Below are positions 1 to 42,350 of a stretch of 42,350 bases of DNA, one piece after another. The notes under the pieces are model-generated. The model was given only the letters and a program-made list of their open reading frames with translations, searched no databases and was not told the DNA's origin. Both the position numbers and the translations under genes were made by a program. Position 1 is the first letter of the stretch, and the number at the start of each line of letters is the position of its first letter. The stretch is from a virus (taxonomy: Duplodnaviria > Caudoviricetes): positions 1 to 42,350 of the IMG/VR virus record IMGVR_UViG_3300030361_000008; one strand, given 5' to 3'.

Positions 1-360
1 TTTGGTTTGTTCGACGTCGACGGCTTAAGCATTGCGGGCGTTGCGACTTCGGACGTAAACGTGCCGAGCGTAACAGGCGGATCAGACGTTGACGGTTTGA
101 GCGCCGGCGGATCGGTTGCGTCAGAAAGCGGACCGCCCGCCGTGTTTGGTTTGTTCGACGTTGACGGCTTAAGCATTGCGGGCGTTGCGACTTCGGACGT
201 AAACGCGCCGGGTGTTATAGGCGGATCAGACGTTGACGGTTTGAGCGTGTCGGGCCTTTTCGCGGGTATATCATTGGATTTCGGGATCTCGCCGGTGAAT
301 CGGCTAGACGTTAGGCAACGATCTAATATAATCTACATTAAACACAAAGAGGGTTTTTAA
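1..360 (+). CDS. 3' part of repeat-containing fibre/receptor-binding protein (continues from 41658-42350)
   Basis: Frame 1 is open from base 1 and carries the same DVDGLSIAGVATSDVNAPGV repeats as the open frame at the window end. Stop at 358-360. Confidence 0.85.
   Translation, partial: FGLFDVDGLSIAGVATSDVNVPSVTGGSDVDGLSAGGSVASESGPPAVFGLFDVDGLSIAGVATSDVNAPGVIGGSDVDGLSVSGLFAGISLDFGISPVNRLDVRQRSNIIYIKHKEGF
10..250 (+). repeat. 72-bp (24-aa) tandem repeat with alternating A/B units (144-bp higher-order unit)
   Basis: (T/TC)GACGT(C/T)GACGG cores start at 10, 82, 154 and 226. The same unit occurs at 42261 and 42333. Confidence 0.93.
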
Positions 361-361
361 A

Positions 362-709
362 ATGCCAACATTAAACGCAGCGGCGACACTAGCACGCGCC
401 GACAACTTAGCCGCTGATTTCGCAGCGGGAACGATCGTAGTTTCAGAGGGTGCGACGGTACTCGCTACGCACCCGATCGCGTCGTGGGCGACGTCTAACA
501 GCGGCGCAGACGCCGACGCCGTCCCGACGGTTTCAGACGTGAACGCCAGCGCTACGGGCACCGCCGACAAAGTCGAACTAGTCGCGGGTGGTTTACGTTA
601 TGACATTACCGACGTTGTGACCATTACACAGCCGGAGTACATACAGGGTCAAAACGCTACCGTTCCGTCGTTAGGCTTCGGTTTTAACTCAGTTATACCG
701 GCCGTCTAA
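362..709 (+). CDS. Small Ala/Thr/Val-rich virion fibre-associated protein
   Basis: 115 aa, beta-rich composition, directly after the fibre gene. Confidence 0.6.
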   Translation: MPTLNAAATLARADNLAADFAAGTIVVSEGATVLATHPIASWATSNSGADADAVPTVSDVNASATGTADKVELVAGGLRYDITDVVTITQPEYIQGQNATVPSLGFGFNSVIPAV

Positions 710-711
710 TC

Positions 712-987
712 ATGGCGGGGGTTTGGGATAGGCCGCTGAAAGTCGGCAAAGTCGGCCACTATGCGATCTATGAGGATCCGAAGTGGCTCGGAGAATCGTC
801 GATCGTTAGCGCTACGGCTACCGCAGACCCCGCCGACGTTCGCGTGGTTAACACCGTGGCGAATGACGATCATATTATCGTATTTTTAGAGGGCATAGCG
901 CCGGGTTTCCATAAAGTGCGTATTGATTACACGATCGGCACAGGGTCGACTGAAAGATGCATCGGCACCGTGAAAGTTGTCGCATAA
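712..987 (+). CDS. Putative fibre-to-virion adaptor (small Ig-like beta-sandwich)
   Basis: 91 aa with alternating beta pattern (W-L...I.S, IVFLEG, VRIDYT); genomic context. Confidence 0.5.
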   Translation: MAGVWDRPLKVGKVGHYAIYEDPKWLGESSIVSATATADPADVRVVNTVANDDHIIVFLEGIAPGFHKVRIDYTIGTGSTERCIGTVKVVA

Positions 988-1016
988 AAACAAAAATCTG
1001 AACGGAGGCGCGTTAA

Positions 1017-1379
1017 ATGGGGTTCGATGCAAAAAGCGTAATTTATGGCGCAATGATCACCGCGACGGTTGCGGGCGTAGTTGGTATGTTTTTCGCACGT
1101 CTTAAAAAGTCGGCCCCGATCAGCGAGGCAGAAGCGCAGAAGATCGCAGACGCCGCCGCCGAGAAAATGGGCGAACAGCTTCGAAAAGAGTGCGCCGCAC
1201 AGCACATTGAGATAAAAAAGACAATCGAAGCCGCAGCGAAAGCCAGCGATAAAAGGGACGACGAAGTGCGCGCAGACTTTCGTCGGATGGGCGAAACCAT
1301 GCTCGCGGCGGTGAACAAACAAGATGCGCGGCTAACGGAACTAACCATGCACCTTTTACAACAAAGGGCAGAAAAATGA
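1017..1379 (+). CDS. Holin/antiholin-like membrane protein (one N-terminal TM helix plus cytoplasmic coiled coil)
   Basis: SVIYGAMITATVAGVVGMFF followed by RLKK. GGAGG RBS upstream. First gene of the lysis cassette. Confidence 0.6.
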   Translation: MGFDAKSVIYGAMITATVAGVVGMFFARLKKSAPISEAEAQKIADAAAEKMGEQLRKECAAQHIEIKKTIEAAAKASDKRDDEVRADFRRMGETMLAAVNKQDARLTELTMHLLQQRAEK

Positions 1380-1828
1380 CAACCGTTTTACTCGTAGACG
1401 ACGACGTCATAAGTTTAGAAGTTTTAGCCGAGGCGTTGAAAGACGAGGGGTACGAAGCCGTCGCAGTAAGTGACCCCGAAACAGCCATACAAACCGCTTT
1501 AGAGATAAAGCCGGATTTTATAATTATCGACATAGTTATGCCCAATAAGTCAGGGCTTGAATTGTGCCGAGAGTTTAAGCTGAACCCGTTAACGCGTGAA
1601 ATTCCAATCATGTTTCTAAGTTCTTCGGAAGACCTCAACCACGCGATCGCCTCGCTTCATTTGGGTTGTGTCGATTACCTAAGAAAGCCGATCCGAGCGT
1701 CGCAACTTAGCGACGTTATCAGAAAGCACGACGTTATCCGCGAGATCTCAAAAGTGTGGCAATGCGCCCGCCGTGAATTGGAAACCATACTGGACAAATA
1801 CCGCCATGAAGAAAAGCGAAATAATTAA
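1376..1828 (+). CDS. Single-domain response regulator (CheY-like receiver) with a short C-terminal helix
   Basis: VLLVDDD (D8-D10), phosphoacceptor D52 in DIVMP, SGLELC, S82, Y101 and K104-P are all present. No output domain. Confidence 0.95.
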   Translation: MTTVLLVDDDVISLEVLAEALKDEGYEAVAVSDPETAIQTALEIKPDFIIIDIVMPNKSGLELCREFKLNPLTREIPIMFLSSSEDLNHAIASLHLGCVDYLRKPIRASQLSDVIRKHDVIREISKVWQCARRELETILDKYRHEEKRNN

Positions 1829-2303
1829 GCGCATTATCGAACGCGAGGGGGGTTTCTCAGATCACCCGAACGACACCGGAGGCGCGACCCGCTACGGCGT
1901 AACCGAAAAGACCGCGCGCCGCCACGGCTATGAGGGCGACATGGCCGATCTACCGTATGAGTTCGCAGTAAAAGTATATTCGAATGAAAAGTGGGACGTG
2001 GTCAACGCCTCAAAACTTCCCGTTAACGTCCGCGAGCAAGTCGTCGATTTTTGTGTATTAGCCGGCCCGTTTCAAGCCGGGCGCGCACTACAACGCGCGA
2101 TTAATGTTTTCGGCGCACAGATAAAAGAAGACGGGATCGTCGGAAGTAAGACCGCAGCGGCCGCAAAAGAGGCAGATCCGGACGCGTTACCCGTTGCGCT
2201 TCGGTCTTTCATAGCACAATATTTTATTGCACTAGCTAGGACGCGACCCGCTAACCGCGCGTTTATAGACGGTTGGCTTTCAAATAGGGTAGAACTAAAA
2301 TGA
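1806..2303 (+). CDS. Endolysin, glycoside hydrolase family 108 with C-terminal peptidoglycan-binding domain
   Basis: EGGFSDHPNDTGGATRYGVT motif, DGIVGSKT and F..GW.NR C-terminus. ATG at 1806 is preferred over TTG at 1773. Confidence 0.93.
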   Translation: MKKSEIIKRIIEREGGFSDHPNDTGGATRYGVTEKTARRHGYEGDMADLPYEFAVKVYSNEKWDVVNASKLPVNVREQVVDFCVLAGPFQAGRALQRAINVFGAQIKEDGIVGSKTAAAAKEADPDALPVALRSFIAQYFIALARTRPANRAFIDGWLSNRVELK

Positions 2304-2527
2304 AACTATTTTTACTTAAAGTGCTGAAAAACCTCGGCGCGGCTTTCCTCACAGAAAAAATGGCAATTTGGGGCGCTCGCATGGCCGCCAGCTTTACCAC
2401 CAACAAGATCGACGACAATGTCGTGAACCTTATCGCGGCGGCGTCGGCTAACGACCCCGAGGCAATGAGAAAGGCGATCGAAGCAATCGCCAACGAGATC
2501 AAGACCAAGGACGGCCAAGGCGTCTAA
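2300..2527 (+). CDS. Small amphipathic lysis-associated protein
   Basis: ATGA overlap with endolysin stop. Cationic amphipathic N-terminus MKLFLLKVLKNLGAAFL and TTNKIDD motif. Confidence 0.65.
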   Translation: MKLFLLKVLKNLGAAFLTEKMAIWGARMAASFTTNKIDDNVVNLIAAASANDPEAMRKAIEAIANEIKTKDGQGV

Positions 2528-2825
2528 GTTCAACCGGGCGGCCTTTTTTCTTGGCGTCTTCCACCCCGGCACGCATACCCGAAGACCAGCCGAGATCGGT
2601 ATACACTACCGTTTTCTCGGCGACGTCTCGCCACTCAAAACCCAACGAAATACCGAGCGCCCTTTCGGCGGCGTTGTCGTCGTCCAGCACGCCGGGTTGT
2701 GTTAAAAGACCGTGAGATGCGTAAGGGCTTTCTTTACGCATCACACAGTCGCGCATTGCGGCGCGCAGATACTTAAGGTTTTTCTTAACGTCGCCCGCGT
2801 AGGGGCTTTCAATAATTACTCGCAT
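2499..2825 (-). CDS. DUF4406-like / nucleoside 2-deoxyribosyltransferase-like fold protein
   Basis: IESPYAGD...SPYASH...LDD...ER..G...VVY.D.G.S.GM pattern. Confidence 0.7.
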   Translation of the reverse strand: MRVIIESPYAGDVKKNLKYLRAAMRDCVMRKESPYASHGLLTQPGVLDDDNAAERALGISLGFEWRDVAEKTVVYTDLGWSSGMRAGVEDAKKKGRPVELRRLGRPWS

Positions 2826-2857
2826 GTTCTACACTCTATTTGCGTTTTTGCTAATGT

Positions 2858-2884
2858 GAGCGCCACGGACGGCGCGCTCTTTTT
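2858..2884 (+). terminator. Possible intrinsic terminator for the late transcript
   Basis: GAGCGC...GCGCTC stem followed by TTTTT. Confidence 0.45.
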
Positions 2885-2887
2885 AGT

Positions 2888-3451
2888 TTAAAACGTCTTC
2901 CCGTGGGCCTTAGCCCTTTCTGATCGTTTATGGTCAAGGCGGTTTTTGTTGTACGCCAGCTTTTCTTCTAACGCCCCGAATAAATCGTAGTCGTTCCGCT
3001 CGGCCACAAAAATAATACTGTCTACTAAGATCTGACAAGGTATGTGTAAGTGCGCGGTAAAAGGTGCAGCTTCATTTTTAACGCCGGAGAATTCTCGCGC
3101 AAAGTCTACGAGCGCCGCGTTTATTCCTAGGTGTTGCGCCCCGATCGAGTCTTCCTCACAAAACGCGTTTACGTTCGCGCCCGCTTTTTTCGGGTCGTAT
3201 TCAATGTTAAAACGCCCGGCAACGTCTAACGTACGGATCAGCGCGTCGGCCAGTTCTACCTCGCCCATTTTGCGATCGGGCAGGTGGTCGTCGTTAAGGT
3301 CTTTGCGTTCGCCCTCGGTCGCCTCGGCTACCTCAGTGCTAACAAGCTGCAAGGTTTGTAAAATGCAACGGTTTGGATCGTCCCACCAGCCGACCGCTTT
3401 ATTTTGTTCGTAGATGCGTTTCGCGAGTTCGTTTAAATTAATGTTTTGCAT
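2888..3451 (-). CDS. MazG-like nucleoside triphosphate pyrophosphohydrolase
   Basis: EVAEATE...EVELADALIR motif and EEKLAYNKNR C-terminus. Confidence 0.82.
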   Translation of the reverse strand: MQNINLNELAKRIYEQNKAVGWWDDPNRCILQTLQLVSTEVAEATEGERKDLNDDHLPDRKMGEVELADALIRTLDVAGRFNIEYDPKKAGANVNAFCEEDSIGAQHLGINAALVDFAREFSGVKNEAAPFTAHLHIPCQILVDSIIFVAERNDYDLFGALEEKLAYNKNRLDHKRSERAKAHGKTF

Positions 3452-3752
3452 GGTCTTCTGTTCCTATTGCGTTTTCGATTGCTTGAACAAAACGGGCGGC
3501 ACTTTCACCGAACGACGCCGCGTTCGTTTGCTTATAGCCGGCCGTATGGATTTGATCGAGGGTGCGCTTAACTTGGCCTTTAAAGGCTTTTTCGTTTGGC
3601 GCATTGCGACATATCGCTGCAGCGACTAACGCCGACGCCGTCGCGATAATGTGAACCACGTCGCCGGGTTTCTTCGTCTCGCATAGCTTAAGGGCTAGGC
3701 CGACCGCCTCGGCGTTTAGTTTGTTAAGGTGTTTTAAGACTTCGTCGTCCAT
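3438..3752 (-). CDS. Hypothetical protein
   Basis: Tightly packed ORF in the leftward operon. Confidence 0.65.
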   Translation of the reverse strand: MDDEVLKHLNKLNAEAVGLALKLCETKKPGDVVHIIATASALVAAAICRNAPNEKAFKGQVKRTLDQIHTAGYKQTNAASFGESAARFVQAIENAIGTEDHAKH

Positions 3753-4024
3753 TCTAAGATCCTCGTTTTGTCTTCTTCGATTTCGTTTATGATTTTAGCG
3801 AACGTTTTAAACGCCGCCGGGTTAGCGACCAAGTGTTCGCCGAGTTCGTCGAACCGTTCCGGGTCGGGTATCGCCTCGGCCGCCTCGCTTACTAGGTCGA
3901 CGGCTTCGGTTACACGTTCGAGACATTCGATCAGGTCTTCGCGAAAGTTCGGGCCGTACGGTGCCGCGTCTTCGCCGTACTTCACCGACTCGATCAGCCT
4001 CGCGATCTTTTGGCTTAAGTTCAT
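3734..4024 (-). CDS. Hypothetical protein
   Basis: ATG at 4024 forms an ATGA overlap with the upstream stop; acidic helical protein. Confidence 0.65.
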   Translation of the reverse strand: MNLSQKIARLIESVKYGEDAAPYGPNFREDLIECLERVTEAVDLVSEAAEAIPDPERFDELGEHLVANPAAFKTFAKIINEIEEDKTRILEWTTKS

Positions 4025-4278
4025 TTTGTGCGCTCCCACTTAAATTCACTCAGCGGCAAGGCGTCGCGCAGTTCGGAGAACTTCCAGTCGGGCGCGCCGG
4101 GGTGTGTGAAGTGAATGATCCACGGCTCGCCGCGCCGGTCGCGTTCGTTGTGCATTTCAACGCCGCACGGCTCGCCGTCTAGACAAACCTCGAACGACTG
4201 GCGGGCGAGTCCGCCCGAGCCGTCTACAAAAGCCGAGGGTTTTAGCTCTATTTTAGTTTCATCGGTGATCGTCTTCAT
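4021..4278 (-). CDS. Hypothetical protein
   Basis: Follows the polymerase stop by 6 nt. Confidence 0.65.
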   Translation of the reverse strand: MKTITDETKIELKPSAFVDGSGGLARQSFEVCLDGEPCGVEMHNERDRRGEPWIIHFTHPGAPDWKFSELRDALPLSEFKWERTK

Positions 4279-4284
4279 TGTCGG

Positions 4285-6762
4285 TTAGTCCTTTTGATAG
4301 CGTTCATGTTCCCACCCGTCGGCTTTAATCGGCCACCACGACGCCCACGCGGGACGCTCGGACATTATCGCCGCCATTTCTTGCCACGACCCGCGCCCGT
4401 GTTCCACTTCGGCGATTATTTCGTCGTGCGTGTGCATTACGACGGGATAACCGGCGCGCTCGACGCGTACCAGTGCTTCGGCTTGAATATCCGCCGCGAC
4501 GGCTTGCGTAACGTTTTCAGCCAGTCGGCCGCCGTACGTGTCTTTTACAATCCAGCCGATCGGGCCTTTTTGTGAATTGGTGTTATAGCCCTCGAACGTG
4601 ATTTTTACACACGGGCCGCGCTTCAACTTGTCTTCGTCCGGGATCAGCTTCGGGCGGTGGTAATGAAGAAAACGCCCCGATGGCAGTCGTAAATAAAGCA
4701 CGTCGGCGCGCTTATCATAAGCCATTGTGATCGGGCCAACGTCGTAATATTTGCCGGGGTTGCGTACCGCTGCAATAAAAGCGCCCTCTAAGCCGAACAA
4801 CTCGGGGACCGCGTCCCACGGTTTCGGGCCTATTTGTCGGAACTGGCCGCCCCAAAACTCGACGATCTCGGGCGAGGCTTCGCGCCACTTAACGATCAGT
4901 TGTTTAAGTTCGTCGTCGGATTGTGTCGCGCCGAACGCTTTCCACGCGCCTATCCAACCGCCGTAACCGCTCGCCAACTCGGCCACCTTACCGACTTTTT
5001 TCCGATCGGGGTGGTGCGTGCCGTTTTGTTTCTTATAGCCTAAGTAATACTCAAGTGAATTGCCGGTAATGGCCGCCGCGCTCATTTCGTATATTTTGCC
5101 ATGCGTTGCGAATACGTCGATCCGCCATTGGCACCCGGAGAGGCACGCGAGGACGACAGCCTCGATCGCCGAGAAGTCGCAGCAGACCAGCCGCGTATTT
5201 TCCCGCGCTTTAAACAGTCCGCGCAAACAGCCGGTTATTGTTTCGACCGCGTCAACCCACAAGCCCGCGAATAAATCCGGCTTATCGTAATAACGGTTTA
5301 TGTCTTCGATAGCCGCGACCATTGGGTCGATCAGCCAGTCAACAAGCGGGGTATTATCGGATCCGCATTCCGGGCACGCGTTCGGGTGTTCAAGTGTTTT
5401 TATGCCGTCGCCAAAGTAGCGGCCGCAATCGTCGCAGCGGCGCGTCTTCGGCCCTTTCGCGGTCAGGTTTTGCAACTGAACGCCACCCGCAGACCATCGG
5501 CCTGTCTGATCCGCGCCGCAATACATATACTGATCGCGCAGCCGGTTGTCGGAACTAAGCGAGCGGTCAAGGCTGAAAAGCTTTTTAATATTGGCACCGG
5601 CGAGCGCTTGGCGTATCTGCAGCACGCGTTCAACTTTACCGCCTCGAAATTGTGCGAACTTCGGCGCGTCGTCGTAGTCGACCGGGTGAACGTTGACCAA
5701 CTCGCCCGACATAATTTTTACGGACTTGTCGATTTTCTGCAGACGTCCCTCGATTGTCTCGGCCTTAACGTCGGCGATCGGTAAGCCTTGCCCGTTTAAC
5801 CATTCGCACATTTTAGCGGTTTCACCGACCGAGCCGACCGCGCCGCCGGTTATCTGGCCGAGTTCGATTGTCAGACGCTTTTCGGTTTCGTTGTAAAGAT
5901 GTAAACAGCGATCCAGCGTTACCCGGTCGACGAGTACGCCGCGCGCGTTTATGCGCTGGTCCGTGATCCACGTTGCGCGCTCGTAGTCGGACATATCCGG
6001 CAAATGCGCCGCGACCATATCTTCGGCCGTTACGTCTTGCCCGCAATACGAATACAGGCGTTTAAATTCTTCGGGGTGCGTCCAAGGCAAGCGGCGGAAC
6101 TCGGGCCGGGTTTTGGTCGGTTTGTGCGGGCGGGTCAATTGCTGGATCAGTTGTTTACCGTCTTTTTGCTTGCCCTCTAAACCTAGCACTTTCGAACACG
6201 TCGCCAGCGACCCGGGCATAGAGAAACGGCGAGCGCGAGCCATGACGCAGACGCCACGGTCGAACGAGATAGGCGGCCAGCCGTAACGGCGCACGCATAC
6301 CATGTTCCAGATCCACCACTCAAAAGTGAAGTTAAACGCCTCTAACCACCCGCCGTTCTTAACGTGTTCGAGTAAGTCGGTCGGCTCGGGTGTTAATCCG
6401 GGGATAAAACCGCGCACGCCTCGGCCGTCCTTGAGGTCGTAATACAGACATAAAACCTCCGTGGTCGGGTGTTCGGCATAAACGGGCGTTCCCACGACGG
6501 GGAGGCCGCCCTTACTATTTGCGCCAATGCCCCGAACCGTTTTTGTTATCGGGTCGACGGTGAAACCGGCCTCGCTGTACGTCTCGAAGTCTAACGAGGG
6601 GCGAACCGTTGACGGGTACGCGCCAAGGCTTCGAATTTGCGTACCGTCCGGGATCTCATGTGGCTCCACTTCGTAAACGTGATCCCAGTCCGGGCCTGTC
6701 ATTTGATCCGGGTTAGTGACAAAAGTGCAATTACTTTCCGGGTGGTGAACTATGACGCCCAT
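4285..6762 (-). CDS. polA: Family A DNA polymerase with 3'-5' exonuclease domain (APSE/SPO2-like)
   Basis: ExoI LDFETYS, TGRWS..VQLQNL, motif A DFSAIE, motif B GKVAELASGYG, motif C HTHDEII. Confidence 0.95.
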   Translation of the reverse strand: MGVIVHHPESNCTFVTNPDQMTGPDWDHVYEVEPHEIPDGTQIRSLGAYPSTVRPSLDFETYSEAGFTVDPITKTVRGIGANSKGGLPVVGTPVYAEHPTTEVLCLYYDLKDGRGVRGFIPGLTPEPTDLLEHVKNGGWLEAFNFTFEWWIWNMVCVRRYGWPPISFDRGVCVMARARRFSMPGSLATCSKVLGLEGKQKDGKQLIQQLTRPHKPTKTRPEFRRLPWTHPEEFKRLYSYCGQDVTAEDMVAAHLPDMSDYERATWITDQRINARGVLVDRVTLDRCLHLYNETEKRLTIELGQITGGAVGSVGETAKMCEWLNGQGLPIADVKAETIEGRLQKIDKSVKIMSGELVNVHPVDYDDAPKFAQFRGGKVERVLQIRQALAGANIKKLFSLDRSLSSDNRLRDQYMYCGADQTGRWSAGGVQLQNLTAKGPKTRRCDDCGRYFGDGIKTLEHPNACPECGSDNTPLVDWLIDPMVAAIEDINRYYDKPDLFAGLWVDAVETITGCLRGLFKARENTRLVCCDFSAIEAVVLACLSGCQWRIDVFATHGKIYEMSAAAITGNSLEYYLGYKKQNGTHHPDRKKVGKVAELASGYGGWIGAWKAFGATQSDDELKQLIVKWREASPEIVEFWGGQFRQIGPKPWDAVPELFGLEGAFIAAVRNPGKYYDVGPITMAYDKRADVLYLRLPSGRFLHYHRPKLIPDEDKLKRGPCVKITFEGYNTNSQKGPIGWIVKDTYGGRLAENVTQAVAADIQAEALVRVERAGYPVVMHTHDEIIAEVEHGRGSWQEMAAIMSERPAWASWWPIKADGWEHERYQKD

Positions 6763-6998
6763 TACTGATCCTTATCCGCCACGCGGCGGTCTGTCATTGC
6801 GTCGGCAAAGTCGCCGCGTTTATCGTCGTAATACCACGACCCGCCGTGGAGGTCGTCGAGTTCGTCGCAGCGTTTAGCGCGTCGTTTTTCTTCGCGCTTG
6901 CGTGCTTCGGAGTCGCCCAAAAATAAAAGCCATGTGACCAAGGCCGACGCACAAAGCGCCATAAACACAACGGCGAAGTTTAAAATTATTTCTGTCAT
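6762..6998 (-). CDS. Small single-pass membrane protein
   Basis: N-terminal hydrophobic stretch IILNFAVVFMALCASALVTWLLFL followed by a charged tail. Confidence 0.7.
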   Translation of the reverse strand: MTEIILNFAVVFMALCASALVTWLLFLGDSEARKREEKRRAKRCDELDDLHGGSWYYDDKRGDFADAMTDRRVADKDQ

Positions 6999-7000
6999 AG

Positions 7001-7102
7001 TTACCGCCCCGTATAGCTGTAATCGTCAGAGGATAGCGCAGGGACGCGAGAAACGGCACGCGCTAGGCCGATTAATAGAACAAGTCCGATAATTTCTAAC
7101 AT
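7001..7102 (-). CDS. 33-aa hydrophobic peptide (not in ORF track)
   Basis: MLEIIGLVLLIGLARAVSRVPALSSDDYSYTGR exactly fills the gap between the exonuclease and the membrane protein genes. Confidence 0.55.
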   Translation of the reverse strand: MLEIIGLVLLIGLARAVSRVPALSSDDYSYTGR

Positions 7103-7665
7103 ACGCGGCCCGCCTTTTTCATCATTGCGCGTATGGTTTGCATTGTATAGCGCGCTTGGTGGCGAGCGTCGTCGATAGCAGCGTGGCGGACGCCATCGAA
7201 CGGCAAAACGTTTTTAAAGTCCGGCAGGGTGCAAAGTTCGCCCAACTCTACGATCGTTCGCACGTCGCGCTCGTTCCAAAATTCCCACGGCACCGCGTAC
7301 CCGTGGCGCTCAAACATGCGCTTGATTTTCGTTAAGTCGAACGTTGCACCATTGCCCCAAATACGGAAATCGTCGTAAAAGTTCCGCAGGTATCGGTCCA
7401 ACTTCGCCACGGCTTCGGCTTCGCTCATAACGACTTTAGGGCGAAAAACACGGGCTTGTGCTTCGGGCGATTGTTCGCTCCACCATTTAACGGTTTTAGG
7501 GCATATCGTCCCGGCGCTTGTACTCGCGTCGATAACAACCTCGATCCCGGGGATCTCTTTCATATCGGTTTTAATGCCGTAAAGCGCGACGCTTAATATT
7601 TTGGCATCGTCGCCCGTGTCGAGTGCTTCGAGGTCTGCAAAAATGTGAACGGGTAGTCTATCCAT
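7096..7665 (-). CDS. DEDD 3'-5' exonuclease (DUF5051/Rv2179c-like)
   Basis: HIFADLEAL, WGNGATFD, PWEFWNERDVRT and HAAIDDA motifs. Likely start is ATG at 7665. Confidence 0.88.
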   Translation of the reverse strand: MDRLPVHIFADLEALDTGDDAKILSVALYGIKTDMKEIPGIEVVIDASTSAGTICPKTVKWWSEQSPEAQARVFRPKVVMSEAEAVAKLDRYLRNFYDDFRIWGNGATFDLTKIKRMFERHGYAVPWEFWNERDVRTIVELGELCTLPDFKNVLPFDGVRHAAIDDARHQARYTMQTIRAMMKKAGRVC

Positions 7666-7693
7666 AACAGAAACAACCCGGCTTAACGCCGGG
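7666..7693 (-). terminator. Intrinsic terminator/attenuator after the SSB gene
   Basis: Minus strand CCCGGC-GTTAA-GCCGGG followed by TTGTTTCTGTT. Confidence 0.55.
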
Positions 7694-7705
7694 CCGCCTT
7701 TCGTT

Positions 7706-8665
7706 TTATTGGTTTGGTAAGAAGTTGTGATCTTGTTGCGGCTGTCCGCCTTGAGGCTGGCCGTAACCGCCTTGTTGTGGTTGTGCGCCTTGAGGCTGGC
7801 CGTAACCGCCTTGTTGCGGCTGTCCGCCTTGAGGCTGGCCGTAACCGCCTTGTTGTGGTTGTGCGCCTTGAGGCTGGCCGTAACCGCCTTGTTGCGGTTG
7901 TGCGCCTTGAGGCTGGCCGTAACCGCCTTGTTGCGGTTGTGCGCCTTGAGGCTGGCCGTAACCGCCTTGAGGCTGGCCGTAACCGCCTTGAGGCTGGCCG
8001 TAACCGCCTTGAGGCTGGCCGTAACCGCCTTGTTGCGGTTGTGCGCCTTGAGGCTGGCCGTAACCGCCTTGTTGCTGTAAGTGTTGCGTTTGTTCTTGGT
8101 AGCCGTTTTGCGGTGCCCCGCCCCCGCCGAACGCGCTCGCAGTATCAACGCCACCGCCGCCAAGGTTTAAGCGTGGCGCGTTCGCACTTGCAACGATTTG
8201 AACGGCGTCAAGCCCGGCGCTAATGCCTTTATTACCCGCGTTGTCGTAGTCGTAGCAATGCGCCAGCACGTTAACTTTTTGGCCGTTGTAGATCATATTG
8301 CTGTATTGCATAGGATCCAGCTTTTGACCGTTTTCGTCGTATACGTCCGGCGCTCGAAGCGTTGTTTTAAAGCTGATCACCAACCAGCCCGGAAACATAT
8401 TCTCGAACTCGCCCGGTTGTACTTGGCCGATCGGCATACGGCCACCCGCCGGAAGATTGCCTTTAAATTTACTTTCTTGTAGGCGCTTTTGCGCTAGTTG
8501 ATCGTAAAGCGGAATATCCGGGCATTGCGGAGGGAAAACAACTTTTAACGTCCACTTAGGTTTCCCGGCGTTCGCGCCTTGTTGTTGCGTTTCGGGTTGC
8601 GTTACGCCGTCCCAAACTACGATCCCGCCGTCTAGTCTTACATGATTTTCGTCGAATTGAGCCAT
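7706..8665 (-). CDS. ssb: Single-stranded DNA-binding protein (DUF2815 family) with long Q/G/Y/P repeat tail
   Basis: [19 protein letters not shown] signature; position between the DUF2800 nuclease and the polymerase. Confidence 0.85.
7733..8075 (-). repeat. Mixed 21-bp/39-bp coding tandem repeat (10 x GGYGQPQG)
   Basis: GCCTTGAGGCTGGCCGTAACC recurs 10 times, with or without an 18-bp spacer. Confidence 0.95.
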
Positions 8666-8675
8666 TTTCGGTTCC

Positions 8676-9812
8676 TTACTTTTCAGTTTTTGCGAACGCT
8701 TTCGCGCCCATTGTTTCAGATGAATTTACAAGTTTAAGCGACGCGCTTTTCGTCGCCTTTTTGCGGATCACTTCTTCGAGATCCGGGTATTTTTGAATAG
8801 CTTGCGTCGGCGTCATTGGTTCGCACTTGTCGAAGTCCGCGCCAAGCATACGGCCGAGTTTAATCGCCGTTTTCGGGTCGTCCCACTTGAGGCGGCCCGG
8901 TTTACTTTCAAGCGTGAGAGGGATCGAAGCGTCGCCGGCTTTTACTCGCTCAGTGATCAAGTCTTCCACCGCCGATCGTCTCGCTTTCGCCAAGCGTTCG
9001 GCCGTCTCAAGTAAAGACAGTTCGATCGCCAGCGCTTCGCCGCTCATTTCGTCCATTTCGGGCGGGTTTTTAACGTGGTCTAAAAGCCCGTAAACGTGGT
9101 TTTTAGCCGCCGAGCAACGCCACAACGCCGGGCAATAGTGACAATGCGCGCCCGACGTTAATGTCGGATTGTTGCGCGCCTCGTACGCTTTCGCGGCTAG
9201 TTGGTTGACGTACGCGCGGAGGTCGGACAGATTACCGCGCCACGACTGGACCGGGCCGTCGTTTTGATAACAAAACGGTTGCACGACGCGAAACTCGATC
9301 GCTATGTGTTGCTCGGCGTGCCCGTCGATCCCGTACTTGTTTATCAGTCCGGCCGCGTAGTTTACGAACTGTAAGGACAGCGGATCGACTTGTGCGTGCC
9401 CGTGCTTATAGTCCCATAGCACAATAAAACCGGCGTTAAGGTTAACGAGCGCCGCGTCTAACGTGCCGTTGTTGTTCGGGTCAATTTGAGGGCATTCGAT
9501 CGGGCACTCGACCAGAAGTTCGCCGCCACGCTCGGCGACTATGCGCTGAACGTCCGCCGCGTAAATGTTCGCGCCCTCGGTCATTTCGTCGTCAATGATC
9601 AGGCCCGTTTCCGGGCACGTCTTACCGAGGAACGACTCGGCGGGCGGCATCATGCCAAACGACTTAAGCGCGTTTAGCAAGGTTTCGCCGACCTTGTGCG
9701 CCGCCGTGCCCTCGACGGTGCGCGGGTGGTATCGGTCGAGCGCTTCGTTTAGCGCTACGACTGACCCGGAGCAATTACCCCATATAGGGGCCGAACTTGG
9801 TCGAAAGTGCAT
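8676..9812 (-). CDS. DUF2800 Cas4-like PD-(D/E)XK exonuclease
   Basis: PSS...W..C, EGTAAH, GTLD, DYKHG, Q...YA and HCHYC.....C (Fe-S-type cysteines). Confidence 0.88.
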
Positions 9813-9824
9813 GTTCGTCGCCTC

Positions 9825-10547
9825 TTAAAGTGAAACGGTTTGTAAGTGGTTGTAAAGCTTCGCCACCGCTTCGGCTTCACCCGCGCCGAATAGGTCGTTA
9901 ACTTGAACGCCGACCGCGTTATACGCATCGGTTACAAGCTTTTGATCCAGCGTGCCGGCGGTTTGTCGCTCGCTGATATACTCCATTAACTCGCCCGCGT
10001 CTTTCGGTGCGTCGCCGCTCGCCGCCGGTGCCGTTTGGCCGCCGAACGCTTGCGCCGTGTCTACCGGGGCGCTTTCTTTCGGTTCGTCGCCGTCTAGTGG
10101 CATGGTCGCCGCGTACCACTCGTTGTAAGCGTTTTCGTCTACGCCCGGTTTTTTCTTCCACTGGCCTTTATTGGCACCCGAAGCATAAAACGGCTTTTGT
10201 GATTTAGTGCTTACACAAAATTTTTCGTTGTGCGGCGTGCCGTGTTCGTCGACGGGGCCGTCGTTAGCCGGTGCCTTATCGTCGAACGCCGCCGCCGTGT
10301 TTACGGTTTCTTCGGCCAGTGTTTCGCCCGTGTCGGCGTCTTTAACCGTTACCGTAGACTCGCCGGTCTTTTCGACAATGTCGTGGACTTTTTCAATAAG
10401 CGTTTTTTCTGGCTCTTTAAATGGTGCCGGGGCGGTTTCAGTCTTTACAGGCACGCCGAGCGATTCGCCCGCGCCGTATTGTGTGAGAGCCGCACCGAGC
10501 GCGGCGGCTAGTTTTAAATTACTTGCATCGAATTCGATTTTTAACAT
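9825..10547 (-). CDS. Acidic, partly disordered replication-module protein
   Basis: First gene of the leftward operon, with GAGG RBS. Contains two TAxAF motifs. Confidence 0.75.
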   Translation of the reverse strand: MLKIEFDASNLKLAAALGAALTQYGAGESLGVPVKTETAPAPFKEPEKTLIEKVHDIVEKTGESTVTVKDADTGETLAEETVNTAAAFDDKAPANDGPVDEHGTPHNEKFCVSTKSQKPFYASGANKGQWKKKPGVDENAYNEWYAATMPLDGDEPKESAPVDTAQAFGGQTAPAASGDAPKDAGELMEYISERQTAGTLDQKLVTDAYNAVGVQVNDLFGAGEAEAVAKLYNHLQTVSL

Positions 10548-10562
10548 TGGTTTAAACCTCGT

Positions 10563-10626
10563 TGTTAATTTGTCGTTGTGTCAGTTGACGGGGCACAGAT
10601 TACCTGTTAATTTGTCGCAATGTCAA
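10563..10626. promoter_or_regulatory. Overlapping divergent sigma70-type promoters with a 21-bp direct-repeat operator
   Basis: Rightward TTGACG(10585)-17-TAATTT; leftward TTGACA(10626)-18-TAATCT; TGTTAATTTGTCGnnnTGTCA at 10563 and 10605. Confidence 0.7.
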
Positions 10627-10644
10627 TAAGGATTTTAAACAAAT

Positions 10645-10944
10645 ATGAAAAATTTCGTTTACATGGTTGACCGCACTGGCGGCCGAGTAGTTATGTTACA
10701 GCGTCGAGCGAGTGACGAGGTCAGCTATACTTTTTTACCAGACTTTCGATCATGGCGACTCGCTCGCGTAACGCTCAAAGGTGTAAGAATGGGTGAGGTT
10801 AGCGAGATTAATTTATATCACGCGTCGTCAGTCGTTCGTATTGGCATAATGACGGCGTTAGGTTGTGACGACGGGAAGATAGACGCGGAAATAGCGCGAC
10901 TTGTGAGTGAAACGAGCGTTCACACAATCGAAGTGGAGGCGTAA
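10645..10944 (+). CDS. Hypothetical protein
   Basis: First ORF of the rightward operon. Confidence 0.65.
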   Translation: MKNFVYMVDRTGGRVVMLQRRASDEVSYTFLPDFRSWRLARVTLKGVRMGEVSEINLYHASSVVRIGIMTALGCDDGKIDAEIARLVSETSVHTIEVEA

Positions 10945-10946
10945 CG

Positions 10947-12656
10947 GTGTTACAACTTCGCGACTATCAAGAAAATGTTTATCACAAAATTATTGACGCG
11001 TTCGGCCGTGTCCGGGTTGTTTTGGCCGTGGTGCCGACGGGCGGCGGTAAAACGGTGATATTTTCAAAGCTGATCCACGACTGGCGCGACGGTTACACAA
11101 TGGCGGTGGTACACCGAAAAGAAATTCTAGGACAGATTAGTCTCGCACTTGGCGCGCTTGAAGTTAAGCACCGTATTCTCGCGCCGTCGTCAACGCTTCG
11201 CCGTATTCGCCGCCGCCATGTTAAGAAGTACGGCCGATCGTGGATAGACGAGCGGGCACCGTGCGCCGTCGCCAGCGTTCAAACACTCGCCAGCAAAAGA
11301 GCCGGGACCGATCAGGAGATCAAGCGGTTTGTGAATCAGGTGCGTTTAGGCGTATTCGACGAGGGGCACCATTACACCGACGCGGGCCACTGGGGACGCG
11401 CCGTTGATATGCTCGAAGCGTCTAAACTGCTTTTCGTTACGGCAACGCCAGAGCGCGCCGACGGTAAAGGCTTACACGTTAACGCGGACGGCTACGTCGA
11501 AGAAATGATCGAGGGGCCGAGCGTCGACTGGCTAATGGATCAGGGTTATTTGTGCCGTTATAAATATTTTTGCCCGGACACGGATCTGGACGTTAGCGGG
11601 ATCGCCGTTACCGCTTCGGGCGACTTTAACGCCAAGGCGCTAAGGGCGCGGATCGTCGACTCGAACCTAATCGGCGACGTGGTGCAGCACTCGCAGCGCT
11701 TCGCGGCCGGGCTAAAAACGATCGTGTTTTCGACCGACGTTAAGACCGCCGAAGAACAGGCCGCCGCGTATAACGCCGCCGGAATTACAGCTGCGGCGTT
11801 GAGTGGTGAAACCGACGACGCGGTACGCGATCAGGCCGTGGATGAATTCGAATTCTCGGAACTGGAAAAGCTAGTAAACGTGAACTTATTCGACGAGGGC
11901 TTCGACGTACCCGGCGCGGTGTGTGCCGTTCATGCCCGGCCGACCGAATCACTGGCGAAATATATGCAGATTAACGGCCGGGTGTTTCGTCCCGTTTACG
12001 CCAAGGGCTACGACTTAAGCACGCGCGAGGGTCGTCTCGCCGCAATAGCGAACGGCCCCAAGCCGTACGCCGTGATTATCGATCCGGTGAAAAACTGGGA
12101 GCGGCACGGCTTGCCCGATTGGCCTCGGGCTTGGAATATTCACGGCCGTAAAGCTGGCGGCACCGGGCCGGGTGACACCATAGCGCAGCGCGTATGTATG
12201 GATTGCACGCAGCCTTATCCGGCCTATTTGTCGCCGTGCCCGTATTGCGGGGCGGATCATAAACCCGAGGGGCGCAGCACCCCGGCGCAAGTCGACGGCG
12301 ATCTGGCCGAACTCGACGTCGACGCGTTGCGCGCCCTTTTCGACAAGCAGCAAGAAGCGGACATGAGCCGCGACGACTTCGCGCGTAAGCTTATGGCCGC
12401 GAACGTCCCGCCGATAGGCCAGCCCCGTTTAATACGCAAGCATGAGGCCGCGAAGTACCGCCGCCAAGTGTTACGGAATTTCGTCGCGTGGTGGGTAGGA
12501 ATGCAACCCGCAGACCGCCCGCTCGCAGAAAAGCACCGACGTTTTTACCACCGCTTCGGGGTTGATATTGCGACCGCGTTCACACTCGGCGAGATAGAAA
12601 CCGATCAGCTAATTCAAACCATAAAACTAAAATTTAGTAAGGACATTAAACAATGA
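10947..12656 (+). CDS. Superfamily 2 DEAD/DEAH-box helicase with C-terminal zinc finger (RadD/YejH-like)
   Basis: LRDYQ, PTGGGKT, DEGHH, TATPER, EGFDVP, QINGRVFR and CMDC...CPYC motifs. Confidence 0.93.
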   Translation: MLQLRDYQENVYHKIIDAFGRVRVVLAVVPTGGGKTVIFSKLIHDWRDGYTMAVVHRKEILGQISLALGALEVKHRILAPSSTLRRIRRRHVKKYGRSWIDERAPCAVASVQTLASKRAGTDQEIKRFVNQVRLGVFDEGHHYTDAGHWGRAVDMLEASKLLFVTATPERADGKGLHVNADGYVEEMIEGPSVDWLMDQGYLCRYKYFCPDTDLDVSGIAVTASGDFNAKALRARIVDSNLIGDVVQHSQRFAAGLKTIVFSTDVKTAEEQAAAYNAAGITAAALSGETDDAVRDQAVDEFEFSELEKLVNVNLFDEGFDVPGAVCAVHARPTESLAKYMQINGRVFRPVYAKGYDLSTREGRLAAIANGPKPYAVIIDPVKNWERHGLPDWPRAWNIHGRKAGGTGPGDTIAQRVCMDCTQPYPAYLSPCPYCGADHKPEGRSTPAQVDGDLAELDVDALRALFDKQQEADMSRDDFARKLMAANVPPIGQPRLIRKHEAAKYRRQVLRNFVAWWVGMQPADRPLAEKHRRFYHRFGVDIATAFTLGEIETDQLIQTIKLKFSKDIKQ

Positions 12657-12913
12657 AACATGACTCGCGGACCATAAACGATCCGGTTGATATTAAAGAG
12701 ATAGACCGCACGACCGTTTCAAGCCACCGTTTCGACGTGAACGCTTTAGAAACCGCCGCGCGTAAGTGGTGGGAGTCACAGCGCGAAGACGACCCCATAA
12801 ACCGTTTAACGGGTAAGCCGATGAAACCGTGGGAACAACTTCACCCGTCGACGCAAGCGCACATCATAGAAGACGTAAAAATAATTATAGGGGCTTATCG
12901 CAATGAACTATAA
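12653..12913 (+). CDS. Hypothetical protein
   Basis: ATGA-coupled to the helicase gene. Confidence 0.65.
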   Translation: MKHDSRTINDPVDIKEIDRTTVSSHRFDVNALETAARKWWESQREDDPINRLTGKPMKPWEQLHPSTQAHIIEDVKIIIGAYRNEL

Positions 12914-13412
12914 CGAATGGGCCGCGCGCTTTCCCGAGGCCGCCGCGTCGCTTGAAAACGACGTGATAGTCGCTACCGACTCGCACCTAAGCACAACGCC
13001 GGGCGACAGTGAGGCAGCAAGACAACAAGACATTAGGATCAGTATTGCCAGTCAGGGCGGCTTCGCGTGGCGGAATAACGTCGGCGCGACCAAGGCGAAA
13101 GAGCCGTGCCAGTGTCCCGCGTGCGGTTTTCGCTTCACACTTGACCGCCAGCCGATACGGTATGGACTCGCGAACGAGTCGGCGCAGCTTAACGAGCGTA
13201 TGAAATCCAGCGACTTGATCCTCGCCATACCGCGCCTAATTACACCCGAAATGGTCGGCACCACGATCGCCCAATTCGGCAGCGTTGAGACAAAGCGGCG
13301 CGGGTGGCAGTTCAGCGGGAAAGACCAAGAGGCCGGGCAAATGGCTTGGTTGTCACTAGTGGCAAAAATTGGCGGGTTCGCTCGCTTCGCGTCGGAGCCG
13401 TTCGAGTTATGA
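12903..13412 (+). CDS. VRR-NUC-type nuclease
   Basis: WRNNVG...RYGL...SSDLI...VETKR...Q..W pattern with a CPAC insert. Confidence 0.78.
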   Translation: MNYNEWAARFPEAAASLENDVIVATDSHLSTTPGDSEAARQQDIRISIASQGGFAWRNNVGATKAKEPCQCPACGFRFTLDRQPIRYGLANESAQLNERMKSSDLILAIPRLITPEMVGTTIAQFGSVETKRRGWQFSGKDQEAGQMAWLSLVAKIGGFARFASEPFEL

Positions 13413-14767
13413 TCATTCAAGGAGATTGCAAACACGTATTAAAGAACTTACCGGCGGAGTCGTTCGACGCTTTAGTCACTGACCCGCCTTACGGCTTCAA
13501 TAAGCAGCCGGATCTCGCCGAGGTTTTCGGGCACTGGATCAAGGGCGACGACTACGAGGCCACCGGCTCGGGTTTTATGGGTAAGACGTGGGACAGCTTC
13601 GTACCCGGCCCGGCTACATGGCGCGAAGTGTTCCGCGTGCTTAAGCCCGGCGCTTACGGTGCCGTTTTTGCGGGCAGCCGCACCGCGTATTTAATGGCCG
13701 CCTCGTTGCGCTTGGCAGGGTTCGAGGTGGTGGATCAATTGTTTTGGCTCTACGGTTCCGGGTTCCCGAAGTCGCTCGACGTATCGCAGGAAGTCGACAA
13801 ACTGGACGCGAAACAGCTTAAGAAAGAGAGCGCCTACCGTTGCACGGATTGGATCCGCGAGTTTTGCCCGTTAAGCAGCGGCCAGATCGATAAGTTTTTA
13901 GGCCGTAACGGTATGGGCCGACATTACCGGGACAAGGCACCCGGAGGCAAGCAGCCGGAGATCCCGACGCGCGCAGACCTTGAAAAGCTTCGGCCGTTTT
14001 TTACTGCAGCGGTGCCTCAGTGGTTCGAAGACTTGGTAGACGTCCGCACGTTCGAAAGTGAAAACCACAACAGCCGGGAAGTGATCGAGCGTTACAAGAA
14101 AGTTGCCGGCCTTAATCAGTGGCGGCAGAAGTACACGGGGCAAACTAACGCCGCGAAGATTGGCTCGAGAACGGCCCCGCATTCGGACGAGGCGAAAGCG
14201 TGGCACGGCTACGGCACCGCGTTAAAACCCGGTTATGAGCCGATCATATTAGTACGCAAGCCGACGACCTTAACCTACGCCGAAAACGTCGTCACACATG
14301 GCACCGGCGCGCTGAATATAGACGGCAGCCGCAACGGCGAACGGTTCCCCGCCAACATATTGCACGACGGCGAAGCGTTCGAGGGTAAAGAGTGGGAGCG
14401 CTATTTTTATTGCGCCAAGGCTACAACCGCAGACCGCGACGACGGCCTTCAGCTATTCGAAAAGGTAAGCGCCGGAGACGCGACTGGGGGGCGTAAAGAG
14501 GGTTCCGCCGGGTTGAACTCGCCAAGAGCCGGAGCAGGGCGCAGAGACGGCGCGCGGAACACCCACCCGACCGTTAAGCCCACCGAGTTAATGAAGTGGT
14601 TGTGTGGACTATTAGCACGCCCGGGGGCGTCTATTTTGGACCCTTTCACCGGGTCGGGTTCAACGTGGCGCGGTGCCAAACTTAATCAGCAAAAATTTGT
14701 GGGCGTAGAACTTAGCGCCGAATATATTCAGATCGCCAAGGCGAGAGCGGGAGCAATTAAGCCATGA
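13409..14767 (+). CDS. N4-cytosine/N6-adenine DNA methyltransferase (beta class)
   Basis: TDPPYG near the N-terminus, HPTVKP and LDPFTGSGST near the C-terminus. ATG at 13409 (ATGA overlap) is preferred. Confidence 0.92.
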   Translation: MIIQGDCKHVLKNLPAESFDALVTDPPYGFNKQPDLAEVFGHWIKGDDYEATGSGFMGKTWDSFVPGPATWREVFRVLKPGAYGAVFAGSRTAYLMAASLRLAGFEVVDQLFWLYGSGFPKSLDVSQEVDKLDAKQLKKESAYRCTDWIREFCPLSSGQIDKFLGRNGMGRHYRDKAPGGKQPEIPTRADLEKLRPFFTAAVPQWFEDLVDVRTFESENHNSREVIERYKKVAGLNQWRQKYTGQTNAAKIGSRTAPHSDEAKAWHGYGTALKPGYEPIILVRKPTTLTYAENVVTHGTGALNIDGSRNGERFPANILHDGEAFEGKEWERYFYCAKATTADRDDGLQLFEKVSAGDATGGRKEGSAGLNSPRAGAGRRDGARNTHPTVKPTELMKWLCGLLARPGASILDPFTGSGSTWRGAKLNQQKFVGVELSAEYIQIAKARAGAIKP

Positions 14768-15066
14768 AAAAAAGATTTAAACCAGAAGTAAGAAAAGAGC
14801 AGATCATCGACGCGGCGATCGGTATTGTCGAGGGCGACGGCTTCGCAGCGTTAGACCGTCAAACCGTCGCGCGCGTGGTCGGTGTGAGCGGCCAAACCAT
14901 CAATTACTATTTTGGCACGCTTAAGCAGTTGGAACGCGCCGTAAAGCGCGCCGCTATCGCTAAACCGTCGTATTCAGTTATCGCGCAACTTATCGTTATG
15001 AACGACGCCACGGTTGAAGACTTAGACGAAGATACAAAGCGTAAAGCACTAGGGGGCTTTTTATGA
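14764..15066 (+). CDS. TetR-family HTH protein (short)
   Basis: RKEQIIDAA...GFAAL...VA..VGVS..TINYYF. Confidence 0.85.
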   Translation: MKKRFKPEVRKEQIIDAAIGIVEGDGFAALDRQTVARVVGVSGQTINYYFGTLKQLERAVKRAAIAKPSYSVIAQLIVMNDATVEDLDEDTKRKALGGFL

Positions 15067-15266
15067 AACCACGACAAGCAACAGCGTATTTAAAAGGCAT
15101 TAGATCGGCCCGAGGCCATGAGTTACGGAAAACACAAAATATCGCGCCGTTGTGCCCGTACGAGCAGAAGTGTCTCGCGGAGTCGTGGCGGCGAGGGTAT
15201 TCGGATTACTTCGAACACCGGGAAGACGCGATCTACTTTCTAAAATGTGCAGACGGCGACTATTAA
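15063..15266 (+). CDS. Rmf/CrpP-like small protein
   Basis: A...G....G followed by CPY-x8-W-xx-G-Y, the same spacing as E. coli Rmf CPY-x8-WLGGW. Confidence 0.55.
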   Translation: MKPRQATAYLKGIRSARGHELRKTQNIAPLCPYEQKCLAESWRRGYSDYFEHREDAIYFLKCADGDY

Positions 15267-15278
15267 GTCGCCTTTTTT
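15255..15278 (+). terminator. Intrinsic terminator
   Basis: GGCGAC-TATTAA-GTCGCC-TTTTTT. Confidence 0.85.
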
Positions 15279-15289
15279 GTGTTTAGGTG

Positions 15290-15318
15290 TTGAACCATCT
15301 GTAACACTATGTTATATT
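15290..15318 (+). promoter_or_regulatory. sigma70-type promoter with overlapping inverted repeat
   Basis: TTGAAC-17-TATATT with TGn extension; TAACA-cta-TGTTA at 15302-15314. Confidence 0.7.
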
Positions 15319-15353
15319 CTAGTCTCACTTAGCAAACAACGGAAAACGCAAAA

Positions 15354-15806
15354 ATGAAAGACTTAAAAGCTAACTTAATTAAAAACGGCTCGCAAACTAT
15401 CGTTTATAAAGGCTTAAACTTAACAGTATATTGGGGCGGCGAGTATTATACCGCGCACTATGACGGCGAGGTATACCGCCAAACTTGTTTATGTGATCTT
15501 AAGAAAGATATTTCTAATGGGTGGTGTGTAGACTTCGGCGGCGATATGGAAAGTAAGCTGGACGATATAGCCACTTGTTTATGCTACGAGGCTAAAAACT
15601 TAGAGGGCGAGAAAGTCGAGTTTAACGCAGCCGACGACAGCCTGACGATCGTTTGTTCTTCGAGTGATACAAAGTTACGCAACGGCACGCATAAGACACG
15701 CCGCTGGGCGGTGCGGGATTGTAGCAACGTCGGATCGTCATTCTTAAGCATTCGCGAAGCAGTTCGCTTCATTCTGTCTTTTGCTAGTTACGAGAGCGTA
15801 CTTTAA
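15354..15806 (+). CDS. Hypothetical early protein
   Basis: AT-richer ORF directly behind the promoter. Confidence 0.7.
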   Translation: MKDLKANLIKNGSQTIVYKGLNLTVYWGGEYYTAHYDGEVYRQTCLCDLKKDISNGWCVDFGGDMESKLDDIATCLCYEAKNLEGEKVEFNAADDSLTIVCSSSDTKLRNGTHKTRRWAVRDCSNVGSSFLSIREAVRFILSFASYESVL

Positions 15807-16081
15807 TGAACACAATAAGCCGTACTATGTATATTGATTTCAACGTTCACGCGGGTTTCTCGCCCGAGTCGGTTCACATTCGCAGCATGGCGCGCAAGGC
15901 GGCGATCGCATTGGGTAACGCGCCCGGCGCGGCGTTAGAAATAACAAGCGCGGAAGTTACCGACGACGTTCACGCGGGGCTTGTGCTTATGGCCGACGCC
16001 GGGATCATTGAGAAGACACAAAACCCGTGTGGCGTTGATTTGTTTTACTGGAAAGAGGCGGTTAAAAATGACGTGTGCTAA
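15806..16081 (+). CDS. Hypothetical protein
   Basis: TAATG overlap with the previous gene. Confidence 0.65.
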   Translation: MNTISRTMYIDFNVHAGFSPESVHIRSMARKAAIALGNAPGAALEITSAEVTDDVHAGLVLMADAGIIEKTQNPCGVDLFYWKEAVKNDVC

Positions 16082-16262
16082 ATACTGCAAAGCCGAAGCG
16101 GGCGTAACGCTTGCGCGGGTGGAAGAAGTCAGCGGCCGCCACCGGGTAACGCTCGATCGGTGGTACAAGCGCGACCGCCAACTGTTCGACCTTATCCTAG
16201 ACGGCGTAAAACACCGTTTGAACAAGGCCGATCAGGAAGATAAAAAACAGCGCGGCCAGTAA
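16068..16262 (+). CDS. Small HTH DNA-binding protein
   Basis: MTCAKYCK...TLARVEEVSGRHRVTLDRWYK HTH-like pattern; GAGG RBS before ATG at 16068. Confidence 0.65.
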   Translation: MTCAKYCKAEAGVTLARVEEVSGRHRVTLDRWYKRDRQLFDLILDGVKHRLNKADQEDKKQRGQ

Positions 16263-16278
16263 GTCGCGCACCCATTCG

Positions 16279-16302
16279 GGCACCCGTCGCGGTGCCTTTT
16301 TT
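16279..16302 (+). terminator. Intrinsic terminator at the convergence point
   Basis: GGCACC-CGTCGC-GGTGCC-TTTTTT. Confidence 0.85.
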
Positions 16303-16311
16303 ATTAGTCGG

Positions 16312-16479
16312 TCAATCATCTTTTAGCGCCCTTATTTCATGTTCTATTATGAACGCCGGCCACCCCGTAAATACTTGAAGCGTCGCGATCAATTCGTTGT
16401 ACTTAGGGTTGTTCGCCGCTTTCGCGCCAAGCGCAACAGTCGCCATTTCTTTCAATTGTTCTTTTGAATATTTAGCCAT
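16312..16479 (-). CDS. 55-aa hypothetical protein (not in ORF track)
   Basis: MAKYSKEQLKEMATVALGAK...IRALKDD; starts 1 nt after the upstream stop, AGGTG RBS. Confidence 0.65.
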   Translation of the reverse strand: MAKYSKEQLKEMATVALGAKAANNPKYNELIATLQVFTGWPAFIIEHEIRALKDD

Positions 16480-16480
16480 G

Positions 16481-16651
16481 TTATTTCACCTTTTCGCAAT
16501 CAGGCTCACTCGTTAACGTCTTAACGTCGAAAAGCGACGGGCACCACGCGTCGCCCTCAAACTTAAACACCACGCCGTCTTTTACTTGGTAGTAGTACGG
16601 CGCGCACCAATGGGTCGCCCCGTCGGGCGCAAAGTTTAAGCCGCTATTCAT
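16481..16651 (-). CDS. Hypothetical protein (APDGATHW motif)
   Basis: The AP.GATH motif is common in small phage proteins; GAGG RBS before ATG at 16651. Confidence 0.65.
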   Translation of the reverse strand: MNSGLNFAPDGATHWCAPYYYQVKDGVVFKFEGDAWCPSLFDVKTLTSEPDCEKVK

Positions 16652-17045
16652 CTTGTAACGCCTCAACCGCTAGGCGCATAAATTCGGCCGCCTTAAGCAT
16701 GTTCGCGGCTTTTATCGTTTGTAGCCGGTCGCTACGCGTTAGCACTTCGAGGTCGGGGGCCACGTTGTTGATCACTTCGATCGCATCGGCGCGCGTCTTA
16801 GCGGCGTTATATGCGACCGTTTCGTCCTTGTCGTGGCGGGTGGTCGGGTAGGCTTCATCGAAGTACCCACCGTTCCCGATTAGCCGGCCGTCGTCCCGGC
16901 GGTATCGCTTACCGTTCACAATAATTTGTGTCCGGGTCGTGCGGGTTACTTTTTGCGGGATCCGGTACTTGCGGGAGTTCCAGCCGATACGGACCTCAAC
17001 GGGCACCAGTACCAGATCACCGGGTTTAATGTTTTCAAACATCAT
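16644..17045 (-). CDS. Hypothetical protein with N-terminal small beta-barrel
   Basis: KPGDLV...VTRTTRTQIIV..KRYRRDDG; ATGA-coupled to the primase gene. Confidence 0.7.
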   Translation of the reverse strand: MMFENIKPGDLVLVPVEVRIGWNSRKYRIPQKVTRTTRTQIIVNGKRYRRDDGRLIGNGGYFDEAYPTTRHDKDETVAYNAAKTRADAIEVINNVAPDLEVLTRSDRLQTIKAANMLKAAEFMRLAVEALQDE

Positions 17046-19495
17046 TGCGTTTTTGCTCCTTTGCTAAATGCCGCAGCGGTGCGCGGCGGCGCGTCGTCGT
17101 TACGCAGTACAACGCCTTTAAAACCGCGTACAACTTCGCCGTTTATACGGTGCGGGCCGTACGTTACGCCCGCGCCGCGTGTTACGTCCTTAACGTCGCT
17201 TATCAGCGCACGGCGTGTTCGGATCTGATCTTCGCCCTCATTCATAGCCCAATTGCGGTAATGTTCGTAAAGGTCGACAGAGGACGTAATAAACTCGCCG
17301 CCGAGGTGCAACTGCGTATCAACGTATTGCTTGATCGGGCTGTATTGCTCGGCCATTTGATTGAGTTCTTCGCGGCTCGCCGCCGGCTCGGTGAAACGGC
17401 CTTTTTGATTGAGTCGCATTAAACCAGATAGCGCCCAATTGGCGATCCCCTCGATTTCGTTCACCAGCTTGTCGAACAGATAAAGGTCTTCGTTGCCGTA
17501 AAATGATTTGTATAGCGGCAGCATGAGGATCCGCCCGGCAAGCGCGCCCGAGTCGTCGAACAAGCGCGGCAAGTGATTACCCGCCAAGGTGAAGCGCGTC
17601 GGCAAGTACAAACTTAATGATTGCTTATACAGTCGCGGGATTGTTACCCGGTCGTTACCGCTGATTGTCTTAAGTTTTTTCGTTATCGCCTCAGAGCCGG
17701 CTTTAAAACTTTTCGCCACGTCGCCGTCATACATAACCGTTTTGTTTGGCAGCGTTTCAAGAAATTTATTTTCTGTTAGGTCGGACAGGTCCGCGCCGGC
17801 GAAGTTTTGATCGCCCACCAGCCTGTTAAGGACGCGGCCGATCGTACCTTTACCCGAGCGGCGCGGGCCGAGAATAAAAAAGATTTTTTGGTGGCGGTAG
17901 TCATTAACGAGCATATAACCGAACCATTCCTGCAGTAGATCCATTAACTCGCTATCGTTGCCCGTAATGTCGGTTAGAAAGTCGATCCACGTCGGACAGG
18001 TCGCCCCGGGGTTATAGTTGTAAGGCATTATGTTCGTTGTGAATAAGTTCTTATCGTGCGGGAACAGTTCGAGCGTGTTCACGTTAAGCACGCCGTTTTG
18101 TACCAGCATGACGTCGTTTGGTACGTCATTGACGACGAGGTCTTCGCGGTACGTTAGCGCCTCAAGTAGCGAATATGTGCCCGAGATAGTCGAGTTTTGC
18201 GGGCTAGTCGGGGCGAGTTCAACCGCTAGTTTGTGACGTACCGCGTCGTCGGTAAGTTCCACCCACGCCCGGCCGTTGTACGCGTACCATATTTCAAGGA
18301 CACGAACGAGGCACCCGTCCGGGTATTTTTCATCTAAGAAAAGCACCGCGTTTTGTGAGTGGTTTTTGCCGTACAACCCGGTTACGTTCGCTTCACCCTT
18401 TACGCCGATCATCTGTTCGAGCGTCTTGTCGAGTTCCTTAGTAAGTAGGCCGTCTTCCTTAAGCTGGCGACGCAGTAAAGCGCCAAGCATGGCACGCTGT
18501 AACGCCGACCCGTCGAGACGTTGGATCATAGCGACCACGTTCGCCGCTTGCTTAGGGTCGCCGCCTATGGCTTGTATTTCATCAACGGCCGCGTCGTATT
18601 CTTCGGACGAGGCGCTACCCGCACCAAACGCCGCCGCCGTGTCGAACTGGCGAGGCGGGATCCAGCCGGATTGGACCGCCATGTGGTACACCGTACCGAT
18701 CTTTACTTCGCGGCCGCCCTTACTGGCTTTAAAACTCGCCCACTGATCGAACTGGGTGTCCGGGTTGTACGAGTCCGGGCAGCCGTCCGCCCAATACTCG
18801 CCACGGCTCCACGCGTCAAACACACGGAAACCAGCGTCGGGGTCGTCGTGGTAATAATTACGTAGTGCAAGGCCCACCGTTAGCCAGTCCGCGCGCGCCG
18901 TCGGGTCGCAGTATTTTAGCGCACTGATCAGGCTTTCTTCGTCGCGGGTGGTAGGGTCCGGGAGTGGTGCCGGTTCAAGTGGGCCGCGATCAACGGTAAC
19001 GATCCGCGTGTTGCGCGGGAATTCCGGCAAGGCCGCCACGTTACACAGGGCATACGGCCCGAAGTTGCCCGCCGCCGGGTACATATCGCCCGAGCAAATG
19101 AATCCCGCCCCGGCTGTCCTAGTGTCGAAGCCGTCGATCCAGTCTGATCGCTGGTGCATGTTTTCGGACGTCTTGAACGCATAGTGCGCGCCGCCGCTTG
19201 GCGTGTTTTGAATTAGGGCCGCGTCCCACGGCAAGCGCACGCCGAGAAACGCCTCAACGTCGGCACGGGTAACGCCTTTTTGTGTGTCTAGGTCTAACAC
19301 CACAACGCCCGCCGGGATCGCTATCCCAATGCAGCCTGTGTTCCAGTTTAGGCGGGAGTCGCTCGGGTCGACGGTTTGCCAGCTTGTGTTCTTCGGTATC
19401 GCCGGCCCTTTTTCGAATTTGTTTTTATTCGGGTTGTGTCTGATCCAGCACGGGAAGACTTGAACGCCCGCTTTAATTAGCGCGTCTTTTATCAT
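17042..19495 (-). CDS. Bifunctional primase-polymerase + PriCT-2 + D5-like SF3 helicase
   Basis: VVLDLD, TPSGGAHY, DWLTVGLAL...FDAWS, Walker A GPRRSGKGT and GNHLP. Confidence 0.93.
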   Translation of the reverse strand: MIKDALIKAGVQVFPCWIRHNPNKNKFEKGPAIPKNTSWQTVDPSDSRLNWNTGCIGIAIPAGVVVLDLDTQKGVTRADVEAFLGVRLPWDAALIQNTPSGGAHYAFKTSENMHQRSDWIDGFDTRTAGAGFICSGDMYPAAGNFGPYALCNVAALPEFPRNTRIVTVDRGPLEPAPLPDPTTRDEESLISALKYCDPTARADWLTVGLALRNYYHDDPDAGFRVFDAWSRGEYWADGCPDSYNPDTQFDQWASFKASKGGREVKIGTVYHMAVQSGWIPPRQFDTAAAFGAGSASSEEYDAAVDEIQAIGGDPKQAANVVAMIQRLDGSALQRAMLGALLRRQLKEDGLLTKELDKTLEQMIGVKGEANVTGLYGKNHSQNAVLFLDEKYPDGCLVRVLEIWYAYNGRAWVELTDDAVRHKLAVELAPTSPQNSTISGTYSLLEALTYREDLVVNDVPNDVMLVQNGVLNVNTLELFPHDKNLFTTNIMPYNYNPGATCPTWIDFLTDITGNDSELMDLLQEWFGYMLVNDYRHQKIFFILGPRRSGKGTIGRVLNRLVGDQNFAGADLSDLTENKFLETLPNKTVMYDGDVAKSFKAGSEAITKKLKTISGNDRVTIPRLYKQSLSLYLPTRFTLAGNHLPRLFDDSGALAGRILMLPLYKSFYGNEDLYLFDKLVNEIEGIANWALSGLMRLNQKGRFTEPAASREELNQMAEQYSPIKQYVDTQLHLGGEFITSSVDLYEHYRNWAMNEGEDQIRTRRALISDVKDVTRGAGVTYGPHRINGEVVRGFKGVVLRNDDAPPRTAAAFSKGAKTQ

Positions 19496-19656
19496 CCTTG
19501 CACCTCGGCGGCTTTCTCTGCTAGTTGGTTTGCGGGTATGCGTACGGTGCGTTTAATGCGTACGTACTTAATGGCTTTTTCTGAAATCCAGCGTTGTACC
19601 GTGCGTTCATCGACTTGTAAACGGGCGGCAAATTGCGCGATCGTTAGGTATTCCAT
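19492..19656 (-). CDS. Excisionase-like HTH_17 DNA-binding protein (54 aa, not in ORF track)
   Basis: MEYLTIAQFAARLQVDERTVQRWISEKAIKYVRIKRTVRIP; ATGA overlap with the primase start. Confidence 0.85.
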   Translation of the reverse strand: MEYLTIAQFAARLQVDERTVQRWISEKAIKYVRIKRTVRIPANQLAEKAAEVQG

Positions 19657-19697
19657 GTTTTTATCCGTTGTCGTCTTATGTCGTGTTCCGGCGGTCT

Positions 19698-19726
19698 ACG
19701 TTACGCCTAAAGTTTAACGCCGTCAA
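19698..19726 (-). promoter_or_regulatory. Leftward sigma70-type promoter for the HTH/primase operon
   Basis: Minus strand TTGACG-17-TAACGT. Confidence 0.5.
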
Positions 19727-19754
19727 CCATTTAATTAAGTACGTACTAGCCGCT

Positions 19755-20025
19755 TTTTGTAACGCTTCGGCGTAACGTTACAGAAGCGTTACACAGGTAT
19801 GACCAGTTCGGCGGGGTCGCCGTAACGCGAAACGTAACGTTACAGTAACGCATCGCGGATCGGCTCGCAGCCCATAGCCCGTACGGCTTGTAACGTTGTA
19901 ACACTACCTTTCTTTCTTTAAATAAATAAAAGAAAAAGAGAAGAAAGAGAGAGAATAGAGGGTAGATATATATAAATAAAGTTTTACGCGGTTTTTCGCG
20001 TTACAGCGTTACAAGCGTTACAGGT
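19755..20025. other. Putative replication origin (GTAAC/GTTAC iterons around an AT- and purine-rich core)
   Basis: About 13 GTAAC/GTTAC copies, an 11-bp inverted repeat at 19758-19768/19783-19793, AT-rich core ~19908-19985, next to the primase-helicase gene. Confidence 0.75.
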
Positions 20026-20082
20026 GGATCGGCGGTCCGGGTTGGTTTATATTGTACGTACTATGAACAGCGAGACAAACCG

Positions 20083-20271
20083 ATGGAATTCGAAACACTG
20101 AAACGAAAAAAGCTAGAACTTGAAGCGCGGCTCAGCCAGAGCATATTCGAAATATTGGACGAGGTGGGCGAGGTGCCGGAGCGGTTGAGCGTCGACGTTA
20201 TCAAAAATACAACCATAGCGGGCGAGACGGCCGTGGCGGGCGTACAAGTCGAGGTTAAATTCGGACTATGA
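20083..20271 (+). CDS. Hypothetical protein
   Basis: 62 aa, helix followed by beta strands; first ORF of the rightward unit. Confidence 0.65.
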   Translation: MEFETLKRKKLELEARLSQSIFEILDEVGEVPERLSVDVIKNTTIAGETAVAGVQVEVKFGL

Positions 20272-20429
20272 GAGCGTACCAGAAACAAAACAAAAAGCGC
20301 CGGACGTTGCCCCGGCTGCCGTCGGGTTATCTATCGTATCAAGAGTACGTACTTTTAGAGCGAGCGGCAGAGAAGCACGGGAGCAAGAAAGCGGCGATCG
20401 TGGCGGGATTGCGGGCGCTTGACCTTTGA
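20268..20429 (+). CDS. 53-aa basic protein, possible ribbon-helix-helix DNA-binding protein (not in ORF track)
   Basis: MRAYQKQNKKRRTLPRLPSGYLSYQEYVLLERAAEKHGSKKAAIVAGLRALDL; ATGA overlap. Confidence 0.6.
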   Translation: MRAYQKQNKKRRTLPRLPSGYLSYQEYVLLERAAEKHGSKKAAIVAGLRALDL

Positions 20430-20466
20430 TCCATAATGACCGAATCAAAAAGGAGTATTCGCACCC

Positions 20467-20988
20467 ATGACGCAGAAAGGCCGCACCACGCCCCACCAGC
20501 GCAACGAGAAGACCGCCAAAGCGATCCGGGCTATGCTTGCGGACGGTTTGAAGATAAACGACGTAAAACGGTATACGGGGCTTTCTGTTAACACGCTGAA
20601 AAAGCACTATAAGAAAGAGTTCGAAGCCGCCAACCTTAAGCCGGGAAAACCGGAACATAAGCCGAACGGGCGAACACGTATGCTCGTAAAGTTTATGAAG
20701 CTAAACGGCGAGACGAACGAGAAGATCGCCAAGGCGCTCGACATTAGTAACAGCACCTTAACGACCCACTATGTCGAAGAACTCGACACGGGCGGACAGT
20801 CGCTTAACGCAGAGATAGCGGCGGGACTCGCTAAGAATGCCCTAAACGGCGACAAGATCGCACAGATCGTATGGCTGAAAATGTTCGCCGGTAAGTACGA
20901 AGCCAAGGCACCAAACGACAACGCCGGGGCCGCCGATGATATGGCCGCCGCACTGGCTAAACTGGCGGAGGGCTTACCGGGTGGCTGA
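20467..20988 (+). CDS. terS: Terminase small subunit with two HTH repeats
   Basis: AGGAG RBS, duplicated TL..HY..E HTH, directly upstream of terL. Confidence 0.8.
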   Translation: MTQKGRTTPHQRNEKTAKAIRAMLADGLKINDVKRYTGLSVNTLKKHYKKEFEAANLKPGKPEHKPNGRTRMLVKFMKLNGETNEKIAKALDISNSTLTTHYVEELDTGGQSLNAEIAAGLAKNALNGDKIAQIVWLKMFAGKYEAKAPNDNAGAADDMAAALAKLAEGLPGG

Positions 20989-22312
20989 ATTACCGCTGCA
21001 GTTGGTCAGAGCGCGCGAAAGGTGGTACACCTTGATCGACGTCCCGGAGCAAATAGCGCTTATTAACGCCGTCGCCGAGGGGGTTCGCTTTCCATGCGTA
21101 CCGGCGGGCCGCCGTAGCGGCAAAACCGAACGCTTTAAACGCTTTCTTGCTAAACAGGCCATGAAGAACCCGGGCGAGCGGTACTTCGCAGCCGCACCCA
21201 CCCGCGATCAGGCTAAGAAGATTTTCTGGCAAGATCTAAAAATGCTCACATTCGCAACGGTGCCCGGATTGGGTCACAAGATAAGCGAAACCGAATTGAT
21301 CATAACGCTACCCAATACCACGGAGATCCACGTCTTAGGACTCGACAAACCGGAGCGGATCGAGGGGGTCGTTTGGACTGGCGGAGGCATCGACGAGATC
21401 GCCGACGTTAAGAAAGAGGCGCTACACGTTAACGTTATGCCGGCGCTTGACACCGTCGACCCGCGCCGCCCCAACTACCGGGCGTGGTGTTGGTTCCTCG
21501 GGGTGCCGGACGGCCTAAACCACTATTACACGTTATGCGAATATGCCCGAACGAGCGGCGATCCGACCTACGGGCTTTACCATTGGAAAAGTTCGGCCGT
21601 GTTGCCGCCGGACATACTCGAAAGTCGTAAACGATCAATGAGTAAAAAGCAGTTCCGCCAAGAATTCGAGGCCAGCTTCGAGACGGCCACCGGCCGGATC
21701 TACGAAGAATTCGGCGATCATAATCTTACCGACCGCGAACTGCAGAGCCACGAGGCAATTCACTGGGCGCACGATCAGAACTTCACGCCGTTGTCGTCGT
21801 CCATCAGCGTGATCGACGGTGAAAATATGTTTATAGTCGGCGAGATAGTCTTAGAGTCGGCCGTGTCGTCTCAGTCCGCCGAAGAATTCGTAGAGCGATA
21901 CCGCGATCACCGTAACAAAATGGTTTATATTTACGGCGACCCGGCAGGGCGAGCCGGCGAAAAGCACGGGCATAAATCGGACTATAATCAGATCGAAGAC
22001 GTGCTACGGCGCGAGGGCTGGCGGTTCGAGCGGCGCGTAAGCCTCGCCCACCCGGCGATTAAGGACAGACAAAACGCGGTAAGGGCTAAGATCCTAAACG
22101 CCGCCGACGAGACGACGCTTTATGTCAATAAAGACGCCGCGCCGTGGTGTTACGAGGGCTTAAACACGGTACAGTTACAGAAAGGATCGTCGTTTATGGA
22201 AGACCAGAAGAACCAGTACCAGCACATTACGACGGCGATCGGTTATCAAGTCGCTAAACTATGGCCGGTTGAACGCGGGCGCATGGTCGCCGCACCGCCC
22301 CGGAGGGCATAA
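20981..22312 (+). CDS. terL: Terminase large subunit
   Basis: AGRRSGKT Walker A, GIDE Walker B, FRQEFEASF and nuclease domain. GTG at 20981 has a GGAGG RBS. Confidence 0.95.
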   Translation: MAELPLQLVRARERWYTLIDVPEQIALINAVAEGVRFPCVPAGRRSGKTERFKRFLAKQAMKNPGERYFAAAPTRDQAKKIFWQDLKMLTFATVPGLGHKISETELIITLPNTTEIHVLGLDKPERIEGVVWTGGGIDEIADVKKEALHVNVMPALDTVDPRRPNYRAWCWFLGVPDGLNHYYTLCEYARTSGDPTYGLYHWKSSAVLPPDILESRKRSMSKKQFRQEFEASFETATGRIYEEFGDHNLTDRELQSHEAIHWAHDQNFTPLSSSISVIDGENMFIVGEIVLESAVSSQSAEEFVERYRDHRNKMVYIYGDPAGRAGEKHGHKSDYNQIEDVLRREGWRFERRVSLAHPAIKDRQNAVRAKILNAADETTLYVNKDAAPWCYEGLNTVQLQKGSSFMEDQKNQYQHITTAIGYQVAKLWPVERGRMVAAPPRRA

Positions 22313-22316
22313 CTAG

Positions 22317-23375
22317 ATGATTGAAATACTAGACGACACGATCCGCCGAGAACTCGCCCTGCAGCGGTTCGCGTCGTTTCTTGTGCGTGAATATATACGC
22401 CCGACGGCGCAAGAGGTCGCCCGGGAGATACCGCGCGTTCTAGCCGGTTATGAAGACTTACCGCGCGCCGATCAATTTCGCCTATTCGCACGCCTTAAGG
22501 CAATGGTCCGCGAACGGTGGCGCGCCATGTGGGACCCGATAACCGGCCAGCTTGGCGACGTGGCGGTCCAAGAACTCGAATACATGGTCGACCTCTACGA
22601 CGACGTGATCAGCGGCGTGCGTAATCCGGGCGGGCGGGTGGTAGTGCCCGAAATGGTTTTAGGACACGCAAATTTGATCCGCGCCGGGAGGTGGGACGAG
22701 TTTATAAACGGCAACGCCGACGAAACGGCGCAACGCATAGACGGCACAATAAAACGCATGTGGCGAGACGGTGGTACCCTTAACGATATTCTTTACCAGT
22801 TGCGGGGCAAGTATAACCGCCGCACGCAATCATACGAGGGGGGCGTCATTGAGGGCCAAGTCAAAAAGGCGACGACACTCGCCCGGACCGGCGTCTCGCA
22901 TTACACCGCCGCCGCCCGGGACAAGTTCGCCAACGCTAACCGCGAATTTATCAGCGATCGTATTTTCTTCGCGACCCTAGACGGCCGCACGTCCGACATT
23001 TGTCTAGGAAATCACTTGAAGCGCTACCCGATAACGAGTGACGAATACCCGCGCTTACCGTTGCATTACAACGAGCGATCGGTTTACATTTTCGCCGGTA
23101 AAGGGTTCGACCCGCTCGACGGTGATCGCCCGTCTAAAGGTGCCAACGGGGCGGAAGAAATCAGCGCTAAGACCACGGCGGCGGCGTGGCTTAAGCGACA
23201 GCCCCGCGAATGGGTCGAGGATCAGCTAGGCAAAATCCGCGCCGCGTTATTTCTCGACGGTGGACTACCGCTAGACAAATTTTTAGACGCGGCAAACGTA
23301 CCGCTAACACTTGAACAACTCGCGCAAACGATACCCGGCCAGCGGGCGTTCCGCCGGGCAAACTTAGGACTGTAA
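22317..23375 (+). CDS. Minor head/head morphogenesis protein (SPP1 gp7/Mu F-like)
   Basis: LART...ATLDGRTSDIC...PLHYNERS and WLKRQP...LGK.RA.LF motifs. Confidence 0.88.
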   Translation: MIEILDDTIRRELALQRFASFLVREYIRPTAQEVAREIPRVLAGYEDLPRADQFRLFARLKAMVRERWRAMWDPITGQLGDVAVQELEYMVDLYDDVISGVRNPGGRVVVPEMVLGHANLIRAGRWDEFINGNADETAQRIDGTIKRMWRDGGTLNDILYQLRGKYNRRTQSYEGGVIEGQVKKATTLARTGVSHYTAAARDKFANANREFISDRIFFATLDGRTSDICLGNHLKRYPITSDEYPRLPLHYNERSVYIFAGKGFDPLDGDRPSKGANGAEEISAKTTAAAWLKRQPREWVEDQLGKIRAALFLDGGLPLDKFLDAANVPLTLEQLAQTIPGQRAFRRANLGL

Positions 23376-23378
23376 ACA

Positions 23379-24848
23379 ATGGCAAATGATAAAGGTATTT
23401 CGAAGCCGTGCGAGGCGTACAACCACGCCGCCCCGCTCGTTAAACAAGTACGCGACGCGCTAAACGGCGAAGTTGTGATACGCGATCCGGCGAACATCGA
23501 CACGCACCTGCCCGACCCGTTCCCGCACTTGAACGAAGACGACGACAAGCCGGCGCGCTTAAGACGTTACCGGGCTAACGCTGAATTTGACGAGGTGGTC
23601 GGCAATACCGGCGAGAGCCTTATCGGTGCCATGTTCCGAAAGCGTCTAACGTTTGAAGACATACCGGCCGGGCTGGAATACCTCGTAGAAGACGCGGACG
23701 GCGACGGGGCCGGGCTAGAAGAAACGGCGAAAAGTATCGCACTCGAACAATTCGGGTTTAACTACGTCGCCGGGCTGGCTGAGTTTTCGGATCTCGCCTC
23801 TATGGACCTAGACGCCAAAACGCTAACGAGAAGCCGGGCACGCGAAGCCGGGTTGCGAGCGTTTATTAAAATCTACCCGCGCGAAGCCGTGATCGATTGG
23901 AATTTTAGACGCGTCAACAAGACTCGACAGCTAGATTTTATCGTGCTGAAAGAGCAAGACGAGACGCGCGACGAGTCGAACCGCTTCACCGCCACCAAGC
24001 GCGACAGCTATCTGGTTTTATACCTAGACGGCGATGGGTGGTATACGCAGATCCGCTTCACGGTCGACGCGAAAACGGGCGGAACTTGGTCGGAGCCGTA
24101 TCAGCCTCAAATGCGCGGCGCGCGAATGCCTTACATACCGTTAGAATTTGCCGTCGCCTCACCGTCGCTTCGCGAAGACTTACCGCAAAAACTCGGCTAC
24201 CTGTCCGGGATCGCGTCTAAAGTCCTAGCACGTTTTAGAGCGTCAGGCGATTACAAAGAATGCTTGTGGCTTAACGGCGCACCTATGACAAGTTCGAGCG
24301 GGTGGGACACGCACGCCCATGAAGAATATCAGAAAATGACCGGCTTGAAACACGTACCCACCGGGCCGGGCGCTCACTTCATGCGACCCGCCGGTGTTGA
24401 CTACGAGATCCACGCGTGGAACGCCGGCCAGTCGGCTTATGCGGATTACTTAAGCCGCAACGAACGCGAGATCCGCGCACTAGGCGGCGTGTTCGATACG
24501 ACCGACGGCGACCCGGAGACAGCCAAGGCCGCCGCGATTAAGCACGCGGAAAAAACCGGCGTACTGGCCGCCGTAGCGGACGGCACCGAGAAAATGTTAA
24601 ACAAGCTGATCATGTATTGCGGGTTGTTCCAAGGCATCGAGGCACCGGCCGACGTGGTGAAAGTACCGCGCGACTTCATCCAGTCGAAGATCACGCCGCA
24701 GGAACGAAACGCAATACTAAACGAGCGCGACGCGGGACTCTATGACGACGAAGAAGCGCTGAAACAGCTTAAGCAGGGCGGCGGCTTGGTCGGAGAGGTT
24801 GACGACATAAGAGAACGCATGAATAATAACCTAAACGGCGGCGCGTAG
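23379..24848 (+). CDS. Portal protein (DUF4055-like)
   Basis: 489 aa with DADG.G..L, Y.RE..IDW and YIP motifs, upstream of the scaffold gene. Confidence 0.85.
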   Translation: MANDKGISKPCEAYNHAAPLVKQVRDALNGEVVIRDPANIDTHLPDPFPHLNEDDDKPARLRRYRANAEFDEVVGNTGESLIGAMFRKRLTFEDIPAGLEYLVEDADGDGAGLEETAKSIALEQFGFNYVAGLAEFSDLASMDLDAKTLTRSRAREAGLRAFIKIYPREAVIDWNFRRVNKTRQLDFIVLKEQDETRDESNRFTATKRDSYLVLYLDGDGWYTQIRFTVDAKTGGTWSEPYQPQMRGARMPYIPLEFAVASPSLREDLPQKLGYLSGIASKVLARFRASGDYKECLWLNGAPMTSSSGWDTHAHEEYQKMTGLKHVPTGPGAHFMRPAGVDYEIHAWNAGQSAYADYLSRNEREIRALGGVFDTTDGDPETAKAAAIKHAEKTGVLAAVADGTEKMLNKLIMYCGLFQGIEAPADVVKVPRDFIQSKITPQERNAILNERDAGLYDDEEALKQLKQGGGLVGEVDDIRERMNNNLNGGA

Positions 24849-24888
24849 GTTACGCCCGCCACTCTAACCACTACGCGAGGTTCGCACA

Positions 24889-25581
24889 ATGAAATTGAAA
24901 TATCAGAGCAAGGACGAGATCCCGGCGGAACTAGTCGACTTTTACGTAGAATTCGACGAAGACGGTAAAACCATTTTTGTTCATAAAGAAATGGCCGACA
25001 CGCTTCGCGAGTCGTACCGCACAAGGGGCGATCTGACTCAGGCGCAAACGAAACTCAGTGAACTGGGCGACACGGTGAAAGGGCTTAAACAGTCACTTGA
25101 AGACCGCGAGCGCGACGACAAAAAGGATCAAGGCAAGTATAAAGAGATCGCCGAGGATTGGGAGAAGCGTTACAACGCCGACACCGAAAGCCTAAAAGCT
25201 GAAATCGGCGAACTGAAAAACGCGAGCCGCCAGAGCGTAAAAAAAGCCGCTATTGCTAGAATGGCAGCACACGGCACGGAAGAAACGCGATCAGTTCTTG
25301 CGCGCGTGGTAGGGCTTGATCTAGACTTTAACGAAGACGGCGAGTTAATCGTACTCGAAGACGGCAAGGCCACCAGCCAGAGCCTAGACGATTACGAGAA
25401 AAACCTCGCCGAGCGTTACCCGTCATTAGTTGCGGAGGTTCCGAGCAATGGCGGCGGCGCAAAAGGCGCGAAAGGCGGGTCGCCGGGATCGCAAAAGTGG
25501 GCGGATTATTCACCGTCTGAATTGTCGGAAATTCGCAGAACGAACCCGGCGCAATACGAAAAACTTAAAGAAACCCGCTGA
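24889..25581 (+). CDS. Capsid scaffolding protein
   Basis: Charged coiled coil, GGGAKG linker and C-terminal ELSEIRRTNPAQYEKL; precedes the capsid gene. Confidence 0.85.
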   Translation: MKLKYQSKDEIPAELVDFYVEFDEDGKTIFVHKEMADTLRESYRTRGDLTQAQTKLSELGDTVKGLKQSLEDRERDDKKDQGKYKEIAEDWEKRYNADTESLKAEIGELKNASRQSVKKAAIARMAAHGTEETRSVLARVVGLDLDFNEDGELIVLEDGKATSQSLDDYEKNLAERYPSLVAEVPSNGGGAKGAKGGSPGSQKWADYSPSELSEIRRTNPAQYEKLKETR

Positions 25582-25597
25582 ATAGGAGCATTCAACA

Positions 25598-26611
25598 ATG
25601 CCAGCAGTTAGACTCGAAGATATTATCGACGTTGTGGTCTTCCAAGACTTACCGAGCGTCGAAAGCACCAAACTAAACCGCTTTTTAGACGGCGGCGTCG
25701 TCGTTCAAAGCGAACTTTTAAACACGCTTGCAAACTCGCCGGGTAAAACGGCCGAGTTGCCATTCTGGAACGACCTTGACGGCGACGACGAGGTCAATTA
25801 CTCGACCGACGACCCGGACCAACAAGGCCCGACTTCTAAAGTTACGCAGACAGAGCAAATGGCGCGAAAGGCGTTTGTTAACAAAGGTTGGAAAGCGACC
25901 GATCTCGCGGCCGAGTTGGTTATGGGCGAAAACGCCATGACGCACATTCGTAACCGCACGGATAAATATTTCCGCACTCAGTTCGAAAAGCGTGTGATCG
26001 CTTGTGCGCGCGGCGTATATGCCGACAACGTGGCGAACGATAGCGGCGACATGGTGATCAACATTGCGACCGAAGACGGCGACAACGCGACCGACGCGAA
26101 CCGTTTCAGCCGTAAAGCGTTTGTGTCGGCGGCGTTTACCGCTGGCGACCACTTCGACAATTACAGCGCGGTCGGGATGCACTCCATGGCGTATCAACAA
26201 GCCGTAGATCAGGACGACGTCGAAGACGTGCGCGACGCGGACGGCCGTTTGTTGTTCCAAACATATATGGGCCGTCGCATTATCGTAGACGACTCGCTGC
26301 CGGTATTGCCGGGTTCAACGTCGGGCTTTAAATACATCACCGTTCTTTACGGTGACGGCGCGATCGGTTGGGGCGAGGGTTCGCCAGAAATGCCGGTGGA
26401 AGTTGATCGCGACTCAGGCGCGGGCAACGGCGGCGGTGTTGAAATATTATGGCGTCGCGCGACTTGGCTAGTGCATCCGTTCGGCTTCGACATTCTAGGC
26501 ACGCCGGCGAACGGTATTTCGCACACGCTGGCCGAAATGGCGGACGCGGCAACGTGGGATCGTAAGATCGATCGTAAGCTTGTACCAATGGCGTTTTTGG
26601 TACACAACTAA
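25598..26611 (+). CDS. Major capsid protein
   Basis: 337 aa with LPFWNDL, YMGRRIIVDD and VHPFG..W.R motifs; strong RBS. Confidence 0.92.
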   Translation: MPAVRLEDIIDVVVFQDLPSVESTKLNRFLDGGVVVQSELLNTLANSPGKTAELPFWNDLDGDDEVNYSTDDPDQQGPTSKVTQTEQMARKAFVNKGWKATDLAAELVMGENAMTHIRNRTDKYFRTQFEKRVIACARGVYADNVANDSGDMVINIATEDGDNATDANRFSRKAFVSAAFTAGDHFDNYSAVGMHSMAYQQAVDQDDVEDVRDADGRLLFQTYMGRRIIVDDSLPVLPGSTSGFKYITVLYGDGAIGWGEGSPEMPVEVDRDSGAGNGGGVEILWRRATWLVHPFGFDILGTPANGISHTLAEMADAATWDRKIDRKLVPMAFLVHN

Positions 26612-26671
26612 GCACACGCGGCGGTCTTAACAGGCCGCCACGGTCTTAACACTTTTAAAAGGTGAACTAAC

Positions 26672-26812
26672 ATGGCAACAGCTAAGAAAGCCCCGGCAAA
26701 AGCCGAGGAAAAAGAAAAAGCGATCGACTACGGCCTAGAAGCCCGCAAAGCGGCAAAAGCCAAGATCGAACGCGAAGCCGCCGAAGCCGCCAAGGCTAAC
26801 GGCGCGAAGTAA
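26672..26812 (+). CDS. 46-aa Lys/Ala-rich protein (not in ORF track)
   Basis: MATAKKAPAKAEEKEKAIDYGLEARKAAKAKIEREAAEAAKANGAK; AAGGTG RBS; lies between the capsid gene and a terminator. Confidence 0.7.
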   Translation: MATAKKAPAKAEEKEKAIDYGLEARKAAKAKIEREAAEAAKANGAK

Positions 26813-26838
26813 AAAACGCACTTCCACTAAGCCAAAAG

Positions 26839-26862
26839 GGCGGGCCGGTGCCCGCCTTTTTT
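26839..26862 (+). terminator. Intrinsic terminator after the capsid genes
   Basis: GGCGGGC-CGGT-GCCCGCC-TTTTTT. Confidence 0.88.
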
Positions 26863-26882
26863 ATATTTAAGAGGCCGACAAA

Positions 26883-27386
26883 ATGCCGCTAATAGTAGAA
26901 ACGGGCCAAGGGCTAGAAAACGCCAACGGCTACGCAGACGTCGAAACGGTCCGCGATTATTGGGAAGACCGCGCCGAGGTTATAACCGCCGACGACATAG
27001 AACTAGAAGCGGCGATCGTTATAGCGTCGCAGTTTGTCGACCTTAAGTTCGGGCCGCGCTTCATTGGTAAAAAAGCAGACCCGGATCAAGCGCTAGAATG
27101 GCCGAGAAAGTGCGCCGGGCCTTATCCCGACGATACGGTGCCGCGTCAACTAGTTAAGGCCGTGGCGGAGTACGCAAAGCGCCAAACCGAAGCCGCGCTG
27201 CAGCCCGATCCGGGCACCGCCGGCGAAGTGGTCGAAACTACCGAAATTTTGCAGGGGGTTGGCGAACTTACCACCCGGTACGCAGAGGGCACGGCGAGAA
27301 CTGCAGACGATGTTCGCCACCCGCTCGCCGAGGGGTATCTGGCCGCGCTTTTAGGCATCGGCGGGATGAACTATTTAAAACGGTGA
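26883..27386 (+). CDS. Head-tail adaptor (DnaT-like domain family)
   Basis: MPLIVETG.G..NAN.Y and QALEWPR motifs. Confidence 0.8.
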   Translation: MPLIVETGQGLENANGYADVETVRDYWEDRAEVITADDIELEAAIVIASQFVDLKFGPRFIGKKADPDQALEWPRKCAGPYPDDTVPRQLVKAVAEYAKRQTEAALQPDPGTAGEVVETTEILQGVGELTTRYAEGTARTADDVRHPLAEGYLAALLGIGGMNYLKR

Positions 27387-27390
27387 TCAC

Positions 27391-27759
27391 ATGGCGACTT
27401 TAAAAGAACGTTTCAGCGCACTAGCCGACCGACTTTTTGACAAATTCGACAGTGTCGCCGTTTCGGTTTCATTGGTCGAGCCGGGCCAGCAAGACCCGAT
27501 CACGGGTGAAGAACTGGCCCCCGGATCGCACAGCGGCCCGATCTCAATGATACGCCCGCAGCTAGACCAAAAAGCGCGCGAGGCGTTCGGCATGGCAACG
27601 AACGAATTTTTACTAGTTGCATTAGTTCGAGTGGTGCCCGAACAACCCGTCGCGCATAGTACCGGCGTGTTTGTCGACGGCGTGCAGTACGAATTAAAAG
27701 CGGTTAGCCAAGACGCAGCGGGGGCGACGTACCGCTTAAGGTGTGCCGGTGGCGCTTAA
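27391..27759 (+). CDS. Head closure/head-tail joining protein
   Basis: Position and beta-rich C-terminus DAAGATY.L. Confidence 0.65.
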   Translation: MATLKERFSALADRLFDKFDSVAVSVSLVEPGQQDPITGEELAPGSHSGPISMIRPQLDQKAREAFGMATNEFLLVALVRVVPEQPVAHSTGVFVDGVQYELKAVSQDAAGATYRLRCAGGA

Positions 27760-28150
27760 TCCGTTTGGTATTGAATTGGGCCGAGACGTGGACCGGGCGA
27801 TCGAAGAATTAGAAATAATTTGGAAAAGTTCGGTTGTGACGCTTTTCAGCCGCGTGATCATAGGCACGCCCGTTCGCACCGGCTACGCTCGCTCGGGTTG
27901 GCGCGTCGGCGAAAGCGTCGACGAGTTTCTGCCCGCGCCAATATCAAGCGAAGAAACTACACGACGGCCAGCCCCGACAATTGAATTTAACGAGATCCCG
28001 CCGGTGGGGTCGTCGGTTTACCTTTTCGCTAATGTGGATTATCTTGAATACTTAGAAGACGGCCGCAGCGACCAACGCCCGAACGGGTGGATCGAGCAAG
28101 AGGTCGAGCGGTGGGCCGAAATAGTCGACGGGGTGGCGAGATATGTCTAA
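27743..28150 (+). CDS. HK97 gp10-like tail completion/neck protein
   Basis: TPVRTGYARSGW...N..Y...LE.G.S.Q.P.G motif. Confidence 0.8.
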   Translation: MPVALNPFGIELGRDVDRAIEELEIIWKSSVVTLFSRVIIGTPVRTGYARSGWRVGESVDEFLPAPISSEETTRRPAPTIEFNEIPPVGSSVYLFANVDYLEYLEDGRSDQRPNGWIEQEVERWAEIVDGVARYV

Positions 28151-28559
28151 AACTGATTTACGCGAAGCGGTGATCCGTTCAATAATGGACGCCGCGCTGC
28201 CGTTCCCGGTAATATGGCCGAACAGCAGCGAAAAGCCACCGAAGAACGCGACATGGGCGCGCGGGGCTATAACAAGGTTAGACGGGGCGGGCGGGTCGCT
28301 TGGTCCGGGTGGAAAAGATAAATTTAACGGGTCGTTAGAATTTAAAATTTTCACTAAGCAGAAGACCACCGAGGCGGGCGCGTATAGCGCGTTCGACAAT
28401 ATCGGCGACGTGGTCAAACGCGGCGCGGGCTTTACGTCGTCAAGTGGCGAAGCTATGGTCCGCATAACGGCGACAGGCACCCGGCCCGGCGGAGACGTCG
28501 ACGGCTGGCATTTAAACACTTTTCGCGCGGACTTTTTCGCGTATGTAAACAGGGGCTAA
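28143..28559 (+). CDS. Tail terminator protein
   Basis: V.WPN....P....W.R pattern; precedes the tail tube gene. Confidence 0.7.
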   Translation: MSKTDLREAVIRSIMDAALPFPVIWPNSSEKPPKNATWARGAITRLDGAGGSLGPGGKDKFNGSLEFKIFTKQKTTEAGAYSAFDNIGDVVKRGAGFTSSSGEAMVRITATGTRPGGDVDGWHLNTFRADFFAYVNRG

Positions 28560-28562
28560 ATT

Positions 28563-29495
28563 ATGGCTGAATTACACAGCGGTTTCGACGAACAGATCGG
28601 GATCATCAAAGAAACGAACATGGGCGAAATCCCGACCAACCCTAATTTTCAGCTTTTGCCGGTTGGCTCGGCAACGCTAAAAACTAACCGCGAGACGTTG
28701 GAGTCTAACCGCCTCGGCGTTAATTCGCGTTTTGGTACTCGCCTCGGCGGCTACAACGTAAACGGCGATTTAGTCGGCGAGCTAGTATTCGGCGCGTTCG
28801 ATGAATTACTCGCGGCGGCTATTGGCGGGACGTGGGTCGCAGATACGCCCGCAACAGGCACCGACCAAGCAAAAGGCGGACGCGGTCGCCAAGGCTTTAC
28901 GGTTGTTCGCAAGCGCGGTGATAAGGGCTTTCAGTATTTCAGAGGGTGCGAAGTAAACAGCATTGCTCTGACTATCGGCCAAAACGCGGCGGTTTCTTGC
29001 ACTTACAACTTGCTCGGCCTTGAAGAACTCGGCGACAACTCGGCGCTTGTGGGTCAGTCTTTACTACCTATGACAGACGCGTACCCGTTTACAGGTTTTG
29101 ACGTCGCTATAACGCAAGGCGGCCAAGTTGTCGCGATCGCCACGGCTGCAACGCTAAATGTAAACCGTAACTTAACGACTTCGTTTAACTTGGGTTCGTA
29201 CGTAGCCGGAAGTAAAGCGCCGGGCAAACTACTTGTTGACGGCTCGCTAACCGTTGATTTCGTCGATATGGCATACCAACAAGCATTTTTAAACGAGACG
29301 CGTTCGGACTTAGAAATGCAGTTAACCGACTACCAAACCGGCGACGTGCTTTATATCAAATTGCCCGATGTGCTTTATACTCAAAAGCAAGACGACACCA
29401 CCAGCGACGGCCCGGTGCCGATCGTAATGACGTTTTTCGGTGAGTACGACGCAACGGAAGAAACCAGCATAATTTTAGAAAGGACGCCGGCTTAA
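28563..29495 (+). CDS. Major tail tube protein
   Basis: 310 aa, beta-rich, with ET..G..P..P, V.GD..GEL and F.G..VNS motifs. Confidence 0.85.
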   Translation: MAELHSGFDEQIGIIKETNMGEIPTNPNFQLLPVGSATLKTNRETLESNRLGVNSRFGTRLGGYNVNGDLVGELVFGAFDELLAAAIGGTWVADTPATGTDQAKGGRGRQGFTVVRKRGDKGFQYFRGCEVNSIALTIGQNAAVSCTYNLLGLEELGDNSALVGQSLLPMTDAYPFTGFDVAITQGGQVVAIATAATLNVNRNLTTSFNLGSYVAGSKAPGKLLVDGSLTVDFVDMAYQQAFLNETRSDLEMQLTDYQTGDVLYIKLPDVLYTQKQDDTTSDGPVPIVMTFFGEYDATEETSIILERTPA

Positions 29496-29884
29496 TGCGC
29501 TTAAATGATATTCCCGACCCGGACGCGGTCGAAGAAATCAAGGTCGAACACAACGGGATCGAGGTGTTTATCACTTCGACCCTGTCTTCGGTCTATAACG
29601 ACTATCTTTCACTTGCTAATCGTAAAGTAGCCCGGGGGTTGATCGATCTCGATTCGCCCGAGGGTAACGGCGAGGTTAACCGAGAGGGGGCCGCGTATTT
29701 GGTCCGCCGGTGGAACTTAGAAGACGAGTTAACGCGCGAGGGTGTGATCGAACTTTTCCGCAAGGTGCCCGACTTACTGAAAAAAGTGCAGACCGAAGCG
29801 TCGATCGCGGCGGTTAGCTTGGGAAAGTCGCCGGAGAACTCGAACGATTCGCCGAAAGATATTACCAGTTCGCCCAAAGAGTAG
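29495..29884 (+). CDS. Tail assembly chaperone (gpG-like)
   Basis: Located between tail tube and tape measure genes; contains a slippery site. Confidence 0.8.
   Translation: MRLNDIPDPDAVEEIKVEHNGIEVFITSTLSSVYNDYLSLANRKVARGLIDLDSPEGNGEVNREGAAYLVRRWNLEDELTREGVIELFRKVPDLLKKVQTEASIAAVSLGKSPENSNDSPKDITSSPKE
29821..29827 (+). other. Programmed -1 frameshift site G GGA AAG giving a gpGT-like fusion ending at 30300
   Basis: Same heptamer and phase as the lambda G/T site. The -1 frame is open from 29821 and is the frame of ORF 29935..30300. Confidence 0.85.
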
Positions 29885-30155
29885 ACCCAAAGGATCCAAA
29901 CTCTAAAACACTCGGCGAGACTAACGAGCGCCGGGTGCAAAAGGCGAAAGAGTACGGCACCCGGATCGATCCCGAGTGGGTTATGCCCGATTTACCGACA
30001 CGCCTCGCGTATTTATGGGCGCACCATAAAGACTTAAGCCTCGCGGAGTTTAGCGCCGCGAACGTTTATTACCATTTTTCTAATTTAGGGACCACGCCGC
30101 AGCCGTTCGAATATCAGATATTACTTAGGCTGGAACGCGTCAGGAGGTTAGCCCA

Positions 30156-32867
30156 GTGTCAACAGTTGAGATCCGCGCGGACAGTAGCCAAGTCGAAACA
30201 GCAACGGCCCGACTCAAAGAACTTAAAAACGAAGGGAACGCGACAGCTAACGCAGCGGATCGCGTCGAGTCTGCAACAGGCCGAGCAAACCAAGCAATAA
30301 CAGCGGCGGCCGCCGTATCAGGGCAAGCCGCGCAAGCACAAGGCCGTTTAAATACGACTCTTAGCCAAGGTGTTACCGCTTCGCAAAAGTTCACCAGCGA
30401 ATTGAGCAGCGCGCGCGGTGCCCTACTCGATTTTATCACGCAGCAAGTAAGAGCCGGGCGCGTTATTAGTGACACCGGGGAAGTGCTAAACGCTAACGGC
30501 ACCAAGGCGACCGAAGCGACCAACCGCTACGCCAAACTTACTGGGCAATTCGTAAACCTACAAAATACCGCCGACAACGTGGCCGACGCTATGGAACGCG
30601 CCGCGCAAGGCACCGCTCGCAATGTAGCCTCGGCACAAGCCGCCGCAGCGGCCGAAGAACGGCTGCAGCAAGAAGCGCGAGAAGTGGCGGCGGCTATGGA
30701 AAACCAGATCCGAAGCGCTCAACGCGCGACGGCCGCGCGCATGGCGTACGCGGAAAGCGGCGACGTAGCGGCTAAAGGTTCGAGTAGATTCGGAGCCAAG
30801 GCGGCACAAGCCGGGATCCAGATTGAACAGCTTGTGACGAGTCTTTCCGCCGGTGCGCCGATCGCGCAGTCTTTCGCGTTCCAAGCGGCCGACCTCGGGA
30901 TCGTGTTAGGGGTGCCGTTGCTTGGCTCTATTATCGCAGTTACCGCCGCACTTGCGGGGCCTTTTATTAATTCACTTTTTGACGGTGAAAGCGCATCCGA
31001 TAAGCTGGCCGACGCCTTAGACCGCGTCGACCGTGTGATCACCAACTCGAACAGCGGCGGAATTGTCGAATATACCGAAGCGATCCGGGAACTGGCGAAA
31101 GTGAGCGAAGAAGCCGCGCGCGGTCGACTACGCGCCGCCATACTCGACGCAGAAGACGCAGCCCGGGCCGCTTCACAAGGGATCGCAAATAGCTTCCAAG
31201 ACGCTTTTAGCCTCGGCGACATTATCGCGGGCGACTTAGACGACGCCTTAGCCTCGGCGAGAGCGTTCGGCGACAAACTCGGCCCTAATTTAGTTACGGG
31301 CGTCGGGCGCACGCTGCAGAACAATATCGCGGACCAATTAGGCGAGGCGCTAGGCGCGACGACCGAAGACGCGCGGGCGCTAGGCGCGGAATTCGTCGAA
31401 CTGATCGCAGCGGCCGAACAATTTAAAACGCCCGAAGCGTTCAGGCAGATCGAGGAAAGGCTCAACGAATTGGCGGAAAACGCCACGCCGCGCACTAGGG
31501 ATCAGATCGACCGCTTGATCGGCTCTATTTCTGATTTTGTCGACAAGGGTGTAGAAGCCGGCGACAAACTAGGCCGATTAAACCTAGACGTTTCAAGCGG
31601 TGAAGCGCTAGAAACAGGCAAGGTAAGAGACTACACAGACGCCGTCGATCAGCTAATACAGCAATTAACCGTACAGGATAAAACGCTACGCGACGGAGAA
31701 GTGGCGGCGCAACTTTACGCGGCCGCTATTGCCACCGGGGCGAAGTCAATCGAAGAACTCGACCCGACGATCGCTTCGCTGATAATTTCGATTGACCAAC
31801 AAAAGAAAGCCAACGAAGACGCGGCACAGGCTAAACGCGACGAGGCGGCGGCAAACGCAGAGCTAAGAAAAGAATTAGCAGAAGAAGAACGCGAGCGCCT
31901 AAAGGCTAAGAAAGCGCTAGAAGACCAAAAACGCGAACTTGAAAGATACAACGCGTTTGTTAAACAGATCGAAGCGGAAAACGACCCGGCGGAGCGCGCG
32001 AAACAAATTTACGAACGACGGCTGCAGGTTATACAAGACCATTACGGTTTTGTTTCTCAGCTTGAAGCCCAAAACACCGAGGAGGGGATCCTCGCGTTAC
32101 AGCGTTACGGCGAAGCGCTCGACGAGTTGGCGAAGAAAAACGAAGACGGCCTGTTCAAAAACATAGCCGACGAAATGGACGGTTTGAGCAATACGATCAG
32201 CGGTACCGCCGCTTCGGTTGCGCTAGGCTTTCAAGACGGCGAAGAAGCGGCCGCGAGTCTTGCCCGAACAATAGGTACCCAATTACTCGGCACCGTGATC
32301 AATTGGGGTATCGAAACCGCAGCCGCAGCCGTTAAGGGCTTAGTCGCGACGCAAGCGGCCGAAGCGGGCAAGACGGCGGCTATCACCGGCGCGATAACTA
32401 CGCAAACCGCCGCAGCTACGACCGCGACGGGAGTCGTCGCCGGCGCACAAACAACAGCCATGACGACGATCGGGGCGGCGGCCGCACCCGCAGCGGCGGC
32501 GACGTCAATCGCAACGGCGGGCGGCTCGGCTATCTCAGGCACGGCGATCGCCCTTGGCGGTATCGCGGCCATATTGGCGGCGCTCACTATCGGCGGGAGA
32601 AGTCAAGGCGGTAACGTCCGAGGCGGTCAAATGTATCGCGTGAACGAATGGGACCAAGAGTTCTTTATGCCTTACACCGACGGTCGCATAGTGAACCCGA
32701 CCGAAGCGGCGCAAATGCAAAGCCCCGGCCGTTCATTGCCGAACGTAACAAACATATTTAATATGTCAGGGGGATCGGCGGGCGACTTCCAACGTCCGCG
32801 CGGTCGCAGACAATTGGAGGCGGCAACGTTCGAAGCGACAAGCCGCGCGTATAGGAGAAACAGATAA
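30156..32867 (+). CDS. Tail tape measure protein
   Basis: 903 aa, Ala-rich and helical; AGGAGG RBS before GTG; C-terminal GG.V..G..Y.VNE motif. Confidence 0.92.
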   Translation: MSTVEIRADSSQVETATARLKELKNEGNATANAADRVESATGRANQAITAAAAVSGQAAQAQGRLNTTLSQGVTASQKFTSELSSARGALLDFITQQVRAGRVISDTGEVLNANGTKATEATNRYAKLTGQFVNLQNTADNVADAMERAAQGTARNVASAQAAAAAEERLQQEAREVAAAMENQIRSAQRATAARMAYAESGDVAAKGSSRFGAKAAQAGIQIEQLVTSLSAGAPIAQSFAFQAADLGIVLGVPLLGSIIAVTAALAGPFINSLFDGESASDKLADALDRVDRVITNSNSGGIVEYTEAIRELAKVSEEAARGRLRAAILDAEDAARAASQGIANSFQDAFSLGDIIAGDLDDALASARAFGDKLGPNLVTGVGRTLQNNIADQLGEALGATTEDARALGAEFVELIAAAEQFKTPEAFRQIEERLNELAENATPRTRDQIDRLIGSISDFVDKGVEAGDKLGRLNLDVSSGEALETGKVRDYTDAVDQLIQQLTVQDKTLRDGEVAAQLYAAAIATGAKSIEELDPTIASLIISIDQQKKANEDAAQAKRDEAAANAELRKELAEEERERLKAKKALEDQKRELERYNAFVKQIEAENDPAERAKQIYERRLQVIQDHYGFVSQLEAQNTEEGILALQRYGEALDELAKKNEDGLFKNIADEMDGLSNTISGTAASVALGFQDGEEAAASLARTIGTQLLGTVINWGIETAAAAVKGLVATQAAEAGKTAAITGAITTQTAAATTATGVVAGAQTTAMTTIGAAAAPAAAATSIATAGGSAISGTAIALGGIAAILAALTIGGRSQGGNVRGGQMYRVNEWDQEFFMPYTDGRIVNPTEAAQMQSPGRSLPNVTNIFNMSGGSAGDFQRPRGRRQLEAATFEATSRAYRRNR

Positions 32868-33494
32868 ATGAGTTTCTTAGAGTTTCCACGGTTCCCGGAA
32901 GACATAAGCGAGGGCGCAAGCGGCGGCCCTACTTACCGCACGTCTACGGAAGAAGCACTAAGCGGCGTTGTATACCGGAACGCTGACTGGTCGCACCCTT
33001 TACACACGTACGACGTGGGTTTTATTACGCGTGAACTCGGCGAGATAGAAACGGTTTTAAATTTCTTTCACGCGTGCAGGGGTCCGCTAACGTCTTTCAG
33101 GTTTAAAGACTATTCAGACTACAAGAGCGGAAAACTTCGCGAGCCTATCACAAACACGGATCAGCAGATTGGCGTCGGTGACGGCACAAGCCGAAATTTT
33201 CAGTTAGTCAAAAACTACGTTTTAGGCAATAGAACGCAAGTAAGACCGATTTATAAGCCGGTGGGTGGTACAGTGCTGATCGCCGTTGACGGCGTCGCGA
33301 CGACAGACTGGTCAACGAATAACGACGGTTTGATCCGCTTAACCGTACCACCCGCAGCCGGCGCGATAGTAACGGCGGGCTATGAGTTCGACGTCCCTGT
33401 ATTTTTTGAAGACGACCAACTCATAAGCACGTTGAACGGCTATGACGACGGATCGACGTCGATCAGATTACGAGAAGACAGGTTGATCACATGA
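32868..33494 (+). CDS. Distal tail protein (DUF2460/TIGR02217, GTA-like)
   Basis: RFP..IS.G..GGP, FRFKD..D, FQLVK.Y and VTAGYEFDVPV motifs. Confidence 0.9.
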   Translation: MSFLEFPRFPEDISEGASGGPTYRTSTEEALSGVVYRNADWSHPLHTYDVGFITRELGEIETVLNFFHACRGPLTSFRFKDYSDYKSGKLREPITNTDQQIGVGDGTSRNFQLVKNYVLGNRTQVRPIYKPVGGTVLIAVDGVATTDWSTNNDGLIRLTVPPAAGAIVTAGYEFDVPVFFEDDQLISTLNGYDDGSTSIRLREDRLIT

Positions 33495-34333
33495 GACAGA
33501 CGGCCGGAGCGTTACGCGCGCACGTAATACAGACTACGACCACCCTCGCGACGTGTTGGCGCATAAAACGCAACGACGGCGTTATAGAGGGCTACACAAG
33601 CCACAACGCCGCGCTAACGTTCGGAGGCGTGACGTTCGAGCCGTCCGGCATAAGTGCAACTGAAATTAGCTCTACGCGAGCGTTTACCGTCGACACGGTC
33701 GAGTTACACGGGCTTATCAGTAACGAGCGCGCGCTGCAGCAAAGAGAATTGCGCCAGCTTTACGACTACGCGCCGATCGATGTGTTTGACGTGAACTACG
33801 AAGCACTACCCGCCGACATAACGCCTCAAACAGTTTTATGGGCTAAAACGGGCATAATCGGCGACGTGGTCAAACAGCGCGGGAAATGGTTTTTAGAATT
33901 ACGCCAGCTTTTAGACTTAACAAGACAAACAACGGTTAACCGGACGTCGTTATTGTGCCGGGCTGAATTCGGCGGCCCGCAATGCCGGGCGGACTTAACA
34001 GGCCGACAATTCACCGGGACGGTGACGACGCAAAACGGCACCAGTTTGTCGGTTGACATTACAGGGCTAAGTAACAACGATTTGAGAAATGGCCGGTTAG
34101 ATACCGCCGGCGGTTTATCATTCGATATTATTAACAACGCGGGCAGCGGCTTAACACTCGCCGATCCGCCCTCAACAGATTTGATCGGCCAAACCGTAAC
34201 CGTAACGTTTGGTTGTAACAAAATGTTGGATGATTGCGAGAGGTACGACAATGTCGTTAACTACTTCGGCGAACCCTACGTGCCAACGAGCGACCAATGG
34301 GCCAGCGGATTCTTTACAACAGTTAGTGTGTGA
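33491..34333 (+). CDS. Baseplate hub protein (DUF2163/BR0599, TIGR02218)
   Basis: TTLATCWRI.R.DG...G.T.H, CRA..G...C and GCNK....C...N..N..GEPYVP motifs. Confidence 0.9.
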   Translation: MRQTAGALRAHVIQTTTTLATCWRIKRNDGVIEGYTSHNAALTFGGVTFEPSGISATEISSTRAFTVDTVELHGLISNERALQQRELRQLYDYAPIDVFDVNYEALPADITPQTVLWAKTGIIGDVVKQRGKWFLELRQLLDLTRQTTVNRTSLLCRAEFGGPQCRADLTGRQFTGTVTTQNGTSLSVDITGLSNNDLRNGRLDTAGGLSFDIINNAGSGLTLADPPSTDLIGQTVTVTFGCNKMLDDCERYDNVVNYFGEPYVPTSDQWASGFFTTVSV

Positions 34334-34730
34334 CGCGGCGTTATCGCTTAAAGATACGCCTTACCGGCACCAAGGCCGCGCACCGGGGCACGGGCTAGAT
34401 TGCATCGGCTTAGTTGTCGCGGCGTTTAAGATAGGCGCGGGGCTAGAATTCGATATACCGGCCAACTATTCGCGGTTGCCCTCGCCTAAACTTTTGTATT
34501 CGCACGTTTCCAAGCATTGCGACAGAGTCGAAGACATTCAGCCCGCCGACGTGCTAGTCTTAAGGTTGCAAAGAGAGCCGCAGCACTTCGCGTTGTACGT
34601 GGGTAATAATACGATTGTTCACGCGTACCAAACGGCCGGTAAGGTGTTAGCGCATGATTTGACGCCACAATGGCGAAACCGTATTAAATCAATTCACAGG
34701 ATCAAAAAATGGGCGGATTGTTCAGTGTAA
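34209..34730 (+). CDS. NlpC/P60 family tail peptidase (TIGR02219); true start probably further downstream (e.g. GTG at 34326)
   Basis: TPYRHQGR..G.GLDCIGLV and QHFALY...IVHAY motifs. Confidence 0.88.
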   Translation: MVVTKCWMIARGTTMSLTTSANPTCQRATNGPADSLQQLVCDAALSLKDTPYRHQGRAPGHGLDCIGLVVAAFKIGAGLEFDIPANYSRLPSPKLLYSHVSKHCDRVEDIQPADVLVLRLQREPQHFALYVGNNTIVHAYQTAGKVLAHDLTPQWRNRIKSIHRIKKWADCSV

Positions 34731-37700
34731 GCTTACCCGATCAAGAGGGGCCGCGCCGCGACGACTCGACGGCCGAGGTCGTCGGTTACGGTGGTGTTAT
34801 TAATCGCATTCAAGGCACCGAGCGGGTAACTTGTGCGCTACTGCAACAACTTCCATTAGTCGAAACCGTTCACGAAGAAGAAGTCGAGAGCGGGGGCAAA
34901 GGCGGGACGAGTAGCTACACGAACACCACTTACACATACAGCGCGACGTTTGCCGTAATGGCCGCAGAGGGGCCGGTAAAAGGCGTGCGCCGGATCTGGC
35001 TTAACTCTAAACTGTTTTATGAAAACCGCCCGTATCAGTCCGGCGACGTGCTAGAAACGCGACGCCGCGCCGAGGCGCTTTTCACGTTTTACCCGGGCGA
35101 CCTTAACCAACAGCCCGACCCTATCCTGCAAGCCGCGAACGACAGGCAGCCCGCTTATAGGGGCCGCGCGTACATCGTGTTCAATAATTTACAGCTTGAA
35201 GAATTTGGCAACAGGATCCCGGCCGTAGAAGTAGAGTTGATAGAAAACGGCACGGGTTCAACCGACGACGTGCCCTACCCGTACCCGTTGTTTTTGCGCG
35301 AGGTGGTCGGAAAGATTCTAGCCGACAGCGGCATGGACCCGGCACGATTCGACGTGTCGCAACTCACCCAAAAAGTGCAAGGCTATGTAACCGAGCGAGA
35401 CGACAACGGGCTGCAGCAACTTGAAGCGCTCGGCAGCCTTTATAATTTTTACCCGGTTGACCAAGGCGACAAGCTAGTAATGCAGCGAGATCCGTCGCCG
35501 GTGATACGTGACGAGCATTTAACGTCTTGCATCATTAACGAAGACGGGTTTGTAGTAAACGCGTATCACGACGTTTTAGGGCGTCAGGGCTACTTCCCGG
35601 CCGAAGCGGGCACCAGTGAGGGCCAATTCTTAATGATACGCGGCGCGCTTTTAGCGCGTGAAGTGCTAACCGGCGACGCCCGCCAAGATTGGGAAGATAT
35701 CGCCTTTTCATGCGTTCCCGCTATTGACGGTATTTATACGCAGCCGCCACCAGCTTCGCCCGGGCCACTTTACACCCCGCATTGGCTTTTCATAGCTAAG
35801 GCACCCGTCGAGGGGCAAAGCCACAAGCTTAACCAGTTAACCGAGTTCAATCTAGGGACTGACAAGTACATAGGCCGTTTGTCGCCTAATTACCCGGAAT
35901 ATGGCGATCGGATCTTAAGCGTAACGGGCGGGTATAGTGATGTCGCTTCGTACGTGTCGTGGTTTAATCCGTTCGCGGGTATCATCGGCTCGGATTACGG
36001 CGAACCCGAACTGGTATTTCAAGAGCCGGACGGGTCGACCGTTGTCGTTTTCGACATATCGCAGATCCGCGATCAGGGCTTACAAGCGTTCGTAAATCTT
36101 AAAGTAATTTATAATTTCGGCGAATTGCTCAACGTGTCGCAAAACATAGAAGCTTGGCCGCACTGGCGAGGCTTAGACGACGGCGAGATCTCTTGTGCGG
36201 TCGACGTCATTCCGTGGGCGCTCGAATCGTTCAAACTACTTAAAGCAGCAGACACAGGCAACGCGGCGAAGTGGCAGCAAGCGATCGACGCACAGGTCGC
36301 GAGTGTTTACGATGTTTGGAAAGTAGACGACGGCCGCGCGTGGTTGGTGCCGACGTCAGGCGGCCCGTTGTCAATATCAGGATCGTTTGTGTCGTCTTTC
36401 CGCCCGGGCTTCAGCGAGTCTTCGATAGACCGTAACCAACAAAGCCAACTTGTTTTTAACTTCCCGGAAAGCGAGGGCGAGGCGCAGTTCGGCCGAGGGT
36501 TAACCGATACTATTCGCGCGAGTGACACCCACATACGGATCACGTATAGCGCGCGCATGAATAGAGGATCGCCCGTGTTGCCGTCAGTCCCGGCCGATTT
36601 TGTCGAGTTTGTCGGCGAAGATTACGCGAATGTTGTATGGGTGTTCATCCAGCAAGGCGAAAGCCCGACGACCGGCGTCAGGCACTTTTACCCGATCATT
36701 TTACCGACGACGGGAGGCACGGTGACAGAGCGCACCGTAGACATACCATTGAGCAGCTTTCAAGCGGGCCGCTTAAATGATAGTGGTTGGCAGCCGCAGC
36801 CGGACACACTCACACCGGGGACAGCGATCAACGTCGCCGGGGTTATATACGGCGGCACGGCGGGCGGCTCTTTCACGCTCGACACGTTGCGCCCTATACC
36901 GGAGATCGCCCTGCCTTATACGTTCGGGGTAACACCGTTCACGGCTAACAGTCTAAACGGCGTGATCATCGACTGGCGAGGCGCGCCGGGCATCGGCTAC
37001 CAAGACCCGTTAATGTGGCATGAACTAGGCGAAGACGACGCCTTAGACAACCAGCTGCAGTTCTTGGAAGACAGCCAGCAAGAATTCGCCAACCGTTACG
37101 GCACGCGCGGGCCTTTCATCCCGGCGTACGTGTGGGACCGTTTCGACCGGCAAGCGACGGACGACGCGCCGGACACTTGGACTTTTAACTGGGTTGACCC
37201 GAACAGCGAGTGGATCGGATATACGGCGCGCGTTGTTGCTTCATGCGCTGAAACAGCTTTCAGAGATTCGCGCGTTAGAACCCGCGCTGCAGACATAGCC
37301 GCCGACTTTTTAACGTGGTTTGAAAGCGTGTGGACTGATGAAAATAAATTCATCATCACCAATTTACCCGAGACAATAAAAGAAATAGATCGCGGCGTAA
37401 CGTTCGAGAATAACGAAGCCGGCACCGTTTACAACGGCATTGTTTACCGTGCGGACAGCGGCGGCACCACCGGCACCACCGCGCCGAACTTCCCGACAAC
37501 TATCGGCGCGACCGTACAAGACGGATCGGTATTGTTTAGGGCGGCCGGGTACACCTACGGCACGGTCCCGGCGTTCGGTGACTATGACGAACCACACGCC
37601 GCCGCGCTTATCTTAAGAGCCGCCGCGTACTTGCACAGTATCAGCCGCGAGACTTCGGCCATGATCAGGCTTATGCGCCGTTGTTGGAACTACCTTGAAC

Positions 37701-39322
37701 GGTTGTGGGCCAACGCGTACGGCGACGTCGCGAACACTTGGTCTAACAACCCGGCGAACGGGGAGTGGTTCGGGTTTTGGACGGGTGAAATTGTAACGTT
37801 ACTCGCACGCCTTAACGGCGAGTTGTCTTTCTCGCGTAACGCCGCGACTATACCCGAAGCCGATGTAACGGAGCGTTTACGCTTACACGGCCAATGGGTA
37901 AAACAGCGCATACGCACTATTGAGATCGAAGAACTCGAAAACGTTATCACGCGCGCCGGGTACAGCGAGAACCGCACCCGCGAATCAGAGCTACCGCGCC
38001 GCGTAGAAATGACGTACCCGTCAATCAACCGTAACTTACAAGAAGACGTGAGGATCGTTGAACGTCGATCAGCGCGTAGTGAAAACGTTGTGAGCGTGCG
38101 CGCACCGACCGCACTAACCGCGCCCGAGGCGGTCCAGTTGGCGACGTCAGGCATGTTAAAAGCATGGTCGCAGCGTACGGAGTGGGAATTCGCTTTACAC
38201 TCGCGATTGTTCCAGCCGGGCGACGTGAAAGAGTACCGCATAGACGGAGAGGTGCGCCGGCTGCAATTCCAAGAGGTCGACGAGACACCGACCGGCGTCG
38301 CGTCTATTCGCGCGGTAGAGTACAACCCGGCGGCGTTTGGCGTTGAGATAATACCAACAAGCGATCCGCGTGAATCAGTAGGTATAACGCCGCTCGCGTC
38401 GACCGTTGTCGAATTACTAGATATACCACTCCACGACGACGCGTTCGACACGCTCGGGTTTGTTACCTACGGCTACCCGACCTCGTCTAATTGGCGCGGC
38501 GGCCAGTTGTACCAGAGTTCGATCCGGGGTACGCGTTTCGAGGCCGTGGCGAATTACATCGAACGCCCGGTGCGTGGTTTTGTTAGCGGTGTGATCCCGG
38601 CAAAACGCCACGGGTACGTTGACACGACAACCGTCATAACCGTAACGTTAAACCACGGCGAATTAGAAAGCATCGACGAGCCTTTATTCCGTCGCGGGCG
38701 CAACGCGGCATTGTGTGGAGGTGAAATTATATGGTTTCAAGACGCCGCGCTCGTATCGGGCACCACGTACCAGTTAACAACGCTTTTACGCGGTCAGCGC
38801 GGCACGGTCGATAATATTAACGGCCACGAAGACGGGGAAACGTTTGTGTTGTTAAGCGGCCCCGGTATCGTGAACGCGCCGATCGACCGTTTCGAAGTCG
38901 GGCTACCGTTATTTTATAAAGGCGTTTCGACAGGACAAAACCCGAGTGAAGTCGAAGAATTCAGCCGCGCGATACTCGGCAAGCGTAACCAACCGCTTAA
39001 GGTTTCGCACTTGCGAGGCGCGAGGCTGGCCGACGGCGTCCGCATTACGTGGATCCGGCAGACGCGAGTCGGGGCCGATTTGGTCGATTGGTCCGACGCA
39101 CGTCTAGGCGAAGAATTCGAGGCGTACACGGTCGAGATATTGGACGGCCCGGGCGGCGCGGTTTTAAATTCTTTCAATATTGAGAGTTCTACGCGTATAT
39201 TATTAACTAACGCGCAGATACAACAAATTTACGGATCAACGTCCGCCACGGTTTACGCGAGTGTGTGGCAACAAGGCTCATTACTCGGTAACGGTGTGAA
39301 AAATGAGGTTACTATATTATGA
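34709..39322 (+). CDS. GTA-type tail tip/host-specificity protein with a large internal glycanase-like insertion
   Basis: GGKGG, YSATFAV, RIW, PAYRGRAYIVF..LQLEEFGNRIP, ELPRRV.MTY, LLRGQRGT and WIRQTR motifs; ~800-aa extra region. Confidence 0.9.
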   Translation: MGGLFSVSLPDQEGPRRDDSTAEVVGYGGVINRIQGTERVTCALLQQLPLVETVHEEEVESGGKGGTSSYTNTTYTYSATFAVMAAEGPVKGVRRIWLNSKLFYENRPYQSGDVLETRRRAEALFTFYPGDLNQQPDPILQAANDRQPAYRGRAYIVFNNLQLEEFGNRIPAVEVELIENGTGSTDDVPYPYPLFLREVVGKILADSGMDPARFDVSQLTQKVQGYVTERDDNGLQQLEALGSLYNFYPVDQGDKLVMQRDPSPVIRDEHLTSCIINEDGFVVNAYHDVLGRQGYFPAEAGTSEGQFLMIRGALLAREVLTGDARQDWEDIAFSCVPAIDGIYTQPPPASPGPLYTPHWLFIAKAPVEGQSHKLNQLTEFNLGTDKYIGRLSPNYPEYGDRILSVTGGYSDVASYVSWFNPFAGIIGSDYGEPELVFQEPDGSTVVVFDISQIRDQGLQAFVNLKVIYNFGELLNVSQNIEAWPHWRGLDDGEISCAVDVIPWALESFKLLKAADTGNAAKWQQAIDAQVASVYDVWKVDDGRAWLVPTSGGPLSISGSFVSSFRPGFSESSIDRNQQSQLVFNFPESEGEAQFGRGLTDTIRASDTHIRITYSARMNRGSPVLPSVPADFVEFVGEDYANVVWVFIQQGESPTTGVRHFYPIILPTTGGTVTERTVDIPLSSFQAGRLNDSGWQPQPDTLTPGTAINVAGVIYGGTAGGSFTLDTLRPIPEIALPYTFGVTPFTANSLNGVIIDWRGAPGIGYQDPLMWHELGEDDALDNQLQFLEDSQQEFANRYGTRGPFIPAYVWDRFDRQATDDAPDTWTFNWVDPNSEWIGYTARVVASCAETAFRDSRVRTRAADIAADFLTWFESVWTDENKFIITNLPETIKEIDRGVTFENNEAGTVYNGIVYRADSGGTTGTTAPNFPTTIGATVQDGSVLFRAAGYTYGTVPAFGDYDEPHAAALILRAAAYLHSISRETSAMIRLMRRCWNYLERLWANAYGDVANTWSNNPANGEWFGFWTGEIVTLLARLNGELSFSRNAATIPEADVTERLRLHGQWVKQRIRTIEIEELENVITRAGYSENRTRESELPRRVEMTYPSINRNLQEDVRIVERRSARSENVVSVRAPTALTAPEAVQLATSGMLKAWSQRTEWEFALHSRLFQPGDVKEYRIDGEVRRLQFQEVDETPTGVASIRAVEYNPAAFGVEIIPTSDPRESVGITPLASTVVELLDIPLHDDAFDTLGFVTYGYPTSSNWRGGQLYQSSIRGTRFEAVANYIERPVRGFVSGVIPAKRHGYVDTTTVITVTLNHGELESIDEPLFRRGRNAALCGGEIIWFQDAALVSGTTYQLTTLLRGQRGTVDNINGHEDGETFVLLSGPGIVNAPIDRFEVGLPLFYKGVSTGQNPSEVEEFSRAILGKRNQPLKVSHLRGARLADGVRITWIRQTRVGADLVDWSDARLGEEFEAYTVEILDGPGGAVLNSFNIESSTRILLTNAQIQQIYGSTSATVYASVWQQGSLLGNGVKNEVTIL

Positions 39323-40668
39323 CGACGCCCCGGCTAAAATTGCCCGAAATGACCGCACAACAAGCGGCCAAGCATTTAACGTTTAATGAAGCGGCGGTAC
39401 TACTCGACGTTTTCGCGGGTAACAGCTTGAACAGTGTTACAACCGCAGCCCCGCCAACCGACGCCAGCGACGGCGACGCGTATTTTGTGCCGACGGGTGC
39501 GACGGGGGACTGGGCCGCGAACGAGGGTAAGATCGCGTTTTGGTTTAACAGCGAATGGAACTTTTCGGAATTGCCGACCGGGTGGATCTTCGAAATACTC
39601 GACGAAGAACGCGTCGTAGTGGCGCGCGCTTCGGGGATCGCCGACGTGGGCGGCGGGGGTGGTGGTTCGGCAGACATTACCACTCAGCCGATCAGCATTA
39701 CCGACTATAACGAACTCGACCAACTCGAAAACGGTTTTTACTCAACGTTTCACGCGGACACGTCAAGCGTTGCCAACAAGCCGGCGTTTAAGTCGTCGAC
39801 CAACGTTAATGTTTTAATAAAAGTGCTTAAAGACGACGGCGGTCGTTACGACGTCGAGGTCGTGGAGACAAAGCGCAGCGACTCGCTACACCGCCGTAAC
39901 AAAGTAAGTGGGTCGACGTGGGCGGCGTGGCGCGATCTATGGGCTGAAATCGCAGCGGCGGCCGCTTCGGGGGGCGGCAGCGGTGGGTCGCTTACCGCGT
40001 CAGAAGTGAAAACGCTTTACGAGTCTAACGCAGATACAAACGCGTTTACCGACGCCGAAGAAACGAAACTGGCGGGCATTCAGGACGGCGCGCAAGTCAA
40101 CCCGGGCGCGTCAGCCGTAAAAACCTTGTACGAGTCTAACGCAGATACAAACGCGTTTACCGACGCGGAAAAAACCAAGCTTTCAGGGCTGCAAAACGCC
40201 AGTGTAACGGGTAAAGCTTACGCCGATATGACGGCCGGCAACGTAACGCTAAACGCTACACAGTCAAACAACCCGGTTATTCAACTCGGCGGCACGCCCG
40301 GAACAACGCGTACCCTAACACTCGAAGCCCTCGAACGTATGTGGGTTATTACGAACGACAGTGACGGCGGTTGCACACTGACCACCGGCGCGGGCGGAAC
40401 TGTATTTTTAGAAGCGGGGTATCAATACGTCGTGTTCGGCGACGGGGTCGGCGTACGTGCGGCGGTAACAATCGCGCCGAACGGGCTTAAGATGAACGGC
40501 GACTTAATCCTGCCTATCTACTCAACCGCGAGCGTGCCGGATCCGTCTACGCGTTACATGGTGACAGTTGGTGTTACCGACGGCGACAGCGGCGCGCCGT
40601 GTTTAGCAGTTAGCGACGGCGGATCGTGGAAACGCCTTGCACTTGGCGCGACGATTTCAGCGAGTTAA
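39319..40668 (+). CDS. Tail fibre protein with N-terminal DUF2793 domain
   Basis: TPRLKLP....QAAKH.T.NEA...LD and GD.Y.V..GATGDWA motifs; Gly linkers and internal repeats. Confidence 0.85.
   Translation: MTTPRLKLPEMTAQQAAKHLTFNEAAVLLDVFAGNSLNSVTTAAPPTDASDGDAYFVPTGATGDWAANEGKIAFWFNSEWNFSELPTGWIFEILDEERVVVARASGIADVGGGGGGSADITTQPISITDYNELDQLENGFYSTFHADTSSVANKPAFKSSTNVNVLIKVLKDDGGRYDVEVVETKRSDSLHRRNKVSGSTWAAWRDLWAEIAAAAASGGGSGGSLTASEVKTLYESNADTNAFTDAEETKLAGIQDGAQVNPGASAVKTLYESNADTNAFTDAEKTKLSGLQNASVTGKAYADMTAGNVTLNATQSNNPVIQLGGTPGTTRTLTLEALERMWVITNDSDGGCTLTTGAGGTVFLEAGYQYVVFGDGVGVRAAVTIAPNGLKMNGDLILPIYSTASVPDPSTRYMVTVGVTDGDSGAPCLAVSDGGSWKRLALGATISAS
40018..40166 (+). repeat. 38-bp identical direct repeat with 111-bp spacing (YESNADTNAFTDAE x2)
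   Basis: TACGAGTCTAACGCAGATACAAACGCGTTTACCGACGC at 40018 and 40129. Confidence 0.92.
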
Positions 40669-40672
40669 AAGC

Positions 40673-41062
40673 ATGGCGTACGTAAAAGCATTTTTTAAAC
40701 TATCGACAATCCTCGGTTTGTGGGTTTACAGCGCTACATTGCATAGCACTATACCTTTTACTAATTTTGAGATTTACGGCTGGCATGTATATTTGTTCGC
40801 GACAATATGCCGTTTTTCACCTTTCGCGCTTGCTCGGCGGTGGGGTGAGGCTTACTGGTTGTGGACCGATCAAGGCGTAAACGTGTTTCACGGCGGCGAC
40901 GAAGACATAACGATTTCGAGTAGCGTCGGCAAGAAACACGAAGACGGAGACGAAACAGGTACTATAATGGCGAAAGTAATTAATTTCTTTTGGTATTTAG
41001 GCACCGGACAGAAAAATCATTGTATTTCAGCAATCGAGCGTGACGAGGAGCATCACAGATGA
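40673..41062 (+). CDS. Membrane-associated hypothetical protein (DQ..N...GGD.D.TISS...HC family)
   Basis: Hydrophobic N-terminal segments and conserved-looking motif; ATG at 40673. Confidence 0.7.
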   Translation: MAYVKAFFKLSTILGLWVYSATLHSTIPFTNFEIYGWHVYLFATICRFSPFALARRWGEAYWLWTDQGVNVFHGGDEDITISSSVGKKHEDGDETGTIMAKVINFFWYLGTGQKNHCISAIERDEEHHR

Positions 41063-41658
41063 AAAAGTTAGCAGAATTTGACACGCTAGAAGCGGCTAAA
41101 GCGTATGCGCAAGTGCGCGGTAAGATGATACACCGCAACAGCATGAATGCGTGGCTATCTGGTGCGAAGAAGTATCGCAGATTAAAGGCTATCGCAGCAG
41201 ATGAAAACCATCCGTTAGGTGACGGTGCAGCGGCATTTCTAGACTCTACTGAATACAACTTGATTCAATCAAGCGAAACGGGGCAAGGTGTTATCCAGTT
41301 AATGCAAGCGCTGATTGCCGCAGAAGGCAATGACGCAGCATTACAGGCTGTACTTGATAAAGCTATCGCAGCAGCTAACGAAACGTATTACCCATACGAA
41401 AACGCAACACAGCACGACTTCGCAAAGGCGAAAGGTAATTGCCCAACTAAAACTGTTACACCTGAATCTGGCTATCTTAAAATCACACTAACGCAAGATA
41501 CAGAAGCGCATAGACCACAAGTTTACGCAATGGTTCAAGGCACAATGCAGCGTATTACTGGTTTTAATGTGGTAGAAAAGGCAGGTGATTACCTTGCCCA
41601 AGTGCCTCGTGTTTATTCGGTGCTGTACGTTGATGACGCTTACGGGGCTATTGTGTAA
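41059..41658 (+). CDS. Hypothetical protein in the host-recognition module
   Basis: GAGGAG RBS, ATGA overlap, AT-richer than the core genome. Confidence 0.75.
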   Translation: MKKLAEFDTLEAAKAYAQVRGKMIHRNSMNAWLSGAKKYRRLKAIAADENHPLGDGAAAFLDSTEYNLIQSSETGQGVIQLMQALIAAEGNDAALQAVLDKAIAAANETYYPYENATQHDFAKAKGNCPTKTVTPESGYLKITLTQDTEAHRPQVYAMVQGTMQRITGFNVVEKAGDYLAQVPRVYSVLYVDDAYGAIV

Positions 41659-42350
41659 TGGCGTATTACTTAGAGTTTGACGGACAAAACGATAGGGTTG
41701 ACATAGGTAGTGAAATTTTTGTTTCAGGGGATGGATTCCTTTTTGAAATAGATTTCGTTTACAAGGGAACCGCCTTTGACCACCTTGTTGGTGGCTCTAA
41801 TCTCATTTTTCGTATAAACAATACTGCTAGTCTTAATTTACGTGTAGATGGTAGTAGTCAAAACCTCAACTTTAACAACTCCTTAGTTGCGGGGGAGAGG
41901 TACTATTTCAAACTGGGAAGAACGGGTGGTGCATATCAAATCTTTAATGAGAATGACGAACCCATCTCTAACTCAAGGAATCTGCCAGATTCACCAATAG
42001 GGATATCCAAGATAGGCGCACAGTTCACTAATGCCAATAATATACCTATGGATTTCTATGGACTGAAAGTGAACCAAAGTGGGGTGTTAATACATAATTA
42101 TGACCCTAGCGCCTCAAGCGGCACGGGTCAGTTAATAGATACCGAAGGCGGCAACCACGGCACGCCTGTTAACTTTTCAGACTTTGAAGCTGCGCTTATT
42201 TACTATGATGATGGGGGCGGGGGTGGAGAACCGCAAGAACCGCCAGCCGTAACGGGCGGGTCAGACGTTGACGGCTTAAGCATTGCGGGCGTTGCGACTT
42301 CGGACGTAAACGCGCCGGGCGTTACGGGCGGATCAGACGTTGACGGCCTA
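41658..42350 (+). CDS. 5' part of LamG/concanavalin A-like lectin domain fibre protein (runs off the end and continues at base 1; not in ORF track)
   Basis: TAATG overlap; MAYYLEFDGQNDRVDIG...LIHNYD...GQLID..GGNHGT, then GGGGGEPQEPP linker and 24-aa repeats; no stop before the window end. Confidence 0.8.
   Translation, partial: MAYYLEFDGQNDRVDIGSEIFVSGDGFLFEIDFVYKGTAFDHLVGGSNLIFRINNTASLNLRVDGSSQNLNFNNSLVAGERYYFKLGRTGGAYQIFNENDEPISNSRNLPDSPIGISKIGAQFTNANNIPMDFYGLKVNQSGVLIHNYDPSASSGTGQLIDTEGGNHGTPVNFSDFEAALIYYDDGGGGGEPQEPPAVTGGSDVDGLSIAGVATSDVNAPGVTGGSDVDGL

What the first reader, a model, noticed from the sequence alone, without database searches (positions are those of the whole stretch)
1017..2527. 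Phosphorylatable response regulator wired into the lysis cassette: candidate signal-controlled lysis system
Seen: four genes are chained by overlaps (ATGA at 1376-1379, a 23-nt overlap at 1806-1828, ATGA at 2300-2303) in the order TM/coiled-coil protein, receiver-domain protein, GH108 endolysin, amphipathic protein. The receiver keeps all catalytic residues (D8-D10, D52, S82, Y101, K104) and has only a ~30-aa extra helix. I found no histidine kinase in the genome. Established: receiver domains switch conformation on Asp phosphorylation, and canonical lysis cassettes (holin, antiholin, endolysin, spanin) do not contain them. Inference: the phage may read a host kinase or acetyl-phosphate level and use this protein as a switchable antiholin/activator on the cytoplasmic coil of the 1017-1379 product, timing lysis to host physiology. 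Alternatively it may act as a late phosphate sink.
Basis: partly seen in the sequence, partly recalled or inferred. Interest (0 to 1): 0.9.

Follow-up and report, generated by a model that had tools for sequence, protein, structure and literature searches.

The report
Phospho-switch pair in phage lysis cassette
A marine Alteromonas-type phage carries, just ahead of its cell-wall-cutting enzyme, a gene pair for a predicted membrane-anchored helical protein and an intact bacterial phosphorylation-switch (receiver) protein with no kinase of its own; the same pair sits among host-bursting genes in several unrelated phage lineages, and it likely lets host phospho-signals tune when the cell bursts, which is untested.

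Summary
The window is an R9Y-like Alteromonas siphovirus. Four overlapping genes encode a single-pass membrane coil, a receiver (REC) plus stalk helix, a GH108 endolysin and a 75-aa protein weakly like PM2 P18. No kinase or HPt was found.

It is not a one-off. In 18 of 18 phage loci examined (about 8 lineages: sipho-, podo-, myo-, schitoviruses), a coil gene ends within 11 nt of the REC start. In 13 of 18, a lysis-annotated gene lies within three genes, although the lysin type varies. The phospho-site is intact in 22 of 24 RECs; V19 and R22Y have lost it but keep the pair. Alteromonas phages ZP6 and AD45-P1 lack a REC.

The conserved unit is coil+REC, not the whole four-gene order. Best model (45%): REC binds the coil's conserved C-terminal helix as a host-phosphorylated, antiholin-like lysis timer. 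Binding, phosphorylation and any lysis effect are untested. Rivals: host-signalling decoy (25%) and phosphorylation-independent partner (20%). Papers seen call these genes PhoB or CheY-like auxiliary metabolic genes, with no lysis link. This scan noted the same module before on other DNA.

The parts
1004..1008 (+). Shine-Dalgarno-like GGAGG, 8 nt before the first gene; the three downstream genes start in overlaps, so they are likely translationally coupled
   Evidence: sequence
1017..1379 (+). 120-aa single-pass membrane protein (TM 8-26, predicted N-out/C-in) with an 83-residue cytoplasmic helix ending in a conserved motif (D87, R105, L109, H112, L113); holin-like or holin-regulator candidate
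   Evidence: hydropathy, charge bias; family, motif; AF2: helices 5-32 and 37-119
1376..1828 (+). 150-aa stand-alone receiver domain with intact phospho-site (D8, D9, D52, S82, K104) and alpha5 extended into a WspR/PleD/RssB-like stalk helix; no output domain
1806..2303 (+). GH108 endolysin with PG_binding_3 domain and no N-terminal hydrophobic anchor, so likely soluble and holin-dependent
2300..2527 (+). 75-aa protein weakly matching phrog_402, the family of PM2 gp l (P18, an outer-membrane lysis helper); candidate spanin substitute or small holin-like protein

Best explanation
The membrane-coil gene and the receiver gene form a conserved, tightly coupled two-gene unit in phage lysis modules, and the receiver likely acts as a switchable, antiholin-like brake that a host kinase or acetyl-phosphate would phosphorylate to tune lysis timing. 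Shown: gene order, coupling, recurrence across unrelated phages, the intact and selectively conserved phospho-site, and the absence of a phage kinase. Predicted: the coil faces the cytoplasm, and the REC ends in a stalk helix. Inferred: the coil protein is the holin or a holin co-factor (it is the only small late-strand gene with a clear TM segment in this genome); the REC docks on its conserved C-terminal helix through the alpha4-beta5-alpha5 face or the stalk; phosphorylation shifts that contact and advances or delays hole formation, releasing the soluble GH108 endolysin; the 75-aa protein then helps breach the outer membrane. The direction of the switch is unknown.
For: The coil gene ends -11 to +4 nt from the REC start in 18 of 18 loci. 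A PHROG 'lysis' gene lies within three genes in 13 of 18. The lysin beside or near the pair is GH108, M15 peptidase, DUF5675 or the A5 type, and PB15/XX1924 and L180/L182 swap it at the same position. In H4/4 and R8W the pair sits next to a holin-family gene (phrog_1356, the family of the N4 lysis regulator gp62) with no endolysin in the fetched region. A search started from the partner found one new locus (of 2 returned), L189, and it reads coil-REC-DUF5675-small protein-Rz-Rz1. Three of 10 partner homologues looked up share their longest-contig length with an independently found REC (1162, 16933, 8094 nt), which is indirect evidence of co-location. Among 15 representative intact RECs (median identity 28%), only 7 of 150 positions are invariant, and four are D8, D9, D52 and K104. 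The 21 phage RECs group together in a tree with 45 bacterial RECs (SH-aLRT 81, one bacterial row inside). Precedent: N4 gp63 is a single-pass pinholin whose rapid-lysis mutations cluster in a cytoplasmic helical region (PMC12642591).
Against: No experiment exists on any member. V19 and R22Y keep the pair but lack D52, S/T82 and K104 (2 of 24), so phosphorylation is dispensable in one lineage. In 5 of 18 loci no library-annotated lysis gene is near: L019 shows none on a 2.4-kb contig, and in V19/R22Y the pair is on the strand opposite to its neighbours. V22, A5, H4/4 and PB15 have other holin candidates, so the coil is not needed as the sole holin there. The pair moves with tail-fibre modules (PMC10579305), so adjacency to lysis genes is partly positional. 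ZP6 and AD45-P1 have no REC. The window's coil protein matches no holin profile and is anchored at the opposite end from N4 gp63. REC-seeded searches favour copies with intact motifs.
Confidence: 0.45

Rival explanations
1. The pair is a membrane-tethered phosphate sink or decoy that dampens a host two-component pathway late in infection (envelope stress, motility, surface polysaccharide, superinfection), and it sits among lysis genes only because it travels with the late tail-fibre/lysis block.
For: Intact phospho-site with no output domain. Among cultured phages the pair was found only in Alteromonas phages of several families, which fits a host-specific target. It is shared together with host-recognition genes (PMC10579305). 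L019 lies between non-lysis genes. It is absent from two Alteromonas phages.
Against: It stays next to holin- or spanin-family genes when the lysin and tail fibres differ. A sink does not need a conserved stalk helix or one-to-one coupling to a membrane coil. Pseudo-receivers in V19/R22Y cannot be sinks, yet they are kept.
Confidence: 0.25
2. The REC is a constitutive, phosphorylation-independent partner (fixed antiholin, assembly chaperone or scaffold) of the membrane coil; the active-site residues are kept for fold or metal binding.
For: V19 and R22Y keep the pair, and D8/D9, after losing D52, S/T82 and K104. No kinase is encoded.
Against: D52 and K104 are invariant in 22 of 24 sequences down to 16% pairwise identity, more than a scaffold role usually requires (general knowledge of pseudo-receivers).
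Confidence: 0.2
3. It is a PhoB-like transcription regulator or a neutral captured host gene (auxiliary metabolic gene), as annotated for R8W g48, H4/4 gp44, V22 gp30 and A5 gp11.
For: Published labels (PMC8228385, PMC7289586, PMC10579305) and the Pfam REC match.
Against: No DNA-binding or kinase domain in 150 aa. Always coupled to a membrane coil. Bacterial relatives found are at most about 41% identical, so it is not a recent capture.
Confidence: 0.03

Closest known systems
Alteromonas phage genes R8W g48 / H4/4 gp44 ('PhoB', 'DNA-binding response regulator') and V22 gp30 / A5 gp11 ('CheY-like' class II AMG)
   Same: Homologous proteins (49% identity for H4/4, 48% for R8W, about 29% for V22), with the same upstream membrane-coil gene.
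   Different: In the passages seen, the papers treat them as metabolic or signalling AMGs and call the neighbours 'function unknown'; no lysis link or partner is described.
Single-domain response regulators acting by protein contact (CheY, DivK, Spo0F, RR468)
   Same: REC fold and full active site, no output domain.
   Different: Phage-encoded, no cognate kinase in the genome, a 30-residue stalk after alpha5, and co-translation with a membrane coil and lysis genes.
WspR / PleD / RssB receiver-plus-stalk proteins
   Same: Longest structural matches (137-153 columns) run through the extended alpha5 stalk.
   Different: The GGDEF or PP2C-like output domain is missing; the stalk ends the protein.
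Phage N4 gp63 pinholin and gp62 lysis regulator (PMC12642591)
   Same: Single-pass membrane protein with a cytoplasmic helix that sets lysis timing; H4/4 and R8W carry a gp62-family gene (phrog_1356) next to the pair.
   Different: N4 has no REC; its 'Receiver domain' is the authors' name for a helical region, not this fold. gp63 is C-anchored, like the PB15 partner but unlike the window's; homology to the PB15 partner is not established.
Antiholins such as lambda S107 and T4 RI/RIII (recalled; T4 RI also described in PMC12642591)
   Same: Accessory proteins that set lysis time by acting on the holin.
   Different: None is a receiver domain or is known to me to be switched by Asp phosphorylation.
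PM2 gp l / P18
   Same: Same PHROG family 402 (PM2 E 8e-14; window 75-aa E 0.002) and last position in the lysis cluster.
   Different: Weak match, about 22% identity; L189 has a similar small protein together with Rz/Rz1, so the spanin-substitute role is uncertain.

Membership tests
Receiver domain / single-domain response regulator (PF00072) | (beta-alpha)5 REC fold | tested here: met
   Pfam E 2e-24; AF2 pLDDT 89, rmsd 1.3 A to RR468
Receiver domain / single-domain response regulator (PF00072) | Acidic pair, phospho-acceptor Asp, switch Ser/Thr, Lys | tested here: met
   D8, D9, D52, S82, K104
Receiver domain / single-domain response regulator (PF00072) | Phosphorylated in vivo by a kinase or small donor | not testable with these tools
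   No kinase or HPt in the genome; donor unknown
PhoB/OmpR family | C-terminal winged-helix DNA-binding domain | tested here: not met
   Only one helix follows the REC core
WspR/PleD/RssB-type regulators | alpha5 extended into a helical stalk | tested here: met
   Predicted helix 108-149; WspR, PleD, RssB align over 137-153 columns
WspR/PleD/RssB-type regulators | Enzymatic or adaptor output domain after the stalk | tested here: not met
   The protein ends at residue 150
Single-pass (class III) holin/pinholin such as N4 gp63 - for 1017-1379 | One TM segment with a cytoplasmic helical domain, in the lysis cluster | tested here: met
   TM 8-26 followed by basic residues; helix 37-119; topology is a prediction
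Single-pass (class III) holin/pinholin such as N4 gp63 - for 1017-1379 | Sequence homology to a characterised holin | tested here: not met
   No Pfam or PHROG holin match
Single-pass (class III) holin/pinholin such as N4 gp63 - for 1017-1379 | Forms energy-poison-triggerable holes that release an endolysin | not testable with these tools
   Needs complementation of holin-less lysogens
Antiholin - for the REC | Binds the holin and delays triggering | not testable with these tools
   No bench data
i-spanin (Rz) - for 1017-1379 | Periplasmic coil paired with an o-spanin lipoprotein | tested here: not met
   Charge bias puts the coil in the cytoplasm; no lipobox ORF found in the window by a simple pattern; V22, A5 and L189 carry separate Rz-like genes besides the coil
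GH108 endolysin - for 1806-2303 | Glyco_hydro_108 plus PG_binding_3 domains | tested here: met
   E 3e-20 and 3e-12; phrog_315 endolysin
PM2 gp l / P18 outer-membrane lysis helper - for 2300-2527 | Profile membership (phrog_402, PF26925) | tested here: inconclusive
   phrog_402 E 0.002; Atlas feature score 0.87, a lead only

The most novel reading that the evidence does not exclude
A widespread, horizontally shared phage module wires the host's His-Asp phosphorelay directly into the holin: a kinase-less receiver clamps the cytoplasmic coil of a single-pass holin and sets lysis time and burst size according to host physiological state. This would be a post-translational, signal-controlled lysis clock of a kind I found nowhere in print, with pseudo-receiver lineages as locked versions.
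Probability: 0.35. Interest if true: 0.92.

Novelty: new variant of a known kind. Interest (0 to 1): 0.77.

Why it matters
Lysis time sets burst size and is usually seen as fixed by holin accumulation, or delayed by superinfection as in T4 and N4. A receiver coupled to a membrane coil inside lysis modules would give phages a direct readout of host signalling. It would re-read genes now counted as 'PhoB/CheY' auxiliary metabolic genes in marine viromes. It is testable at once: close cultured relatives R9Y1-3 (REC 76-77% identical) grow on A. macleodii ATCC 27126 and have an unusually small burst of 15-19 (PMC9430817), and V19/R22Y offer natural phospho-dead controls.

Tried and rejected
Complex prediction of REC with coil residues 28-120 gave no verdict (score 0.01, mark 0.32); it is evidence neither way.

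Fused coil-REC forms, reported by earlier scan notes, were not found here. The partner profile gave 27 hits, none a fusion; the one long hit, P0040, is an unrelated repeat protein. The 'longer' REC search listed 120 of 428 hits, dominated by bacterial multidomain regulators, and began at 269 aa, so this is weak.

Two viral scans returned nothing.

No close bacterial donor was identified; no Alteromonas chromosome was searched. The conserved partner His112 as a phospho-His was considered and set aside: it is present in 22 of 29 sequences, sits near the C-terminus and is not in a DHp-like context. i-spanin and PhoB readings were rejected (see membership tests). N4 gp63 versus the PB15 partner gave only a weak coiled-coil match (E 0.01). 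The promoter/terminator scan gave nothing specific.

Full report
Observation. The four ORFs, their overlaps and the domain calls are as described. The window is a virus record that CheckV rates 100% complete. It is a siphovirus closely related to Alteromonas phages R9Y1-3: TerL 96-97% and major capsid protein 90% identical. The host is therefore inferred to be Alteromonas. No histidine kinase or HPt was found. The 23-nt REC/endolysin overlap comes from a 19-nt deletion of an ancestral ATGA junction.

Anatomy. ORF 1017-1379 has one hydrophobic segment (8-26) followed by basic residues, which predicts an N-out/C-in topology, and AlphaFold2 models the rest as one long helix. Among ORFs of 40-250 aa it is the only plausible late-strand gene with a Kyte-Doolittle segment of 1.6 or more; two others lie on the early strand and the remainder look like shadow frames (my judgement). 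A profile search of 1.84 billion representatives gave 27 hits: the query, 25 short homologues or fragments, and one unrelated repeat protein. In 29 aligned members the middle is variable but the last 35 residues are conserved: D87 29/29, L109 27/29, L113 24/29, R105 23/29, H112 22/29. The REC has a complete active site. Its alpha5 is predicted to run on as one helix to residue 149, and the longest PDB matches are WspR, PleD and RssB, whose stalks carry the output signal (role of the stalk recalled). The endolysin has no membrane anchor. No lipoprotein spanin was detected by a simple pattern. The 75-aa protein weakly matches the family of PM2 gp l; a review states that PM2 P18 helps disintegrate the outer membrane (PMC6356626, passages; equating gp l with P18 is recalled).

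Conservation. tblastn of 50,697 phage records found REC homologues in R9Y1-3, H4/4, R8W, V19, R22Y, V22, A5, PB15 and XX1924. I saw 60 of 200 rows; most other rows seen were unannotated or look like host-derived contigs, and I opened only two (Bhz63, E427), both ordinary regulator-type genes. Uncultured loci added L014, L018-L020, L180, L182, L183 and L189. For the 18 loci tabulated (near-duplicates L010-L013, L017, L179, L181, L184, L188 and R9Y2/3 left out; about eight lineages, so not 18 independent events), a small helical gene with one hydrophobic segment ends -11 to +4 nt from the REC start in all 18. That segment is weak (KD 1.2-1.3) in the five V22/A5-like loci, and C-terminal in PB15 and XX1924, whose partner belongs to another family (phrog_937). 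The V22 partner matches the window's partner profile (E 2e-5); the V19 and PB15 partners do not. A PHROG 'lysis' gene lies within three genes in 13 of 18. In V19 and R22Y the neighbours are a 2-TM protein and DUF5675 on the opposite strand; L014 has only a PM2 gp l-like small gene; L020 a 2-TM unknown; L019 nothing recognisable on 2.4 kb. The lysin varies (GH108, M15, DUF5675 by position, A5 type). In H4/4 and R8W no endolysin lies in the fetched region, while the pair stays beside a phrog_1356 holin-family gene. The pair thus tracks the membrane step of lysis more than the enzyme. Counter-examples: ZP6 and AD45-P1 have no REC (2 of 2 other Alteromonas phages tested). Viral locus L016 has a REC among other genes with no membrane partner and falls outside the phage group.

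Selection on the phospho-site. D8, D9, D52, S/T82 and K104 are kept in 22 of 24 RECs. In 15 representatives at a median 28% identity, 7 of 150 positions are invariant and four are active-site residues. V19 and R22Y are pseudo-receivers that keep the pairing. In a quick IQ-TREE run (21 phage-module, 45 bacterial, 1 other viral REC; three near-duplicates dropped; 126 columns) the phage RECs group together with modest support (SH-aLRT 81) and include one bacterial REC-GGDEF row. One origin is not ruled out, and not shown.

Mechanism. Tight translational coupling, a conserved C-terminal helix on a cytoplasm-facing coil and a receiver ending in a stalk suggest a stoichiometric complex (inference). 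N4 shows that a single-pass protein with a cytoplasmic helix can be the pinholin and that this helix sets timing (PMC12642591; abstract, introduction and results read, discussion in passages). I therefore favour a REC that clamps or releases the coil according to phosphorylation by a host donor (0.45). A membrane-tethered decoy acting on host signalling (0.25) explains the host-genus restriction among cultured phages and the co-transfer with tail fibres (PMC10579305, passages). A phosphorylation-independent partner (0.2) explains V19/R22Y. The PhoB/AMG label fails on domain content.

Literature. Ten full-text searches returned no paper describing receiver domains in lysis cassettes; most results I saw only as listings, and searches listed 30 of 84 and 20 of 30 papers. 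The genes themselves are noted in print as AMGs: R8W 'PhoB' (PMC8228385, passages) and V22/A5 'CheY-like' (PMC7289586 and PMC10579305, passages). The R9Y paper has no occurrence of 'response regulator' or 'holin' in its main text (PMC9430817, passages). I did not open any supplements; annotation tables there may name these genes. Subscription journals are mostly outside the library. This scan's earlier notes describe the same arrangement in other genomes, including fused and non-marine forms. They are unchecked AI notes and are not counted as support.

Verdict. A real, conserved, apparently undescribed two-gene module in phage lysis regions. Filed as a new variant of multi-gene lysis systems; it would be categorically new if phospho-control of the holin is shown. 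Interest 0.77.

Noticed in passing
window 41658-42350 and 1-360: A tail-fibre-like ORF runs off the end and resumes at the start; both ends carry the same 72-nt repeat (and sequence), so the record is probably a circular genome broken in the repeat. The 41-42 kb part has low GC (0.44 versus about 0.55), suggesting an acquired receptor-binding module.
   Followed up: partly
L187:2438-2836, L182:5315-5713, L189:3712-4101, L005:5027-5422: DUF5675 (phrog_1501, unknown function) replaces an M15 endolysin at the same position in sister phages (XX1924 vs PB15; L182 vs L180), so it is probably an endolysin family.
   Followed up: partly
L005:3998-4450 and L008:3998-4462: V19 and R22Y carry pseudo-receivers lacking D52, S/T82 and K104, still coupled to a membrane coil, on the strand opposite to neighbouring genes.
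   Followed up: yes
L006:4410-5281; L177:3910-4805; L180:3419-4281: Genes left as 'function unknown' in the V22/A5 shared module look like Rz, an overlapping Rz1-like lipoprotein and a 2-TM holin candidate.
   Followed up: partly
window 7732-8077 (inside 7706-8665, - strand): Tandem 39-nt repeats give the ssDNA-binding protein a long low-complexity tail.
   Followed up: no
L015:2624-3348: An unrelated viral contig has a C-terminally anchored coil gene followed by a receiver-like ORF and small membrane or lipoprotein-like genes, resembling the PB15 arrangement.
   Followed up: no
L009:3986-5532: Stenotrophomonas phage Bhz63 carries a PhoP-like regulator followed by a probable sensor kinase, an ordinary two-component pair unlike this module.
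   Followed up: no
window 2499-2825 (- strand): A DUF7768 / nucleoside 2-deoxyribosyltransferase-like gene converges on the cassette and overlaps its last gene by 29 nt.
   Followed up: no
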